DNA from: a virus | Virus record (IMG/VR): IMGVR_UViG_3300028783_000001 | Span: 64,001 to 128,000 of that record | DNA length: 64,000 nt | Direction: 5' to 3' (one strand) | Part shown: in pieces, positions 1 through 64,000 of the stretch | Numbering within the stretch: position 1 is the first letter of the stretch | Layout of the letters: each line of letters starts with the position of its first letter | Program-made: the position numbers and the translations under genes | The notes under the pieces: generated by a model | Database searches by the model: none | What the model was told of the DNA's origin: nothing | What the model saw: only the letters and a program-made list of their open reading frames with translations

Positions 1-129
1 CGACCAGCAATCTCTTGATGAGGTGACCAAGGGCCTTCTGAGGCCGGTATTTTATGAGGGAAAATACATCGATCACGGCGACACCATATCGGTGATCCGT
101 GAGCGGTTAAACAAGCAGGTGTATTAAAG

Positions 130-399
130 ATGGCGCGCGGAGTAAAGAGGACGATACCAGGTCCCGACGATTATCCAGGAAAGCACTACTTCTGGGTGGA
201 CGAGAGTGAGGCCCGCATGCTCTATCTCGAACATGAAAGGCGGTCCGCACAATACATCGCGGACCGCCTAAACGCCGAATTTCCTCAGCCGCTAGTTCTG
301 ACGCGTAGTGCCGTTATTGCGAAGATGTGGAGGATGCGCGGCGGGGCTAAGTATCGCGTAAAAGCACCGTTTTCACCAGCCTCATATAGGGGATTATGA
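130..399 (+). CDS. gcrA: GcrA-like cell-cycle regulator (N-terminal HTH domain only)
   Basis: W-x-D-E...SAQYIADRLN...TRSAVIAKMWRM matches the GcrA N-terminal pattern (WTDE...SASQIA..L...TRNAVIGKxHRL). Confidence 0.7.
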   Translation: MARGVKRTIPGPDDYPGKHYFWVDESEARMLYLEHERRSAQYIADRLNAEFPQPLVLTRSAVIAKMWRMRGGAKYRVKAPFSPASYRGL

Positions 400-638
400 T
401 GCCGAAATATGCACTCAGACTGGATCCTGAATGTGGTGCTAGGAGTAGTGACTATATTACAAAGACTGGAAATTTCGTAAATAGCTTAGAAGATGCTCAC
501 CACTTCCCTACGCTACGATTAGCAAGTCGAGCGCTAAGAGCGTGGGTTAAGATGGGCTCGGCTGAATCTCCGATGGAGATTGTCTTAGTCCCAAAGAAGG
601 TTGTCAAGGCAACTGCGGAGAAGAAAACATGCCCCTAA
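396..638 (+). CDS. hypothetical protein
   Basis: ATGA overlap with the previous stop; GGGGA RBS. Confidence 0.6.
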   Translation: MMPKYALRLDPECGARSSDYITKTGNFVNSLEDAHHFPTLRLASRALRAWVKMGSAESPMEIVLVPKKVVKATAEKKTCP

Positions 639-907
639 CGCTCGTACAGGCCCAAGCCGCTGCCGTGATAGCTGCGCAGATTGCGCAGGTGCAAGACGCA
701 ATCCCAAACGTCGAGGAGGCGCTGGCGTCCGATCTATCCGTATCGGGGATCGACGTCCTAGACATCCTTGGTGTGTCCATACCAATCTATGGATTCGTCT
801 TATCACCGGCCGATAGCGCGGTGATTCTAAATCTAGTGTTGGCTAATCTGCAAGCACAGCTAGTGGACCTAAATGCACAGCTAATCGCAATCGACGTGAG
901 CGGGTGA
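629..907 (+). CDS. hypothetical protein with no Lys/Arg/His
   Basis: GGAG upstream; amphipathic Ala/Gln/Leu helices. Confidence 0.6.
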   Translation: MPLTLVQAQAAAVIAAQIAQVQDAIPNVEEALASDLSVSGIDVLDILGVSIPIYGFVLSPADSAVILNLVLANLQAQLVDLNAQLIAIDVSG

Positions 908-911
908 TGAC

Positions 912-1346
912 ATGATCGACAAGCTACTAAGAATGGTTGGGTTGCAGCGATGGCGGCGCCAGACAAATCTGTTTCAGACAGGGAAGTTTACGCTCGCGTC
1001 TGGACTGAAGAGCGACTTCAAGATTGAATGTGACGCATTGACCGATGAAGATTGGGATACCATCGCATTCCACCTACGAGACTACGCAGAGGAGTTTGGT
1101 GAGGTCATTGGGGTTCCGCGCGGTGGCCTAAAGCTGGCTAGAGCCTTGCAGAAATTCTGCGACTCTGGTAATGTATCCGGTCCTCGACTGGTAGTCGATG
1201 ACGTCATCACGACGGGAGGGTCGATCAGGAAGCTGATGACGCGTCCGACAGACGTTGGCCTAGTACTGTTCGCGCGAGACATAGACCGCTTGCCACCGGG
1301 AGTCTGCGCGCTCTTCACCATGACAAACTGGCGGAGATTTCCATGA
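912..1346 (+). CDS. orotate phosphoribosyltransferase-like type I PRTase (short)
   Basis: GKFTLASGLKSDF (PyrE hood motif) and PRPP-binding motif LVVDDVITTGGS. Confidence 0.8.
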   Translation: MIDKLLRMVGLQRWRRQTNLFQTGKFTLASGLKSDFKIECDALTDEDWDTIAFHLRDYAEEFGEVIGVPRGGLKLARALQKFCDSGNVSGPRLVVDDVITTGGSIRKLMTRPTDVGLVLFARDIDRLPPGVCALFTMTNWRRFP

Positions 1347-1570
1347 AGGTTCAGATAAAGTGTGATGAACATCGAGCCGAGCTACTCGCTCGCGAGTTGG
1401 GTAAGATTCGCATCTGGCTTACTGGATGGCACGCGGTAATGATACTGCTAGTAGGTGGAATCCTCGGAGAGGGGCTAATCTTCGCGGCAATCCTTGGCAT
1501 GCGACGCGACATAGAGAAGCTACGCCTCGAACTGTTAAAGAAAATTAACCTCATCGGTTTAGGAGACTAA
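1343..1570 (+). CDS. small membrane protein
   Basis: ATGA overlap; one hydrophobic segment. Confidence 0.55.
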   Translation: MKVQIKCDEHRAELLARELGKIRIWLTGWHAVMILLVGGILGEGLIFAAILGMRRDIEKLRLELLKKINLIGLGD

Positions 1571-1572
1571 AC

Positions 1573-1773
1573 ATGGAAATTTGTATAATGATCCTACTGC
1601 CTGTGCTTATCGGACTCGCCCTTTGGATCGGTGACGCAACCCAGAACATGATTGCGCGCTTGGAGATTGACAGCAAGCAGAGGCACGAAGAGCTACTTGC
1701 TGAAATCCAGTTCCAGCAAAAGAAGCGAGAAGATGAGCGCAACTATCCGTATTCTAGTACGGGGGACTACTGA
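1573..1773 (+). CDS. small membrane-anchored protein
   Basis: AGGAG RBS; N-terminal TM helix. Confidence 0.6.
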   Translation: MEICIMILLPVLIGLALWIGDATQNMIARLEIDSKQRHEELLAEIQFQQKKREDERNYPYSSTGDY

Positions 1774-1774
1774 A

Positions 1775-1972
1775 ATGTGCTGGATCGCTCTAGTCTTATA
1801 CATACTCGGAACCTTCTGTGCTATGCACGATCTCTCACGCGAGGGTGACTTCGTTGGCGTACAGCTACCGACCATGATTATTCTCGCTGTAATGTGGCCA
1901 ATTTTTGTAGGTTATTTCATAATCGTTAATGCGCCGCGCGTCCTCAAAAGCTGGTTTGACGTGGGAGGCTAA
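1775..1972 (+). CDS. small membrane protein
   Basis: ATG at 1775 after GGGGG; two hydrophobic segments. Confidence 0.55.
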   Translation: MCWIALVLYILGTFCAMHDLSREGDFVGVQLPTMIILAVMWPIFVGYFIIVNAPRVLKSWFDVGG

Positions 1973-1975
1973 GTC

Positions 1976-2248
1976 ATGAGTAACAAGATGCTACTGACGT
2001 TCCTCGTGTTTGCTGAGAGCGACGTGTTGATAGCTCAATGCGTCGAGCATGATATCTGTGTACACGGTAAAGACATGGAAATCCTACTAGACCGCATCAA
2101 CCATACATTAGCAGCGGAGCGTAAGATTGGAAACGAGGATCTGTCACATACTGGCGTACCACTAGCCGACGTCATTGCAAGAATCGAGCAACGAGTGAAA
2201 GCTGGTGCTGCCATGCTCGCCTTGACCGGAGTGGAGCGATTCCTATGA
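1976..2248 (+). CDS. HicB-like antitoxin-fold protein
   Basis: VFAESDVLIAQCVEHDICVHGKDMEILLDRI resembles the HicB N-terminal beta-beta-beta-alpha pattern (yvAxCxExdi.sqGxTxeEAl); GGAGG RBS. Confidence 0.5.
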   Translation: MSNKMLLTFLVFAESDVLIAQCVEHDICVHGKDMEILLDRINHTLAAERKIGNEDLSHTGVPLADVIARIEQRVKAGAAMLALTGVERFL

Positions 2249-2520
2249 GCACGAAGCAAAGTCGCAAGACTAAGCTGCGCAAGGATAGACAGGCAGCAGC
2301 GCGAGCGCGGCGGGCGCTGGAGGCTAGTGCCATCCCCCACGTCTACTCACTACGCGAGGCTATCAGGTACAACAAGCGTCGCCGTGATCCTATAGTTCGA
2401 TCTTACGAGGATAGCCTGGTCGAGCTACTCGCATCGATGCCTGGTTCAGACGAGTGGTCAGACGCTTTAGCTGACCAGATTTGTGAGCTAGAGGACGAGC
2501 GAATCCTTAAGGAGATATGA
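2245..2520 (+). CDS. hypothetical protein with basic N-terminus
   Basis: ATGA overlap; GGAG RBS. Confidence 0.6.
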   Translation: MSTKQSRKTKLRKDRQAAARARRALEASAIPHVYSLREAIRYNKRRRDPIVRSYEDSLVELLASMPGSDEWSDALADQICELEDERILKEI

Positions 2521-2523
2521 GAT

Positions 2524-2772
2524 ATGAGTTATACAAAACAAATGCCGATAGACGGCAATGTATTTTATATGACATCTACGGTCGACTCTCCAGTCGGTCC
2601 GACGTCCAGTATTGACGCGGAGTTTTATGTAACCGACGTTGCAGCGGTAAACGCTGCAGAGGGCGACGTCGAGGACAACGGCACCATGGTTATCTTCGAG
2701 TGCCGTGCAGTGAAGAGCTTCAGCAAATCTAGCAGCATCAAGACTACGCTCATTGGAGAACAACATGACTGA
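2524..2772 (+). CDS. hypothetical protein (FECRAV family, paralog 1)
   Basis: AAGGAG RBS; shares V-x-FECRAV with the next gene. Confidence 0.65.
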   Translation: MSYTKQMPIDGNVFYMTSTVDSPVGPTSSIDAEFYVTDVAAVNAAEGDVEDNGTMVIFECRAVKSFSKSSSIKTTLIGEQHD

Positions 2773-3091
2773 TACAAAACGACTAGTGGTGCTTCCTACA
2801 GACGGATTGACCTTCTTCTCACTTGCTTTAGTAGACTGCGATGACGGCACTGTTTCCGAAAACTCAGACTTCTACAACTACGAGAGCCGGGAGCTTGCGG
2901 TCGCGGCTGCAAAGAAGATGAACGATGAGGACGGTGGAAGCTTTGTGGTTTTTGAGTGCCGAGCAGTAAACAACATCATCGAAAAGAAGGGTGTTACCGT
3001 TCAGGCAATCAAGAAGTTGGCGGTAAAGGAAGAGGCAAAGCCTATAGCAACCTCTATTTCCGCAGGAACCTGTGATAAGAAGGGCAACTGA
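2765..3091 (+). CDS. hypothetical protein (FECRAV family, paralog 2)
   Basis: GGAG RBS before ATG 2765; VVFECRAV. Confidence 0.65.
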   Translation: MTDTKRLVVLPTDGLTFFSLALVDCDDGTVSENSDFYNYESRELAVAAAKKMNDEDGGSFVVFECRAVNNIIEKKGVTVQAIKKLAVKEEAKPIATSISAGTCDKKGN

Positions 3092-3092
3092 A

Positions 3093-3275
3093 ATGAGTCT
3101 TCTGGATATTCTAATCAGCGTGCTGGCCGCGCTATTCTGGACGGTCGTGCTGGGCTACGGCTGTAACTGGATCTTCGACCAAGCCCCTGGGTTGAGCCAA
3201 GCGGGAGTTGTCTGGATCATGATAGCCGCTTGGCAGTTTGTTCCAATCCTAATAAATATCATGAGGGCACCGTAG
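3093..3275 (+). CDS. small two-TM membrane protein
   Basis: two hydrophobic helices. Confidence 0.55.
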   Translation: MSLLDILISVLAALFWTVVLGYGCNWIFDQAPGLSQAGVVWIMIAAWQFVPILINIMRAP

Positions 3276-3287
3276 CTTTTGATTGGA

Positions 3288-3473
3288 ATGCTGATGACCG
3301 ACATCTGTAGTTTGTGCCAAGGCACTGGAAACATTCTCTGCGTTCACAACGAACGCAGAGAATTTTGGTCTTGTGTGGCATGTGGTGGAGCCGGCGCGCG
3401 TGTAATGTACGGACCACCTACGATTCATATTCATGTCCCGAAGACTAAGAAACGCACGCAGAGTAAATGCTAG
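3288..3473 (+). CDS. small DnaJ-type Zn-finger protein
   Basis: CSLCQGTG and CVACGGAG (two CxxCxGxG motifs). Confidence 0.55.
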   Translation: MLMTDICSLCQGTGNILCVHNERREFWSCVACGGAGARVMYGPPTIHIHVPKTKKRTQSKC

Positions 3474-3489
3474 ATATAAGGAGACGATC

Positions 3490-4716
3490 ATGGGCAATTT
3501 CACGTGCGAAGTGGTAGAGGGTGGCGGACTGGTCAAGAAGTGGGATCATGGCGTGGTGTTCGAGGAACAGGCGCAGCAGCAGCTTCGCAACCTCGCAACG
3601 CTTCCGTTTGTGCACAAACACATCGCGGCCATGCCCGACACGCACTGGGGGATGGGAGCAACAATCGGATCGGTGATCGCGACGCGCGGCGCAATCGTGC
3701 CAGCCGCCGTGGGAGTTGATATCGGTTGTGGAATGATGGCCTATCGCTTGTCACTTACGGCAAACGATCTTCCTGACAACCTACACGCGATTCGTTCGGC
3801 AATTGAAAACGCTGTGCCTCATGGTCGCACAAACAACGGTGGTCCCGGCGACCGTGGTGCGTGGCACGACGTCACCGATGTTAACAAGGATCGCTGGGAC
3901 CGGCTTAAGGCGCGTCACGATGAGATTGTCGCCAAGCATCCTGGAGCGGATAGCCGCAATAAGGTGAAGCACCTCGGCTCACTCGGCACGGGAAACCACT
4001 TCATTGAGATTTGCCTAGACGAGGACGACCGCGTGTGGGTAATGCTGCACTCTGGGTCGCGCGGTGCCGGCAACCGCATCGGCGTCTACTTCATCAACAA
4101 GGCCAAGGAGGAGATGCAGAAGTATTTCATCGACAAGTATTTGCCGGATCGGGACCTGTCCTACCTCGTCGAGCATACAGACCTGTTCGACGACTACGTG
4201 GAGGCGGTCGAGTGGGCGCAAGACTTCGCTAGCGCCAACCGCGAGGCGATGATGGAAGCTACGTTGACCGTGCTGCGAGCATGGCTGCCACCGTTCACCG
4301 TGGACCCAGAGATGGCTGTAAGCTGTCACCACAACTACATCTCGCGCGAGAACCATTATGGTAAAAATGTAATCGTCACGCGCAAGGGCGCGGTGCGGGC
4401 TCGGACGACCGACCTCGGCATCATCCCCGGCTCGATGGGGACGGGATCGTTTATCGTGCGTGGCAAAGGTAGTCAGGATTCCTTCTGCTCGTGCTCGCAT
4501 GGTGCTGGTAGATCGATGAGTCGTACTCAGGCTCACAATACGATCACGCTTGAGGAACACGCGAAGGCGATGGAAGGGATTGAAGCCCGACTCGACAAGG
4601 ACGTTATCGATGAGTCGCCCGCCGCATACAAGGACATCAACGCGGTCATGAACGCCCAGACAGACCTCGTCGAAATCATCCATACGTTACGCCAGGTACT
4701 GAACGTTAAGGGGTAA
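3490..4716 (+). CDS. rtcB: RtcB family RNA ligase
   Basis: MPDTHWG, VGVDIGCG, GSLGTGNHF, HSGSRG, HHNY, RKGA, IIPGSMG, SCSHGAGR, DESPAAYK, terminal VKG; AAGGAG RBS. Confidence 0.97.
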   Translation: MGNFTCEVVEGGGLVKKWDHGVVFEEQAQQQLRNLATLPFVHKHIAAMPDTHWGMGATIGSVIATRGAIVPAAVGVDIGCGMMAYRLSLTANDLPDNLHAIRSAIENAVPHGRTNNGGPGDRGAWHDVTDVNKDRWDRLKARHDEIVAKHPGADSRNKVKHLGSLGTGNHFIEICLDEDDRVWVMLHSGSRGAGNRIGVYFINKAKEEMQKYFIDKYLPDRDLSYLVEHTDLFDDYVEAVEWAQDFASANREAMMEATLTVLRAWLPPFTVDPEMAVSCHHNYISRENHYGKNVIVTRKGAVRARTTDLGIIPGSMGTGSFIVRGKGSQDSFCSCSHGAGRSMSRTQAHNTITLEEHAKAMEGIEARLDKDVIDESPAAYKDINAVMNAQTDLVEIIHTLRQVLNVKG

Positions 4717-4721
4717 CGACT

Positions 4722-4871
4722 ATGTTTGGAAACGAATGGGACGACTACCTACAAGCTCTCAATGTTGAGAGACAGCTTAGGTACCAGCTGGATGATTGCT
4801 TCCTCGTCTCGACTAATAACCCGCCTCACGATTCCCATGATCGTCGACGCATATCTGGGGAGGTTTTGTAG
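4722..4871 (+). CDS. small hypothetical protein (49 aa, not in ORF track)
   Basis: ATG after AAGGGG; fills the gap after rtcB. Confidence 0.4.
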   Translation: MFGNEWDDYLQALNVERQLRYQLDDCFLVSTNNPPHDSHDRRRISGEVL

Positions 4872-4994
4872 ATGATCCACGACGACTGTGTCTTGACCGT
4901 GCTGTATGAAACCCAGCGTTGTCAGATGGTGGTATTTGTCCTGGTAGCAGCCATTGTATTGATGGCGACAATAAACTTTTTTGGGAGAAGATGA
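4872..4994 (+). CDS. small hydrophobic protein (40 aa, not in ORF track)
   Basis: GGAGG RBS; stop overlaps the next ATG. Confidence 0.45.
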   Translation: MIHDDCVLTVLYETQRCQMVVFVLVAAIVLMATINFFGRR

Positions 4995-5905
4995 TGGCTA
5001 CATCAGCCGATGACTTAGAGCAGCAGTTAATCCAGCGGCTGATGTCAGCTCGTGCTACTGGTGCCTCCGTGCGATGCGCCCCGATGCTCGTCCTTAGTAG
5101 CGAGGATATTGAAATAATCATTGATGCGTTTCATGACCGCAACGATTATTTAGCTGCCATGAACCACTATGGCGACCTTGCGTTTGTCGACAACAATTCT
5201 GAGTCGCTAAAGACGTGGCGGGGCGTTGCCGAGGACATGGCGGCTGAGATGGCATCTATGCAATCTCTGATCGACGCTTATGAGGACGCCGATGACGACT
5301 CTTGGTGTGAGACTCAGGAAGTTATCAATGAGGACGACATAATTGGAGACCTCGACTGCGACAATGACGACGAGCTGGAGGAACCATTCAACGACTTGTT
5401 TACGGAGCGTCGCGCGCATATTGAGACTGAGAAAGTATTACGCACGGCAGTGCTCAACATGATGGATGGCGTAGCTAAGGACAAGGCAATTGCATACCTA
5501 GGGTTGTTGGTCCTCAAGCGTGAGGCAGACGGCATTGATGAGAATGCATACCCGCATGAGTTCACCAAGTCGCTTCTTAAGCAGATTGCCGATTTTGATG
5601 AGGCCGAGCGTCGCGGCGAGGTTCGGACGTTTACCACTCTCGATGAATTTTTCGAGGAGATGGATCAGGAGGACTCTGCTCCAGAAGACTTCGTACTTAA
5701 TAAGTTTACGGTATCGTCTGGTACATTTAAAGTCGGTGACGACTTTTTGAAGTTGCCGTCGGATGAACCCGCTATGGAATCCGAACTTACCCCTGAGGAA
5801 GAGGCCGAGCGTGATGCGATGATTGCTGGACTTACCGAAGATGAGCAGCTAGCCTATGGTGTGATGCAATTCTCAATGGCCGCTGACCGTCAGCGGAGGA
5901 GCTGA
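4991..5905 (+). CDS. highly acidic hypothetical protein
   Basis: GGGAG RBS before ATG 4991; D/E-rich tracts. Confidence 0.75.
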   Translation: MMATSADDLEQQLIQRLMSARATGASVRCAPMLVLSSEDIEIIIDAFHDRNDYLAAMNHYGDLAFVDNNSESLKTWRGVAEDMAAEMASMQSLIDAYEDADDDSWCETQEVINEDDIIGDLDCDNDDELEEPFNDLFTERRAHIETEKVLRTAVLNMMDGVAKDKAIAYLGLLVLKREADGIDENAYPHEFTKSLLKQIADFDEAERRGEVRTFTTLDEFFEEMDQEDSAPEDFVLNKFTVSSGTFKVGDDFLKLPSDEPAMESELTPEEEAERDAMIAGLTEDEQLAYGVMQFSMAADRQRRS

Positions 5906-5907
5906 TT

Positions 5908-6315
5908 ATGGACGACCTCATAAACCCGGCTATGCAGATACTCGGCTATACCCTATTCACGTTGCTGATGGCCCTAGTGGCAATCGCCTTCTTCAAGACT
6001 GTAGATCAATCCATCGCTACTTTCCGTGAGTGGTGTGGATCGCGAGTGACTCCAGTAGAGCAGGCACCTCTAGCCAAACCACCAGTTTATTCACTAATCT
6101 TCAACACCAACCGCATGGATGCAATCTACGTAATCCCTTCCGGTGATGGAATCGACGAGGGGTTGGAGTGGTCTCTCGATGTTAAGAGTGTCGATATAAT
6201 ACGCTCACTGTTTGACCAGTGGGCCATGCGTAAGAGTATGGAGAAGCACGACGCCAAACTTATTACAGAGCATCCTCAAACTGATGCTCTGGGAATCCTA
6301 GATGGACAAAGCTAA
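5908..6315 (+). CDS. membrane-anchored protein (family shared with 8638 and 8949)
   Basis: N-terminal TM; C-terminal LDVKSVDIIRSLFDQW. Confidence 0.65.
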   Translation: MDDLINPAMQILGYTLFTLLMALVAIAFFKTVDQSIATFREWCGSRVTPVEQAPLAKPPVYSLIFNTNRMDAIYVIPSGDGIDEGLEWSLDVKSVDIIRSLFDQWAMRKSMEKHDAKLITEHPQTDALGILDGQS

Positions 6316-8432
6316 TGGAAATGCTAGATACCGTCGCCCTGCACAGCTTTGCAGCGAACCACCATACAGAGGGACGTCTCGTAGACGCCGAACGAATCTA
6401 CCAGACTCTGCTTCGAATCGATCCATGCGATCACGTGACGCTACACGCGCTAGGCGTTATAGCTTATCAAAACGGCGACAACAAGAGCGCGTCCGACTTC
6501 ATAAATGCAGCGATCATCGTCGACGATTCAATCGTCGTGTATCACTTCCACCACGGTGTGGCTCTACAGCTACTGGGCAACTTCGACGCCGCCAAGGCTC
6601 GTTACGAGCACGCGATTAGGATGCAGCCTGTCTACGCAGACGCCTACAACAACCTTGCCTTCATCCACTTCACCAGTGCTGCCTTCGACAAGGCGGAGGC
6701 CTGCTTCAGGCAGGTGCTAGAGTGGATTCCAAACGCCGCTGAGGTTCACAGCAATCTGGGCAATACGCTCGGTGCTCAATTGAAATACAACGAGGCAGTG
6801 GAGGCGTATGATCGAGCGATTGCCCTGCAGCCGAGATATCCAGACGCATGGTACAACCGTGGCAACGCCCTGGTAGAACTCGACCAGCTATCTGCCGCAG
6901 TGGAGTCGTATAGGTCGGCAATCCGACTTGATCCAAACTACGTCAAGGCCCATAACAACATGGGCAACGTACTCATGTTAATGGGACGCATCGATGAGGC
7001 AAAGACGACGTTTGAAGATGTCCTACGCATTGATCCAACCTACGTTGACGCTCTAAGTAACCTCGCAGGAGCTCATCAAGGTAGTGGCAACAGTGCTGCC
7101 GCAGGCGAGGCAAGGGCTGCCGTTCTAGCAATCGACCCGACGCACATTAGCGCGTTTAGCAACACCATGATGATGCTGCAGTACCAGCCAAATAGCGTCG
7201 ATGAGCGAATTGCATGCGCGCACAGGTTTGGTGAGATGATCGACCGGGAGGATGCAGTCCCACCAATCCCCCACGACCTTTCCCCCAAACGTAAGCTGCG
7301 GATCGGCTACGTCTCCGCAAACCTGTGCCATCACCCGGTTGGGTTCCTGATGACGCGCGTCCTCGCCGCACATGACAAGGACAGGTTTGACATCTACTGC
7401 TACATGAGCGGCTCGCGACGTGATGATACCGCGCGCAGGATATACGATGACTGCACCCAGTGGCGGGTGATATTCCCCTTGTCAGACGATCAAGCTGCCG
7501 CAATGATTCGCTCAGACGACGTGGACATCCTCGTTGACCTAGACGGCCATACCGGAGGCAACCGTCTGGGCGTGTTTACGATGCGTCCGGCACCAATCCA
7601 GGTGAGCTGGCTAGGCTACATGGGAACTACCGGCCTCTCGGCAATGGACTACATCCTGATGGATGAAGCTACCGTTCCTCGCGTCGAACATGAATGGTTC
7701 TCTGAGGAGATTGTTCGCCTCCCATACGGGCGCTTCTGCTACGAGGCAATGTCTGGAACCCCAGACGAAGCGCCTCCGCCCTGCCTGGAAAATGGTTTTA
7801 TAACCTTCGGTTCGTTTAACAACCCCACTAAGTACAACGCCGACGTCATTGCACTGTGGTGTAGAGTTTTGCTGGTGGTGCCAAACTCGCGCATGCTCAT
7901 CAAGTGGCGGTCGCTGCAAGACGCCGGTGGATTGCGCGACAAGCTCATGGGATGGTTTGCAGACGGCGGCGTAGATGGGAGCCGCGTCGAGCTTCGCGGC
8001 TGGTCCAATCACGAAGATACGATGCGCGAGTATGCCGACGTCGACATCGCGCTAGACCCGTTTCCATTTAGCGGCGGTCTGACTAGCATGGAGGCGCTGT
8101 GGATGGGGGTTCCCGTCATCACGCTTCCTGGAGTCCAGCCGGCGTCGCGCCAGACGCTAAGCATGCTACAGGTAATTGGGTTACTAGGAACGATTGCTAC
8201 AAGCGAGGATCACTACGTCTCTATTGCAATAAACCTAGCCGGCGACTTAGATGGGTTGAGGCTGCGTCGCGAGGTACAGCGCGACAAGATGGAAGCGTCT
8301 CCTATGTGCGACGGTGAGTTATTTACCGGAGCGCTAGAAGTTGTCTACCGTGAGATGTGGTGGCACTACGTGGGGAGGGGTTCTAAGTCGATTGCGGGTG
8401 CACGCAGCAAGCCAACGGGACTGAGTAAATAG
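6315..8432 (+). CDS. TPR-repeat O-glycosyltransferase, GT41 (OGT/SPINDLY family)
   Basis: about 7-8 TPRs, then LRIGYVSANLCHHPVG, DILVDLDGHT, RPAPIQVSWLGY, FGSFNNPTK, DIALDPFPFSGGLTSMEALWMGVPV. Confidence 0.93.
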   Translation: MEMLDTVALHSFAANHHTEGRLVDAERIYQTLLRIDPCDHVTLHALGVIAYQNGDNKSASDFINAAIIVDDSIVVYHFHHGVALQLLGNFDAAKARYEHAIRMQPVYADAYNNLAFIHFTSAAFDKAEACFRQVLEWIPNAAEVHSNLGNTLGAQLKYNEAVEAYDRAIALQPRYPDAWYNRGNALVELDQLSAAVESYRSAIRLDPNYVKAHNNMGNVLMLMGRIDEAKTTFEDVLRIDPTYVDALSNLAGAHQGSGNSAAAGEARAAVLAIDPTHISAFSNTMMMLQYQPNSVDERIACAHRFGEMIDREDAVPPIPHDLSPKRKLRIGYVSANLCHHPVGFLMTRVLAAHDKDRFDIYCYMSGSRRDDTARRIYDDCTQWRVIFPLSDDQAAAMIRSDDVDILVDLDGHTGGNRLGVFTMRPAPIQVSWLGYMGTTGLSAMDYILMDEATVPRVEHEWFSEEIVRLPYGRFCYEAMSGTPDEAPPPCLENGFITFGSFNNPTKYNADVIALWCRVLLVVPNSRMLIKWRSLQDAGGLRDKLMGWFADGGVDGSRVELRGWSNHEDTMREYADVDIALDPFPFSGGLTSMEALWMGVPVITLPGVQPASRQTLSMLQVIGLLGTIATSEDHYVSIAINLAGDLDGLRLRREVQRDKMEASPMCDGELFTGALEVVYREMWWHYVGRGSKSIAGARSKPTGLSK

Positions 8433-8443
8433 GGAGAACGAAC

Positions 8444-8635
8444 ATGATGTTTGAATCCAGGTTTGACATTGGTGCGCGGGTGTGGATCGACGCCGACCGA
8501 ACACTGATTGGGGTGGTGTCCGGGTTCCTATGGAGAGTCGAAAAACCACAAGTTGAGGTGTGTTGGTTCCATAGCGGGACTCACCATAGCGAATGGATTG
8601 CCGAGTGGCGACTGACTCTGGTCAGGGGAGAGTAA
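8444..8635 (+). CDS. small SH3/YodC-like beta-barrel protein
   Basis: FDIGARV...VEVCWFHSG...EWRL pattern; GGGAG RBS. Confidence 0.5.
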   Translation: MMFESRFDIGARVWIDADRTLIGVVSGFLWRVEKPQVEVCWFHSGTHHSEWIAEWRLTLVRGE

Positions 8636-8637
8636 GC

Positions 8638-8952
8638 ATGACAACAGGTAATCAATTAGCCGATGTATTGGTGGCGATTCAGACAGTGGGAATTGTAAGC
8701 ATAGTGCTCATACTGGCAAACTTGTTCATCAACCGTCTTGGCAAGCGGACAAAGAGTGCGGAAGTACGGCTTGCAACATCGGACCTCAAGACGCTCTACG
8801 TCCAGATTGGAGGTGGCCTAGGCTCCCCAGAGGACGGTAAGTCTTGTGCGTTTGTATACCTCGATGAGGCTGCGGCGGTACGGCTGCGTGACCAGATTAG
8901 CCTCTGGCTCGATATCAAAAATAATGCTAGAAAAGAAGGACGGGTAGAATGA
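8638..8952 (+). CDS. membrane-anchored protein (family shared with 5908 and 8949)
   Basis: TM helix; LDEAAAVRLRDQISLWL. Confidence 0.65.
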   Translation: MTTGNQLADVLVAIQTVGIVSIVLILANLFINRLGKRTKSAEVRLATSDLKTLYVQIGGGLGSPEDGKSCAFVYLDEAAAVRLRDQISLWLDIKNNARKEGRVE

Positions 8953-9242
8953 TCATGTGTCAAGTCCCAGAGTGGCTAACGTTTATCGAGGGCGTGACGG
9001 CCGGTGTGTTCGTCGCCCTCATGTTCCACCTAATCTCTATCACAAGCAAGGCGTTACCAAAGCATATTGTAATGAGCGTAAATGATAGTGATCCAAATGA
9101 GTTTTGTATTGGGTTTGAGAACCGTGAGTCCGGCAAGCCGGTAAATACTCAGGGAATCGCACTATCAGAGAATATTGCCTACATGCTTCGCAATGATCTT
9201 GATGCGTGGCTCTTGAACAAGGCAAAGGCAAGGGTTGACTGA
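8949..9242 (+). CDS. membrane-anchored protein (family shared with 5908 and 8638)
   Basis: TM helix; LSENIAYMLRNDLDAWL. Confidence 0.65.
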   Translation: MIMCQVPEWLTFIEGVTAGVFVALMFHLISITSKALPKHIVMSVNDSDPNEFCIGFENRESGKPVNTQGIALSENIAYMLRNDLDAWLLNKAKARVD

Positions 9243-9433
9243 TGAGCACGAGCAAATACATAAATAATACCATGCGCCTGTTGTCCCGCGCGACAACGAT
9301 GTTGCTAGATGTATCCAGTTCAGACTGGAGAGCGTTTCGTCAGAGCCAGATACAGGAAGCAAAGAAGGTTCTTCATGAGGCATTGGAGCAGCTAACCCAT
9401 GCAGAGGTTGCGCTTGGGGAGGAAAAGGAATGA
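9242..9433 (+). CDS. hypothetical protein
   Basis: TGATG overlap; helical. Confidence 0.55.
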   Translation: MSTSKYINNTMRLLSRATTMLLDVSSSDWRAFRQSQIQEAKKVLHEALEQLTHAEVALGEEKE

Positions 9434-9627
9434 TCAATGGACAGCCTACCGAATATCGCAAGGACGCAATGCCATTCATCAAATGGAAGCACATCGACGG
9501 ACCAGTGCTAGTACTTCGCGACGGTCGTATGTAATGGCTAACGTGGTGGGACCGCTTCCAGCTATGGTTGGGAGTCTTAGATGCGGAGAGCCTAGAAAGA
9601 GAGATCCAGCATGCGAAATGGTTCTGA
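9430..9627 (+). pseudogene. small gene with one in-frame TAA at 9532-9534
   Basis: MINGQPTEY...HIDGPVLVLRDGRM*WLTWWDRFQLWLG...KWF; frame overlaps both neighbouring genes. Confidence 0.5.
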
Positions 9628-9907
9628 CGGTGTGTGGTCGACCATCAGCTGGATCTTGGTCGCGATGTTCGTCGTCGGCTACATGTGGTTAATAACCACG
9701 CCAGCACACGCAGCGAATAGTGAGCCGGTGTGGCGCGGCGATTACCTGCGCGCCTGCCCTTCGGTAACATACCCAGATGGTATCTTCTGCGTGCCCTATG
9801 ATCAAAACGGTCCCAGGGTCATGCCTATAGGAGCAGACGGATGCTTGCCCAATTTCAAGTTGGACACAGGTTGGTGCGTAGAACGCCTGAATCCTACTAC
9901 TGAGTAA
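9611..9907 (+). CDS. secreted or membrane-anchored Cys-containing protein
   Basis: hydrophobic N-terminus ending PAHA; four Cys. Confidence 0.6.
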   Translation: MRNGSDGVWSTISWILVAMFVVGYMWLITTPAHAANSEPVWRGDYLRACPSVTYPDGIFCVPYDQNGPRVMPIGADGCLPNFKLDTGWCVERLNPTTE

Positions 9908-9966
9908 ATAAAGGTTGAGGAAACGCTCAGGTGAGGGTACCCAAAACTCAAAAGAGGTATCCCACT

Positions 9967-10152
9967 ATGAACATTGCATGCTTCAAAGACACGGCCATAA
10001 TCACAGTCGTTGCTGGTGTAGTGCTGGTAACGGCTGCTGCTATAACAACCAGGGTTGGAATCATCCCGGAGGGTGCCGCTTTCAAAAGCACCCAGCATTG
10101 GGTAGTTCGCGACGGCTGGACGCCTCCACGGACTGGCAATACCAAGGACTAG
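9967..10152 (+). CDS. small membrane-anchored protein
   Basis: GAGG RBS; TM helix. Confidence 0.5.
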   Translation: MNIACFKDTAIITVVAGVVLVTAAAITTRVGIIPEGAAFKSTQHWVVRDGWTPPRTGNTKD

Positions 10153-10180
10153 GGCAACTCAAATCATGTAGGAGACTCCC

Positions 10181-10657
10181 ATGACTATAGATGGTACGCC
10201 GAAGATCATGTTGCTGGCACACACCTACGGTGATATACCCACTGACATATGGATAGGGCTTATCATAGCATTCTTCCTGCTCCTAGTGTCCATCCTGTTC
10301 GCGTGGATAGTTTCGTTTCATAAACCGAAACGGCTACCGAGAACGGTAGCCGAACTTCGCGCTGAGGTCCTGGAACGCCACGATAAGCTTGGTGAGGATA
10401 TCTGTAGTCAGATTCTAGAACGCCGCCGCGCCGGCAACGCGATGATGTTCGACAGCACAGGTAAGCTGACGTATGCGCCGGCTCGGAGCTACAGCGTCGG
10501 TGACGACATCAAGTGGAAGAGCGATTACGCTTGGGGTAACACCAAAAGTGGTGATGACTTTCTTTGGGGAAAGATAATCGCCATTAAGGACGACGTCTTG
10601 TGGGTCACAGGGTATGAACGTGGTGCACTGATTCACAAGTCGCAGATAGTGGAGTAG
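10181..10657 (+). CDS. membrane-anchored protein with C-terminal SH3/Tudor-like segment
   Basis: AGGAG RBS; TM; YSVGDDIKW...WGKIIAI. Confidence 0.6.
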   Translation: MTIDGTPKIMLLAHTYGDIPTDIWIGLIIAFFLLLVSILFAWIVSFHKPKRLPRTVAELRAEVLERHDKLGEDICSQILERRRAGNAMMFDSTGKLTYAPARSYSVGDDIKWKSDYAWGNTKSGDDFLWGKIIAIKDDVLWVTGYERGALIHKSQIVE

Positions 10658-10661
10658 GACA

Positions 10662-10928
10662 ATGCTCAGAATCCTAGCTACGTTGATAGTCGCGGTAAAC
10701 GCATTCGCACTATCCTTCATGACAGCGCTGACGCCAGAGATAGAGCGTAGCACGTTTACGCGCGGTGGCAGCATCGCTACGTTTGACGGTGCCTATCGCG
10801 CGACTACACTTCTGGTCATGAATCACTATCATCCAGTAGCGATGTGGACCATCGTTGGAGTAGCTGCCGGCGCGGTGCTTGCGATATGGAGCTGGCCAAT
10901 CCTAAACTTCTTGGGAGTGAAGCGATGA
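10662..10928 (+). CDS. two-TM membrane protein
   Basis: hydrophobic segments; GGAG RBS. Confidence 0.6.
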   Translation: MLRILATLIVAVNAFALSFMTALTPEIERSTFTRGGSIATFDGAYRATTLLVMNHYHPVAMWTIVGVAAGAVLAIWSWPILNFLGVKR

Positions 10929-11143
10929 AAAATACGGTAGGCGAGCTTATCAAGGATCTAGACCAGCAGGCAATTGGTGCAATGGTGCGAGTGTTTGGAA
11001 AGTCGGATACCATTGCGATCATGTTTCACAACGAGCGTGCAGCGGCAGAATACCACTGGCACGACGATACAGTGGCCTTGGTCCTTGCAAGAATCAAAGC
11101 CTCGGTTGAGGATGCTCCTCTGAACGTGGATGGTGGACCATGA
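10925..11143 (+). CDS. hypothetical protein
   Basis: ATGA overlap; GGAG RBS. Confidence 0.55.
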   Translation: MKNTVGELIKDLDQQAIGAMVRVFGKSDTIAIMFHNERAAAEYHWHDDTVALVLARIKASVEDAPLNVDGGP

Positions 11144-11373
11144 GTTATGCAAGATCATATCGTTGGCTGGCGGTAGACGGTCGGATGCACACGGCGACCG
11201 TCAGTAGCTACATGCGGAAGTCGGACTGCTGTGAAGACGTCGACCAGGCCGCATTGAACCTGGCAAGAGCAAACGGGTACCGTGGTGAGCCGCAGCCCAA
11301 GACGTGGATCGGCGTATGGTGGCTACAGATGCGTGGTCTGTGGAATGCATTGAGGGAGAAGAAGCATGCTTGA
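11140..11373 (+). CDS. hypothetical protein
   Basis: ATGA overlap. Confidence 0.55.
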   Translation: MSYARSYRWLAVDGRMHTATVSSYMRKSDCCEDVDQAALNLARANGYRGEPQPKTWIGVWWLQMRGLWNALREKKHA

Positions 11374-11737
11374 TCTTACCAAACCAGTTCAGACGCGGGG
11401 TGGATTACCCGCACGAATCGTGTGCACCGATATCAAGGGTAACTATCCGATAATGGCGCTGGTCCTTCGCGATGGAGCAGAGTTTCCAACTACACATCTT
11501 CCTGATGGACGATGGCATGTAACTTATGAGCATAGTGATAAGGATCTCATAAACGTTCCAGAGAAGCGAGTCGCCTACGCAAACGTCTACAAGACCTATA
11601 TTGGCGATACCCACGAAACGCTCGACCTGGCGCAAGTTGTGGCTAGATGTGCTTTCGATGATGGGCACTTAGGCACAATCAAACTCACTTTTGAGGGAGC
11701 CCAACTCAAAGACGTCTGCGTAGTGAGCAAGCCATGA
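11366..11737 (+). CDS. conserved-type phage hypothetical protein
   Basis: DLTKPVQTRGG.PARIVCTD...DKDLINVPE, a pattern I recognise from phage proteins. Confidence 0.65.
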   Translation: MLDLTKPVQTRGGLPARIVCTDIKGNYPIMALVLRDGAEFPTTHLPDGRWHVTYEHSDKDLINVPEKRVAYANVYKTYIGDTHETLDLAQVVARCAFDDGHLGTIKLTFEGAQLKDVCVVSKP

Positions 11738-11946
11738 AGGTTAAAGAGATTCGCTTCGACGTGAGGGCTACCATAAATATGGGGTCGTATGAATCACTCG
11801 TATTCGAGTATGGGGAGGTGCTCGACGTGTCCGACGAACCAGGTGTCTCAGAGATTCGGCGTAGACTACGTCATCGCTGCAAGGCTGTGGTTGAGCAGGA
11901 AATCGCAGCGGCACGGGCCGACGTCAAGAAGGTTGATAAGCGATGA
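11734..11946 (+). CDS. hypothetical protein
   Basis: ATGA overlap; TINMGSYES. Confidence 0.6.
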   Translation: MKVKEIRFDVRATINMGSYESLVFEYGEVLDVSDEPGVSEIRRRLRHRCKAVVEQEIAAARADVKKVDKR

Positions 11947-12221
11947 CTGACGTCAAGTGGGACCCCTTGGGAGATGAGGATGTAATCCCAGTCGCGGTGG
12001 TTCTCCTGAAGTTTGATCAGCAAAGCTCGTTTGGGTGGGCAGACGGATATATAAGAAGTCAGTATCAGACTGAGCATTCTGGAGATTGTACCCATCATCC
12101 GTGGACCTGCTCACGCTGCGCGTGCGATAAATTTATGGGAAAGGCTCGAAAACTGTTAGCCGAGATGGAAGCCTCAGAGCTTGGTGGGGACCTAACGTTT
12201 GTCGCTATGGTAGATGATTGA
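11943..12221 (+). CDS. putative Zn-binding protein
   Basis: HSGDCTHHPWTCSRCAC. Confidence 0.6.
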   Translation: MTDVKWDPLGDEDVIPVAVVLLKFDQQSSFGWADGYIRSQYQTEHSGDCTHHPWTCSRCACDKFMGKARKLLAEMEASELGGDLTFVAMVDD

Positions 12222-12319
12222 GGACGCAATGGACAAGAAGCAATACGACATCAATACCGAGGAACTGGACGTAACCGTGAGAAGCGTGAGACGAGTTGTT
12301 TATTGAGGGAGACAAGGCG

Positions 12320-12790
12320 ATGCAGCATGAACGGGAGGCAGGTGCTCCTGTTGTTCACAAGCCATACCACGTGGACACATTAGGAGCGCCGTTTAAAGTC
12401 ATCCTTAAAAATGGGGTGAAGTTTGGCGTGGACAAAGAAACTGGCGAAGAGACCGTGTCCATTCCCGACACGATAGGTCTTATCAACGCTGTCGTGCGGG
12501 CCAGAGTTTGCCATGCTAGAAAGCTGAACGGAGAAGAAATCAAATTCCTGCGGAAGGCCGTGGGTGTCCGCGCAAAAGTGCTCGCGGAATTTTTGGATAT
12601 GACCCCAGAGCATTTTTCACGCTGCGAAAATGGTATGAAGACCATGTCCGTCCAGAGTGAAAAGCAGTTCCGTATTTCTGCCTATTTGGCGTCGATGTTG
12701 GAAACTCCTGAGGACATGTTCAATCGCAATATTCCCAAGCCAAAACTGCCAAGCAATGTGGCAAAAAAGATTGCCGCGATGATGGCATAG
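12320..12790 (+). CDS. XRE/HTH antitoxin-like regulator (MqsA/HigA-like)
   Basis: LNGEEIKFLRKAVG...LAEFLDMTPEHFSRCENG; N-terminal PYH...VILKNGV...VSIPD; GGGAG RBS. Confidence 0.75.
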   Translation: MQHEREAGAPVVHKPYHVDTLGAPFKVILKNGVKFGVDKETGEETVSIPDTIGLINAVVRARVCHARKLNGEEIKFLRKAVGVRAKVLAEFLDMTPEHFSRCENGMKTMSVQSEKQFRISAYLASMLETPEDMFNRNIPKPKLPSNVAKKIAAMMA

Positions 12791-12840
12791 GGCCGCTTAT
12801 TAGTCGAGTATATAGTCGCGTAATTTAACGGGAGGTCGTA

Positions 12841-13059
12841 GTGGTCAAGGCGGGATCAGCTGAAGAGGCGGCACTTTATTACTTCGAAGATTGGAAGATA
12901 AACGACATAACAGGAGTCGGCAACGTTCAGTATGTTCACATGACGCGCACGGCTTATGGCCTGCACATGGAACAGACGTTGCAAGCCACACACCTAGGAT
13001 CTGGAAACTGGCAGGTGCTCGTGAGCCACGTTCCAGAGACGCGAAAGATAATCAGTTAA
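12841..13059 (+). CDS. hypothetical protein
   Basis: GGAGG RBS before GTG. Confidence 0.55.
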   Translation: MVKAGSAEEAALYYFEDWKINDITGVGNVQYVHMTRTAYGLHMEQTLQATHLGSGNWQVLVSHVPETRKIIS

Positions 13060-13069
13060 TGTCGACGAC

Positions 13070-13106
13070 AAAACCCCGCTGGATTGCTCCAGCGGGGTTT
13101 TCTTTT
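13070..13106. terminator. bidirectional intrinsic terminator at the +/- gene-block junction
   Basis: AAAACCCCGCTGGA-TTGC-TCCAGCGGGGTTTT(CTTTT): perfect stem with T-tracts on both strands. Confidence 0.9.
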
Positions 13107-13116
13107 GCCTAGAATA

Positions 13117-13425
13117 TTATCCTGCGCCTAATGGAAGCCCGACCGTCTGGCGTTTGGTGCGCCCACCCAATGTGGTGATTGTGCATTGGAGAAGTGCCAT
13201 TGGCTGCGACTGCACATTATAACCACCTGAGATCCAGACGATCACCTTCTTTCCGTCTGGTGAAATTGAGTCATTGAAGGCTCGCAATCCAACAGGGGCG
13301 TCCCAGTGAACTGATATGATGGTATCCCCTGGATCGAGCCACGACGCGAAGTTTAGGCAGTAGTCAAGCGTATCACGTATGTCATGCAAAGGCCAATGCG
13401 GATAATTAGATAGCAAGTCGGACAT
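13117..13425 (-). CDS. phage fibre-tail adaptor-like protein
   Basis: DTLDYCLNFASWLDPGDTI...VIVWISGG...CTITTLGGRT. Confidence 0.7.
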   Translation of the reverse strand: MSDLLSNYPHWPLHDIRDTLDYCLNFASWLDPGDTIISVHWDAPVGLRAFNDSISPDGKKVIVWISGGYNVQSQPMALLQCTITTLGGRTKRQTVGLPLGAG

Positions 13426-13449
13426 GGCAAAACTCCTAGGGTTTCACTA

Positions 13450-13458
13450 AAAATTGGT
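13450..13458 (-). promoter_or_regulatory. ACCAATTTT candidate late promoter, copy 1
   Basis: intergenic, about 25 nt upstream of ATG 13425. Confidence 0.55.
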
Positions 13459-13459
13459 A

Positions 13460-16400
13460 TTACCGAATGTTGATCGTGCGTGACTGGTAGCGGATAGCAA
13501 CCGTATTGAATGGTAGCTGTTCCCTAGCGTTTATGGTGATAGTCTCCACCCTACCAAGCTCCACGATAGCTTGTGCTAGTGGTATGGTAAACATATTAAT
13601 GGTGCTAGATAGTGATCTAGTTGTAGCTGTTGCATCTGCTGATATAGCATCACCACCTGGATCAGCAACTGCACCTTGAGTTGCTGCAACTGACCTAGCT
13701 GACGGTAGTGGTATGGCTTCAGTTACATACAACGGAGCTATATTCACAACTACGCCAGCTCTAGGTAGCAGCGCAAAGAGCCAAGGAGCAGTTAGCGGAG
13801 CTGATAATGCTCTACTACTAACGGCAACCCCTTTTGATGCTACGTCGGAATATGAAGCAGCAACTGCCGTTGCAACTGCAATAGTATTAGATTGGATTAT
13901 AAAGAATATTTGCGGAGCAAATACGCCAAGAATTTCTGCTGCGGATGTTCCTACCAACGCAGTTAGTATTACATCGGAGAAGTTTCCTGCTGATGCGGCT
14001 ACCAACGTGGATGCTACGGTAAACAACTTAATAGGCGTAAACAGGCCGCATGCCGACGTAGATACAGCTCCCATAGCTAGCAACCCTGTCTGGATTGCAT
14101 AAGTTGCCGCAGCAGTTGCTACGTTCGCTCCAGTAGGTGTAGAGCTTGTATTATGCAGCAACAACCCAGCAGAAGGGGTAGCTGCAACACCAATTAGAGC
14201 GATTGCACTAGTTGGTAACGGAGCTTGTGCCGTCGATGAAACTAATGCTCCTGTTAGAGTTTGTTGTGGAACAAATATTTTAGCTACCGAAGTAGCTTGC
14301 GCTCCTGATAGAGTCGGTTGCGTTACAAACCAACTGGCATTAGATGAAACTTGCAACCCGATTAAGGTAGGTGATGCATAAAACTGATTTGCTGTAGTGG
14401 TTACAAAGGTACCTACTACAGCAACCAAGGGGGTGAATCGGTTTGCCGTAGAGGTGGTTTGAGCACCGTTGATGGTTAGTGTAGTAGCTGTCTGTAATGA
14501 CTGACCAGCAGTAACAACCGCAGCACTATAGACGGTGAGATTCGGCCAAAATGAATTGCAACCAACCATTACTTGTGCACCGCTCAACACATCTTGCGGA
14601 GAGAAGATGCTGGCGATTGCAGATAATTGCGTTCCAAATAAGGTAGGTTCGGGCACAAACACCTGAGCTGACGTAACAATCTGTCCACCAGAGGTGGAAG
14701 GCGAGGACCAAAATCTTTGGGCTGCTGATAATACCGACGCGCCTGTTGTGGTTGGCGTCAATGTGGTTGATAGAACTTGTGCAGTAGTTACAGACTGACT
14801 ACCAACTGCTGTAGGTTTATTCCATAATGGACCTGCAGTAGCTGCTACGCTAATACCTGCAAGGACAGTCTGGAGAGTTATGCCGTTTAATGGTTGCCCG
14901 CTTACAGAGACGAATACTCCAATTAAGGTAGGTTTATTCCAGAATATATTAACCGACGACACTACCAACGTGCTTAGCACAATAGGAGCAAACCAGAAAG
15001 AGTTTGCAGCTTCAACTGCTTGTGCACCAACTACAGTTGGTTGTGGTATGAAAACGTTTGCTGTTGTGGTTACAGTAGAACCAAACAGCAATGCGCTAGT
15101 TGCATACGCCAAAGATCCAGCAGACGAACCGACTTGTACTCCAGTCGCTATCGGTTTAGGAAAGAATGTGTTTGCAGCACTTACCGCACCAACACTCAAC
15201 CAGATGCCCAATTGAATCGAGCCAGCAGACGCAATTGCGGCCACTCCTGGAAGTGTTGGTTTCTCCTGGAAATAATATGCACTCGTAGTGGCCTGCACAC
15301 CTGTTAATAATGGTGCCAACCAAAACAGATTGCACGAAGATACAACTGCTGTGCCAAGTATGGTGGGTTGATTATAAAATGATTGTCCGCTGGAAGCTAC
15401 CTGTGCTCCGGCTACTGCTACACCAACTTGTACCCACAGCGCATTTGCCGTAGTAGATACCGCAGCGCCGGTAAACGACGGTGCTACCTGCTGACCAAAT
15501 ATATTTGATGAGGTTATTACCGACGCACCGGTAACTGGTATGTTTTGACTGAATATGCTGGCGATGGCAACTGTCGCCGCGCCGACCAATACAGGCTTAG
15601 GCATAAACGCCGATGAACTAGCAACACTACTTACACCAACTAGGGTTGGCGACGTCCAAAACGGGTTTGCATAAGAAGTCGTGGTAGTTCCAATTATCGG
15701 TATTATCATCCACAGAGCATTAGCGGTTGAAACCGTGAGAGCACCAACTAACACTGGTTGTCTAATAAACATCACAGCATTAGTTGTGCTGCTAGTTCCA
15801 ATCAACGTTGGCTGAAGCCAAAATGCGTTTGCCGATGCTGTGGCTTGTGTTCCAGGTATGTAGGGGTTTGGTGAGAATGCGCTAGTTTGTGTAGCTACCT
15901 GACATCCAACAAAGCGAGGAGCTGAGTTGAATACATTTGCAGTAGAGTTTACCAGACCTCCGGTTAGTGTTGGAGAAGAGGCAAATGGACCAGCTGATGC
16001 AGTTGTCTGATTACCTGCCGCTGTTGGTTGTGGAACAAATATGCCGGCGGTTGATGAAGCCTGTGCACCGGTTGAAGTTGGTGCAGGGTTGAATACATTT
16101 GCAGTAGAGTTTACCAGACCTCCGGTTAATGTTGGAGAAGAGGCAAATATCCCAGCTATAGCCGACGACTGAACACCAGACAACGTTGGTTGTGGAACAA
16201 ATATATTTGCAGTAGAGCTAGCCTGCGCTCCAGCTGGAGTAGGTGCAGGGTTGAATATGTTTGCAGTAGTTGTTCCTAGTGCACTACCAAATATATGCTG
16301 AACAATTACAGGCACAAAAGATTGTGCTGCGGATGTAATCTGCGGTCCGATTAAGGTCGGTGATAGGACAAACGCATTCGCTATGGTAACAACTGGTGCA

Positions 16401-19078
16401 CCAATCAGCGTAGGTGATAAGAAGAAATTACCGGCTATTGCTGCTACTTGATAGCCAGTAGTTGTTGGAGATGGGCTAAACGCCCACGCAGTGGTTGAAA
16501 CTTGAGGTCCGGTTAGAGTGGGTCCAATCAATACAGGAACAAACGACTGTGATGAGGTTGCTACTTGAGATCCAGTTAGTAGAATCCTGGGCCACAGAGC
16601 ATTAGCAGTAGCAGTTACCTGCGCACCTGTTGCAGTCGGGTTTGGTATAAAGATTCCTGCATAAGAAGTAGTAGCTGCGCCGTTTGTCACAAGCGAGATT
16701 GTGACTCCGTTGTAGCTCATTGTAATTGACTGAACGGCCTCAGAAGTATTAACCGAACTGGTATATCCTGAAGTAGTTGTTACACCGCTTTCATCAGTAG
16801 CACTGCTATACAGCTGCCAGTCAGTACATCCTGCAGTTGGTGTATTGAAGAAGTTTGTCGTTCCATACGAGCCCCGGGTGGTGCAATAAAACGAAACAAT
16901 CAAGTCGCGCGTATAATCATAGACGAAGGGAACCGCATCTGATGTAAATGCACCAGGTCCAGGTATTATATATGAGGTATTTCCTCCAAAGGTAAGCTGG
17001 ACTTGATTCCCATCAAAGTCTGGAACTAAGGCGCTTGCAACAGGTGAATGACCAATCCACGCTGATGTAAATGCACCAGCCGAAGTTCCAGACGCAGCAT
17101 TAAACGTGACTAATATTACACCGGTAGCCGATGCCGGCCCCAACAGGTTCGCATTAAACTGCGACCGATCCGTCCAGCCAGACCAGTTTGGGGATGATCC
17201 TGATAGAGTTTGCGAGAATATCGTAGTGGTAATCGCTACAAATCCTGATGCGGAAGTTGTAGCTACAGTACCAGATAAAGTAGGTGATTCTGATATAACA
17301 AATGTTGGTCCTTGCGCCGCCGTAGATACACTAGCACCAAGTAGGTTGTCTGATATTGCTGATCCATACGTAACAATGATAAGACCTGGAGCACCAGCAC
17401 CATTTATAACGCCGTTACCACCAGCACCGCCGTATAGACCGCCTGCTCCACCTGAACCTCCACTAGAAGATCCACCTAGAGGCTCAGCACCAAGTGCGAC
17501 TCCTGCTGTTCCACTCGCTGGCGCAGATCCACCACCGCCGCCGCCGGAGCCGGCACTCGGCGTTGTTCCTGTATAAGTCGTCCCGTTCCAGGTATTAGTG
17601 GAAGTCCATTCTGTTCCGGTAGATCCAGCAGCTCCGCCGTTGGTGTTACCAATACCACCAACTCCACCATTACCATTGTCACCAACACCACCCGGACCGT
17701 TGTAGCCTCCGCTACTTCCACCAGCGCCATAACGTCCAGCCGCCCCACCACCACCGGCGTAGCCTCCGCTATTTCCCGCTCCACCAGCATATACTGTAGT
17801 GCCAACACAGTTTGTCGTCGCATTACTATCACCAGCTGCTAATACAGTAGCCGTGCTATAAAACCACGTATTAGCGGTTGCCGATCCCGCACCAGTAGTT
17901 CCACCACCAACACCCAGTTGATAGGAGATTGACCCACTACCAGACCAGTTTGTAATCTTAGAATAACAGCCACCATTACCATCGGTAGTTCCACCAGCTC
18001 CAATACATTCAATCGTATTGTCCGACGTATTCCAGTCTGCTGGAATCGTCCAATTACTCCCCCCTGTAAGGAAGATTACGTTTCTCGAAGTACCAGCGAC
18101 ACTAGTAAATAAACCTGCTGATGAAGTGGATCCAGCACCTGTAAATGGTGGTTGGACTTTAACCGGAATAAGCGTTTGAGCGGACGTCGTAACAGATGTT
18201 CCACCACCATAAGGGTTAGGCCAAAAGTTGTTTGCTAATGCTGTTATTGATGCTCCAGGTAGGGTAGTTGCGCTAACCGTATAGGTGATGATAATAACAC
18301 CACCGGCACCCGCGCCACCAGCTCCGGCTGATGTTCCATAAGATCCAGAACCACCACCTGCACCATATAGGCCACCAGCACCACCAGTATTCTGAACGCT
18401 CGACGATCCGTAGGAACCACCACCGCCACCACCTGAACCCGCTGCGCCAGCACCAAGCTCAGATCCATTTCCACCTACTCCACCAACTGTTGATCCAGAA
18501 GTGCCTGCTGCACCAGCAGATCCACCTGATGTTCCATCACCATTACCACCAGCACCAGCTGCGGAAGCAGTTGCGTTTGCACCAACTGCACCAACTCCGT
18601 TTGGTCCGCCAGCACCACCACCTCCTGAGCCGCTATAACCCGATGATCCAAAGTAGCCACCATTACCACCATTGTTTCTAGTGAGGTAGCCTGATGATGG
18701 AATGCAATTCGTTGCCAAACCACCAAGCGAGGCGGCGTTTGTTATTCCACCACCTGCGCCGCCTGGTGCACCAACGCTCGATCCTACAAGTGTAGTTCCA
18801 TTGAAGAAGGTGCTTCCACCAGCTACACCTGGATTTGCGGTGGTGCTGCTAGCAGCACCACCGGCTCCACCATTACCAACAGTAAACTGAATGTTTGCAC
18901 CAGGAGATACAGCAAGGGTAGCGATACTTACATAAGCACCACCTGCGCCGGCTACTGGGTAGTTGTAATAGTTTGCACCACCACCACCTGCGCCGATACA
19001 TTCAACTTTAAGTGACGTAACATTAGAGGGGACAGTCCACGGAGAGGTGGAGGCTGTCGTTAAGACAACAACAGTCAT
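13460..19078 (-). CDS. 1872-aa virion fibre-like protein: two Gly-rich domains, a beta-sandwich and about 1000 aa of ~18-aa Ser/Thr repeats
   Basis: WTVPSNVTSLKVECIGAGGGG; repeats PTLxGxQxxxxAxxFxxx; GGGAGG RBS. Confidence 0.85.
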   Translation of the reverse strand: MTVVVLTTASTSPWTVPSNVTSLKVECIGAGGGGANYYNYPVAGAGGAYVSIATLAVSPGANIQFTVGNGGAGGAASSTTANPGVAGGSTFFNGTTLVGSSVGAPGGAGGGITNAASLGGLATNCIPSSGYLTRNNGGNGGYFGSSGYSGSGGGGAGGPNGVGAVGANATASAAGAGGNGDGTSGGSAGAAGTSGSTVGGVGGNGSELGAGAAGSGGGGGGSYGSSSVQNTGGAGGLYGAGGGSGSYGTSAGAGGAGAGGVIIITYTVSATTLPGASITALANNFWPNPYGGGTSVTTSAQTLIPVKVQPPFTGAGSTSSAGLFTSVAGTSRNVIFLTGGSNWTIPADWNTSDNTIECIGAGGTTDGNGGCYSKITNWSGSGSISYQLGVGGGTTGAGSATANTWFYSTATVLAAGDSNATTNCVGTTVYAGGAGNSGGYAGGGGAAGRYGAGGSSGGYNGPGGVGDNGNGGVGGIGNTNGGAAGSTGTEWTSTNTWNGTTYTGTTPSAGSGGGGGGSAPASGTAGVALGAEPLGGSSSGGSGGAGGLYGGAGGNGVINGAGAPGLIIVTYGSAISDNLLGASVSTAAQGPTFVISESPTLSGTVATTSASGFVAITTTIFSQTLSGSSPNWSGWTDRSQFNANLLGPASATGVILVTFNAASGTSAGAFTSAWIGHSPVASALVPDFDGNQVQLTFGGNTSYIIPGPGAFTSDAVPFVYDYTRDLIVSFYCTTRGSYGTTNFFNTPTAGCTDWQLYSSATDESGVTTTSGYTSSVNTSEAVQSITMSYNGVTISLVTNGAATTSYAGIFIPNPTATGAQVTATANALWPRILLTGSQVATSSQSFVPVLIGPTLTGPQVSTTAWAFSPSPTTTGYQVAAIAGNFFLSPTLIGAPVVTIANAFVLSPTLIGPQITSAAQSFVPVIVQHIFGSALGTTTANIFNPAPTPAGAQASSTANIFVPQPTLSGVQSSAIAGIFASSPTLTGGLVNSTANVFNPAPTSTGAQASSTAGIFVPQPTAAGNQTTASAGPFASSPTLTGGLVNSTANVFNSAPRFVGCQVATQTSAFSPNPYIPGTQATASANAFWLQPTLIGTSSTTNAVMFIRQPVLVGALTVSTANALWMIIPIIGTTTTSYANPFWTSPTLVGVSSVASSSAFMPKPVLVGAATVAIASIFSQNIPVTGASVITSSNIFGQQVAPSFTGAAVSTTANALWVQVGVAVAGAQVASSGQSFYNQPTILGTAVVSSCNLFWLAPLLTGVQATTSAYYFQEKPTLPGVAAIASAGSIQLGIWLSVGAVSAANTFFPKPIATGVQVGSSAGSLAYATSALLFGSTVTTTANVFIPQPTVVGAQAVEAANSFWFAPIVLSTLVVSSVNIFWNKPTLIGVFVSVSGQPLNGITLQTVLAGISVAATAGPLWNKPTAVGSQSVTTAQVLSTTLTPTTTGASVLSAAQRFWSSPSTSGGQIVTSAQVFVPEPTLFGTQLSAIASIFSPQDVLSGAQVMVGCNSFWPNLTVYSAAVVTAGQSLQTATTLTINGAQTTSTANRFTPLVAVVGTFVTTTANQFYASPTLIGLQVSSNASWFVTQPTLSGAQATSVAKIFVPQQTLTGALVSSTAQAPLPTSAIALIGVAATPSAGLLLHNTSSTPTGANVATAAATYAIQTGLLAMGAVSTSACGLFTPIKLFTVASTLVAASAGNFSDVILTALVGTSAAEILGVFAPQIFFIIQSNTIAVATAVAASYSDVASKGVAVSSRALSAPLTAPWLFALLPRAGVVVNIAPLYVTEAIPLPSARSVAATQGAVADPGGDAISADATATTRSLSSTINMFTIPLAQAIVELGRVETITINAREQLPFNTVAIRYQSRTINIR
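15927..16148 (-). repeat. near-identical ~60-bp direct repeat with ~162-bp (3 x 18 aa) period
   Basis: GTTGAATACATTTGCAGTAGAGTTTACCAGACCTCCGGTTA[G/A]TGTTGGAGAAGAGGCAAAT occurs twice. Confidence 0.8.
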
Positions 19079-19112
19079 AGGTCACCTCCCTGTATTTTAG
19101 CTATATGGAGAG

Positions 19113-21701
19113 TTACCATGTGGACCCTCCTGTTGCGCGCGTAGATCGGTCACGTTGGATGTTTAGGGTACGACTCTGCCTGCCTCTGGTAGCGTACACC
19201 GTTCGTTTTGAAGGCGGCAGCACGACCGGGTTAATACAAATAGTTTCGACGCGTCCGCAGATTGCAATAGACGTAGCCGAAGGTAGCTGTTGCGAGAAGG
19301 ATTGGTGTGACAACGCACCTATGGTAGCAGTAGCACCACATGAATGTAGTTGTATGGTTGTAGTAAATGCACACGAAGCAGCGATTCCAGATGCCGTGGC
19401 ATGAAGCTCATCCTGCGGCATTGGATCGGGAACACCAACAGCCGTGGTTACTACCGCTGCAGACACACTTATTAGCAATGCCACTGCGAGCGACTGGGCC
19501 GACGCTAAGGCGGCAGACGCGCTACTGGCTGCTACCTGTGCGACGGTCGTTCCCGCCGACGTCGAGCATTCTGCACCAGATGCTACTGAGGCTATTGCAG
19601 GTTGGAACAGACCAGCCGAGGCCGTCGCCGGCGTTCCAGTTACGTAGACCTTTGGCCAGAATACGTTTGCTGAGGTAGTTGCCTGCGCACCATTGATAGT
19701 GGGTATTGATACGACAGTCCCGGCTGTAGCACTGACTGCTAAACCAGATAGCCCCGACGTGTGGGTAGTCGTTAGAGTCGCGCCGGTCGTCCCGACGGTA
19801 GCTCCCACGAGCAGCGGCTGCATTATTAGTGCCACTGGCTGTGCCGTCGACGCTACCGACGATCCAAGCAGTATTACCTGAGACCAGAATGAGTTTGCAC
19901 CTCCGGTCGCCTGGGCACCAAGTATGGTTGGCTTCATCCAAAACGGGTTTGCCGCTGGGGATACCGCCACACCAATCAGTGTGGGGCTAGACCAGAACCT
20001 ACTCGCCGATGATAAAACCTGCGCACCGACAGCAAACGGAGCAAACTGGTTGGCTGAGGCTACGACTTGTGCACCAACCAGCGAGGTGAATATAACGGCG
20101 ACCGTAACGATTACCTGTGCGGACGAAGTTGCCTGCGCACCATTGATAGTGGGTATTGATACGACAGTCCCGGCTGTGGATGCAGCCTGCGCTCCGATTA
20201 GGGTCAACTGCACTATTGGGGCCAGTGCCTGCGCCGACGACGTAACCGCCGTACCGCTTATCGCATACTGGATCTGTGGAGTGAGCGGTTGTGCAGATGA
20301 TGTTGACGCAACCCCAGGAAGTGCTTGGGTTTGTGTTGGGGCCAGCGCTTGTGCCGACGTCGTGGTCGACGCCCCAACGATTACCGGCGTGATAACCGGC
20401 GCTATGGATTGTGCAGATGTGGTAACAGATACACCCGGCAATGACTGCAGATGCTGAGTTGTGAGTGTCTGCGCCGAGGTGGTGGATGATGAACCAACAA
20501 GGCCAAACGAATTGACCGTTGCAGTTGACTGCGCTGCTGATACAACCGACGCCCCAATAACTAGCACCTGCGGCCAGAATGCACTTGCACTCGACGTCGC
20601 CGGCGCTCCTACGAGGACCGATTGTGCCGTTACTGTTACACCCTGTGCGGCGGTAGTTACAGACGCGCCAGTTACAACGGGGCTTGGCCAGAACTGATTA
20701 GCTACAGATATTGACTGCGCACCAGGCAGCGTAACTGGCGCTACAGCAGGTAGCGACTGCGCGGCTGTAGTGCACGAAGCACCAACGGCTACAGCTGCAA
20801 CGATTAATGATAGCGCCTGCGATGCCGTAGTTGCTACGGCACCTACGCCAGCGGTCTGTGCAATCGTGGAAAAGGTATTTGCTGCTACAGCCGACTGCGC
20901 CCCTGGGAGGGTAAGTTGCAACTGTGTCGATAGGCTTTGCGCGGTATTAGTTGCGGCCGCTCCAGTAAACGTCGACTGCACCTGTGTTGGTGCTAGTGTC
21001 TGTGCCGACGTTGTTGCAGCCGTTCCGATTAGGGTCGACTGCACCAGCGCAGATGAAAGGGTTTGTGCAGACGTCGTTGTTGACGCACCATTTAGCGTCG
21101 ACTGCACAGTTACAGGGGTAAGGCTCTGCGCCGATACAGATACAGACGCACCTGGTAGTGTAGGTTGTGACCATAACTGATTGGCAGTTGATGCGACTTG
21201 TGCACCAGCTGGTAATGCAGCGACCGTTGGTGAGAATGTGCTAGCCGAGGTGACGGTGGATGCACCGGCGACCATCGCCAGCATCAAGAAGATGTTTGGT
21301 GTCGAGGTAACCTGAGCGCCGGTGAAGGCCAGCTGCACGCTGGTCGGCCAAGGCTGTGCTGATGTTGAGACGCTAGAGTCCTGCAGCGTCCCAGAGTAGG
21401 ACGTTCCAGATTGAGGTGATAAGGCTCCAGCAGTGGTGGTTACTGACGTACCCGTCAGATTGATAGATTCAGAAATTACCCCAGCGTAAGCCCAGCTACA
21501 TGCGCCGATCAGCGCGTTGTTGAATGCGGAGAGGGCAAAGAGCGTCGTGGGCTGCGCTACGTAGCTAGTGCCGTAGTTTGTCAGATCGAGAATAAGCGGA
21601 GCCGTAGCACCCACTAAATTAGTGGGTGCTACGGCTCCAGTTGTTAGGAGAAGGTTTATATAACCAGGTTGGTTTTTGGCCAGTAGGGTCGTTGACGACA
21701 T
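19113..21701 (-). CDS. 862-aa Ser/Thr/Ala/Gln repeat fibre-like protein
   Basis: 18-21-aa repeats GA(S/Q)xTTSAQxL; C-terminus shared with the 1872-aa protein. Confidence 0.85.
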   Translation of the reverse strand: MSSTTLLAKNQPGYINLLLTTGAVAPTNLVGATAPLILDLTNYGTSYVAQPTTLFALSAFNNALIGACSWAYAGVISESINLTGTSVTTTAGALSPQSGTSYSGTLQDSSVSTSAQPWPTSVQLAFTGAQVTSTPNIFLMLAMVAGASTVTSASTFSPTVAALPAGAQVASTANQLWSQPTLPGASVSVSAQSLTPVTVQSTLNGASTTTSAQTLSSALVQSTLIGTAATTSAQTLAPTQVQSTFTGAAATNTAQSLSTQLQLTLPGAQSAVAANTFSTIAQTAGVGAVATTASQALSLIVAAVAVGASCTTAAQSLPAVAPVTLPGAQSISVANQFWPSPVVTGASVTTAAQGVTVTAQSVLVGAPATSSASAFWPQVLVIGASVVSAAQSTATVNSFGLVGSSSTTSAQTLTTQHLQSLPGVSVTTSAQSIAPVITPVIVGASTTTSAQALAPTQTQALPGVASTSSAQPLTPQIQYAISGTAVTSSAQALAPIVQLTLIGAQAASTAGTVVSIPTINGAQATSSAQVIVTVAVIFTSLVGAQVVASANQFAPFAVGAQVLSSASRFWSSPTLIGVAVSPAANPFWMKPTILGAQATGGANSFWSQVILLGSSVASTAQPVALIMQPLLVGATVGTTGATLTTTHTSGLSGLAVSATAGTVVSIPTINGAQATTSANVFWPKVYVTGTPATASAGLFQPAIASVASGAECSTSAGTTVAQVAASSASAALASAQSLAVALLISVSAAVVTTAVGVPDPMPQDELHATASGIAASCAFTTTIQLHSCGATATIGALSHQSFSQQLPSATSIAICGRVETICINPVVLPPSKRTVYATRGRQSRTLNIQRDRSTRATGGSTW
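19677..20177 (-). repeat. 51-bp exact direct repeat (19677-19727 and 20127-20177)
   Basis: encodes TAGTVVSIPTINGAQAT twice, 450 bp apart. Confidence 0.85.
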
Positions 21702-21726
21702 GGTCTAAACCTTCTACTAGCAGTGA

Positions 21727-22512
21727 TCAGCGCTCGTAGTGACCTTCTTCTAGGTAGTTGAAAGCCGCGAAGCCAGTCGAGGATGGGAACCACAGGTACA
21801 CTAGCAAAAACTCCTGTGGGTTTAGAACAACCGGTGGGACTTGAGCAATAATGCGAGACGCAGCGTTTGCAGCTGCAGTCATAAGTGATCCACCAGCAAG
21901 GCCATCCACCGATCCAAACTGGATTACGTATTCATCCAATGCAATCGGAATCTGAGCTCGCAAAGGCTGGTTGCGCACAACGATACGAGCAGCGGCGGTG
22001 GCTGCCGGTAGCGTCATGTTGGCACCAGATGTAGGAATGTACAGGTTGCTAATCGACTGTGAACCAACACCAGAGTTGTGGTTCACAGCATTCTGTACCT
22101 GCGTAAAGTTTGCAGACGGAGTGCGGTACTGATCTACTACCATAGTTAGAAACGCGGTAACTGCGGAAGCGGGAGCAGTCGTCATCTGAAAGCGGATGTA
22201 GTCTGGAACCAAGTTTACACCGACACCATTGTCGTTGTTCATGATTACCGCTATTGGATACGATGTAGCATAGGTGGTATAAGCAGTTGTCACTCCGTAT
22301 GTAACCGCTGCCGAGTTTGGAGCCATACCGTTTGAGTAGTAGGAACCCTCTTCGGCTAGAGCAGCTTTGTTATGGAGAATGGGGATAATCGCCTGCTCAC
22401 CATAAGGTCCGGTGCGAAGTCCTGCTGGGGTTGATGGCTGACCGTCTTGCTGCTTCTGCGCGTAGCGCAGAAGGCGACCGACGATGCCACGCTGTACGAT
22501 TTCGTTTGCCAT
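21727..22512 (-). CDS. 261-aa putative virion protein, tandem paralog B
   Basis: same length as and highly similar to 22534..23319. Confidence 0.85.
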   Translation of the reverse strand: MANEIVQRGIVGRLLRYAQKQQDGQPSTPAGLRTGPYGEQAIIPILHNKAALAEEGSYYSNGMAPNSAAVTYGVTTAYTTYATSYPIAVIMNNDNGVGVNLVPDYIRFQMTTAPASAVTAFLTMVVDQYRTPSANFTQVQNAVNHNSGVGSQSISNLYIPTSGANMTLPAATAAARIVVRNQPLRAQIPIALDEYVIQFGSVDGLAGGSLMTAAANAASRIIAQVPPVVLNPQEFLLVYLWFPSSTGFAAFNYLEEGHYER

Positions 22513-22533
22513 TGTTTTATTTCCTCGTTTTGG

Positions 22534-23319
22534 TTAGCGCTCGTAGTGACCTTCTTCGATGCAGGTAAAGGTTGGGAATGCAGCCTGTGATGGTCCCCAT
22601 AGATATACCAGCAAAAACTCCTGTGGGTTTAGAACAACCGGTGGAACCTGGGCTACAATACGTGAAGCGCCGGCTGCAGCGGCGGTCATTGGCGACCCAC
22701 CAGCAAGACCATCAACTGATCCAAACTGGATTACATATTCGTCTAGAGTCACAGGAACCTGCGCCCGAAGCGGGATGTTACGAGCAATGATACGGGCAGC
22801 GGCGGTAGCTACTGGTAGCGTCATGTTAGTGCCGGTCGACGGAACATACATGTTTGAAATGCTCTGTGAGCCAACACCGGTATTATGGTTCACAGCATTC
22901 TGTACCTGCGTAAAGTTTGCTGATGGTGTGCGGTACTGATCTACCACGAGCGTGAGGTAGTAGGCAGTAGCCGATGTTGGCACACCAACCATCTGGAAGC
23001 GAATGAAATCTGGAACCAGGTTGACGCCAACACCGTTGTCGTTGTTCATCAACACAACTAGTGGGTAGGATGTAGCGTAGGTGGTATACTGCGTGGTCAC
23101 GCCGTAGGTGATTGCAGCTGTATTAGGAGCAAGCCCATTTGAGTAGTAGGCTCCCTCTTCGGCTAGAGCGGCTTTGTTGTGAAGGATTGGATATGCAAAC
23201 TGCTCACCATAAGGTCCGGTGCGAAGTCCTGCTGGGGTTGATGGCTGACCGTCTTGCTGCTTCTGCGCGTAGCGCAGAAGGCGACCGACGATGCCACGCT
23301 GTACGATTTCGTTTGCCAT
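22534..23319 (-). CDS. 261-aa putative virion protein, tandem paralog A
   Basis: first 120 nt identical to paralog B. Confidence 0.85.
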   Translation of the reverse strand: MANEIVQRGIVGRLLRYAQKQQDGQPSTPAGLRTGPYGEQFAYPILHNKAALAEEGAYYSNGLAPNTAAITYGVTTQYTTYATSYPLVVLMNNDNGVGVNLVPDFIRFQMVGVPTSATAYYLTLVVDQYRTPSANFTQVQNAVNHNTGVGSQSISNMYVPSTGTNMTLPVATAAARIIARNIPLRAQVPVTLDEYVIQFGSVDGLAGGSPMTAAAAGASRIVAQVPPVVLNPQEFLLVYLWGPSQAAFPTFTCIEEGHYER

Positions 23320-23324
23320 GATGT

Positions 23325-23651
23325 TTATCCAATCTCTTTCGTGGTTACGGGCATACCGCCCTGAATCGTTGCCAAGTTTTGAAGCTCTGCTAGAATCTGC
23401 ATTAGCAGATCGCTTTGCTCTTTCATCTGCCTAGAGTAGGCTATACTCGTCACCAGCGCGGCCTCCCACCCTTGGGGCTCGTCGGGTACGACGCTGGCGA
23501 TGTTCAGGCCGGATATCGGATCGCCTATGGTCATTACCTGACGCATGACGGTAGTGGTGACGTTTGCGATTATAGCCTGTAGCGTAACTAGGTCGATGTT
23601 GCTGGTAGACGAGCCGGTGGCTATTACAGCGTCTGTTTTTAAGTTTGCCAT
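23325..23651 (-). CDS. hypothetical virion-associated protein
   Basis: GGAG RBS; RQVMTIGDP. Confidence 0.65.
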   Translation of the reverse strand: MANLKTDAVIATGSSTSNIDLVTLQAIIANVTTTVMRQVMTIGDPISGLNIASVVPDEPQGWEAALVTSIAYSRQMKEQSDLLMQILAELQNLATIQGGMPVTTKEIG

Positions 23652-23652
23652 G

Positions 23653-25032
23653 TTATACTCCAGGGACCGTATAAACGAATGCCAGGATAGCGAGTGGGGT
23701 CCCTGCCACGAACACTAGGTTTTGGAAGTTTAGGTCAGCACCACCCGTTCCGATGGTACCGTCGAATACCACCGTAAGATGATCCGACTGCGTCACCCTG
23801 AACCAGCTAGCATAGCCGCTATTCGTCACAGTGGTTGACGGTATCGGGTTTGCCGTTATCATCCCACCGGATATGGATGCTGCAAAGGGTACGCCGATGT
23901 TAAACGTAGCCAATGGTGCTGATATTGTAATATTCTCGGGGGTACCAACATATGATGGGTCCCCATAGATGTCGATGAATCCACCGTCTATGTACGGAGA
24001 TAGCGCTATGGCCTGAACGTTTGCGGCTCCCAGGGATAGGAACATTTGTTCACCTATGAGTGGTATTGGAATCGTCGGCGGTATGACAAACTGCCCAGCA
24101 CCAGATGCAGAGGTCGTGCCAAGGAGTGGTATCAGCGTCCAGAAGAGGTTGCCTTGGGCACCTACGTACGCTCCGGTTATCGTAGTCGGCTGCGCTAGAT
24201 AGGTAGCCGTAGTGGTTACCGATGCTCCGGTTATCGTAGTCGGCTGCGCTAGATAGGTAGCCGTAGTGGTTACCGATGCTCCGGTTATCGTAGTCGGTGC
24301 TTGCAGAAACAGAGCACCCATCTCGCCTTCTGGCGAGCCTTGTTGGTAGGACAAAGCCTGATGGTAAATCGCGTCTATCTCGCCGGGAGAAAGGACGCGG
24401 GCGTAAACCCTAGCGTCGTTTATCAGGCCACCAAATTCACGTCCCGCTGATGACGGGTCGTTGCCTATAAAGTTGTTGGCCCCGCTAGCTGCAACAAGCT
24501 GCACTCCGACACCGCCTGCGGTGGCGGACTGCACACCATTAACATACCCGATCAACCCAGCAGACGAAACCACGTATGCTACGTGATACCAAATACCAGT
24601 CTCTAGGACGGCTCCAGTGTTTTGATAAGCAGAGTTCGACCCTAAATAATTAACATAACAAGCCAGTTGCCCGCTGCTGGTTATGTAGCAGTTCCAATAA
24701 AAGTTTCCTCCTAATACATCGCTACAAAATATTCCTGAATATGCAGGCGTGAGTGAGTTTATGTACACCCAGCCTGTGAAGGTGACGGGCGAGACGTAGT
24801 TCAAATCAGCGAGGGAGCCAACATTTACATACTGAGTGCTGCCATTTAATAAAAGTCCTTGCCCAACAATTCCCGGCCCCGTGGTTGGCCCACCGATCAA
24901 AGTTCCATTGCGTTGGTTGCCGCTCCAGTCATACCCAGTGCCATCGACGCACCAGCGCCCCACGAGGCCGCTCTCATTTTCGAGAGGGCTTGTCGCTAGG
25001 ACGTTGAACTTACTGGGGGACCAGGGTGCCAT
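23653..25032 (-). CDS. LamG/ConA-like lectin-fold protein with repeat linker and C-terminal fibre-type domain
   Basis: LVGRW...DWSGNQRNGTL, WYHVAYV, YVNG, FGGLINDARVYARVLSPGEI; C-terminal ASWFRV...FDGTIGTGGADLNF. Confidence 0.8.
   Translation of the reverse strand: MAPWSPSKFNVLATSPLENESGLVGRWCVDGTGYDWSGNQRNGTLIGGPTTGPGIVGQGLLLNGSTQYVNVGSLADLNYVSPVTFTGWVYINSLTPAYSGIFCSDVLGGNFYWNCYITSSGQLACYVNYLGSNSAYQNTGAVLETGIWYHVAYVVSSAGLIGYVNGVQSATAGGVGVQLVAASGANNFIGNDPSSAGREFGGLINDARVYARVLSPGEIDAIYHQALSYQQGSPEGEMGALFLQAPTTITGASVTTTATYLAQPTTITGASVTTTATYLAQPTTITGAYVGAQGNLFWTLIPLLGTTSASGAGQFVIPPTIPIPLIGEQMFLSLGAANVQAIALSPYIDGGFIDIYGDPSYVGTPENITISAPLATFNIGVPFAASISGGMITANPIPSTTVTNSGYASWFRVTQSDHLTVVFDGTIGTGGADLNFQNLVFVAGTPLAILAFVYTVPGV
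24170..24297 (-). repeat. perfect 54-bp tandem repeat, about 2.4 copies
   Basis: unit encodes PTTITGASVTTTATYLAQ. Confidence 0.9.
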
Positions 25033-25035
25033 GCG

Positions 25036-25521
25036 TTAGGCAATCGAACGGTTGTACGTTCGATATTTGCAGACATTGGAAGTCGTCGCCAGCGTCGCCC
25101 CCGTCTGGTTGTAGAAAGCGAAGCAGAATGATCCAGGCGGCAAAACGATGCGCGACAGCATCCCAGTACACACCTGGGTACCTACTGGGAGGATGATATT
25201 GCCAACCCAAAACTCAGCGGCAGGAGCGCCAACAGAGAGCGTGGTAGACAGTAGGTTATTGCCGTAAGTCGTGCCGTCCTGGTTCAGCGGGTAGATGTAG
25301 ATCCCCACGAAGTTCGGAGCCGCCGTCGTTATTGAGGCGAGCGAGATGGACACGTCCGCGAATACGTCCAACGCCGTGCCGTTCGCGATCACGACGCTAC
25401 TCAAGACAGCATCGCCGTTGATGAAGCTGGACTGATTTATTTCCGTGCTGCCGCCCGTGGCGAACGCATTGCCCCAGGTAAGGCTCTGGCCTGCGCCGGC
25501 TATCCATTTTTCAACTGCCAT
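25036..25521 (-). CDS. hypothetical beta-sandwich virion-associated protein
   Basis: CAGGAG RBS; IVLPPGSF...YNQTGATL. Confidence 0.7.
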   Translation of the reverse strand: MAVEKWIAGAGQSLTWGNAFATGGSTEINQSSFINGDAVLSSVVIANGTALDVFADVSISLASITTAAPNFVGIYIYPLNQDGTTYGNNLLSTTLSVGAPAAEFWVGNIILPVGTQVCTGMLSRIVLPPGSFCFAFYNQTGATLATTSNVCKYRTYNRSIA

Positions 25522-25561
25522 TGTATTCTCCTGTATTTATCGGATGCGCCGTCTTGAGCGA

Positions 25562-26062
25562 CTAACTAAGATTACCAGCGCTTTCTAGATCGGGGTCACC
25601 TACGGGTGACGTAAGGCCACCACCACCCTGCGCTACGGTAGCCGCCCACCACGGAAGAGAGGTTTGCGCCAACCCCATTATGTTTGATACGTCGGTAGAG
25701 GTAATTCCTGTGTTTGTATCCGATGCCATCGCCTCTAGCATCGTGTTCACCGCTGAGTAGGTCACAACGTTTGAGGTCTCAAAAGTATCAAATGCGGGGT
25801 AGGTGAAAGTGACAAGTAGTTCTCTGACCAGCGCTATAATATTGGCGCTGGACCCATTCGGGGGTGTGGTGGCGTATGCCTGTAAGACTCCCAGTTTCAT
25901 GTTGAGCATCATATATCCCAAAACAGTGCTAGCCTGCACATCGATAGTCGGCCCAGGCACAGTTAGAGCATTGATCGCTGCAAGCTTCTGCGCCGTGGTA
26001 TAGGTTGGATTTGCGGTTGTGATGGTTGCCCATTCGGCAACGAGGCTAGCGTAGTAGGCCAT
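25562..26062 (-). CDS. hypothetical protein
   Basis: AGGA RBS; helical, low charge. Confidence 0.7.
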   Translation of the reverse strand: MAYYASLVAEWATITTANPTYTTAQKLAAINALTVPGPTIDVQASTVLGYMMLNMKLGVLQAYATTPPNGSSANIIALVRELLVTFTYPAFDTFETSNVVTYSAVNTMLEAMASDTNTGITSTDVSNIMGLAQTSLPWWAATVAQGGGGLTSPVGDPDLESAGNLS

Positions 26063-26430
26063 GAGTGGAATCCTATCTGTGTTTTTAGGCGCAGAAAAAC
26101 CGGCAGACGTCGACTACGACGCACCGGTTGTGGCAATCTGTATGGTAAAACGTTTAATGCGATATTAGGCGTGCGATTAGCTGCATCACAAGTGGACTCG
26201 ATGCCGGCCATGCCGCCTAATACCGTATAATAGACAAACTTTTGCCTAACCGAGATGATCTTAATCCGCCCAATGATACGCGCAGATGCAGCCGCTGTCG
26301 ATACTAGCGCACCGGACTCACGTCGGCGTGGAGTAATGATACCAGCAGCAGAACGCACGCAATCGCAGACAACCCCTGTTGGCTTAGCCACAAGGGTTGA
26401 AGCTGCTGTTGATGCGACTGCTGCCGGCAT
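25963..26430 (-). CDS. hypothetical protein with degenerate fibre repeats and Arg-rich tail
   Basis: AAGGG RBS; GALVSTAAAS; overlaps the downstream gene by 100 nt. Confidence 0.4.
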   Translation of the reverse strand: MPAAVASTAASTLVAKPTGVVCDCVRSAAGIITPRRRESGALVSTAAASARIIGRIKIISVRQKFVYYTVLGGMAGIESTCDAANRTPNIALNVLPYRLPQPVRRSRRLPVFLRLKTQIGFHSWPTTLASLPNGQPSQPQIQPIPRRRSLQRSML

Positions 26431-26472
26431 GTAGTTTGCCCTTTCATATACTCGGCAATGGAATCGCGAAAA

Positions 26473-27228
26473 TCAAGCGATTCTGAGGAGTCCTGTGCTG
26501 CTATTTGCGGTAGGTACGACCAGCGTAAATGTTCCGGCCGACACCGTCTGAACACCACCGAAGTCGTGGACGGACACCGTATGGTTGACGGCGATTGTCG
26601 AGGTCGTTCCGGCAGATCCGACACCGGGGGTAATTCCACCAGATGCTCCACCGAGGCGAGCAGATTTGTTGTAGATCACGCCGCAGTACACGGAGAATGA
26701 TGCGGAGGTCCACTGGATCGTGGTCGAGAAGGAGCCGACCGCAGTCTGAGACGACAGCACTGCCAAAACGTTTGCGAGTGCTAGGCCACCAGCGGTATAG
26801 GCGGAACCGGAGGTGTTGGTGCACTCGTCGGTGCCGATGTTGGTGACCGACGGGGTGCCGGTTCCAGGAGTTCCTGCATTGACGAGCAGGTTATTGTACT
26901 GCTGGGCGCTAGCGTTGTTGATCAGCGAGATGTACATGACGTCACCGGTAAACGTCGGGTTGGTTAGCGCGCCGGTTGAGGCGTTACTAAGCGTCAGGGT
27001 AGACTGGCCCGTAAGCTGAGCGACGACTGTGTTCGCGGCGGTGTTGGTTCCAGTAACGGCCATGCCGACTGCGATACCGCTGATGCCGGAACCACCCATG
27101 GCGGTCATTGCCGTGGTGGACGAGCAGGTGCAGGTCAGAGTAGTAACGGTGGCGAGGCACATTCCGCCGTTGAAGAAGTCGGTTTTCGCTTGACATGTGA
27201 TGGCTGTCGTGGCGCTTGCATAAGTCAT
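26473..27228 (-). CDS. virion fibre/decoration-like protein, paralog A1
   Basis: AYTAGGLAL...WTSASFS...GVIYN...VHDFGGVQTVSAGTFTLVVP. Confidence 0.8.
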   Translation of the reverse strand: MTYASATTAITCQAKTDFFNGGMCLATVTTLTCTCSSTTAMTAMGGSGISGIAVGMAVTGTNTAANTVVAQLTGQSTLTLSNASTGALTNPTFTGDVMYISLINNASAQQYNNLLVNAGTPGTGTPSVTNIGTDECTNTSGSAYTAGGLALANVLAVLSSQTAVGSFSTTIQWTSASFSVYCGVIYNKSARLGGASGGITPGVGSAGTTSTIAVNHTVSVHDFGGVQTVSAGTFTLVVPTANSSTGLLRIA

Positions 27229-27263
27229 ATCTTGATTCCTTTATGTTGTGAGCTGCTCGCTAG

Positions 27264-27851
27264 TTATTCGGCAACCTTTGCAAGGTCGGTGCGGAGGTGC
27301 TCAGGAAGATGTTGCTGCATGAAGATGTGACCAACGTTTGCACCATGATGCTGAACGCCCTTCTTCCACGCGACGACGTGCGTGTCGGTTGGGTTCAGGT
27401 CGCAGTGACCAAGGCGGTTTGCATGGATCGCACAGGTGAAGTCGGGTGCTAGCATATCATTGCGGATGTGCTTCTGGACCTCTGGTTGTGCGAAATAGGA
27501 GGCAAACGCTGGGTTGATGTCTGCTTGAGCAACGATTTCTGCAACGCACTTGTCGAGTAGGTCGGGACACACGTCGTGGGATTCCATGGATTCGTGGAGA
27601 CGAAGGCCGGCCTTGTCAGTCAAAGCAGCCTGCTCACGATCGTGCACTTCCTGGTGATAGTTTGTGACGATGTCGAGCAGGTTTGCTTCGAAGAAGCGCT
27701 TATCCCGGCGAGCCTTCTTAGCCTCTGGGGTTCCAGTGGCTTCGTCGGCAATGTCGAAGACGGCCATGATGCGACCAACGGTAACGTCGGCCCACTTGTC
27801 GGCAGGATGGTTGCCAACGATGTTGTTAGTGATGAGGATTCCGAGTTGCAT
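27264..27851 (-). CDS. hypothetical protein, paralog B1 (possible chaperone)
   Basis: GILITNN...HPADKWA; charged and helical. Confidence 0.75.
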   Translation of the reverse strand: MQLGILITNNIVGNHPADKWADVTVGRIMAVFDIADEATGTPEAKKARRDKRFFEANLLDIVTNYHQEVHDREQAALTDKAGLRLHESMESHDVCPDLLDKCVAEIVAQADINPAFASYFAQPEVQKHIRNDMLAPDFTCAIHANRLGHCDLNPTDTHVVAWKKGVQHHGANVGHIFMQQHLPEHLRTDLAKVAE

Positions 27852-27884
27852 GGAAGTGTTCCTTGTCCTAGAGAGATGCTATGA

Positions 27885-28598
27885 TCACGAGATCTGGAGA
27901 ATACTCGTGCCTTGTGCGTTTGTAGGTAACACGACCGTGAAGGTGCCGGAAGTCACCGTCTGTGTGCCGCCGAAGTCGTGAATGGAGATGGCGCGGTTTA
28001 TTGCAGATCCTGAGGCGTTGGCGGTTACGCCGTTTGCAGCTGCTCCGAGGCGTACGCTAGTATTATAGATTATACCGGCTGTGGTGGAAAACGATGCCGA
28101 AGTCCACGACGGGTTTGTCGTAAACGACCAGTAACCGGCTGTGGTTCCAACCGCAGGGGATATGTTTGTGAGAGCGAAGCCGCCAGTGGTATATCCTGAT
28201 CCTGACGTCTCATCGGTTCCGACGTTTGTTACCGATGACGCACCGGTTCCTGGCGTGCCGACATTTGTCTGCGTTCCAGAGAAGGTGGATACCGGAGACG
28301 CCTTAATGAGCAGCATGTTGAACACGTCGCCTGTGAAGGTCGCTGCCGTTAGTGCTCCCGTGGAGGCGACGCTTAGATCGACCGCCGTCTGGGAGACGAT
28401 CTTCGACACGACTCCGCCGGCTCCAGCGTTTGTGCCGGTAACGGCCATACCAACGGCGATGCCGGCAGTAGTCGAAAGGCCAGTCATATGTACTGTTGAC
28501 GAGCAGGTGCACGCCAATGTTGGGAGGGTTGCAAGAAAGCAGTGAGCTGCTTGGGCTAGCTCACTCTTCGCAGAATAGGTGAATGCGGTGGTAGCGAT
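27885..28598 (-). CDS. virion fibre/decoration-like protein, paralog A2 (probable ATC start at 28598)
   Basis: similarity to A1 extends 27 codons above the TTG; AGGAG RBS 8 nt before an in-frame ATC. Confidence 0.75.
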   Translation of the reverse strand: MATTAFTYSAKSELAQAAHCFLATLPTLACTCSSTVHMTGLSTTAGIAVGMAVTGTNAGAGGVVSKIVSQTAVDLSVASTGALTAATFTGDVFNMLLIKASPVSTFSGTQTNVGTPGTGASSVTNVGTDETSGSGYTTGGFALTNISPAVGTTAGYWSFTTNPSWTSASFSTTAGIIYNTSVRLGAAANGVTANASGSAINRAISIHDFGGTQTVTSGTFTVVLPTNAQGTSILQIS

Positions 28599-28651
28599 GG
28601 CCGTTACTCCTGAGTCTGTGTTGTGGCAACGGCAGGCGTCGCCTTAGCGTG

Positions 28652-29182
28652 TTACGCGGCGTAGGGCACGTTTGCCTTAAACGCAATGGAGTAGGGATTT
28701 TCTGGATTCCGGTCTGCGTGCCACGACCGTTCTACTTGCATTGTAGACGTGATGTCCATCGAGACTCGCTGGCGAATCACAAGATCGAGTTGATCTGCAA
28801 ACGACACATGCTCAATGGTTCCGGCGTTTACTGGAACTACCTCAGCGGTTGTGACGAGGGCGAGTAGCGGCTTTACCGCCTCATGGATGTCGGCAACAGC
28901 CTTCTCAATCTCGGTATGCTCAGCGGCGTCGATGCTCTGGTCAAGACGGTCATGATTACCATCGAGCAAGAGTTGACGCTCTGAGCTCTGAGCAGCCTCA
29001 TGATGCTTCATCATAATCTTGGTAACGGCGGCGCGGAATGCATCCTTCTCCATTTCAATCTCAACATAACGTGGCGACTCTGGCTTGACCTCAAAGGCTA
29101 GCGCGAGCATCGAGGCCGTAGCATAGGCCCAATCGACGCTGCTATGCGGCCCATTGTTCGTGCGTAAAATGCCGGTGAACAT
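28652..29182 (-). CDS. hypothetical protein, paralog B2
   Basis: GILRTNNGPHSSVDWA, similar to B1. Confidence 0.75.
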   Translation of the reverse strand: MFTGILRTNNGPHSSVDWAYATASMLALAFEVKPESPRYVEIEMEKDAFRAAVTKIMMKHHEAAQSSERQLLLDGNHDRLDQSIDAAEHTEIEKAVADIHEAVKPLLALVTTAEVVPVNAGTIEHVSFADQLDLVIRQRVSMDITSTMQVERSWHADRNPENPYSIAFKANVPYAA

Positions 29183-29249
29183 GATTACATCCTTCTATCT
29201 GTATTCTAGCGTGATTGGTGACCAAACAGCTCGGCCGAGGTGTCTGAAC

Positions 29250-29258
29250 AAAATTGGT
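29250..29258 (-). promoter_or_regulatory. ACCAATTTT candidate late promoter, copy 2
   Basis: intergenic, upstream of 29182. Confidence 0.55.
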
Positions 29259-29271
29259 TTACGACGTCTGC

Positions 29272-29463
29272 CTAGTGTTTCCACACAGGGACTCCGTAGT
29301 TTTTGAGAGGGGCCTCGTGGGTGTTGCTGCGGTGTTGATGAACCTGACGCTGTAGTGCCAGATATGGAATCGACATGTTGTCAGCAGGCATGGGTCCGAA
29401 GCCACCACTTGAGGCACATCCAGATAGGGCTACTAGTATGGTTGTGATTGCTAGGTATTTCAT
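29272..29463 (-). CDS. small lipoprotein
   Basis: MKYLAITTILVALSGC: signal peptide II with LSGC lipobox. Confidence 0.7.
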   Translation of the reverse strand: MKYLAITTILVALSGCASSGGFGPMPADNMSIPYLALQRQVHQHRSNTHEAPLKNYGVPVWKH

Positions 29464-30080
29464 TTTCCACCCTTAAGCGAGTTTGCTAGCGCGAATAGCC
29501 TAGACCACTGTAGGTGCCCAGGGTCCCAGTGCACATCTGGGTCAGGCATGTCACCATGACCATACCACCCAGCTACATGACCAAACTTCCCAGCACTGCG
29601 GTTTGGATTATGTCCTGCGTGGGGCCAGTCGTCGTCTGTAAATGGACGCGACAGCGGAACCCCATACTCTCGCTCAATCTCAATCATGAGGTGAGCTAGG
29701 GCGATGTCGGTGTCACCGTAATCAACAATGTTCCCATCGGAGCGACCCAACCTTCCGTGGGGATACCACGGAGTCGTTTGGGCGAAACCAACCATCTCAA
29801 TCTGAACTATGGCTTCGTCGTTGTGAGCCCTACATGAAGATCCAATGAAGCCAACCTTCACCAGCTGGTTGATGCGAGGCTTACCTTGATATAACCCAAC
29901 CTCGAAGTGTGGAGCGTAGTGTCGCTCGAACACTTCTAGTGCACCGTCGAAGAAGCCTTCGGTCGTGTGTAGGATTCCAGTACGTGGGAGGTTTAGCTGG
30001 ACAGGATCATGAGAGAATGGGCAGGGTACCCAGTTTACGGCATAAGGTCCTGCCTGTGTGAGGATCGGCTTTAGAGACAT
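29460..30080 (-). CDS. N-acetylmuramoyl-L-alanine amidase (Amidase_2-like), candidate endolysin
   Basis: ILHTTEG, APHF, VQIEMVG, WYGH...HWDPG. Confidence 0.8.
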   Translation of the reverse strand: MSLKPILTQAGPYAVNWVPCPFSHDPVQLNLPRTGILHTTEGFFDGALEVFERHYAPHFEVGLYQGKPRINQLVKVGFIGSSCRAHNDEAIVQIEMVGFAQTTPWYPHGRLGRSDGNIVDYGDTDIALAHLMIEIEREYGVPLSRPFTDDDWPHAGHNPNRSAGKFGHVAGWYGHGDMPDPDVHWDPGHLQWSRLFALANSLKGGK

Positions 30081-30094
30081 GATGTTTCTCGCGT

Positions 30095-30757
30095 TTATCG
30101 AACTATATAGGAGACGACAATAAGGCCAGGAGTACCACTACCACCAGCACCACCATAAAGCCCGCCTTGCCCACCACCACTTCCACCACCACCACCTGAA
30201 CCGCCTGTTGGTGTAGTATTAGTGTAAGCGGTCCCATTCCAGGTATTTGTTGCAGTGTATTCTGCTCCAGCTGCTCCAGCTATTCCGCTACCAGACCCGC
30301 CAACACCCCCATTACCATTATCCCCAGCACCACCAGCAGACCCGCTACCGGATTTTCCAGCGCCGCTAGGCCCAGCTGCACCACCAGCAGACCCGCTTCC
30401 ACCACCACCTGCGTAGATAAGTGATCCTACACAATTTGAGGTTGATGTTGCCGCGCCGGCTGCCAACACTGTAGAGATGCTTTTGAACCAGGTGTTAGCT
30501 GACGATGATCCTGAGCCAATACTTCCACCACCAACTCCGATTTGATATGAAACAGAGTTGCCAGCGGTTAAACTGAGATTGGTGATATTAGCATAACATC
30601 CACCATTATGATTACTAGGATCGCCGCAACCAATGCACTCAATGGTGTTTGATAAGCTATTCCAGTCAGCTGGTACTGTCCACGATGTTCCAGCAGTAAT
30701 GAAGATCACTTTAGTGATAAGGGGGCATGACCCCATAATTCCAATTCTGTTGAGCAT
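30095..30757 (-). CDS. Gly-rich domain virion protein
   Basis: VIFITAGTSWTVPADWNSLSNTIECIG; paralog of the second domain of the 1872-aa protein. Confidence 0.75.
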   Translation of the reverse strand: MLNRIGIMGSCPLITKVIFITAGTSWTVPADWNSLSNTIECIGCGDPSNHNGGCYANITNLSLTAGNSVSYQIGVGGGSIGSGSSSANTWFKSISTVLAAGAATSTSNCVGSLIYAGGGGSGSAGGAAGPSGAGKSGSGSAGGAGDNGNGGVGGSGSGIAGAAGAEYTATNTWNGTAYTNTTPTGGSGGGGGSGGGQGGLYGGAGGSGTPGLIVVSYIVR

Positions 30758-30771
30758 CGCTACAATCCCTA

Positions 30772-31482
30772 TTAGATCATTAGATCGCCGAAGAGCAGCC
30801 AAGTATCTGGGAGAGCATACTTGATTAGCGTAGCGCCACTATACTGAACGCGCAGTACAAGCCCAATCGCTGTTAGGATTGTAACACCAGCCGTCGCTGC
30901 CACCGTTGTTTGTCCTGTACCATACTGCACTATATCAATGCTCTTACCAACAGGTACAGCTACTGAAGCATTTAGTGGTACGGTTAATGTGTTGGCTGTC
31001 GTCTTGTTCATAGCAACTAGCTTTCCGATATCAGAAAGCACTAGAGTATAGCTAGACGTCTGAGTATTGATGGCCTCAGTAAGCTGACTAGGTGCCATAT
31101 TGATTAGTTGCGAACCATCTACAGCGGGAATCTGTGCGGTTCCATTTAGCGCGATTAGCTGACCGGCAGCCGTTCCAGGTGTAAGGTCGCTCGCTAGCGC
31201 GGCAATGTATACAATGGATAATGAGTCGCACGTAATAGCTGCATTGGCATTGCTTGATGCGATAATAGTTGTTCGTGTAAGCGTTGTCCCAGAAGTTGTA
31301 TAGGTTCCCTGACCTACTTCCCAGTTTGTCCCATCCTCGATCACGTATGATACTACTGCTCCGTTTGTGATTCCGCCGGCGGCAAATGATTGGAATCCAG
31401 ATACAGCTGATCCGAGGGTTATCACACCAACCCCAGGCGTTCCACTAACTGTCATCTTTACACGATTAGCGAGTACACCCAT
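30772..31482 (-). CDS. tail-fibre-like virion protein
   Basis: LANRVK...ITLGSAVSGFQSF...WEVGQGTY; TSSYTLVLSDIGK...IVQYGTGQTT. Confidence 0.75.
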   Translation of the reverse strand: MGVLANRVKMTVSGTPGVGVITLGSAVSGFQSFAAGGITNGAVVSYVIEDGTNWEVGQGTYTTSGTTLTRTTIIASSNANAAITCDSLSIVYIAALASDLTPGTAAGQLIALNGTAQIPAVDGSQLINMAPSQLTEAINTQTSSYTLVLSDIGKLVAMNKTTANTLTVPLNASVAVPVGKSIDIVQYGTGQTTVAATAGVTILTAIGLVLRVQYSGATLIKYALPDTWLLFGDLMI

Positions 31483-31515
31483 TATAAAGCTCCTATTGTT
31501 TATTTAGCGTGTAAG

Positions 31516-32952
31516 TTATGCAATATAGCAACCAACTAGTATCTTCATCTCCCAATTGGCTGCTGTGATTGCTGTTAATACGCCGGTATTCTTACAGTAC
31601 ACCGACATAGCAGCGGTACTACTTACACTATAACCGACCGTATATGCGGTAAAAAACATAGATACGTTTTCTGGGTTGGTTCTATCCCCTATAGAATAAC
31701 CTAATTCAGCAGTCAAACATTGTAGAGTCAATTGTACATCTTGCGCGTGAGGCGCAATACCCAGGTTGCTAGTTGATGAATAATTTCCACCAGCTGCAAC
31801 TATGACAGGTGTTACCCATCCGCTGTTATACCTACGATTATATGCATAAGCGATAGCGCTGGTAACAGTCGTACCATTGGTGACACATTCGCCAAACGGA
31901 ACAGCAGTAACAATCTGCGCTAATGTGCCATTACCCATGTAGGCAATCTTATGCGTCATATCATATGTGAATTGACCCGCAGTGACGCTGGGTGTTCCAC
32001 CCCAGGAATAGATTGGTGGGAGTGTTGAAGAGAGCCCTCCTAGTAACATATTTTGATATATATTCACAAATAGATAGTTTGTCAGATTTGCAGATAATCC
32101 TCCCCACAACAGATTCAATCCTGTATAACCAAATATGGATACTGGGCCAGATGCATTATAACCACCACAGGCGCTAACGCACAGTGGAGTGGTGGCAGTT
32201 ATGTTTTGCGTCAAGATACTCAGAGTTGGGCTTGTAGATGGCAACGTGGTCGGATTACCATTTGCATCAGAAGGTCCTGACAAGATAGTCTGGAGTGATG
32301 GTGCAGCGTTAATAGGTAATGCTTGAAATGTTGCATCAGCTCCAAGGAACATTCTTGCGGCACTGGAACCAGCAGGTGGAGCAGGAACCAATCCTGCTGC
32401 ACCACCACCGCCTGCATCACCTATAGCTATAGGCACAGTTGTCCATCTACCACTAGCACCGAGCATTGCATTTGACACTGAGGAACCAGCAGGTGGAGCA
32501 GGAACCAATCCCGCTGCACCACCAGCGCCTGCATCACCTATAAAATCTGTTAGTAGGGCCATCACCTCAGGCATAGTGAGATCAGCCACATTAGCTATTG
32601 AACCAGTATCGTTACCCTTTAGTGTATTCGGCGGAGCTAGCGCAAGGCTTGCATTGGTTACCACATTCTCTTGTATTGTAGTTATGTTAGACCCAACGGC
32701 GAGCGCCACATCCCCAACCAGTTCAGGCATTACCAAGATTGGGATATTTGTAGATAAATCACTAGCTAGTGATTCTTTTAGAAACTGAATGGTTTGCACG
32801 TCCGCATCACATGCAAGCCGATCCGTATGTACATTGGCTGTCTCCGCAGCGGCAGCTAGAACCTGTGCCAGAATTACTCCAAGGCTAGCGGGTACATACC
32901 CGACAACTACGGCAGTATTGCTATTGGTGTTGACGATTGATGTTACTGTCAT
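31516..32952 (-). CDS. tail-fibre-like protein
   Basis: NTLKGNDTGS; two GDAG.GGAAGLVPAPPAGSS repeats; C-terminal CLTAELGYSIGD. Confidence 0.7.
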   Translation of the reverse strand: MTVTSIVNTNSNTAVVVGYVPASLGVILAQVLAAAAETANVHTDRLACDADVQTIQFLKESLASDLSTNIPILVMPELVGDVALAVGSNITTIQENVVTNASLALAPPNTLKGNDTGSIANVADLTMPEVMALLTDFIGDAGAGGAAGLVPAPPAGSSVSNAMLGASGRWTTVPIAIGDAGGGGAAGLVPAPPAGSSAARMFLGADATFQALPINAAPSLQTILSGPSDANGNPTTLPSTSPTLSILTQNITATTPLCVSACGGYNASGPVSIFGYTGLNLLWGGLSANLTNYLFVNIYQNMLLGGLSSTLPPIYSWGGTPSVTAGQFTYDMTHKIAYMGNGTLAQIVTAVPFGECVTNGTTVTSAIAYAYNRRYNSGWVTPVIVAAGGNYSSTSNLGIAPHAQDVQLTLQCLTAELGYSIGDRTNPENVSMFFTAYTVGYSVSSTAAMSVYCKNTGVLTAITAANWEMKILVGCYIA

Positions 32953-32964
32953 ATTTGTAATTCC

Positions 32965-33351
32965 TTATGTCAGTGACATGGTTCCGATCATGCACGTCTT
33001 CGTTATTCCATCACCAGCAGCGACGCAGCGAAAGTCTAATGAAGCTGGAGCATTGGCCAACTTTGCCATCATATAGGATGGCACAGCCCATCCTAACACA
33101 GAGTTTGTTCCTGACGTTGGATTGCCAACCAGGTTGGGTCCAATACTAGCATAATCAGCTGTAGAAAACGTTTGTACCGGCATAGCTCCTTCAGAATATT
33201 TTATATATAATTTAAACGTGAATATAATTCCATCAAGGGCAATCTCAGTAACCCCATCACTGTAGAAGTACTGAAACCCCTCCACCCAGGTATCACCTCT
33301 AGGATTTATCATTGTTATAGTGATATCGGGAAGGACAAGTATTGAAGTCAT
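32965..33351 (-). CDS. hypothetical fibre/baseplate connector-like protein
   Basis: RGDTW...IALDGIIF pattern. Confidence 0.55.
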   Translation of the reverse strand: MTSILVLPDITITMINPRGDTWVEGFQYFYSDGVTEIALDGIIFTFKLYIKYSEGAMPVQTFSTADYASIGPNLVGNPTSGTNSVLGWAVPSYMMAKLANAPASLDFRCVAAGDGITKTCMIGTMSLT

Positions 33352-33417
33352 TAGACACCACCTCTGTCTTGACCGAATCTACGTTAGCATTAATGCAGGC
33401 CGTTATTATACTGATAA

Positions 33418-33969
33418 TCAAGTTTCTGGACTACCTCGGCCGAGAGTTGGCATATGTGGCCATGGTAGTGAGTTGATTTGTGCCTCTGTAGTGATAGTGC
33501 CGTTATCAGCGCCCATGAGCGCATCCGCGTGCGCGGCATAGACCGCGCCAGAATGCTCCTCGTGTGCTATCTTTAGAATATCGACCTCATGCTTGTTCAG
33601 AATTTCTCGGAAGCCAAATCCAGTAATTAGGGTCACATTACGATCTGGATGGGTTGCAAGAAAATTCCAAGCGAGCGTTACACGGGAATAGCAAGCGATG
33701 TCCGAACACATACGGACGAAGCGCGGGGCTTCCTTAGTCCCGACGTTGACGCGGATTCCCGCGTTTTCGTAGGTGTCGAGAAGAACGTTTGCATAATGCT
33801 TCAGCGTCTCTCTATTGGACGAGTACAGAGGGAATCGCTTTTCAAGATGCTCGACGCTTGCCGGCTCTGGCGACGATATATGCTCGTCTTCCTGAGCGAC
33901 ATAATCTGGGTGAACGGTTCGCCACGAAAGCCCTGTCGTCGCGTGGTGCGTGTAGCAATAAGTTGGCAT
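33418..33969 (-). CDS. tail fibre assembly chaperone-like (DUF4376-like)
   Basis: ENAGIRVN...SDIAC...ITTEAQINSLPWP; directly downstream of a tail fibre gene. Confidence 0.6.
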   Translation of the reverse strand: MPTYCYTHHATTGLSWRTVHPDYVAQEDEHISSPEPASVEHLEKRFPLYSSNRETLKHYANVLLDTYENAGIRVNVGTKEAPRFVRMCSDIACYSRVTLAWNFLATHPDRNVTLITGFGFREILNKHEVDILKIAHEEHSGAVYAAHADALMGADNGTITTEAQINSLPWPHMPTLGRGSPET

Positions 33970-33983
33970 AGCAAAACCTCTCC

Positions 33984-36422
33984 TCAGATGTTAATCTGTC
34001 CACCTTCGACGCCTACATAACTAGAACCGGCTTGCAGGGCGACAAACACTGTCTGAACCTGTTCGAGAATTACTCTACCACGCCCAGGAGCACCGCTGTT
34101 AGGGCCAGCCAATGCCATATAAGGTAACCAGTTACTATTTGGCGACAACGAACAGACCGCCGCCGAACCAGAGAAAGTGTAGAGGTAGAAGTCTACAGCG
34201 ACAGACTTAACTGGGACGACGCCAGCAAGAGAGACGGTTGCTGGTAACCAAGCGTTCCAGTTTGACTCAGAGCCAATCGGACCAGATGCCACGACGGGAA
34301 ACGCAATCGTGTTTCCAGACGATTGTAAGAAATGCTGCCACTGATCGTTGACCTGCCTAATATTGTAGAGATTCTTAGACGAGTCGGTACGCCGCCAGCC
34401 ACAGCGCATATAAATGCTGTAGCCGCTCGGCACGGTCGGTGCGTTACCCTCGATTGTCAACCACGCGGTCTGCATCGATGTCGCCGAATTATATCCGACA
34501 TAAATATCATATGTGGCTGATGCTGATATAGTTCCAGTATCAATTCCACCAGCACCAACTGACGCGGTATTGATCGTTGCTGAAAATCCAGTGACCCCCA
34601 TGATTGAATCAGCAGTTATGTTAATTACGCTATTTGGCACACCAGACGAATTAACAATGAGTAGGTTGCTATATCGTGAAGCAGCACCGAGTGGAAGGGT
34701 TGGTACGGCTTTTAGTGGATTACTAGGAAGCCCATTACCAGTTATAGTAGTTCCATCCGAAACAATAGCAGGTTTCCACTGCGCTAGCGACGCGGGTGTT
34801 ACCCATGGAAACAGAAAAGATGTCTGACTAACACCAAGATTGACCTCAGCATTGGTCGCAGCCCTACCGTCACCTAGAGCTATAGAGGTAGCGTTTGAAA
34901 TTCCATAATCGACGCCGTTAAAAGTTATTGGTGCTATTGCACCTGGGATAGCATTTGCGATAGGCAAGCCGCCGATTGCGGCAGCAATCATCGTTGCCAC
35001 ACCTGCTGGCGTCGCGGCCTTTACGTGCGTGTAAGGTGGTGTGAGATAATCAGCGTCGCCGGCCAGCTCAAACATATCAACGAGCAAGGTATTAGAGTTC
35101 ATTGCAGTACCAACAACCCAGCGCGTGGATGACCCGACCGGTGTAATTTTTCCGGCATTTGTTCCAGTGTTGGCAAAATAGAGCGAACCTGATGTAAGAG
35201 GTATCGGCCAAGCAGTTGTCGACGGAATAGTTAGGATTCCGAAAAAGACGACATGGGTCATCGTGCTGTCAAGCACGCCTGTAGGTCGATGAGCAAGGTA
35301 TGTGTTCTGGTCTGCTATGAGCATAGGATCAGCAGCACGCCATACACGCCCTACGCTCATATCGAGGTAGACGACGTCACCTGGAACCAAACCTGGTGCA
35401 ATTCCATCACTACCTATTAGCCAACCGATATTCTCTTGTGTATAGCCTACGTTGATATTGAGACCACCAGCCATTGATATGAATATATCAGTAGTATTAG
35501 TAGCGAATCCAGCAGGGTTACCATTGTTTACAGTGGTAAGATTTCCAACATTGGGTCCGGTACCTACATAATAAACAGTTCCTGGAACTAATGGTGTTGA
35601 CAGTCCGCATGCTGCAGCTGATACCATCCCAGACATAGTAATCTCGTATGGGCTAGTACGTACACCTATACCTTGTGTAAGCGTGGACCCGCCGTCTGCT
35701 GGAAAGAATGTATTGGTGTTAGTATTGAGATAGCATGCATAGCCGACTAGCGCAGTTGAATCAAACATATCTAGCTGACACGCAATAACGTTTATTCCCT
35801 GATTTGGCCATACGTGATGGGGTGCAAACATCCACGCACCATTGTTACGAACCGCAATGACAGGCTCGCCTATATGCGTGTGGTTGTCAACCAAGTAGGT
35901 GTTGAAGGGGGTAGTGCTTGCATTTGGTAAATCATTTTCAGTAGCAACTTCCGGTAAACTAGCAGAAAGGCTTTCGATAATCGTCAGGTTTATTAGTCCT
36001 GCTGCGTTTGCAAGGTGCATGACGATGTTATAAAATGTAGTATTACCCACGACGGTCGGTGGGTTTGATGCATACTTGGCTGACTGGCCAGGCAGTACAG
36101 TCTTGCAGAATAACGTCCCACCCTCAAGCACGATACCGATATTACCAACTTCGAAGTTTCCGATGCTAGGATCTAACCGAATACGCCAGATGATTGTATC
36201 CTGATCGACCTGACTATAGGTCATCATCGATGTATCGTTTGAATAAATGTAACCATCGACATCGGTATCCGTCTCTAATGCTACACTACCTTCAGCAGCA
36301 CTCTGGGTTCCTATACGGAACCCAGCAACATTTATCTGAGGTCCGGTAATTCCTGCCTCGATTGCCGCTGACATTCCTGCCAGGGTTATAACTCCTGATA
36401 CGGAGTAGGTAATGTTAGCCAT
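33984..36422 (-). CDS. tail fibre protein with N-terminal baseplate-attachment (DUF3751-like) domain
   Basis: GVITLAG...LDPSIGNFEVGNIGI...GTLF; C-terminal GGIDTGT...PTVPSGYS. Confidence 0.8.
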   Translation of the reverse strand: MANITYSVSGVITLAGMSAAIEAGITGPQINVAGFRIGTQSAAEGSVALETDTDVDGYIYSNDTSMMTYSQVDQDTIIWRIRLDPSIGNFEVGNIGIVLEGGTLFCKTVLPGQSAKYASNPPTVVGNTTFYNIVMHLANAAGLINLTIIESLSASLPEVATENDLPNASTTPFNTYLVDNHTHIGEPVIAVRNNGAWMFAPHHVWPNQGINVIACQLDMFDSTALVGYACYLNTNTNTFFPADGGSTLTQGIGVRTSPYEITMSGMVSAAACGLSTPLVPGTVYYVGTGPNVGNLTTVNNGNPAGFATNTTDIFISMAGGLNINVGYTQENIGWLIGSDGIAPGLVPGDVVYLDMSVGRVWRAADPMLIADQNTYLAHRPTGVLDSTMTHVVFFGILTIPSTTAWPIPLTSGSLYFANTGTNAGKITPVGSSTRWVVGTAMNSNTLLVDMFELAGDADYLTPPYTHVKAATPAGVATMIAAAIGGLPIANAIPGAIAPITFNGVDYGISNATSIALGDGRAATNAEVNLGVSQTSFLFPWVTPASLAQWKPAIVSDGTTITGNGLPSNPLKAVPTLPLGAASRYSNLLIVNSSGVPNSVINITADSIMGVTGFSATINTASVGAGGIDTGTISASATYDIYVGYNSATSMQTAWLTIEGNAPTVPSGYSIYMRCGWRRTDSSKNLYNIRQVNDQWQHFLQSSGNTIAFPVVASGPIGSESNWNAWLPATVSLAGVVPVKSVAVDFYLYTFSGSAAVCSLSPNSNWLPYMALAGPNSGAPGRGRVILEQVQTVFVALQAGSSYVGVEGGQINI

Positions 36423-36442
36423 AAGGATTTCCTCTACATATA

Positions 36443-37711
36443 CTAGGCTACTGGGCTAGAGCCAATTGGATTAGATGCCATCGTTCCACCAGAACTTACT
36501 GCAACAATGGAAACCGTACCGACAGAAGCTACGCAGGCTGCGCTACCAGCTGCGACGAAGAAAGATACGGAACTGTTCACAGATGCATTGATGTTGATAC
36601 CTTGGATTACATTAGATTTAAGGTTAGCACCAACTCCAACTACCGACGCTGCAGCTACACTAATTGTAGGTAGTATGAAATCTGAAGCATTAGGCGAACC
36701 TATTGTAGCCAGCGCTGATATCTGAACTATTCCGATTACAGGTCCAGCGGATAAAATAGCAGCCACAGTAGCTGCTGTAGCGTTTGGTATTCCAAATCCC
36801 CACGTAAAGGAAAGATAAGATGCTACGGTTGCTGTCGCATTGACGATATTTAATGCGGATGTTCCAGGAACGAATAATTCAGGCTCTCCTACAGTTGCCG
36901 TAGTAACTGCAGTTAGCGGGGATAATAAAAGTTCCCACGTAGTTGTGCCAACCAACGCCGTTACAGTAGTGGGTGCAATAGTTGTATAGGAAATTAATGG
37001 TAGTAAACCAATTGCTGCATTAACAGCGATAGATAGTGGGGAAGCATAATTTATAGTCGATAGCGGCTTTGCTAATGCAGATGAAAATACGGGCGGATTT
37101 ACATATATTGTGGTATTACCCCCACTTGATATGATGATAAGTTGCCCAGATATAATTGCAAATAGAGAGCCTAGTGTTGCAGTGGCAGTGGCTCCATGAG
37201 TGAGGTGTGCATTTCCCGAAATAAATTGTGAACAAAATCTTGCACTAGCATATGATAGCGCTGGAGGAGCTATTAGCTGCACATTCTTTTCATAGAGCGA
37301 GGCATCTAGTGCTGGGAATATTGGTGACTGTACTTGGTAGACCCTATCAAACGGTCCTAGCGGAACTGTGGTCCAGTATTGTATTAGGACAGGTGTGACA
37401 ACGATATAGTTTAAGATAGTGGTGGAGTATGGGGCTAATACAAACTGGTTAGCACCGATCAAATCCCATGACGTACCAAGGTTAACCTGATGGTTGCCTT
37501 CCTGGTCCTGTTGGAAGCGCATATAACCACGCTTACCAACAGTGGCTATGTTGGCTTGTGGGTTTGCAAGAGTAGTGGGCCCCGCCAATAATATGGGCCC
37601 CCAATTAAATCCATCTGATCTAAGATCTATGGTAATGGGTGACGATAGTGGAACAGACCACTCCACAATCTCATCTTCCCATGGATGGCCCAAATAAGGA
37701 TTAACAGCCAT
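36443..37711 (-). CDS. fibre-like protein with Ala/Thr repeats
   Basis: ITIDL...TTLANP...FQQD..G; repeats of the ATATVG type. Confidence 0.7.
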   Translation of the reverse strand: MAVNPYLGHPWEDEIVEWSVPLSSPITIDLRSDGFNWGPILLAGPTTLANPQANIATVGKRGYMRFQQDQEGNHQVNLGTSWDLIGANQFVLAPYSTTILNYIVVTPVLIQYWTTVPLGPFDRVYQVQSPIFPALDASLYEKNVQLIAPPALSYASARFCSQFISGNAHLTHGATATATLGSLFAIISGQLIIISSGGNTTIYVNPPVFSSALAKPLSTINYASPLSIAVNAAIGLLPLISYTTIAPTTVTALVGTTTWELLLSPLTAVTTATVGEPELFVPGTSALNIVNATATVASYLSFTWGFGIPNATAATVAAILSAGPVIGIVQISALATIGSPNASDFILPTISVAAASVVGVGANLKSNVIQGININASVNSSVSFFVAAGSAACVASVGTVSIVAVSSGGTMASNPIGSSPVA

Positions 37712-37716
37712 CGTGG

Positions 37717-38319
37717 CTAATCCACATGAACTGAGACGAAGGCAGATGATGATAACGCATATAATTGCACCCGCCCTTTAAATGTAGTTGACGTCCATAT
37801 AGTTCCTGAGCTCCCAGATCCAGAGCCAAATCCTAATGAAATTATTGAAGGATTTACCGGCGGTGCACCAGGCAGCGCAGTACCATCATCAAGTAGGGCG
37901 ATGACAAGCGCACCAGATGTGTTTTGGATCGTTATACTAGCACGAGACATATTCTTTGGAATAGTATTGAGCAGAAGGAAATTGCCGTATGGAGCGGACG
38001 AGTTGAATCCTGATCCGACGTTTGGAAGTGTCGGAGCATTTATACTAAAATCTACACCAACTGAGCTAGTGGGGAAATCATATATTGCAATAAGTACGTC
38101 AGCAGCGCTCTGCGATGACGTATCATACTGTAGCGTTACCAACGAGCCTGCTACACTAGAGGCACCTAGATTTGGTGTTACTGGATCGTAGATCATAGCA
38201 CGAGATGTAGCGTTTATGATTGCTAGGAGACGGTTAATTATAAAGTTGTCGACGCTCGCAAAACTTACAGCCCCTGTTGCCGGATTGAACGAGTTTGGAA
38301 TTACTATTTGTTTTGTCAT
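37717..38319 (-). CDS. hypothetical virion-associated protein
   Basis: FNPATGAVSF...LLAIINAT...LQYDTSS...D.LIAIYD. Confidence 0.65.
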   Translation of the reverse strand: MTKQIVIPNSFNPATGAVSFASVDNFIINRLLAIINATSRAMIYDPVTPNLGASSVAGSLVTLQYDTSSQSAADVLIAIYDFPTSSVGVDFSINAPTLPNVGSGFNSSAPYGNFLLLNTIPKNMSRASITIQNTSGALVIALLDDGTALPGAPPVNPSIISLGFGSGSGSSGTIWTSTTFKGRVQLYALSSSAFVSVHVD

Positions 38320-38324
38320 TGTTG

Positions 38325-38795
38325 TTATCCGTAGATCAAGGCACTAACTAGTGCGTTTACAGATGGAGCCACAGTAATGGTAAGTGGGTTTACAGTCGCT
38401 GAGATATCATCATACCCAATATCGATGTAGAATGTACGGATATTTCCTAATGTATTTGGTAGTGAATTTGCAATCTTAGATCCAGCACCAGGAAAAGATG
38501 CGAGAGCGATCAGATTTGAGTTTGAATCAAACAAACCAATCGTGCCAATCGTAAATGTACCAATCGTCGCATCCATCGGAAGCGCAAAGCGCAGCACGTT
38601 TGGACCGGGAGAGTAGATCAGTAACTGCGGCGTGGTCATCCGAAATACGTTTGTGGGGAGGCTCGTCTCGTCGCCGCTACACGCAAGGACCTGATCAGTA
38701 ATAATTGCCGTTGTAATATTCACAGTTGTACCAGCCGTCATTGCGGCAAGCAATACATTGCGTCCCGTCTTTGTTAATACAGCAGCCTGTGCCAT
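38325..38795 (-). CDS. DUF3751-like tail-collar/fibre attachment protein
   Basis: VLTKTGR...IGTFTIGTIGLFDSNSNLIA. Confidence 0.7.
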   Translation of the reverse strand: MAQAAVLTKTGRNVLLAAMTAGTTVNITTAIITDQVLACSGDETSLPTNVFRMTTPQLLIYSPGPNVLRFALPMDATIGTFTIGTIGLFDSNSNLIALASFPGAGSKIANSLPNTLGNIRTFYIDIGYDDISATVNPLTITVAPSVNALVSALIYG

Positions 38796-38818
38796 CTAGT
38801 GTCCTTTATATCTGAAAC

Positions 38819-38827
38819 AAAATTGGT
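38819..38827 (-). promoter_or_regulatory. ACCAATTTT candidate late promoter, copy 3
   Basis: intergenic, about 24 nt upstream of ATG 38795. Confidence 0.55.
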
Positions 38828-38834
38828 CGCGTAG

Positions 38835-40889
38835 CTACGCTGGTGGATTAAAGAGCCACGTCATCACAGCATCTGTCGGAAGTTCGGTATTCTGATTGAA
38901 TCCGTTTACGATGACGCGCTGCAACGTCCATTGACTAGTTACCGGTGCGTTATGAGGGTGTAAGATATTGCAGAAGGCGAAACCCGTGGGTATAGGCACC
39001 AAGAGGTCTTCATACCACCAATCAACATAGAGGCGTATTGTCTGAGTTGTTGAGTTTAATCTAAATCCAAAACACAGAGATGACGCTGCGTAGGCTATTA
39101 CTGGTGAAATAACTGTTGTAGTAACCCCAGAACCAACTACCTGGAAGCGAACAAGGTTGTCGCTGCTAATCCAGGCGATGATACGATCACCTAGCCGGTT
39201 ACGGAAGTCGAATAAAGTCTGATCTGATAATGACCACTCGGCAAACGATGGCATCGCTTGTATAAGCGCAAAACTAAATGGATAATTTAACTGAGTACCG
39301 TTACCAAGATCGAATGTGCTTTGGGCGTGAAGTATCGGAACGGTTGCTCCAGATAGAAAAGGTACGCTCGGAAATACAGAGTTTTCTACCTGTAAATTAT
39401 ACCACCATATAGTGTTGGTAGCGGTGCTGGTTCCGATCAGATCGTTGCCCCATGATGGGTAGATGGTAATATCACCACCAGTCATGACGGCCCAGATGGT
39501 TACAAATCCATCACCCATCATTTCAACGCCACACGCTACACCATTACTAGGATGAGCAACCCCAGAAACTAAATCGACGATTACCGAATCTACCCCCCGC
39601 TGTAGAGCAACATATTCTGACCCAGAACCAACCACGAGAGCTAGTGTCCAGGTAACCACATTTGTTCCAGTGATTACACCGGTCGTGTATATGGGTGCTT
39701 GATTAGTTGTGGTAAGAGTATACAAAAACTCTCCTGCCCACGAGGCCGCTCCAATTACTGTATTATTCGTCTTCGTCCATGATAGCGCTAGGGGATTGCT
39801 ACTGTTTGGCACATAGCCGTAGCGCGCAGGATTTATCAAGGCGCCATACTGACCTGGTAACCACCCAATGTAGTCTGAACAAGGCTCAGTAACAAAAGCG
39901 ACGTTGTTGTTTAGTGTGCTACCAACGATTGTCTGGTTTGATCCTACTGAAACCAACCCACCATCTGGTGCAGACACGAGCGGGCTCCAATCGACGTAGG
40001 GGCGTGCTGTAAATGCAAACTCCTCATCCACCTCACAACCAGCTACCATCATATTGACGGGCAACTCGCGCTGCGGGGCGTCGGGGAATAACAGTAACAC
40101 GTCCTCACTACGCTCGTATGGAAGCGGGCACAGCAGCAGCGTCATGACCTTGTCAGACGTCTGTATCGTGTCCTCGCTAGTCTCAAAGAACTGTAGGGAC
40201 ATGTAGAGTGGCCCTACGCGCAGCGTAACCTCTGTGGCGATCCACTCAAGCACGAGGTTGATTGGGGCCAGCTTGTAGAACACGTCGCGCAGTTCATTAA
40301 GGTCTACCGCCGCAACGTTTTTGGCAAACTCCTCGTAGAGCAGGCCGACGTGCGACGTGGGATAGTATGGACCAGGCGGCGAATCCCATAGCGACTTATT
40401 CTTGTTTGGAATCCAGTCCTGCGGATCAAACTCCTCATAGTCTTTTGTCCATAGTGGGATCATCTCCATCGGGACGCCGAGCGCGTAGCCGATGAAGCGC
40501 ACGAAGTCTTGAGGCCCATGGTTCTGCTCATAGAGCGAGATTGAGTAGAGTAGACGGTTGTAGTCGTCGTCAGTTAGATTTGTCGACCTCCAGTCGAGTC
40601 CCATCATCTTAAGTGTGATGACCTTCAAGACGGTGGAGATGTTTTCAGGTGAACGCGATAGCTCAAATGCGATTCGGTACTGCTCGAAGTAGTTGTAGAG
40701 GACTTGGCTTGTTACCGTAGCCATGTCATTCCAGGCCGGCCTGCTAGCCATGGATTCGGACAGCAGGTCGACTAGATTGAACCCCGCAGGGACGCCCTCT
40801 GGAACAACCACATCGATCCCATCGATAGGCAGCAACCCCTCCAAGTTTATGTCTGCACTAAATGGTGGATTAAAAGGGGAGCTGGTCAT
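38835..40889 (-). CDS. baseplate wedge protein (gpI/gp7-like) with C-terminal beta-rich domain
   Basis: KMMG...FIGYAL...LWTKDY...YYPTSHV...FYKLAPINLVL; GAGG RBS before ATG 40889. Confidence 0.7.
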   Translation of the reverse strand: MTSSPFNPPFSADINLEGLLPIDGIDVVVPEGVPAGFNLVDLLSESMASRPAWNDMATVTSQVLYNYFEQYRIAFELSRSPENISTVLKVITLKMMGLDWRSTNLTDDDYNRLLYSISLYEQNHGPQDFVRFIGYALGVPMEMIPLWTKDYEEFDPQDWIPNKNKSLWDSPPGPYYPTSHVGLLYEEFAKNVAAVDLNELRDVFYKLAPINLVLEWIATEVTLRVGPLYMSLQFFETSEDTIQTSDKVMTLLLCPLPYERSEDVLLLFPDAPQRELPVNMMVAGCEVDEEFAFTARPYVDWSPLVSAPDGGLVSVGSNQTIVGSTLNNNVAFVTEPCSDYIGWLPGQYGALINPARYGYVPNSSNPLALSWTKTNNTVIGAASWAGEFLYTLTTTNQAPIYTTGVITGTNVVTWTLALVVGSGSEYVALQRGVDSVIVDLVSGVAHPSNGVACGVEMMGDGFVTIWAVMTGGDITIYPSWGNDLIGTSTATNTIWWYNLQVENSVFPSVPFLSGATVPILHAQSTFDLGNGTQLNYPFSFALIQAMPSFAEWSLSDQTLFDFRNRLGDRIIAWISSDNLVRFQVVGSGVTTTVISPVIAYAASSLCFGFRLNSTTQTIRLYVDWWYEDLLVPIPTGFAFCNILHPHNAPVTSQWTLQRVIVNGFNQNTELPTDAVMTWLFNPPA

Positions 40890-40899
40890 GATGTTATCC

Positions 40900-42783
40900 T
40901 CACGCCTTAATGCTGCCACCTAGTGCGGCAAATTCGGCTTCCATTTTGGACCAGTTGAGACCATAAGTTTCCTCAGCTAGTCCGCTGGCAATGGCGTCTT
41001 TTGAGATGCACGTCCACAGCTCTCCACCTACGGAGTTTGCACAATACTCCTCGACGGCTGCCCACGTGATGGTGCCAATAATGCCCCACGTGTCGATGAT
41101 GATTCCGACGTCGTTGTATCCGAGCCCTACGAAGCAGTTATGAACAAATACTCCTGCTGATAAAGCGAAGTTGTGATGTCCTATTACAGTCATATCATAA
41201 ACATCTTGCTTACCTGCTGGTACTACTGATAAAACTTTATGGTTTCGATATTCTTTGGCCGCTCGTGCTAATTTAATGTTATTTCGTCTAGCTTTTCGTT
41301 GCTCTTCTGTTACAGGTAGTTTTGCAGCAGCTATTGATCCTTTTTTAGCGTTTGCTACTAGAGTTGCACGATATTCTGGATCAGAGTCAATCTTGCGTCT
41401 TAACCCATCTGCAGCTTTGTATTTATTCGCTTCTATAAAAGCTGGGTCCTTACATAGTTTGGCCAACTTCTTACCATTTTTTCGCTGCATCTTTTTCAAC
41501 TTGTCAGGATCCATTCCTGGGAAGCCACCACCATTTTCAATATTCCTCTTACCACGTGCGCTAGCGGTGGACCTCAGCCGGGCGGTTTGTACCGCGCGCC
41601 ACTCTGGATCAGCCCATAGATTCTTCATCAATTCGCTGCTCTTTTTTCTGCCTTTGTCGCTTTTGGCGTAAGACTTGAGAACTCCAGCTGTCTGCTGATG
41701 TAAAATAGAGTGCTCCTCACGAGACATGATTACTAGATTGCTGGGATCATTGTTGTTCTTGTCAAAATCCCAGTGGTGGATGTCCATACCCTTCGGAGGA
41801 TTATAGACTTTCTTGGCCACTCTAATGTAGGTCTTACCCCACTTACCGTTTGCCGGATTGTAGAACCTTTCATAACCTCTCTCATTGTACTCGCGATACA
41901 GCGGCATCAGACTAGTACCTGGTGTCATCTCAGAGGCTTTGATATAAGTCTTGTCGCGTAGCATGAACAAGTGATCTGGTGTACATTTAATCACCTCACC
42001 ATTGTCTAGCGTTACCTTTACGATATCAGCACGACTGCGCGTCTTTCTTACACTATGTGCTAGACCAGGTACCACGTTGCCTTTGTCGTCACAGCTATAT
42101 ACCCAGAATTTGTCACCATATTTTCCTGTTGCGAGTTCTTTGAACGACACCTCATTACCATTCAGTAGCGAGACCTTCGTATCTGATGTAAAACAGTGAC
42201 CGTTATTTTCGTCTGCATTGCCGGCTACGTCCCACGTAAACCCATCAGCTTCTGGGAATGGCTTGATCCACTCGTCTGGCATCTCAACACCAAAATAGAC
42301 GTTGCCGAATAGAGCGATTGCCTGCTTAATCTCCACGATATTTCTAGAGTTTACAGCCATAAACCCGGCGATCTTATGCGACGCATCCGCGAGCAAGCCA
42401 TTATTCTTCCAGAAGTTTAATACCTCCTGCTCATCCCCACCCTGATCGGTACTAGCGTCGCCAGGAACATAGCCAGTCGATGCAGAGTAGAATGGTATGT
42501 ACTGGGCGTCGGTCCAGAGGATTGTTCCGCCCGCATTCATGATCAGTGATCCAGCTATGTGAAATGCGCCGGCGGTGGTACAATCACTCAAAACGTCGTT
42601 GCCCAGCACCTGTGCGAGCATTGTCTTGCAACACTTCGTATAGTCTACAGCGGCCGGTGGTGGTGGCAAAATTTCAGCAGGCTCAGATAGGAAGTTGTAT
42701 AGGTGAAGGCGAGGCTTCTTGACCAATGGGCGAACGCGACCCATCTTGAAAGTTTGTCCTGTGGAATTTGTGATGATCTTCAT
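40900..42783 (-). CDS. papain-like cysteine peptidase interrupted by an intein
   Basis: GNDVLSDCTTAG (Cys), DQGG, GH|C-FVGLGY, DTWG. Confidence 0.75.
   Translation of the reverse strand: MKIITNSTGQTFKMGRVRPLVKKPRLHLYNFLSEPAEILPPPPAAVDYTKCCKTMLAQVLGNDVLSDCTTAGAFHIAGSLIMNAGGTILWTDAQYIPFYSASTGYVPGDASTDQGGDEQEVLNFWKNNGLLADASHKIAGFMAVNSRNIVEIKQAIALFGNVYFGVEMPDEWIKPFPEADGFTWDVAGNADENNGHCFTSDTKVSLLNGNEVSFKELATGKYGDKFWVYSCDDKGNVVPGLAHSVRKTRSRADIVKVTLDNGEVIKCTPDHLFMLRDKTYIKASEMTPGTSLMPLYREYNERGYERFYNPANGKWGKTYIRVAKKVYNPPKGMDIHHWDFDKNNNDPSNLVIMSREEHSILHQQTAGVLKSYAKSDKGRKKSSELMKNLWADPEWRAVQTARLRSTASARGKRNIENGGGFPGMDPDKLKKMQRKNGKKLAKLCKDPAFIEANKYKAADGLRRKIDSDPEYRATLVANAKKGSIAAAKLPVTEEQRKARRNNIKLARAAKEYRNHKVLSVVPAGKQDVYDMTVIGHHNFALSAGVFVHNCFVGLGYNDVGIIIDTWGIIGTITWAAVEEYCANSVGGELWTCISKDAIASGLAEETYGLNWSKMEAEFAALGGSIKA
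41137..42195 (-). mobile_element. 353-aa intein with HNH homing endonuclease
   Basis: block A CFTSDTKVSLLNG; block B KCTPDHLF; HHWDFDKNNNDPSNL...H; block F DVYDMTV; block G HNFALSAGVFVHN/C; AT-richer than flanks. Confidence 0.95.
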
Positions 42784-42793
42784 GGTGTGCTCC

Positions 42794-44314
42794 TTAGCTA
42801 CGTGGATTTGATGGGGAGATTATAGGTTGACCAACTATTACATCCAGCGACGCGGCGCTACTCTTCCTCGTAGTGTAGGCGGCGGTAATTGGGCATGAAT
42901 CTAGCACGAAGTATTGCGTGGGCGCGAGGGTGATTGCATCAGCGGGGCAGCTAACCGTATCGAGCAGCGGTCCCGTTTCATTTGGCGCTGCCTGGTAGGT
43001 GCATGCCTCCATCACAGCGACGATTATATCCGAGTATGCATAGCTACCGCCTAGCGACCCAGCCTGTACCGCGAAGAATGCCGTTACCGCTGCCTGCGTC
43101 AGACTGGTTACCGAGTTTAGGTCGGCAATGGACAGCGCAGCAATGGAGACCGGCAGGGTTATGTGCACCGGCGTCGGATCGAGCCTGACGAGCCAGAACC
43201 CAGCGCACGTGCGTTCCGACTCCATGAAGTTTTTGAAGTTTAGCCACTGCAAGGGAGACCACGGCGTAGTCGTTATCAGCGTAACGGTGAGCACGTTCAT
43301 CCACCGCAGATCGCTCGGGTTAATCTCTGCCTGTCCCTGAAACAGAGCGTCGACCACGCCGGGATACTGAAGGGCCTCGGCACGACAGTCATCGCGCGTC
43401 ACCGCACGCTGGTTGTTGGCTGCACCTCCTGGACCGATGGCCTTATAAAATGATGGCGGCGGAGCATCTTGGTTTGCCGTGGGAAATGATGAACTCGTTA
43501 CCGTCGCCACGACGGCATAGCCAGCTGCAGTGGCGGTGGAACCGACTGGGGGTGGCGTAGACGTCTTCTGCGCTGTATCAAGAACCGTATAACCAAACGT
43601 GAGCGTCCCTGCGGCTGGGAGCCCAGCATAGTTGCCGTCACCAAACTTACACTCCACTCGTCCGTCTGGAATTGTACTGGCAAAGAAGGTAGTGGATCCA
43701 GACGGCTCGCGCCAGAGCCCTGTAGTTATTGGGGTCCACGTTACTCCGCTGGAGTCGACCATCCACAAATCGTCGTTGCTTATGTTCCACAATCCAGATG
43801 ATCCGAGGATGAACGACTGGAATGCGGAGCCATCGCTAGTATGCGTCTCGGTGGTAACAAGCCCACGATTTAGCGTTGTGGATACCGCCGCGCCTGATGC
43901 CGATAGGGTAAACGCCACACGGTTTACAAATGGCTGACCGTTGATGTTCCACTGAGTGTAGGCGGGAATGGCGAGCGAATTTAGCGACGAGTCGGTTCGC
44001 GTTACCGATAGCTGAATCTGACCAGCCCGCGCGCGAATTGGGTTGATTCCCTGTAACCGTGCTGCACGAAGGATTGCACTGGGCGACCTCGCCGTGTCTG
44101 GGTAGTTTTCCTGCAGTGAACGTGCCAGCGCACCCTGGTTCATGGAACCTACGCTGGCAATCCATCGTATGATTGCTGACCCGGTTCCTGCGGGAGCGAG
44201 GTTCGTCCAGCTACCAGACGGTGCAGCGATTAGATCAGACTCTAATGCGGCTTGAATGCCGTAGTAGTCGGTTACGATTGGACTCAAGACTAGTGGTGGA
44301 GGTGTGCTTGCCAT
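42794..44314 (-). CDS. baseplate wedge protein (T4 gp6/P2 gpJ-like)
   Basis: DTARSPSAILRAA, VECKFGDGNYAGLP, RAVTRDD, YPGVVDA. Confidence 0.85.
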   Translation of the reverse strand: MASTPPPLVLSPIVTDYYGIQAALESDLIAAPSGSWTNLAPAGTGSAIIRWIASVGSMNQGALARSLQENYPDTARSPSAILRAARLQGINPIRARAGQIQLSVTRTDSSLNSLAIPAYTQWNINGQPFVNRVAFTLSASGAAVSTTLNRGLVTTETHTSDGSAFQSFILGSSGLWNISNDDLWMVDSSGVTWTPITTGLWREPSGSTTFFASTIPDGRVECKFGDGNYAGLPAAGTLTFGYTVLDTAQKTSTPPPVGSTATAAGYAVVATVTSSSFPTANQDAPPPSFYKAIGPGGAANNQRAVTRDDCRAEALQYPGVVDALFQGQAEINPSDLRWMNVLTVTLITTTPWSPLQWLNFKNFMESERTCAGFWLVRLDPTPVHITLPVSIAALSIADLNSVTSLTQAAVTAFFAVQAGSLGGSYAYSDIIVAVMEACTYQAAPNETGPLLDTVSCPADAITLAPTQYFVLDSCPITAAYTTRKSSAASLDVIVGQPIISPSNPRS

Positions 44315-44326
44315 GTGAGATACCTC

Positions 44327-44731
44327 TTATGAAAAATTGATCTCCACGGGAATCACGCGCCCGTTGATTATCACGCCAACAGAGATGCCTATTATGCGGT
44401 TAGCTGATGACACGAACACGTGGGAGTTTGGAAGAGACATCTGGAACTGTGGTATGTTGGCCTTAAACGCGTTGAACACGTCTAGGAGACATAGCTGCTC
44501 GACGGCCTCAGTGAATAGCGAAAATACATACTTCTGCAGGTTCGATCCATAGGTGGGGTTTCCAGGCTCATCCCCAATAAACGTTGTCAAAACATTATAG
44601 ACGTCACCGATGATAACCGCCTCAGCCTCTGATATGATTATGTCCGACGATCCAAACGAGTAGCTGTAGTTGATGTCGGTAAGTCGATTTAGTGACGGGA
44701 TTAGAGGTAGTGCGCCGAGGTCAGCTGCCAT
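44327..44731 (-). CDS. gp25/GPW-like baseplate sheath initiator
   Basis: NVLTTFIGDEPGNPTYGSNLQKYVF. Confidence 0.85.
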   Translation of the reverse strand: MAADLGALPLIPSLNRLTDINYSYSFGSSDIIISEAEAVIIGDVYNVLTTFIGDEPGNPTYGSNLQKYVFSLFTEAVEQLCLLDVFNAFKANIPQFQMSLPNSHVFVSSANRIIGISVGVIINGRVIPVEINFS

Positions 44732-44750
44732 GATAATCTCCTACGTTTTG

Positions 44751-45950
44751 TTATCCTGAAGATCCACCACTAGAGCCGCCACTTGCCCCACTACCGGAAC
44801 CGCTGGATCCATCCTCAGTCTCTGGTGGATCTTTCGCCTGAGATAGCGTTGGACGAGTCCCCTGCTCAGGTGCCTTCTGCGACTTGAAATCGGCTGATGC
44901 CTTGCTAGGCTGTCCACCACCACCGAGCACTATCGCAACGCTGGATGTAATATTTGGCGCGGCAATCTTGACGGCTGATCCGCCGATAAGGTTCAGCGTT
45001 CCCTTCGCTGATACCGTCACATCTGAACCGCCGACGACACTTAGCTTGTCCTTGCTCTGCACCGTCATTGCACCACCCGACGCGACGTTGGCCTTACCTT
45101 TGGCAACTACTGATAGATCACCACCAACACTTGCAGTGAAGTTGCCGTCGACGTAGAGCGTATGGTCACCAAACACAACCATGGTGAAGCCCTTTGGCCA
45201 CTTAGACTTTGCGTCCTGACTACCCTGCGTCTTGGTTCCACCGTTAACGAGGAAGTAGACGTTGCCTTCGCCGTCAATCTGGTATGTGCCGCGCCCGCAG
45301 TGAGTGCGCTCTATACAGTCAGTCTTGTTGTCGACGCCCCAGAAGTTTCCAGATGGATCGACCTTACCCCACGCCTGCGGATACGACTTCTCATATGCTC
45401 CACCGCTACTGCCAGTTTTGCATGAGCTACCAAAGGCCCAACCAGGAAGCTGCTGGTTGCTACCAGACCCCGAACTTGAGCTGGAACTAGAGGAATCGCT
45501 ACTGGAAGATCCTGATGTAGAGGAGCTACCTGAGCCTGATCCACCACCAGAACTCGTCATATCTCCGCTGCTCGTATTCTTACTGTCCCACTTGGTAAAG
45601 TCGGGCATCTTGGTATTTTGGTTTTGCACACCACCAATATAGCGTCCGTGGTATCGTGAGTCATCCTCGAAGTGAACCCATACCTTGGTGCCTACTGGAG
45701 GGATAGCGCCGTGGAAGCCGACATTGTTGGTGCCGCCGTACTGCGGTAAGTTTCCCGGTTCATACCAGGGGAGGTCATTATCGCTCTCTATATCATCATC
45801 CAGGTCAGGGATGCGAACCTTGATGCGCTGCTGCTCCTGATTGACCTTTTCCTGATCCTGCGAGTCGTCATTGTTGACTACGAATCCCTGTAGACGCGTG
45901 CCGGCGAGGTTACGACCGGAGAGTAGACGTGTTGGGTTTGCGAAGCTCAT
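44751..45950 (-). CDS. baseplate spike (gp5/gpV-like OB fold plus beta-helix)
   Basis: GFVVNNDD...RIKVRIP...LPW...PPVGTKVWVHFE; beta-helix repeats V.G.... Confidence 0.85.
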   Translation of the reverse strand: MSFANPTRLLSGRNLAGTRLQGFVVNNDDSQDQEKVNQEQQRIKVRIPDLDDDIESDNDLPWYEPGNLPQYGGTNNVGFHGAIPPVGTKVWVHFEDDSRYHGRYIGGVQNQNTKMPDFTKWDSKNTSSGDMTSSGGGSGSGSSSTSGSSSSDSSSSSSSSGSGSNQQLPGWAFGSSCKTGSSGGAYEKSYPQAWGKVDPSGNFWGVDNKTDCIERTHCGRGTYQIDGEGNVYFLVNGGTKTQGSQDAKSKWPKGFTMVVFGDHTLYVDGNFTASVGGDLSVVAKGKANVASGGAMTVQSKDKLSVVGGSDVTVSAKGTLNLIGGSAVKIAAPNITSSVAIVLGGGGQPSKASADFKSQKAPEQGTRPTLSQAKDPPETEDGSSGSGSGASGGSSGGSSG

Positions 45951-45951
45951 T

Positions 45952-47085
45952 CTATGCTCCCGTAAACTGAGCGTTTATGCCCTGGCTGATTAGCACAAAC
46001 TTCTCCCGATAGCTGCCCTTAGACATGTGCCTCGATATTGAGCTGACCTTATACATACCGCTATAGGCGGTGTTAATCGTTCCATCGCTCTGCGCAAGAG
46101 TTACCTTCACGTCATCCAACAACTTGTAAGTCGTTTGCTGACCCGTCATAGCATGTACCGTGGTCGTAAACGCCGCCTGCGCCTTGAGGTTGTTGTGAGC
46201 GGCCTGCGCGTAGTTTGCGTGCGTATTACCCACGTTTGGCGGATGATAGAGCGAGCGGACTAGACCTACGGCCGAAGATGCAGCTGAGCTAATTCCGATA
46301 TTGGATGTCTGGGATGTAATGTTCATTCCGAGAAATCTGTTGAGCGTCCCGTCTAGCTGTTCCTGCATTACCTTGTAGCCGTAGTTGACCCACGTGTTGA
46401 AGAACATCGCATCGGAGTGAGCACGATAGTCGTAGATTAGTATGTCACCTGTCGCAGCGAATGGTAGCGAGGCCATCGGTGTTCCACTACTTCCCTGCTT
46501 TAGAATATCCTTCATGCGCAGCTGCCACTGGCCATTTTGACTAGTGACAGCTAGCATTGGAGAGGCCCCTGAACCCATCCATGAGTGGTCTTGAAGGTCG
46601 CGCGCGAACTGATGCAGCGTCTTGCTGTTTGGCAACCACGTCATCTTATCCTGGGTTGCGTCGATGTCAGTAAGATTGATTCCACCGGCCTGGGCTAGCT
46701 GAGGCAGCACGTCGGATACGTTGCCGATAAAACGCTTGGTGTTAATCTTGGAGATCCACGGAAGCACGTCTGCCACGCCCGATATGGTAGCTGTCTCTCC
46801 AGCGACGTTTGCGGCGGAGTCTGCAAGCGACCACTGTAGGAAGTTGTAGGTCACGGGGGCGTTATGACCATCGCCCATGATCACCTGTATCTTCGAGCCG
46901 TCGGTAAACGCCCCAGCGGCGACCGCCTTGCGTCGCGCGTCTAAAAACGTCATTGATACGGTTGGCGCGGCGGACGTGGTATTGTCGATGATCGTGCACG
47001 ACTTTAGACCGTCTGATCCCAGCAACATATCCATGCCATTGATGAGCAGTCCAAATTCCCCCGTGTCGACGTTGCGAAAAGTCAT
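45952..47085 (-). CDS. baseplate hub protein (gp27-like)
   Basis: position; C-terminal YSGMYKVSSISR. Confidence 0.65.
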   Translation of the reverse strand: MTFRNVDTGEFGLLINGMDMLLGSDGLKSCTIIDNTTSAAPTVSMTFLDARRKAVAAGAFTDGSKIQVIMGDGHNAPVTYNFLQWSLADSAANVAGETATISGVADVLPWISKINTKRFIGNVSDVLPQLAQAGGINLTDIDATQDKMTWLPNSKTLHQFARDLQDHSWMGSGASPMLAVTSQNGQWQLRMKDILKQGSSGTPMASLPFAATGDILIYDYRAHSDAMFFNTWVNYGYKVMQEQLDGTLNRFLGMNITSQTSNIGISSAASSAVGLVRSLYHPPNVGNTHANYAQAAHNNLKAQAAFTTTVHAMTGQQTTYKLLDDVKVTLAQSDGTINTAYSGMYKVSSISRHMSKGSYREKFVLISQGINAQFTGA

Positions 47086-47095
47086 TTGTAGCGCC

Positions 47096-47500
47096 TCATA
47101 TCGTGATCACGGTACCGATCTGAACACCGGCGGGCGGAACCAGCGTCTTCAGATAGGCATCGATTGCGGTCTTCTGCGGTAGGCGCAAAAACATCCCTGG
47201 ACGTAGCTGCATCGGCGACGATAGCCCGTTGTAGGCAAGCAGGATCAGCCACATGTTCTGCACCCCATAGTGGGTGTAGCAAAACGTCGTAATCTTTCCG
47301 CCGCGCCACACCACAGGAGTCCATGAGGTGAGGCTCTGCAGCAGGTCGAGGAAGCGCTGGTCCAACGCGTCTACTAGCCAGTTGGTGGTTCCGGGGCGAA
47401 TCAGTTCATCCATTGGGGTTGTCGCATCTACAGTCGCGACTATCGACGATAGCTCGTAGGTGGGATCATAGCCCGGTGGAAGGGGAGTCTTATATGCCAT
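47096..47500 (-). CDS. gp53-like LysM-type baseplate wedge protein
   Basis: YGVQNMWLILLAYNGLSSPMQLRPGMFLRLP. Confidence 0.8.
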   Translation of the reverse strand: MAYKTPLPPGYDPTYELSSIVATVDATTPMDELIRPGTTNWLVDALDQRFLDLLQSLTSWTPVVWRGGKITTFCYTHYGVQNMWLILLAYNGLSSPMQLRPGMFLRLPQKTAIDAYLKTLVPPAGVQIGTVITI

Positions 47501-47512
47501 CGTGAGCCTCCC

Positions 47513-48202
47513 TTACGTTGCGCCAGCTGACGGCTGAACACCAGCCGCTAGCTTGAAGTAGGATAGAATTTCTGTTTGGTCAGGGATCGTATAGCTCATC
47601 AGTCCGACGTTTACGTTTGCCGCAACAGGATAACCACTCGTCTCAAACCTATTCTCAAACTCCCAGTCAAGCGTCGTCGGCACTAGACCGGTGATTATCA
47701 TTAGCTTTCCTACCGCTATGGTAATCATACCGCGAGCACTGTTTCCAGAGTTCCAGTATTCTAGCGGAGTAGGTCCTGGAGGCATCATGAATAGCGATCC
47801 GATAATGCTGGTGCCGATACTGTCACCAGTTCCCCGCATCGGTGAGTACATCTGTATCAAATTCTCTACTGGTGCTAGGACGTCGTTGGCCGGATTGTCC
47901 CATGCATCGAATCGCAGGCTCAAGTTTATGTCCAGCCCATTTGATCCACGCCACACGTGCGACGTGAGGAAGTTTGGTAGGAAGTTGTTACCTGAGAATA
48001 TCTGGCCTAAGTTGGCGGCGTTTGCGAGTGCGGAACCAACGACTCCACTATCACCTGATATTCCAATGGCCTCTAGGATGTTGACCCAGCGGTTGTCAAT
48101 CTTCAGCGTCAGCTTCGCCTGCGCGTTTGCCTGAACTGTGAGCCCAGATCCATTCTGCTGGATAGTGATTAAATATGAAGCATTCTGTCCTAATGCGGCC
48201 AT
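47513..48202 (-). CDS. tail tube initiator (gp48/gp54-like)
   Basis: VWRGS...LSLRF...G.PVAANVNV; position after tape measure. Confidence 0.6.
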   Translation of the reverse strand: MAALGQNASYLITIQQNGSGLTVQANAQAKLTLKIDNRWVNILEAIGISGDSGVVGSALANAANLGQIFSGNNFLPNFLTSHVWRGSNGLDINLSLRFDAWDNPANDVLAPVENLIQMYSPMRGTGDSIGTSIIGSLFMMPPGPTPLEYWNSGNSARGMITIAVGKLMIITGLVPTTLDWEFENRFETSGYPVAANVNVGLMSYTIPDQTEILSYFKLAAGVQPSAGAT

Positions 48203-48220
48203 GTGATGAGTATCCTGTTA

Positions 48221-50668
48221 TCATCTCTCAAACTGAGAGCCCATGCAGATAAGGCCAGCGGTGTTGCCGTTATTACGGTTGTTGCTATTCACGAAGAAAT
48301 CTGATGATCCCTGACCACTACCACCGTCATTGCTTGGGAACGCGGACCCACCACCATCATTCCCATTACCCTGGCTCGGAGAGCCACTAGGGGTAGTTGC
48401 AGGCAGCGGCCGGTCGGCAGCCACGACCGGAGGTTCTGATACGGCCTGCGCGCTAGCACCATCGCTCTGCTGTATCGGCTGGGGCGACGTAAGTGGTTGG
48501 GCGGCAGGTGATGTGGTAGCTGTTGGGATTGCTGGGAAGTTGCGCTCATCAGCACGCATGTCAATACTGCCGTGACTAGGCTGGGTCCCCATTTGCTTGT
48601 GCATAAAAGGATAGTTCTCGGTGGAAACCGATCCTGGAGTTGCTCCTTTCGCATTTGGACTAGAGTAGACACCGGCAGTGGTTGGTGCGGGCTGTTGTCC
48701 TATTGGGGTAGTGAAGATGTTGGTATTGGAGTATCCTGGACGCTGAGCACTACCAGAAGATCCCTGTATGTTTCGAACATAACCACCGACCGTGCTTGTC
48801 GCCGCCGCGTCGTTTGCACGAACGGCCTTGGGATTGTCGGCTGGTGGCTTCGGCGAGCGCGAAGAAAACTCAACGCTCTTACCGCTACCAATTGCTGGAT
48901 CGGGCTTTGCACCATACGACGTGATAGGTGGGGATATAAACGGCATTGCTGAATTTGATGCAACTGCCGACCCTGATGGGGCAGCTGGTGTAGGAGCCGA
49001 AGGTGTGGGTGGTATAGTAACAGGTGTGATGGTTGTAGTTGGGCTCGCCCTACTCGCCGTCGCCTGCTCAGCCTTCATCTCTTTGAAGCCCTTGCGAGCC
49101 TCTGGCATGTATTCGGGATTGTCCTTGAGACCTTCCCAGCGACCGAGCTTCGGTCCAGTAGTTGCAGCTTTGGCTCCTAGAGCATCCTGCGTAGCCTTAT
49201 CCATCTTCGTCTTGTCTGGATCCATACCAAGTTTTTGTGCCATCTCTGCAGTAGTCGTACCAGTCATCTGATAACGACCAGTAGCTGAAGACGTTTTGTT
49301 CCACGAAACGTGCCCACCCTGCTTGTTGGAAGCCATTGCTTGGGCCTTACGGCGCTCTACACCGTCAGCGATAGCCTCATTAATCGTCATCTGCGTTATT
49401 GGTGTATCCGACTTTCCATACTTTCCATTGCCAAATACAGAGTCGTACTCGTGGCCACCACCTCCAGCAGCGGTTCCCTCCGACTTGGATATAGCATCTA
49501 ACATGCGAGCGCTACCGTGCGGAGTCTCAGAGCCAGAGGCACCATGGGGAACGACAGTTCCTGATTTCGGTGGAACGAATACCGCTGGACCACTAGAGTT
49601 TATGCCCTGTGCTGAACTACTGCCAGCTGGCTTAAACTTTTCGCCGCCACGCTCGTTTACGACGTAGGGTTGGCCCTTGTTAACAGGACCTCCACCAGCA
49701 CGCGCCGGCATCGAGCCAGGTGTGGTTCCAACCACACCTGTGGCTGGGGTTGTGGGTACTGGTTTTGCCGCTGGTGTAGAAGACGGTTCAGCAGAACCAG
49801 TGGTTGCAGTTGGTGTGGCGACGGAATCATACCCGATACCAAACAGCGTCCACAACCAGTCCTTAATTGCACGCTTAGCACTCTCCCAGAAGGAGCATAC
49901 GGCATCCCTGACGCCATCAATTATGCTGGCCTTAATCTTGGAGTCGTCTGGCTTGATGTCCATGTCGGAGGACGACGGCTTAGAGTCCGACTCAAACTTC
50001 GCGGCTTGGGTAATCTCCCACTTGCCCTCTGCTTCAGCAATACCAGCGATTAGTCCGTATCCAGATTTTATGAGGCTCCACCCAGTCTTGGCAGCACCCT
50101 TGACAAAGCTTGTTACGGAATCGACGGTTACGTGAGATAATGCATCAGCTACGAGGTCATACCCATACTTGACCAGCTTCCAGGTTACTGATGCGATGCC
50201 CTCAAGCAGCTCGGTTCCCTTATTCGCTGCCCAGTCAACAATCTCCTTGGTCCTCTCACCGCCGTCGCCCTCACCATGCTCTGGTCGCTGACCAGGAATC
50301 GCGCCGTTCTTGTGCTGGTTATTATGCTGGATTGCAGCTACAGCTAGTCCAATACCAGCGCCAATGAGCGCACCAACAATGTCGCCCTTGCCGTGTAGCT
50401 TAGATCCGACCTTAGCGCGCTTTACAGCTGCGGTCTTGACCTTCTTCTGCTTGGCGACTTTTGCAGTCTTTGCCGGCGCGGCGGCGCTGCCCTTTGCTAT
50501 CGCGGCAAACGCCTTATCGAGCCTGTCAAATAGCCGACTCGACTGCAAGCGCGTGTTCGACAGGCTCGTGGTATTGTCAACAGGGATTAGTAGCGCCTCC
50601 TTTGCAGAGGGCGCGGCATTGCCACCGCTGAGGATGTCTCGGAGAAGGCGTGTAAGCGATGCCTGCAT
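48221..50668 (-). CDS. tape-measure-like tail protein with lambda-type (GH104-like) lysozyme domain
   Basis: RAGGGPV...YVVNERG; LDAISKSEG...YDSVFG...SSATGRYQM...QDALG...WEGL. Confidence 0.75.
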   Translation of the reverse strand: MQASLTRLLRDILSGGNAAPSAKEALLIPVDNTTSLSNTRLQSSRLFDRLDKAFAAIAKGSAAAPAKTAKVAKQKKVKTAAVKRAKVGSKLHGKGDIVGALIGAGIGLAVAAIQHNNQHKNGAIPGQRPEHGEGDGGERTKEIVDWAANKGTELLEGIASVTWKLVKYGYDLVADALSHVTVDSVTSFVKGAAKTGWSLIKSGYGLIAGIAEAEGKWEITQAAKFESDSKPSSSDMDIKPDDSKIKASIIDGVRDAVCSFWESAKRAIKDWLWTLFGIGYDSVATPTATTGSAEPSSTPAAKPVPTTPATGVVGTTPGSMPARAGGGPVNKGQPYVVNERGGEKFKPAGSSSAQGINSSGPAVFVPPKSGTVVPHGASGSETPHGSARMLDAISKSEGTAAGGGGHEYDSVFGNGKYGKSDTPITQMTINEAIADGVERRKAQAMASNKQGGHVSWNKTSSATGRYQMTGTTTAEMAQKLGMDPDKTKMDKATQDALGAKAATTGPKLGRWEGLKDNPEYMPEARKGFKEMKAEQATASRASPTTTITPVTIPPTPSAPTPAAPSGSAVASNSAMPFISPPITSYGAKPDPAIGSGKSVEFSSRSPKPPADNPKAVRANDAAATSTVGGYVRNIQGSSGSAQRPGYSNTNIFTTPIGQQPAPTTAGVYSSPNAKGATPGSVSTENYPFMHKQMGTQPSHGSIDMRADERNFPAIPTATTSPAAQPLTSPQPIQQSDGASAQAVSEPPVVAADRPLPATTPSGSPSQGNGNDGGGSAFPSNDGGSGQGSSDFFVNSNNRNNGNTAGLICMGSQFER

Positions 50669-50678
50669 CAGTTCCTCC

Positions 50679-53600
50679 TCACGATAGGATTGTTAGGGCG
50701 AGCGACGTTGCACCAGCCTGTAGGCACGACGCGATGTCTGCTATACTAATGTCACCAACACCAACACCGCGTGAGGAATCAGCACTACTCGCCTTACCCT
50801 CCGACTCATTGTTTGGTGCAGGCGGTGATTGATTTGATTCCGCGAGCGACGACGGCTCGGTATCTCCCCCACCACCGCCCGACGCCGATGCTGAAGCTGT
50901 AGGAGTTGTTGTTGTAGTCGGAGTGGGCGTAGGTGCAGACGATGCGCTGGATGTAGGTGTAGCTGCCGCGCTCGGAGTGTTTGAGTTCCCCGCCGTAGCA
51001 TCTGATGGTGTAGTTGCCGACGGTGCAGAGGTCGTGCTAGAGGCCGTAGCTGTTGCGGCCGCAGGCGCAGGTGTAGCTGTAGCAGGCTCTGCACTAGCAG
51101 CTGGTGTAGTTGTGTTAGATACGTTTGCTTGCGTAGGCGTATCTGAAGAGGCAACGTCCTTAGTTGCGGGCGTAGCTGAATTTCCCCCAGCTGCCATGTT
51201 TGCTGGTGTGCCGCCCCACGTGGGATCAGCAGGGTCCGCCGCGCTCGCCTTGTTCACCGACTTAGTTGTTGCATTTGGTGCGGCCGGCTGCGCTGGTGTA
51301 GCCTGGCCCTGCTGTCCGTTGGTTGGTGTAGAACCATCCGACTTCCCAGATTTTGCTGGTGCAGCTGGATTCTGAGATGGGTCTGCATTCTTATTTCCAG
51401 AGGAGAATGCTGGGTCGAGACTGGCATTTCCGGTATCGTTTAAGCGGTGCAGGGTGTAGTTGTCGTAACCCGGTAGAATTTTGGACTGCTTTCCATCGGA
51501 TACCCAAGTTCCATTTCCGATGTAAGTCTGGATATGACCCTTTCCACTAGCATGCCCACCAGATGCAGAGACGACGTCACCAACCTTCCACTGTGACTGG
51601 TCGTGCATGTAATCCTTACCGATTGGCTGTGCATCTGCATACTTACCGCTCTTTTGCAACACACCATTGTTTGCATAGGCGTCGGCGTCACCACTGTGAG
51701 AAAACTTGGTTCCACCTGTCATGGCGGAGGCCGCACTCAGTGCTCCCTGAACGCAACCGCCGCGCATGCTCTTAGTTCCCTCCGCACCGTAGCTTGGACG
51801 CTTGGTTCCCTCAGCCCAGTCACGCTTTGCGATGTCCTTAGCGTTTGCGAGCATGGCCTCCTGGGCCTTGGGATCAATCTTTCCCTGCGGCGTCGACGCC
51901 GCTGGTTGCGCCGGCGCACCAGTCTTAGGGTCCCACGATGAGGATGCACCAGCACCACCGGCTGATCCTCCACCAGGCTTTACACCAACCCCATGTGGTG
52001 AGGATGAAACAGCCTTTGATCCATCAGGATTGTCTGCTAGCTTGCTGTAATAGTCGCCATACTTTCCTGCTAGTGCGCCGCGCTCGCGACTATTTTGACC
52101 ACCTGGCATGCGGTCTCGCGCACGCTCCCAGTGCTGAAGCCACCAGTCTGATTTCTGTTGCGACGTTCCCTTACCGTTTTTAAACTCCTCCATCTCCTTG
52201 GGAGATACCTTCGATAGGCTAGATGGCTCGTGGTTTAGGGCATAGTCGACCTGGACCTTGTGGTCATATGGATTCAGCTTGTTCTGTGCAGCGTAGTTTT
52301 TAAACGCATCCTGGCGGTCACCGTTTAACTGGAACAGGCCAAAACTACGCTCACCATGATTATTCTCAGCACTACTCTTGAACCCTTGGCTCTCGACATT
52401 AGCGTTGCCGGCAAGAGCGGCAGCAGCCGCGTGGTTGGCCCCAGACGACCGAGCAGCGTTCATTACCATTGCGGCGCGCTGGTAGTTTTCTGCAGAATAA
52501 TTGGATGTGCCTCTTGCCCAGTTAATCTTGGTAGGGTCTCCTGGAACCTGCTTTCCCCCACCCTGGTCTGGGGCGGCGGTCGACCCTGCTGGTGTAAGTG
52601 TTCCTTCCTGACGTGGGAGGTCAAGTGCACCACCTTGCTGCATGAATGCTGGCGATTGCGGCGTACCACTATAACCACCCTTTGGTGTCGGTGTCTGCGT
52701 CGCGTTGTTTTGCTGCGCACCAAACATGTCGGTGGCAGTAGTGTTCGTTCCAGCCGGACCAAAGCCAAACTGCGCTGGACCTGTTCCAATCGCCGGTTGA
52801 CCAGGAGTGGGTTTTGTAGGATCGGCTTGTGGGCCTGGGCCTACATACGCATTGGGTAGCGGAACGGTCGTCAGATCAGGTGGAAGGTTTGGCGACTTTC
52901 CCGATGGCGTGTTGGTGTATCCACCAACGCTTGGATGATGACGCTGCCCATTAAACCCCTGGGTATTCATCTTTGGTGCCGATGCACCTTCGTTACCACC
53001 AGCACCACTCTTGGCGGGCGTCTTCGAGGTAGACTCCTCACCACCAGTCCCGCCGGCCCACGTTGGCAGCTTAGACAGCACCCACTTCTTCAGCTCGCCT
53101 AACCACTCAAGTGCCAGTGACGATAGGTTATGAACGCTGATCGCTGCACGTAAATTTGTAGATACGGTATCCAGCCACGCGTTTAGGTTTGTCCCTTGCC
53201 TCGACATCCATTCGCCAATGATGGTCTTGTATTTGCTGACCGACGTCTTGATTCCTTCCCACGTCTCCTGGATCATATGACCAGCGATGGATAGTGCCTT
53301 GCCGCTGGTCACGCTCTCCCACGCCGACTTAGCACCGTCTATTACAGACTTCCCAGTATCCGCGATAAAGGATCGTGTCGACTCCCACGAACTGCTAATC
53401 TTATCTGTGGCACGGTCCCACACGCGCGTCCAGCCGCTAACAATCTTAGCACCGACGCGGCCCCAGCTAGTCTTACCGTGCTCCCATATGTCTTGCGTGG
53501 TATTTAGTAGCCAGGCCGTTCCCGCACCAGCCGCAGCACCAACTACGGCACCTGGAATACCAGCAACCATAAAACCAAACCCACCACCCATCTCTGCGGC

Positions 53601-54107
53601 GGACAACAGGCTTGTGCGACCAGTCTTACGGTGGCTGCTGTAGACTCCGTAGGCACCGTGCGCGGTAGCTAGTGGGGCGGCTATCATGCCAAGGAGCCTA
53701 CCAGCCTTGCTCAGCAACGGCTTGGCATACTTAGCAAAGAGCGCACCCTCAGCGAAGTCTAGGATGCTGCTTCCTCCTCCACCTCCACCACCACCACCGG
53801 TTGATGCGGTTGCACCATTATCACTAGTTGGGCTACTAGCGTTTGCCGCAGCGACAGCCTTGGCACGCTCGGAAGGTGCAGCTGGATCCCTGGCTGTTAT
53901 GGCGGCAGCGGTAGCGGCAGCCTTCTGCCCAGCAAGCACCTTCTCGACCGACTTGGTAAGCCGCGTCAGTCGCTGAATAACAGTTCCCACAATCAGCGTT
54001 GCACCTACGCTCTTGTTGCTTAGAACAAGAGTCGCCTCAGTGACCGGGTGCCCCTTGGCCCCCCGGTCTTTCTGCATAAAGGATGCTGCTTGTGATACTG
54101 ATATCAT
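50679..54107 (-). CDS. tape-measure-like protein with phage tail lysozyme and CHAP/NlpC-like domains
   Basis: Trp-spaced helical repeats; AAAALAGNANVES...GLFQLNGDR...QVDY; GCVQG...GDVVS...GHIQTY...WVSD. Confidence 0.8.
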   Translation of the reverse strand: MISVSQAASFMQKDRGAKGHPVTEATLVLSNKSVGATLIVGTVIQRLTRLTKSVEKVLAGQKAAATAAAITARDPAAPSERAKAVAAANASSPTSDNGATASTGGGGGGGGGSSILDFAEGALFAKYAKPLLSKAGRLLGMIAAPLATAHGAYGVYSSHRKTGRTSLLSAAEMGGGFGFMVAGIPGAVVGAAAGAGTAWLLNTTQDIWEHGKTSWGRVGAKIVSGWTRVWDRATDKISSSWESTRSFIADTGKSVIDGAKSAWESVTSGKALSIAGHMIQETWEGIKTSVSKYKTIIGEWMSRQGTNLNAWLDTVSTNLRAAISVHNLSSLALEWLGELKKWVLSKLPTWAGGTGGEESTSKTPAKSGAGGNEGASAPKMNTQGFNGQRHHPSVGGYTNTPSGKSPNLPPDLTTVPLPNAYVGPGPQADPTKPTPGQPAIGTGPAQFGFGPAGTNTTATDMFGAQQNNATQTPTPKGGYSGTPQSPAFMQQGGALDLPRQEGTLTPAGSTAAPDQGGGKQVPGDPTKINWARGTSNYSAENYQRAAMVMNAARSSGANHAAAAALAGNANVESQGFKSSAENNHGERSFGLFQLNGDRQDAFKNYAAQNKLNPYDHKVQVDYALNHEPSSLSKVSPKEMEEFKNGKGTSQQKSDWWLQHWERARDRMPGGQNSRERGALAGKYGDYYSKLADNPDGSKAVSSSPHGVGVKPGGGSAGGAGASSSWDPKTGAPAQPAASTPQGKIDPKAQEAMLANAKDIAKRDWAEGTKRPSYGAEGTKSMRGGCVQGALSAASAMTGGTKFSHSGDADAYANNGVLQKSGKYADAQPIGKDYMHDQSQWKVGDVVSASGGHASGKGHIQTYIGNGTWVSDGKQSKILPGYDNYTLHRLNDTGNASLDPAFSSGNKNADPSQNPAAPAKSGKSDGSTPTNGQQGQATPAQPAAPNATTKSVNKASAADPADPTWGGTPANMAAGGNSATPATKDVASSDTPTQANVSNTTTPAASAEPATATPAPAAATATASSTTSAPSATTPSDATAGNSNTPSAAATPTSSASSAPTPTPTTTTTPTASASASGGGGGDTEPSSLAESNQSPPAPNNESEGKASSADSSRGVGVGDISIADIASCLQAGATSLALTILS

Positions 54108-54111
54108 GCCG

Positions 54112-54298
54112 TTAGCGCCTCTTGGGCTTGTTCTTGTTTGTCAATGCAACGAGCCTCGCCTGTGATAGGTCCGTCTCTAGGATGTTGCTCCAATGCATGA
54201 ACCACGAGAACGGTATGCCGGTCACTGGTAGCTTCGTGTGCATCGCCACATTGTACATGCGGTTCAGCACATCCTCAAGGCTAGATATAGGGAAACAT
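54112..54298 (-). CDS. small chaperone extension ORF, probably reached by frameshift from the upstream gene
   Basis: SLEDVLNRMYNVAMH... lies in the +1 frame and has no well-spaced RBS/start. Confidence 0.5.
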
Positions 54299-55327
54299 GC
54301 TAAAGAGGTTGAAGGCCAGTGGCACCTCCTCGGCCTTAGCTTTTGGAGTTTGTCCTGCATCAATCAAGTCTTGGATGCGCTTGGCCTCTGCCAGCGATGC
54401 CTCAGAGTCTGAGTTGCGCAGAAATTCCAACGCAGCTACCGGCTCAAACTGGGTATCGATAATGGAGGCAATCTCCTGAAGGCCGAAGTTTTGATACGTC
54501 TCAGCAAACTTGTCGATGTCCTCGAAGATTTGAAACTTGGTACCCCTTCCGATTTCCTGCAGGCGGTTTATACGTGCAGTTACGGTTGGGATGCGATCAC
54601 CCTTCGACTTCAGCGCTTCAATCTCAGCAGACAGCGGAGCCGGGTCGATGAACTGCGCCCGGTCAAATAGGTACATCGTGTCCTCTTCGATGGCGTTAAT
54701 CTCGACGGTTTCTAGGTCACGTGCTGTGGGAACCGCAAACCCCTTGCTGATATCAGCCAGGTAGTCGGCACGGTTCTTGTCGAGTCGCGTCTCCTTGATG
54801 TTCGTGCTGTTGACGTTTACGTCGATTCTGTTTCCATACCAGGAGAGCCATTGCACCTTGACGCTCGTATTTGCGTAGCTGTTGCGGCGGTGCCACAGGC
54901 ACAGGGCACGGAAGTCGCCAATGGATAGCTCACGCGAGTCACGGTTGCAGGTGCTGGCGATGACGTCGAGAATCAGTGAGATGTTCTTGTGCCGCACGGC
55001 GCGAGCCAGCTTCGCCTGATCCATCGGTTCAAAACGACGGACGCTGATGCTAGACCAGTCGTAGAAGATGAAGCTCGATGGCAGGTCTACCTGTTCCCAC
55101 GACGAGTCTAGCACTACGCCCGATGCATCAAGTGGCGTAGACTCCTCAGTCGGGTTTGGGTTCTTATCTGGAACCAGCTCGACGTATGCCTGCTGTGGCG
55201 GCTGAGCGGCCTTGACAGCTAAGTGCTTACGAAACTCGGCGTTTGCCTTGTCGCGCTCTGCCTGGATCTCCGCTGCCAACTTGGCATTTGCCGGGCGACC
55301 TGGCCTGGGCGTAAATTTTGACGACAT
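54281..55327 (-). CDS. baseplate hub/tail assembly chaperone (T4 gp26-like)
   Basis: VDLPS..FY, ELSIGDFRALCLWHRRNSY; lies between tube and tape-measure genes. Confidence 0.7.
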   Translation of the reverse strand: MSSKFTPRPGRPANAKLAAEIQAERDKANAEFRKHLAVKAAQPPQQAYVELVPDKNPNPTEESTPLDASGVVLDSSWEQVDLPSSFIFYDWSSISVRRFEPMDQAKLARAVRHKNISLILDVIASTCNRDSRELSIGDFRALCLWHRRNSYANTSVKVQWLSWYGNRIDVNVNSTNIKETRLDKNRADYLADISKGFAVPTARDLETVEINAIEEDTMYLFDRAQFIDPAPLSAEIEALKSKGDRIPTVTARINRLQEIGRGTKFQIFEDIDKFAETYQNFGLQEIASIIDTQFEPVAALEFLRNSDSEASLAEAKRIQDLIDAGQTPKAKAEEVPLAFNLFSMFPYI

Positions 55328-55352
55328 GTTGTATTCCTCTTACAGGTTTAAA

Positions 55353-55913
55353 TTATCCAGTAACGGTGGTGAAGGTTGGTGTTGCCGTATTACCTAGAGT
55401 TAGTACGCCGATTGAATCTACTGCAAACGACACTGTTGGCATGATATGCTGGGTAGCAGTACCATCGAAGTCGTAACCATCAATTTTCGCAGGCATGCAG
55501 TCGGTCCAGGTAAACGTGCAATCTACCGCTCCTGTATAGTCGATTGCCTGCAGCGATATCTGCTGCTTATAACCATTGGTTCCACCGGGGAGACCAAATA
55601 CCCCATTATCAGAGACGACGATGTCAATCCACGAACGGAACGCAGACGCGACATCGTAGCTGATATCCTCCGCAAACGTCAGTGATATGTTATCGACCGA
55701 CCAGCCGGTGGGAAAGTGGCGTACACCTGCCTGAAATACGATTGGCTCGACGTCTAGATTCTTCTGAGATGCGGTTATGCGCTGCACCATAAACGATAGC
55801 TGTTGCGCCGTTACCTTACTACCAGGTATGGTAGGAAACTGCACGATAAAGCGCCACGACGGTGCTGGTGTTACACTCGTATTGATGTTTGTGTAAGATA
55901 TTCCAGCCATCAT
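55353..55913 (-). CDS. tail tube protein-like (gp19 family), paralog 2
   Basis: WRFIVQF...LTFAED...FRSW...YKQQISL...MP...VSFAVD. Confidence 0.8.
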   Translation of the reverse strand: MMAGISYTNINTSVTPAPSWRFIVQFPTIPGSKVTAQQLSFMVQRITASQKNLDVEPIVFQAGVRHFPTGWSVDNISLTFAEDISYDVASAFRSWIDIVVSDNGVFGLPGGTNGYKQQISLQAIDYTGAVDCTFTWTDCMPAKIDGYDFDGTATQHIMPTVSFAVDSIGVLTLGNTATPTFTTVTG

Positions 55914-56132
55914 ATGACCTCATAGACGCGCAAAACCGAGCAAGCTGCGCAATGGCAGACTAGCTCGGTCCATACGTGTGTGGTGGTGATTCTGCTCATG
56001 ACGGTGCGTCCCTTCTATGGCTGATGCCGATAGTTTTTCCGACGCAACGTAACTTACAGGTTCACAAGAGGGTTACTGCGTCGAGGTAGTGGATGCATTA
56101 CTGAATATAGCTGCAAATATGTTTGTAATGGA

Positions 56133-56657
56133 TCATATCACTGTGACGCCGTTTAGGCGCATGCGGTCAAACGTAAACGTTACCTGAACGATGAAGGGGT
56201 TGGCAGAGGAGCCGTCCAGCTGCGTCTGTGGCTTCTGGCTGGGCCACAGGTTATCAAACTGGTAGGCGAGGGCAGTCGCGCCTGTGTTGTCGAGCACGTT
56301 TAGCGTTCCGACCGTGACGTAACCAGCCTTGGCGGTCGCGCTGTCCTCAGACTCGGCACCGACGATGTTTTCCATCCACGTGGCGATGGTGCTGCTGACG
56401 ATCATGTCTGACGTCTCTACAAACGAAACTCCAAGAGCCTTGTCGTAGACGCGCCGGCCGCGATAGCTAAATTCCATACCGTGGATCTGAAGCAGCATCG
56501 GCTCAATGCTCTCTTCAGGAACTACTACCTGTTGGCAGCGCAACATGAGGTCAGCGTTGGTTCCAGTGCCGCCGATAGGGACGATCAGCAGTTGGAATCG
56601 ATCTGTCGGGATGATGTCGGGCAGTGCGTTGAATGCCGAATATGCGATGCCGGCCAT
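56133..56657 (-). CDS. tail tube protein (gp19 family)
   Basis: RFQLLI...YRGRRVY...VSFVET...W...NLWPS...VTFTFD; CAGGAG RBS. Confidence 0.85.
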   Translation of the reverse strand: MAGIAYSAFNALPDIIPTDRFQLLIVPIGGTGTNADLMLRCQQVVVPEESIEPMLLQIHGMEFSYRGRRVYDKALGVSFVETSDMIVSSTIATWMENIVGAESEDSATAKAGYVTVGTLNVLDNTGATALAYQFDNLWPSQKPQTQLDGSSANPFIVQVTFTFDRMRLNGVTVI

Positions 56658-56710
56658 GGTTGTTCTCCTGGTATGGTAGTGGGCTTGGTAGCAAGCCGGA
56701 TGGCATGATC

Positions 56711-56719
56711 AAAATTGGT
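56711..56719 (-). promoter_or_regulatory. ACCAATTTT candidate late promoter, copy 4
   Basis: intergenic, upstream of the tube gene. Confidence 0.55.
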
Positions 56720-56720
56720 A

Positions 56721-57245
56721 CTATGGATTGCTCTCGGATTCCGGTGGGTGAACGATGCACCGCTTGTCGGCCTTCAACATCCATAGGAGTTGTGTGGGTG
56801 TAGTGATCTGATCGGCGTCTAGCATGCGGCACCACTTGACCTTGGGATTGACCAGGGAGCTGATTACCACCATGGAGCATATAAACTCCTTGGCGCAGTG
56901 GAGCGGCAACCCAAATAGTATGCCGATGGCAGCCTCGTCGTCAAATTTGGAACCTACGATACTGAATAGGTAGTTGACCCAGTTGGCGTATTGATCAGCC
57001 GTCATGGGCAGGTCAATGAATTGCTGATCGGTGGTTCCGCTGTTGTACCACTCGTTGTTTGGGTAGTGTTGCACGCCAATGTTTATGATTGACGCAACTA
57101 TCGTTCCGTCGGAAAGGACTGCCTCGGCGTGGGCGAACTGCGCACCCTGCTCCAGGACGATAAACTCTGAAAGCAGATTCTTACGACCTAGTGTAAAGCG
57201 AATCCGCGCCGTGTTCTTGGGTGGGATCTTTGCAAAAAGTGTCAT
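56721..57245 (-). CDS. permuted papain-like NlpC/P60 (YiiX/YebB-type) enzyme
   Basis: His first (FAHAEAVL), then VGSKFD and Cys in FICS, ITTP; GAGG RBS before ATG 57245. Confidence 0.65.
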   Translation of the reverse strand: MTLFAKIPPKNTARIRFTLGRKNLLSEFIVLEQGAQFAHAEAVLSDGTIVASIINIGVQHYPNNEWYNSGTTDQQFIDLPMTADQYANWVNYLFSIVGSKFDDEAAIGILFGLPLHCAKEFICSMVVISSLVNPKVKWCRMLDADQITTPTQLLWMLKADKRCIVHPPESESNP

Positions 57246-57298
57246 TGCACAATCCTCAGGTAGGAGGGGCGGCTTTCTAGCCACCCCTTGTGGTCGTA

Positions 57299-59833
57299 CT
57301 AGTACATACCATTCGCGGCAGCCATTTCGATGGTGAAGGTGGCGGACTGACGCGTAACAACCACGTCTAGCTGGATGTACAAGATGCTGAGGGTCGGCTT
57401 GATCCACAACGCTACCTTACACACACGCTGGTCGATCACTTGAGGCGTGTTGTTCGTCGCGTCGCACTGGACGTAGAAGTCGGTTATCCCCATCGCGTCT
57501 TCAATTGGCTGCAGGATCGCATTCTCGACGGTCTGGATCGTGTGCCAGGTGAATGGATTGTTGGGCTCAAACACCGAGTAGGCGCAGACGTTTACGGACT
57601 CCGTAACTACGATGATGATGAGCCGAACCACCGGCACCGACTGAAGCGCACTCATCTCCTGCTGAAGCGTATACTCGCCCCAGATGGTGAAGGCTGCACC
57701 AAACTTACGGATACAGTTTACCTGCGCCGCCGACATCAGGTCGCGATCACCCTCGACGTATGTCACGCGAAGGGCTAGTGCTGTATTGATGAGACCGCGC
57801 GTGAGACCGGCTGGGGCCCACCAAGCGGCGGCGACCTTATCCGTGTAGGCGTATTGACATGCAACCAGTCCACTTGGTGGAACATAGCGGCGCGCGCCCA
57901 TTTGGGAATCGTAGATCAGGATATCTGGAGAGTAGATTGCGCCCCAGAAGCTTGATATGTTCATCACGTTTTGGCGGTAGTTTACAGCCGCTGCTGGAGT
58001 CTGCTGATCGGACGGCATGTCCAGAACAGAGATGCAATCCATGCGTGCAGCCGCGAGGTTTAGCATACACTGATGCACTTCTGGAGTGGCATAGCCGCCG
58101 TTGATCAGGATACGAACTGTGACTTGGTCGGTATTTGCAAAGTCGGCCCAGCCATTTACGACCTGTGCCGTCGATGGTAGGGAGCCGTCCGATCCACCAC
58201 CAAGGTAGCATGCGGTGTTTAGCGCGCATACTGGCTGCGTCGCGGCGTTTACCGTTCCAGAGAATAGTGGATTCACATTCACCTTCACGCGCGGCGAGGC
58301 GTTTGCACTGGTATTGATTACATACTCAAACCCAGTAGGATTGCCGAGACCGTCGATGCCGTTGGCAAAGGTGCAGGAATAGAGTTCTGTCGGCTGAGCA
58401 AACGTGAAGCTCTCATAGACCACGAAGTTGAAGCCGTTGGTGCTCGGCGTGTTGTTTAGTGTTACCGTATAGGTGATGGTAGCTTGTGTCACTCCGAGCG
58501 TAACAGCTAGAGCGGAGATGGAGAGTATTGTAGCGGAGTCTGGGGCAATGAGCGTGACGATGCGGTTACCAGACGTTCCGTTGTTGGCATTTGTTACGGC
58601 GGCAGTAGCACCAGGGAACGCTGTGGTGTAGGCTGCGCAGAGGGCAGTCAGCGTATCATTGTTGGTAGCGTTTGTAGTTCCGTCAAACGTCGCGGAGAAT
58701 GTGGTGCCATTGATCGTAGCGGTGACCACGTTGTTTATTAGCAGAGCACCAGAGAAGCTTAGCTGCACGCGCTGCGGAGTTCCAACGTCGACGTTTGTGA
58801 TTCCACATGCGATACCAGCTTGGCCGTAGGAATTTCCCTTGGCCGACCATGATCCTGGATTCTCCGCAACGACAAACGCGAGCCAGTCGGCTTCGTAAAT
58901 GTTCGAGGTTGGAGCACCCGCGCCGGTAATGACAGCTGAGATTGTCATTACAATGGCCTCAGGAGAGATTACGCGGATGATGGGATAATTTGTTCCGAGC
59001 GGAACTACATAAGCGAGCCCGCCACCGGCGAGACCGTCGAGCACGGTCTGGATCGACTGGGCTACTGCATTGATGGTCGTGTTGTGATCTGTGGCGAAGT
59101 TTACCACCGTACCAGATACGCTGTTGATCGTGATGGTGCAGACGCTACCGGAGACGAATAGGCCGGTAAACTCGATGTCCTGGACGTCGCGATTGACCTG
59201 CGTGTAGTCGTATTGCGACCCCGCTGGCATCGTAGTGAAGTTTGTGCCGGCTGCATTACCACCAATAGTGTTGTTGCTTAGCAGACCGAGACCGTAGGTA
59301 ACATCGGCAGATACCACGCGGTCCATCCAAAGGCTAGTGCTCTCCAACAGGAAGGCGTAGGCCGAGTCTAACATGTAGCCGATCTGTGGGTTTGGCAGAC
59401 CATACGTCTGAACGCCCTGATTGTAGCTCGATACGAAGTTTGGACCGATTGGCCCACGCATTGCTGCACCAACGATGGCTCCGATGCTATCATTGACGTA
59501 GGATGGCTGTAGGCTGTCGTCGATGATGCGTGGATAGCAAATGTTCAACGGGGTTCACTACGCCCCACCCGCTCTTTCGAGCTGCTGCATGTTGCCATGC
59601 AGATCAGACTATATCACGGTCCTGTAAGGACCCTCTTCGTTTCGAGCACCAATCGTTTGTGCTCTACTCCCTTGCGGGATAGTCGTTAGAGGTTTTCCGC
59701 TTTCCAGACTAGCTGGTAGGCTTCTTTCCTACGGGATTGGGTCAGTGACCGTTCCCCGTTTAGAAGAGTTTGCTGAGGTAGTTACCTACTTCAGGCGCCG
59801 ATCCTTAACGCCGGGTGACACTCTGAAAGTCAT
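57299..59833 (-). CDS. tail sheath protein, spliced: exon 1 59833-59808, exon 2 59537-57299 (754 aa)
   Basis: splicing yields MTFRVSPGVYPRIIDDS; RGPIG, VPPSG, WWAPAGLTRG, IWGEYTL, VFEPN, CDATNNTP, IKPT. Confidence 0.93.
59538..59807 (-). ncRNA. ORF-less group I intron (IA-like), 270 nt
   Basis: P1 GGCGU/GCGCC with U.G at the 5' splice site; P3 CUCUUC/GAAGAG; P4 ACGGG/CCCGU; R AACGACUA; S GAUAUAGUCU; P7.1, P7.2, P8 and GNRA-capped P9 hairpins; terminal G; P10 GGAUCG/CUAUCC; splicing restores the frame. Confidence 0.95.
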
Positions 59834-60870
59834 GAGGTTGCTCCTTGCTTGGTTAAGCCCATCGCGGAGTATTTCATCCTGACGGATTCGAGAGATGTGG
59901 TGTCTATTGGAATGAGAACTGTTCCATGCCTCTTACTAAATTGGCGGATAGCTACCTCCAACTTAGCTGGCGACATCTCACTACCACCACCTTTATAGTT
60001 GTTATCGGCAGAAGAAAGGACCTGAAGGTTTGCTGGGTGGCATAGCATGCTCCACGGAGTCTGCTTTCCATCATGTGAGTAGCCGTCGGCAACACTAATA
60101 ATATGATCGACGACGTAACCCTTCGAGTTTAAATCTTTTGCGTTGCGTATTAGATTGCCGTACTTTGATATCATGACATTAGTATAGTGTCGAACCCTCA
60201 TGCGATAGGTCGACTTGTCTAACGGCTGGTCCACAACAAGTCGGTTTGGATGAATCCACTCAACTCGTACAGGATTTGCGTGTAGCTTACGTCCGTTAGC
60301 ATAGCTTCGACTCTGCTTAGCCCGCTTGTTATTCCACATTCCATACGCAGTTAGAAGCGACTTGGCCCGTGGACATCCGGCTAGACGTTGAATCTGAATC
60401 GAGCTAAGGTCTTTTATCTGGCGTAGGTAGATCATGTAGTAGATGTTGTACCTATTTGCGCTACGCGACTGCGTCCTAATACCAACTAAGCAATCTGGTG
60501 GTATCCATAAACCATCAATTATCCGGTTTAGACGGGCCGTATTTAGGATTGGCAACTTGCGCGAGGGCCTTACCACTAAGTTGTTACTGACTAGTACATT
60601 CTGGATCTTATAAGCAACCTCGCGAGCACCGAATCCACAGGGAACACCGACCCTAGTTAGTGCAATATGTGGTGGGTCTCCTAGAACCATTCGTCGCGTA
60701 ATATAGGCAAGCTCGTCATAGGACATAAGCTGAGAGGTAGATTGTTGTGGCAATTCCGTCTGTACCGTATTTGCCCACTCAAGTACCATGTCTATTGACA
60801 CTCCCTTCAATGCGAGGGAATGTCTACACCAACGATCTGGATGCTTGATTGGATCGACCCTGAACTTCAT
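59830..60870 (-). CDS. HNH homing endonuclease
   Basis: C-terminal VVDHIISV...HPANLQVLSSADNNYKG; Arg/Lys-rich N-terminus. Confidence 0.85.
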   Translation of the reverse strand: MKFRVDPIKHPDRWCRHSLALKGVSIDMVLEWANTVQTELPQQSTSQLMSYDELAYITRRMVLGDPPHIALTRVGVPCGFGAREVAYKIQNVLVSNNLVVRPSRKLPILNTARLNRIIDGLWIPPDCLVGIRTQSRSANRYNIYYMIYLRQIKDLSSIQIQRLAGCPRAKSLLTAYGMWNNKRAKQSRSYANGRKLHANPVRVEWIHPNRLVVDQPLDKSTYRMRVRHYTNVMISKYGNLIRNAKDLNSKGYVVDHIISVADGYSHDGKQTPWSMLCHPANLQVLSSADNNYKGGGSEMSPAKLEVAIRQFSKRHGTVLIPIDTTSLESVRMKYSAMGLTKQGATS

Positions 60871-60902
60871 CTACACACGCCGGGAGAAACTCTGAAAGTC
60901 AT
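60867..60902 (-). other. duplicate sheath 5' end (mini-ORF MTFRVSPGVCR*)
   Basis: CAGGAGCAATACC ATG ACT TTC AGA GTT TCT CCC GGC GT; same 9 aa as exon 1. Confidence 0.9.
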
Positions 60903-60965
60903 GGTATTGCTCCTGTATTACGTGTGGCTTGGTCTACACCAAGGCTCTCATAAGTTTTAACACCG

Positions 60966-61247
60966 TCAGCGCATGGCACCGATCTCATTGCGGAGCCTTA
61001 CCGCTTCCTCTGCACTCTTCGGCGGACGGATAGACGGCTCTGGGATTGGGCGGCTAGGTACGATGGTCGTTGGATCGATCAGCTCTGGCTTGGCATTCTT
61101 GTCGACGTGGACGCGCACGTGGTTTGGAACGTGCCAGCCAAACTTATCAGCTACCCTGACTCGCATGGCCTTAGCTGGAACGTGTACGCTATCGCCGTCA
61201 AACGACTTCAGGACAATGGCGTGGTCTTTGGGGTTTGATATGATCAT
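60966..61247 (-). CDS. hypothetical protein
   Basis: AAGGA RBS; between tail terminator and sheath. Confidence 0.7.
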   Translation of the reverse strand: MIISNPKDHAIVLKSFDGDSVHVPAKAMRVRVADKFGWHVPNHVRVHVDKNAKPELIDPTTIVPSRPIPEPSIRPPKSAEEAVRLRNEIGAMR

Positions 61248-61262
61248 GGTGGGTTCCTTGTT

Positions 61263-61601
61263 TCAGGATAGTGTAATTATGCGCGCGAGGGCGCTTGGGG
61301 TTCCGGTGGAGGCAGCGTTGCGGATGTATGGTGCCGCAAGAGCACTCGATACTACTGCTAGCTGGTTAACTGGAATCTCAACAGTGGCTGCAACTGGCAG
61401 GGTCTGCGTCCACCCAAGAATGAGTGATAATTTGGCGTCGCAGTCAACTACCACGGCAATACCATCTGTAGGAAGGTAGGTGATAGCACCTGGAGCAAGA
61501 CTCAATACCTGGTCCGAATAGGTCGTGCATGCCCAGTAAGCCGCGACATTACCGATTAGACGGCGCGCAAGACGCTCGGCAATCTCAATCGTGGAGCGCA
61601 T
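61263..61601 (-). CDS. hypothetical protein
   Basis: ATG 61601; the longer track ORF overlaps the upstream gene. Confidence 0.55.
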   Translation of the reverse strand: MRSTIEIAERLARRLIGNVAAYWACTTYSDQVLSLAPGAITYLPTDGIAVVVDCDAKLSLILGWTQTLPVAATVEIPVNQLAVVSSALAAPYIRNAASTGTPSALARIITLS

Positions 61602-61655
61602 GGTAAACGTCGGTCCAGACAAGTGCAGTCTCCTCAGTAGTTGGGCTCGTACTTC

Positions 61656-61663
61656 AAATTGGT
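61656..61663 (-). promoter_or_regulatory. ACCAATTT candidate late promoter, copy 5
   Basis: intergenic, just after stop 61672. Confidence 0.5.
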
Positions 61664-61671
61664 CGGAACTG

Positions 61672-62418
61672 CTAATACTCTGGTTCGTTGACGACCTTGG
61701 TAAAGTTTTGCTCAGCAACCACGATGCCATTCTCTGGATTCGCGATGACTTCGAGGAAGTTTTGCTCGGTGACCTTGATATTGGGCTTGAGAATATTGAC
61801 CGTATGTTCGATGACGCGGATAGATGGACAGCGCCATAGGAAGCCTGAGTATGCTTCAACCTTGAGATTGGTCGTAAGTTTGAACTGATCTGAGCCTCCA
61901 GCGCCAGGTGCTGGTGTAGGAACGGTGACAGTCTTGTCCATGGTGAGCTTAATCTTGAAACTCAGCTTCGTTGACTCAGTGGCCAGGGTAAACGCTAAAT
62001 TCTCCGTGGACATCCAGCGGTCGATCATGCGTAGCATGGTGAGGATGTCGTCGGTTAAAAACGTTGCCTGGAATGTCATCAGGACCGGAGCAACCTTAGC
62101 CATGATCCAGTAGTCGCGCGTATCGTCTACCTGCATCGGATAGCCGTGCTGACGCATGGCGGTTGGATTGAAGCTGCCAGTATTTGGCTCGACCTGCATT
62201 ATGCTCACACCGATGACGGGTAGCGCAAGCGGCTTCTCCTGCTGCAGTATCATGCGTTCCAATGCATCAGGATTCGCGACTGGAATTACCTGGATGTCCT
62301 TCGGACCGATGATCTTGCTCTGAGCAGAGTACATCTTCTTAATGACGGCGAGCACGCCCTCCCAGCTCTCCACAAATAGTGGAGCACGTTCTACGCGAGG
62401 GGTTCCCTCGGTGGTCAC
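61672..62418 (-). CDS. tail terminator / sheath stabiliser (T4 gp15-like)
   Basis: LPVIGVS...APVLMTFQATFLTDD..TMLRMIDRW. Confidence 0.6.
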   Translation of the reverse strand: MTTEGTPRVERAPLFVESWEGVLAVIKKMYSAQSKIIGPKDIQVIPVANPDALERMILQQEKPLALPVIGVSIMQVEPNTGSFNPTAMRQHGYPMQVDDTRDYWIMAKVAPVLMTFQATFLTDDILTMLRMIDRWMSTENLAFTLATESTKLSFKIKLTMDKTVTVPTPAPGAGGSDQFKLTTNLKVEAYSGFLWRCPSIRVIEHTVNILKPNIKVTEQNFLEVIANPENGIVVAEQNFTKVVNEPEY

Positions 62419-62894
62419 GTGAACCTGCGAAAGTTTGTAATAGCGCGACGCGCAACCCGCTCAGTATCCGCAACGAAGGTGGCTATTCCGCTGGTTGCCT
62501 GGAGGTTTGGTGCACCGGCGTCTTGCTCTTCCTCTGGCTGATCCTCTACGTGGTCGTGGTCCACCAGTCCCTCATCAGCTGGGTTTGACGCATCAGAATC
62601 CTCGTCAACTGGATCTGCTGAGTCGTCATCGTAAGTTTCGTCGGGTATCTGCGGATCGACGGGTGCGCCGTCGTTGTTCAACACCTCAGGATCGTTGCCC
62701 ATCATCTCAGCGTCGTCAATCTCTTGCCGAATAGCGGCGGTCAGTGCGTTGAAGAATGGGCCCGCCTTTGGGTGCGTCAGGACCTTAATGGCCAGCTCAA
62801 CAGCCCTACCCAGCGCGGCGTCATCACCAGACGCAATGGCGGCGAGTGCTGCCTTGCGTGATACGATTAGCATGTCTGCGATTGGGTGCGGCAT
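62415..62894 (-). CDS. acidic hypothetical protein
   Basis: GAGG RBS; D/E-rich middle. Confidence 0.7.
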   Translation of the reverse strand: MPHPIADMLIVSRKAALAAIASGDDAALGRAVELAIKVLTHPKAGPFFNALTAAIRQEIDDAEMMGNDPEVLNNDGAPVDPQIPDETYDDDSADPVDEDSDASNPADEGLVDHDHVEDQPEEEQDAGAPNLQATSGIATFVADTERVARRAITNFRRFT

Positions 62895-62903
62895 TATTAG
62901 TCC

Positions 62904-63866
62904 TCACTTAAGGGTATTGGCATCTTCGTTTCTAGATGTCATATAGCGAGCCCACTCGCGCTCCAACGGTGGATTTGATCCAGAAAACTCCACGACGCCG
63001 TAGGTGTTGCGCTTTAGATCGCGATGCGGGTCGAAGTCGTATTTCAAGAACATTCCCCAGCGAGCATTGTAACCACGATCAACCTTGCGACCGTGAAATG
63101 GGTGGTCAATGAGCTCGTCCACAAAGCCAATCTTCTTGTTGACCTGCGCACAGGCGCGCTCCTGCCAGGTCATAACTGCATCGTGGTAATTTTTATTCGT
63201 TCCAGGTGGCATGGACATCTCGGCGTCGCCTATTAGCCCAAGAGCCATGTGATGGTCTCCCGCACCTACACCACCGATGTCAAATAGCCCACCAATCATG
63301 TCTAGGATGCTTCGTAGCCAGCCCCATGCAAATCCGGGATGCGGATAGTCGTAGGGGCTGTTGGTCAACTGTAGCGTCTTGGTGTCAAACGTTGGAACTA
63401 CCGGATGACCAGCGTGATACTGAGATGCAAAGCTCTTGTAGCTGGCAAGCAGCTCGTTGTTTGGCCCGAGATCGTGTACGACGCTCCATGGCTGAACCAC
63501 GGGGTAGAGATCTAATGCATGGATTGTCTTGGTCGCCCAACCAGCGTTGCGCCACTTGATATCGGCGTCGGCGGTAACGATGTGCTGCGCGTCGTGAGGC
63601 AATCGGTTAATACCAAGAGTCATCAACGATTCCTTGCACCACGCCTGAGTGGTGGCTTTAACCTGAACGTAGTTTACACGCTCATGTGCGCCAAGATCGG
63701 CTAGCTCATACTCACGAGATCCGTGCGCGCATTCGACTAGCGTAACTCGGACGTTTGGCTCTCGCAGCCATGACTGGACTGCTTCACGAGCTAGGCGGAT
63801 GCGGCTCTCCCACCCAACGGGATTTGATACGACGGTGACGACATCTAAGATACAGTGGCTTGACAT
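62904..63866 (-). CDS. GT-A fold glycosyltransferase-like protein
   Basis: TLVEC, WCKESLM.LG, DAD (DxD), VVQPW, HPGFAW, GGL...GAGD, HPFHG. Confidence 0.7.
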   Translation of the reverse strand: MSSHCILDVVTVVSNPVGWESRIRLAREAVQSWLREPNVRVTLVECAHGSREYELADLGAHERVNYVQVKATTQAWCKESLMTLGINRLPHDAQHIVTADADIKWRNAGWATKTIHALDLYPVVQPWSVVHDLGPNNELLASYKSFASQYHAGHPVVPTFDTKTLQLTNSPYDYPHPGFAWGWLRSILDMIGGLFDIGGVGAGDHHMALGLIGDAEMSMPPGTNKNYHDAVMTWQERACAQVNKKIGFVDELIDHPFHGRKVDRGYNARWGMFLKYDFDPHRDLKRNTYGVVEFSGSNPPLEREWARYMTSRNEDANTLK

Positions 63867-64000
63867 GCGGATTGCCCTTCTGACTAGGAATGCTACACGG
63901 GAAGGCCAGTAGCCAAGGCTAACTGGTATTTGTCCATCTTGATCCATTCAAGTGGAAGCTTAATGCGATGACCCTTTTGATTGTACAAGTGTATTATGAA

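Follow-up and report, generated by a model that had tools for sequence, protein, structure and literature searches.

Organization of the tail sheath locus

The window analysed here, a stretch of 64,000 nucleotides from the IMG/VR virus record IMGVR_UViG_3300028783_000001, belongs to an uncultured jumbo myophage of peat and permafrost. On its minus strand, at the 5' end of the tail sheath gene, a free-standing HNH-like endonuclease gene is placed between two copies of the sheath start and is followed by a group I intron; this composite layout and all its coordinates, as given in a preliminary description of the DNA, were confirmed. Positions refer to the window, and all features described below are located on the minus strand.

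Upstream gene U (60966–61247), taken from the list of open reading frames (ORFs), encodes a protein of 93 aa and is the conserved left neighbour of the sheath gene: in nine of nine related loci, its orthologues (33–53% identity) immediately precede either the sheath gene or the nuclease block. It is followed by the native sheath leader (60903–60945), composed of the hairpin CUUGGU-GUAG-ACCAAG, a spacer, and a Shine–Dalgarno (SD) sequence AGGAG situated 7 nt 5' of the ATG. The same leader layout (hairpin, about 12 nt, AGGAG, 6–7 nt, ATG) is common to the empty alleles L006, L008, and L012 and to the leader of the tube gene. Behind this SD, the distal copy of the sheath start (60867–60902) begins with the ATG at 60902 and forms an 11-codon leader ORF, MTFRVSPGVCR*, whose sheath-identical part comprises 26 nt (60902–60877) and ends in GGCGT (60881–60877), identical to the 5' splice sequence.

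The endonuclease gene (59830–60870; 346 aa) has no SD of its own; its ATG overlaps the TGA of the leader ORF (ATGA) and its TGA overlaps the proximal sheath ATG, so that the leader, nuclease, and sheath ORFs are linked in a chain by ATGA overlaps. The last codons of the nuclease gene include a proximal copy of the 3' part of the leader (ACCAAGC, AGGAGCAA; 59834–59853), which is the source of the working SD of the sheath gene. Proximal exon 1 (59808–59833) extends from the ATG to GGCGT, encodes MTFRVSPG plus GT, and is the exon found spliced in RNA. The ORF-less intron (59538–59807; 270 nt, terminal base G59538), with its 5' splice site 22 nt 3' of the nuclease stop, is followed by exon 2 (57299–59537), which begins with C TAT CCA at 59537. 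A scan of the minus strand from gene U to exon 2 for sigma-70 promoters and terminators gave none, the sigma-70 consensus being one that may not be that of a jumbo phage.

Exons 1 and 2, once joined, read MTFRVSPGV|YPRIIDDS, the N-terminal sequence also found in uninterrupted homologues (e.g., P0005, P0007, and P0008), and yield a product of 754 aa; identity with sheath homologues having an uninterrupted N-terminus was 57–62%. The protein matched the tail sheath family phrog_23 (2e-64) and, weakly, PF17482. The intron is inserted at codon 9, within the conserved SPGVY motif.

The group I intron and the HNH-like endonuclease

The intron matched Rfam model RF00028 over model positions 1–253 with 54.2 bits (gathering score 50, E 1.6e-12), and a search of the whole 168.7-kb record gave the same match, this being its only group I intron. 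The guide at 59799–59794 (GCGCC) pairs with GGCGU, and U59808 lies opposite G59798 in the U.G pair at the 5' splice site. P10 can be formed by 59804–59800 with exon 2 (CUAUCC with GGAU(C)G), and covariation links the P10 partner to the Tyr codon, A accompanying TAT and G accompanying TAC; in L004, CUACCC is found with GGUAG. In an alignment of three sequences, the introns of the window, L002, and L004, compensatory changes were present in 22 of 74 predicted pairs. The 3' half of the ribozyme is 72–76% identical to introns in the DNA polymerase genes of T7-like phages.

Proximal splicing occurs in nature, since a metatranscriptome contig of RNA run X12 (depth 14) joins 59808 to 59537 and omits the 270 nt. 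All X12 contigs show at least 99% identity, and thus the junction carries the proximal GTG TCA variants. The splice evidence consists of one contig from one run, for which a contaminating intron-less DNA allele is formally possible; DNA run X3 is colinear across the intron site. In two RNA runs, contigs terminate precisely at the intron borders 59538 and 59807, and the contigs of the three RNA runs leave positions ~60680–60887, including the distal copy, uncovered. Because of the Rfam score, the 22 compensatory pairs, and the spliced X12 contig with colinear X3 DNA, the intron is considered real and active.

The endonuclease has a predicted disordered N-terminal tail, two helix-turn-helix (HTH)-like modules, and a predicted C-terminal His-Me-finger domain. 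The HNH catalytic motif pattern (D255 H256 ... H278 P279 x N281 ... N290 xx K293) is present, and residues D255, H256, H278, P279, N281, N290, and K293 were invariant over 35 homologues and again in a domain alignment of 33 rows. A Pfam search with three family members at E up to 10 matched no family and a PDB sequence search with the nuclease gave no match, the sole family match being phrog_23051 (function unknown; ~1e-5). The model of the C-terminal domain reached a pLDDT of 89.8, and its top Foldseek rows were nearly all HNH domains, among them Cas9 HNH, PtuB, ScoMcrA, ZRANB3, and Gme HNH, with weak values (E 0.03–1, TM 0.2–0.38). HTH-like matches with Z of about 4 were obtained for the N-terminal half; with the whole protein, Foldseek and VIA-align returned weak HTH-type and HNH-type rows and no clear relative. 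The name HNH used in the preliminary description therefore holds for the invariant catalytic motif and is not backed by a Pfam family or by a strong fold match; motif and weak fold similarity together tentatively suggest an HNH enzyme. The G+C content of the nuclease gene (47%) is lower than that of its flanks (sheath gene, 55%). The family is represented by one copy in the 168.7-kb record, adjoining its only group I intron. A packaging-type HNH function was rejected, as there is no terminase gene nearby and the presence of the gene tracks that of the intron.

Related loci and the two copies of the sheath start

A comparison of related loci, proposed in the preliminary description, showed that nuclease and intron are present together in four of four occupied lineages (the window, L002/L003, L004, and L009, with L002 and L009 being sisters), and that neither is present in six of six empty alleles (L005, L006, L007, L008, L012, and the P0012 contig), where gene U is separated by 44–130 nt from an intact, uninterrupted sheath gene. 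The distribution is patchy, with occupied alleles scattered over the sheath tree; the occupied L004 and the empty P0012, for example, are sisters (78% identity, support 100/100). The nucleases are star-like, with 42–49% identity, and do not track the sheath tree: those of L002 and L009 are 42% identical, versus 68% for their sheaths. Between phages, the divergence of nuclease and intron equals or exceeds that of the host genes. An old element inherited vertically and lost repeatedly would yield the same distribution, and there is no documented case of recent transfer. L006 and L008 have another, unrelated homing endonuclease gene, at the opposite end of the sheath gene, which would mark the sheath locus as a homing hot spot.

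IMG/VR protein-pattern scans with the sheath and with the nuclease revealed no close relatives, Megablast of 12 kb against GenBank phages gave no match, and a metagenome scan with the nuclease alignment found no relative. A DNA pattern of exon 1 plus P1 gave no loci in IMG/VR; its nine metagenome-contig loci were discarded as chance matches, being GC-rich bacterial sequences without intron core, sheath, or nuclease.

The occupied loci share a common geometry. In four of four, the nuclease start lies at most 10 nt from the upstream stop and has no SD, and the nuclease stop overlaps the sheath ATG; as in the window, the sheath SD region of the others also encodes the C-terminal tail of the nuclease, ending in ATGA. 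They differ in the distal copy. L004 has none, and its nuclease gene directly follows gene U. The L002 copy stops at CCC, before GGCGT (CCC|TTC), with a leader ORF of 8 codons and a TGATG overlap, and the L009 copy reads GGCGA, without the splice-site U, with a leader ORF of 12 codons and a 2-nt gap. The distal 5' splice site being missing or spoiled in three relatives, a usable one is unique to the phage of the window and is not conserved.

In the window, distal and proximal copies are identical at 33 of 38 nt from AGGAGCAA through GGCGT. Both encode MTFRVSPGV, and the two differences in their coding part are synonymous, as had been described. The repeat also includes ACCAAGC...AGGAG 5' of both starts (60933–60910 and 59853–59841), with an 11-nt indel; the window contains this motif three times, where chance would predict 0.09 occurrences. 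The earlier claim that the match of the copies ends at the splice site was upheld for the window copies, which agree up to GGCGT, and had to be amended in two respects: the repeat extends into the leader, and, since intron-less alleles can read GGC GTG TAC (L008), the distal copy may match the resident sequence up to 2 nt beyond the splice point. That the duplication might be an assembly artefact, the reservation expressed at the time, was ruled out because single contigs of the independent DNA run X3 span 60623–61132, with the distal copy, and 59435–59942, with the proximal copy and the intron. The proximal part was found again in L010 and L011, contigs of other samples.

Rather than a second splice site, the distal copy seems to be the original start of the gene, which stayed in place. 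It stands in the native context (gene U, hairpin, SD, ATG), matching the empty alleles, and distal copies terminate, with the intron site as zero, at −5, −1, and 0 to +2 nt. Those of L002 and L009 are nearer to the codon choices of empty alleles (CGC GTC AGC) than to their own proximal copies (12/18 and 10/18 matches), a pattern consistent with residence of the distal copy and import of the proximal one. The window copies are near-identical (16/18, with the same 7-nt SD spacing), and for them a duplication or gene conversion within the lineage would fit as well as import.

A resemblance to the sheath start was also observed at the N-terminus of the nuclease itself, where MKFRVDP recalls MTFRVSP (14 of 21 nt) and residues 1–18 are disordered. 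For the window, it may plausibly represent a third, older start copy; the resemblance is weak in L004 (MSFK) and absent from L002 and L009.

Probable collaborative homing at the sheath gene and alternative explanations

These data are probably best explained by a collaborative (trans) homing unit at the sheath 5' end, formed by a free-standing endonuclease and an ORF-less intron, which would have entered at the intron site carrying its own replacement start. With regard to cleavage specificity and repair route, we infer that the most likely substrate of the HNH-like protein is the sheath allele without intron, cut where the intron inserts or close by, a target suggested by its position and by its co-occurrence with the intron, and that repair of the break would then copy nuclease gene and intron jointly; the intron, by splitting the target, would protect the carrier genome. 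The incoming block would comprise about 7 nt, the nuclease gene, the replacement SD, exon 1, and the intron, and its left edge is placed within 0–2 nt of the intron site. The left break end may have been joined with little or no homology, so that the resident leader and first nine codons would have been left upstream as an orphan. A mechanism for a break junction without homology on one side has reportedly been found in the experimental T4 system, and it would leave the resident exon end beside the imported block, as may have happened at the sheath locus.

The orphan start would now act as a short, well-initiated leader ORF. Because its stop overlaps the ATG of a nuclease gene without SD, low-level synthesis of the nuclease by termination–reinitiation is suggested, a translational coupling read from geometry. 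The sheath would be translated independently from the proximal SD, with splicing from proximal exon 1 restoring its reading frame. The rebuilding of the gene start downstream of the nuclease gene, already envisaged in the preliminary description, is supported.

Three other explanations were weighed. The one put forward originally was that two splice routes tune nuclease output: the guide would pair with either GGCGU, the proximal route keeping the nuclease in the mRNA and the distal route removing it within an excised intron of 1339 nt. The sequence CCCGGCGU is identical at both sites, GCGCC can indeed pair with either GGCGU with nearly equal energies for an intermolecular duplex (−9.7 kcal/mol proximal, −9.2 kcal/mol distal), the same protein would result from either route, and the distal junction would lie in the region 60680–60887 without RNA contigs. 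This proposal was nevertheless not sustained, as the sole junction seen in RNA is the proximal 59808|59537, the distal splice sequence is not conserved (none in L004, CCC|TTC in L002, GGCGA in L009), and in the minimum-energy fold of a 1443-nt precursor the partner of the guide is the proximal site. Moreover, P1 at the proximal site folds locally into a hairpin whose loop has 7 nt, the distal site would need a P1 enclosing about 1.07 kb, the distal copy lacks the intron bases (U.G, A-U) by which P1 is extended, and ribosomes translating the leader ORF would occlude the distal site. We therefore regard dual use of 5' splice sites as very improbable, and it is equally doubtful that the distal GGCGU is used in a fraction of the transcripts of this phage, the intron picking between 5' exons 1.07 kb apart. 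If true, an orphan gene start would newly have evolved into a switch that controls a homing endonuclease by splicing, and splice choice would decide whether the nuclease message survives in the sheath mRNA.

The arrangement could also derive from a large mobile group I intron of 1.3 kb, with the nuclease ORF in its P1 loop and spliced from the now-distal site, beside whose guide a copy of leader and exon 1 was later inserted and became the splice and start site. The entire 1339-bp block does lie at one point of the empty allele, within 0–2 nt of the intron site, and relatives of the ribozyme elsewhere contain an internal endonuclease gene; however, this internal ORF is of the GIY-YIG type and occupies a peripheral loop after P5/P6, not L1. 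In L004, moreover, the distal copy is lacking and the nuclease directly follows gene U, and thus the nuclease operates as a free-standing gene ahead of the sheath start. As neither L002 nor L009 has a distal copy competent for splicing, and a 46-nt copy of leader and exon would have had to be inserted with unexplained precision, such an ancestor seems quite unlikely. A local duplication through slipped or unequal recombination, independent of homing and next to a resident and possibly domesticated nuclease that is not an active homing enzyme, is likewise unlikely, if slightly less so. It would agree with the near-identity of the window copies, with the lineage-specific SD spacing common to both, and with the age of the nuclease proteins, diverged at 42–49% identity. 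Against it stand the perfect co-occurrence of nuclease and intron, patchy among close sheath alleles, the distal copies of three lineages with differing end points and foreign-looking codon choices, the low G+C content of the nuclease gene, and the hot-spot character suggested for the locus by the further, unrelated homing endonuclease gene of L006 and L008.

Collaborative homing is regarded as a stage on the way to mobile introns. The way in which nuclease and intron become neighbours is stated as an open question in PMC10448857. Collaborative homing is known from the free-standing F-CphI and the ORF-less psbA intron of cyanophage S-PM2 (Zeng et al. 2009, summarised in PMC3984707) and from the DNA polymerase intron of T3/T7-like phages with a free-standing HNH enzyme (Bonocora & Shub 2009, summarised in PMC3984707). 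As these two systems are summarised there, they share with the sheath locus a presence/absence polymorphism among relatives; in contrast, the nuclease of the sheath locus is situated inside the 5' end of the target gene, between two start copies, the target is a tail sheath gene, and cleavage at the intron site is predicted. In Vibrio phage ICP1, a T5orf172 endonuclease gene adjoins a terminase gene that is split by an intron, next to its short N-terminal exon; splicing was shown from RNA data, and the authors read the locus as collaborative homing (PMC10448857). There, as here, the nuclease gene lies beside a very short first exon and outside the intron, but the nuclease family differs, the nuclease stop overlaps the start codon of exon 1 at the sheath locus, and no duplicated gene start is reported for the ICP1 terminase locus (PMC10448857). 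Trans homing of the T4 nrdB intron is driven by the neighbouring free-standing HNH endonuclease MobE and its success depends on the distance from cut to intron (PMC2790892); that system also combines a free-standing HNH-type enzyme with a nearby intron unable to move alone, although without the exon duplication of the sheath locus. The layout had initially been presented as one not known to be described. This seems to hold for the duplicated gene start, for which no description in collaborative homing appeared in the literature found, and not for collaborative homing itself; the apparently new feature is the duplicated start flanking the nuclease.

The four loci form a series, with the nuclease directly after gene U (one locus), with a decayed orphan start (two), and with an intact orphan (the window), and this series would record how a nuclease–intron pair enters a gene. 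Since the incoming block has its own ribosome-binding site and first exon, it could land in an essential gene without killing it, the old start would be recycled as a leader for the nuclease, and the direct repeats would offer a clean recombination route for loss of the nuclease gene. With this locus, the tail sheath gene joins the targets of phage group I introns, and soil metatranscriptomes provide direct evidence of intron splicing in nature.

Layout of the tail sheath locus

The virus record, of which the window is a part, has 168.7 kb and is about 66% complete, and the public runs containing the window stretch derive from peat and permafrost. The sheath protein is at most 28–38% identical to those of cultured phages, and the phage is thus an uncultured jumbo myophage. 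The layout proposed in the preliminary description, two copies of the sheath start around a nuclease gene, followed by an intron, was borne out when the sequence was re-checked on the minus strand. In order, the locus comprises gene U (61247-60966); a leader, between gene U and 60902, that carries a small hairpin and AGGAG; an upstream (distal) start, ATG ACT TTC AGA GTT TCT CCC GGC GT (60902-60877); a nuclease ORF of 346 codons (60870-59830), beginning 7 bases past the distal GGCGT; a downstream (proximal) start, ATG ACT TTC AGA GTG TCA CCC GGC GT (59833-59808), preceded by a second AGGAG; an ORF-less intron of 270 nt (59807-59538); and the rest of the tail sheath gene, from C TAT CCA to 57299 (phrog_23 match, 2e-64). 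An 11-codon ORF begins at the distal start, its TGA overlapping the nuclease ATG; the nuclease TGA in turn overlaps the proximal sheath ATG. The two start regions are identical at 33 of 38 positions, and their similarity reaches further upstream, to a common ACCAAGC, with an 11-nt indel between copies.

This stretch is present in 24 public runs, among them six metatranscriptomes; at the locus itself, the comparison covered three RNA runs plus an independent DNA run (X3). Run X3 was colinear with the window at the intron and at both start copies, which excludes an assembly artefact; the duplication is real. The combination of ACCAAGC, which forms the 3' arm of the small hairpin, with a following AGGAG has three occurrences in the window (0.09 expected): one before the tube gene (56665-56689, minus strand) and one before each sheath start (59841-59853 and 60910-60933, minus strand). 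It may be a leader element common to late genes, for instance a hairpin acting in processing or stability.

Characteristics of the intron and the nuclease

The intron scored 54.2 bits on Rfam RF00028 (gathering score 50) and was the only group I intron detected in a search of the whole 168.7-kb record. In an alignment with its counterparts from two related phages, double changes preserve 22 of the 74 predicted pairs. P1 is formed by GGCGU and the guide GCGCC and places a U.G pair at the splice site; immediately 5' of the guide lie bases that covary with the Tyr codon of exon 2 and can pair with that exon. The spliced product, MTFRVSPGV joined to YPRIIDDS, is the exact N-terminus of uninterrupted sheath homologues.

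The nuclease had no match in Pfam or PDB sequence searches. Among 1.8 billion representatives, a profile search recovered no more than two relatives of full length and two fragments, but 539 proteins sharing its C-terminal 100 residues. D255, H256, H278, P279, N281, N290 and K293 were invariant among 35 aligned homologues. The domain model was confident (pLDDT 89.8), its Foldseek list consisted almost entirely of HNH domains at weak E-values, and the N-terminal half resembled two helix-turn-helix modules. Alignment and model together point, with moderate confidence, to an HNH-like protein. The nuclease gene has a GC content of 47%, versus 55% for the sheath gene, and is the sole gene of its kind in the 168.7-kb record.

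Occupied and empty alleles in related phages

Both full-length homologues of the nuclease, and one fragment, come from other metagenomic phages, where each is located immediately upstream of a sheath gene split by an intron (L002/L003, L004 and L009). In each, the sheath ATG overlaps the stop codon of the nuclease gene, whose last codons contain the sheath SD; the 5' splice sequence is GGCGT and the guide GGCGCC. Six relatives (L005, L006, L007, L008, L012 and the contig of sheath homologue P0012) are empty, having gene U, the hairpin leader and an uninterrupted sheath gene, without the nuclease. Occupied alleles are scattered on the sheath tree, the L004 sheath being sister to that of empty P0012 (78% identity, full support). 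The nucleases are 42–49% identical, a divergence that documents no recent transfer, and their branching differs from that of the sheaths. This distribution and tree discordance read as the signature of a homing element and support the composite homing element previously proposed.

L006 and L008, both empty at the sheath 5' end, have, between sheath and tube genes, a free-standing homing endonuclease gene of another kind (L006:6293-7255 and L008:6295-7056; phrog_314 at 6e-18 and 6e-14, weak SegE GIY-YIG match); this second gene type marks the sheath locus as a hot spot for such genes. Close to its 5' end, the L009 nuclease gene shifts frame within a run of (GT)6 (L009:4500-4560); beyond it the gene is open and 48% identical to the window protein. 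The contig is labelled 3x coverage, and the shift may be a sequencing error rather than gene decay.

Splice site use and the origin of the distal copy

In metatranscriptome X12, one contig joined 59808 to 59537, skipping exactly 270 nt; as every X12 contig has 99% or higher identity to the window, the exon side of the spliced contig is the proximal version. X12 likewise contained unspliced junction contigs, and two RNA runs had contig ends at 59538 and 59807. An RNA contig that starts at 59808 and extends through part of the nuclease gene as far as 60417 fits co-transcription of the nuclease and sheath start, though it may stem from DNA carry-over in the library. In RNA run X14, 270 nt of one 300-nt contig lay exactly on the intron (59538-59807), the remaining 30 nt not being among the loose ends, and the adjacent contig broke 30 nt within the intron 3' end, the pattern that a k-31 graph would give if the intron 3' and 5' ends were joined as a full-length circle.

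It had been proposed that the intron uses either 5' splice site and so tunes nuclease output. The guide does pair with either GGCGU almost equally stably in isolation (-9.7 kcal/mol proximal, -9.2 distal), but the proximal site closes a loop of 7 nt versus about 1.07 kb for the distal one, and the proximal pairing is the one present in the minimum-energy fold of the whole precursor. The single junction observed in RNA was the proximal one, in contigs that leave the distal copy uncovered. The distal copy is absent from L004, where the nuclease gene begins 10 nt past the gene U stop; that of L002 reads ATG ACC TAC CGC GTA AGT CCC, then TTC TGA, without GGCGT, and that of L009, ATG ACA TTC CGA GCC AGC CCG GGC GA, lacks the splice-site U. 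By this comparison the distal copy is not a conserved splice site. On fold, comparative data and junction, functional distal splicing is very improbable, and the dual-splice mechanism is not supported.

The distal copies occupy the native leader context, and those of L002 (six differences from its proximal copy, all synonymous) and L009 are nearer in codon choice to empty alleles than to their own proximal copies. The distal copy is therefore probably the start that was resident in the gene, and the proximal one would have arrived with the block. Relative to the intron site, distal copies end at -5, -1 and 0 to +2 nt, as would result from a break at that site with the left side joined without homology. 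In the window, L002 and L009, the orphaned distal start is an 8–12-codon ORF stopping at the nuclease start, which has no SD; this suggests nuclease expression by reinitiation. The window copies are almost identical, and both have a 7-nt SD spacing that is missing in the other occupied loci, so a recent event or gene conversion within the lineage is likely. Nuclease codons 1-7 (MKFRVDP; 60850-60870) also resemble the sheath start MTFRVSP (14 of 21 nt identical); they sit in the disordered tail of the model, the similarity is weak or missing in the three relatives, and they may represent an older orphan start.

In literature searches, neither a nuclease gene flanked by two copies of a gene start nor an intron within a tail sheath gene was found described. 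The nearest likeness is the ICP1 terminase locus, with its nuclease gene adjoining a short first exon (PMC10448857). The window system would work like collaborative or trans homing, a known mode (PMC3984707, PMC2790892). The 3' half of the intron resembles introns of T7-like DNA polymerase genes, and four IMG/VR contigs (L013, L014, L015 and L016) carry the same ribozyme 5' core, TAAACGGGGAACGGT..GACCCAATCCCGT, in a different gene, after an exon ending in TACCAGCGT and with a GIY-YIG endonuclease gene inside the intron, in a peripheral loop. One ribozyme family thus has internal as well as external nuclease partners.
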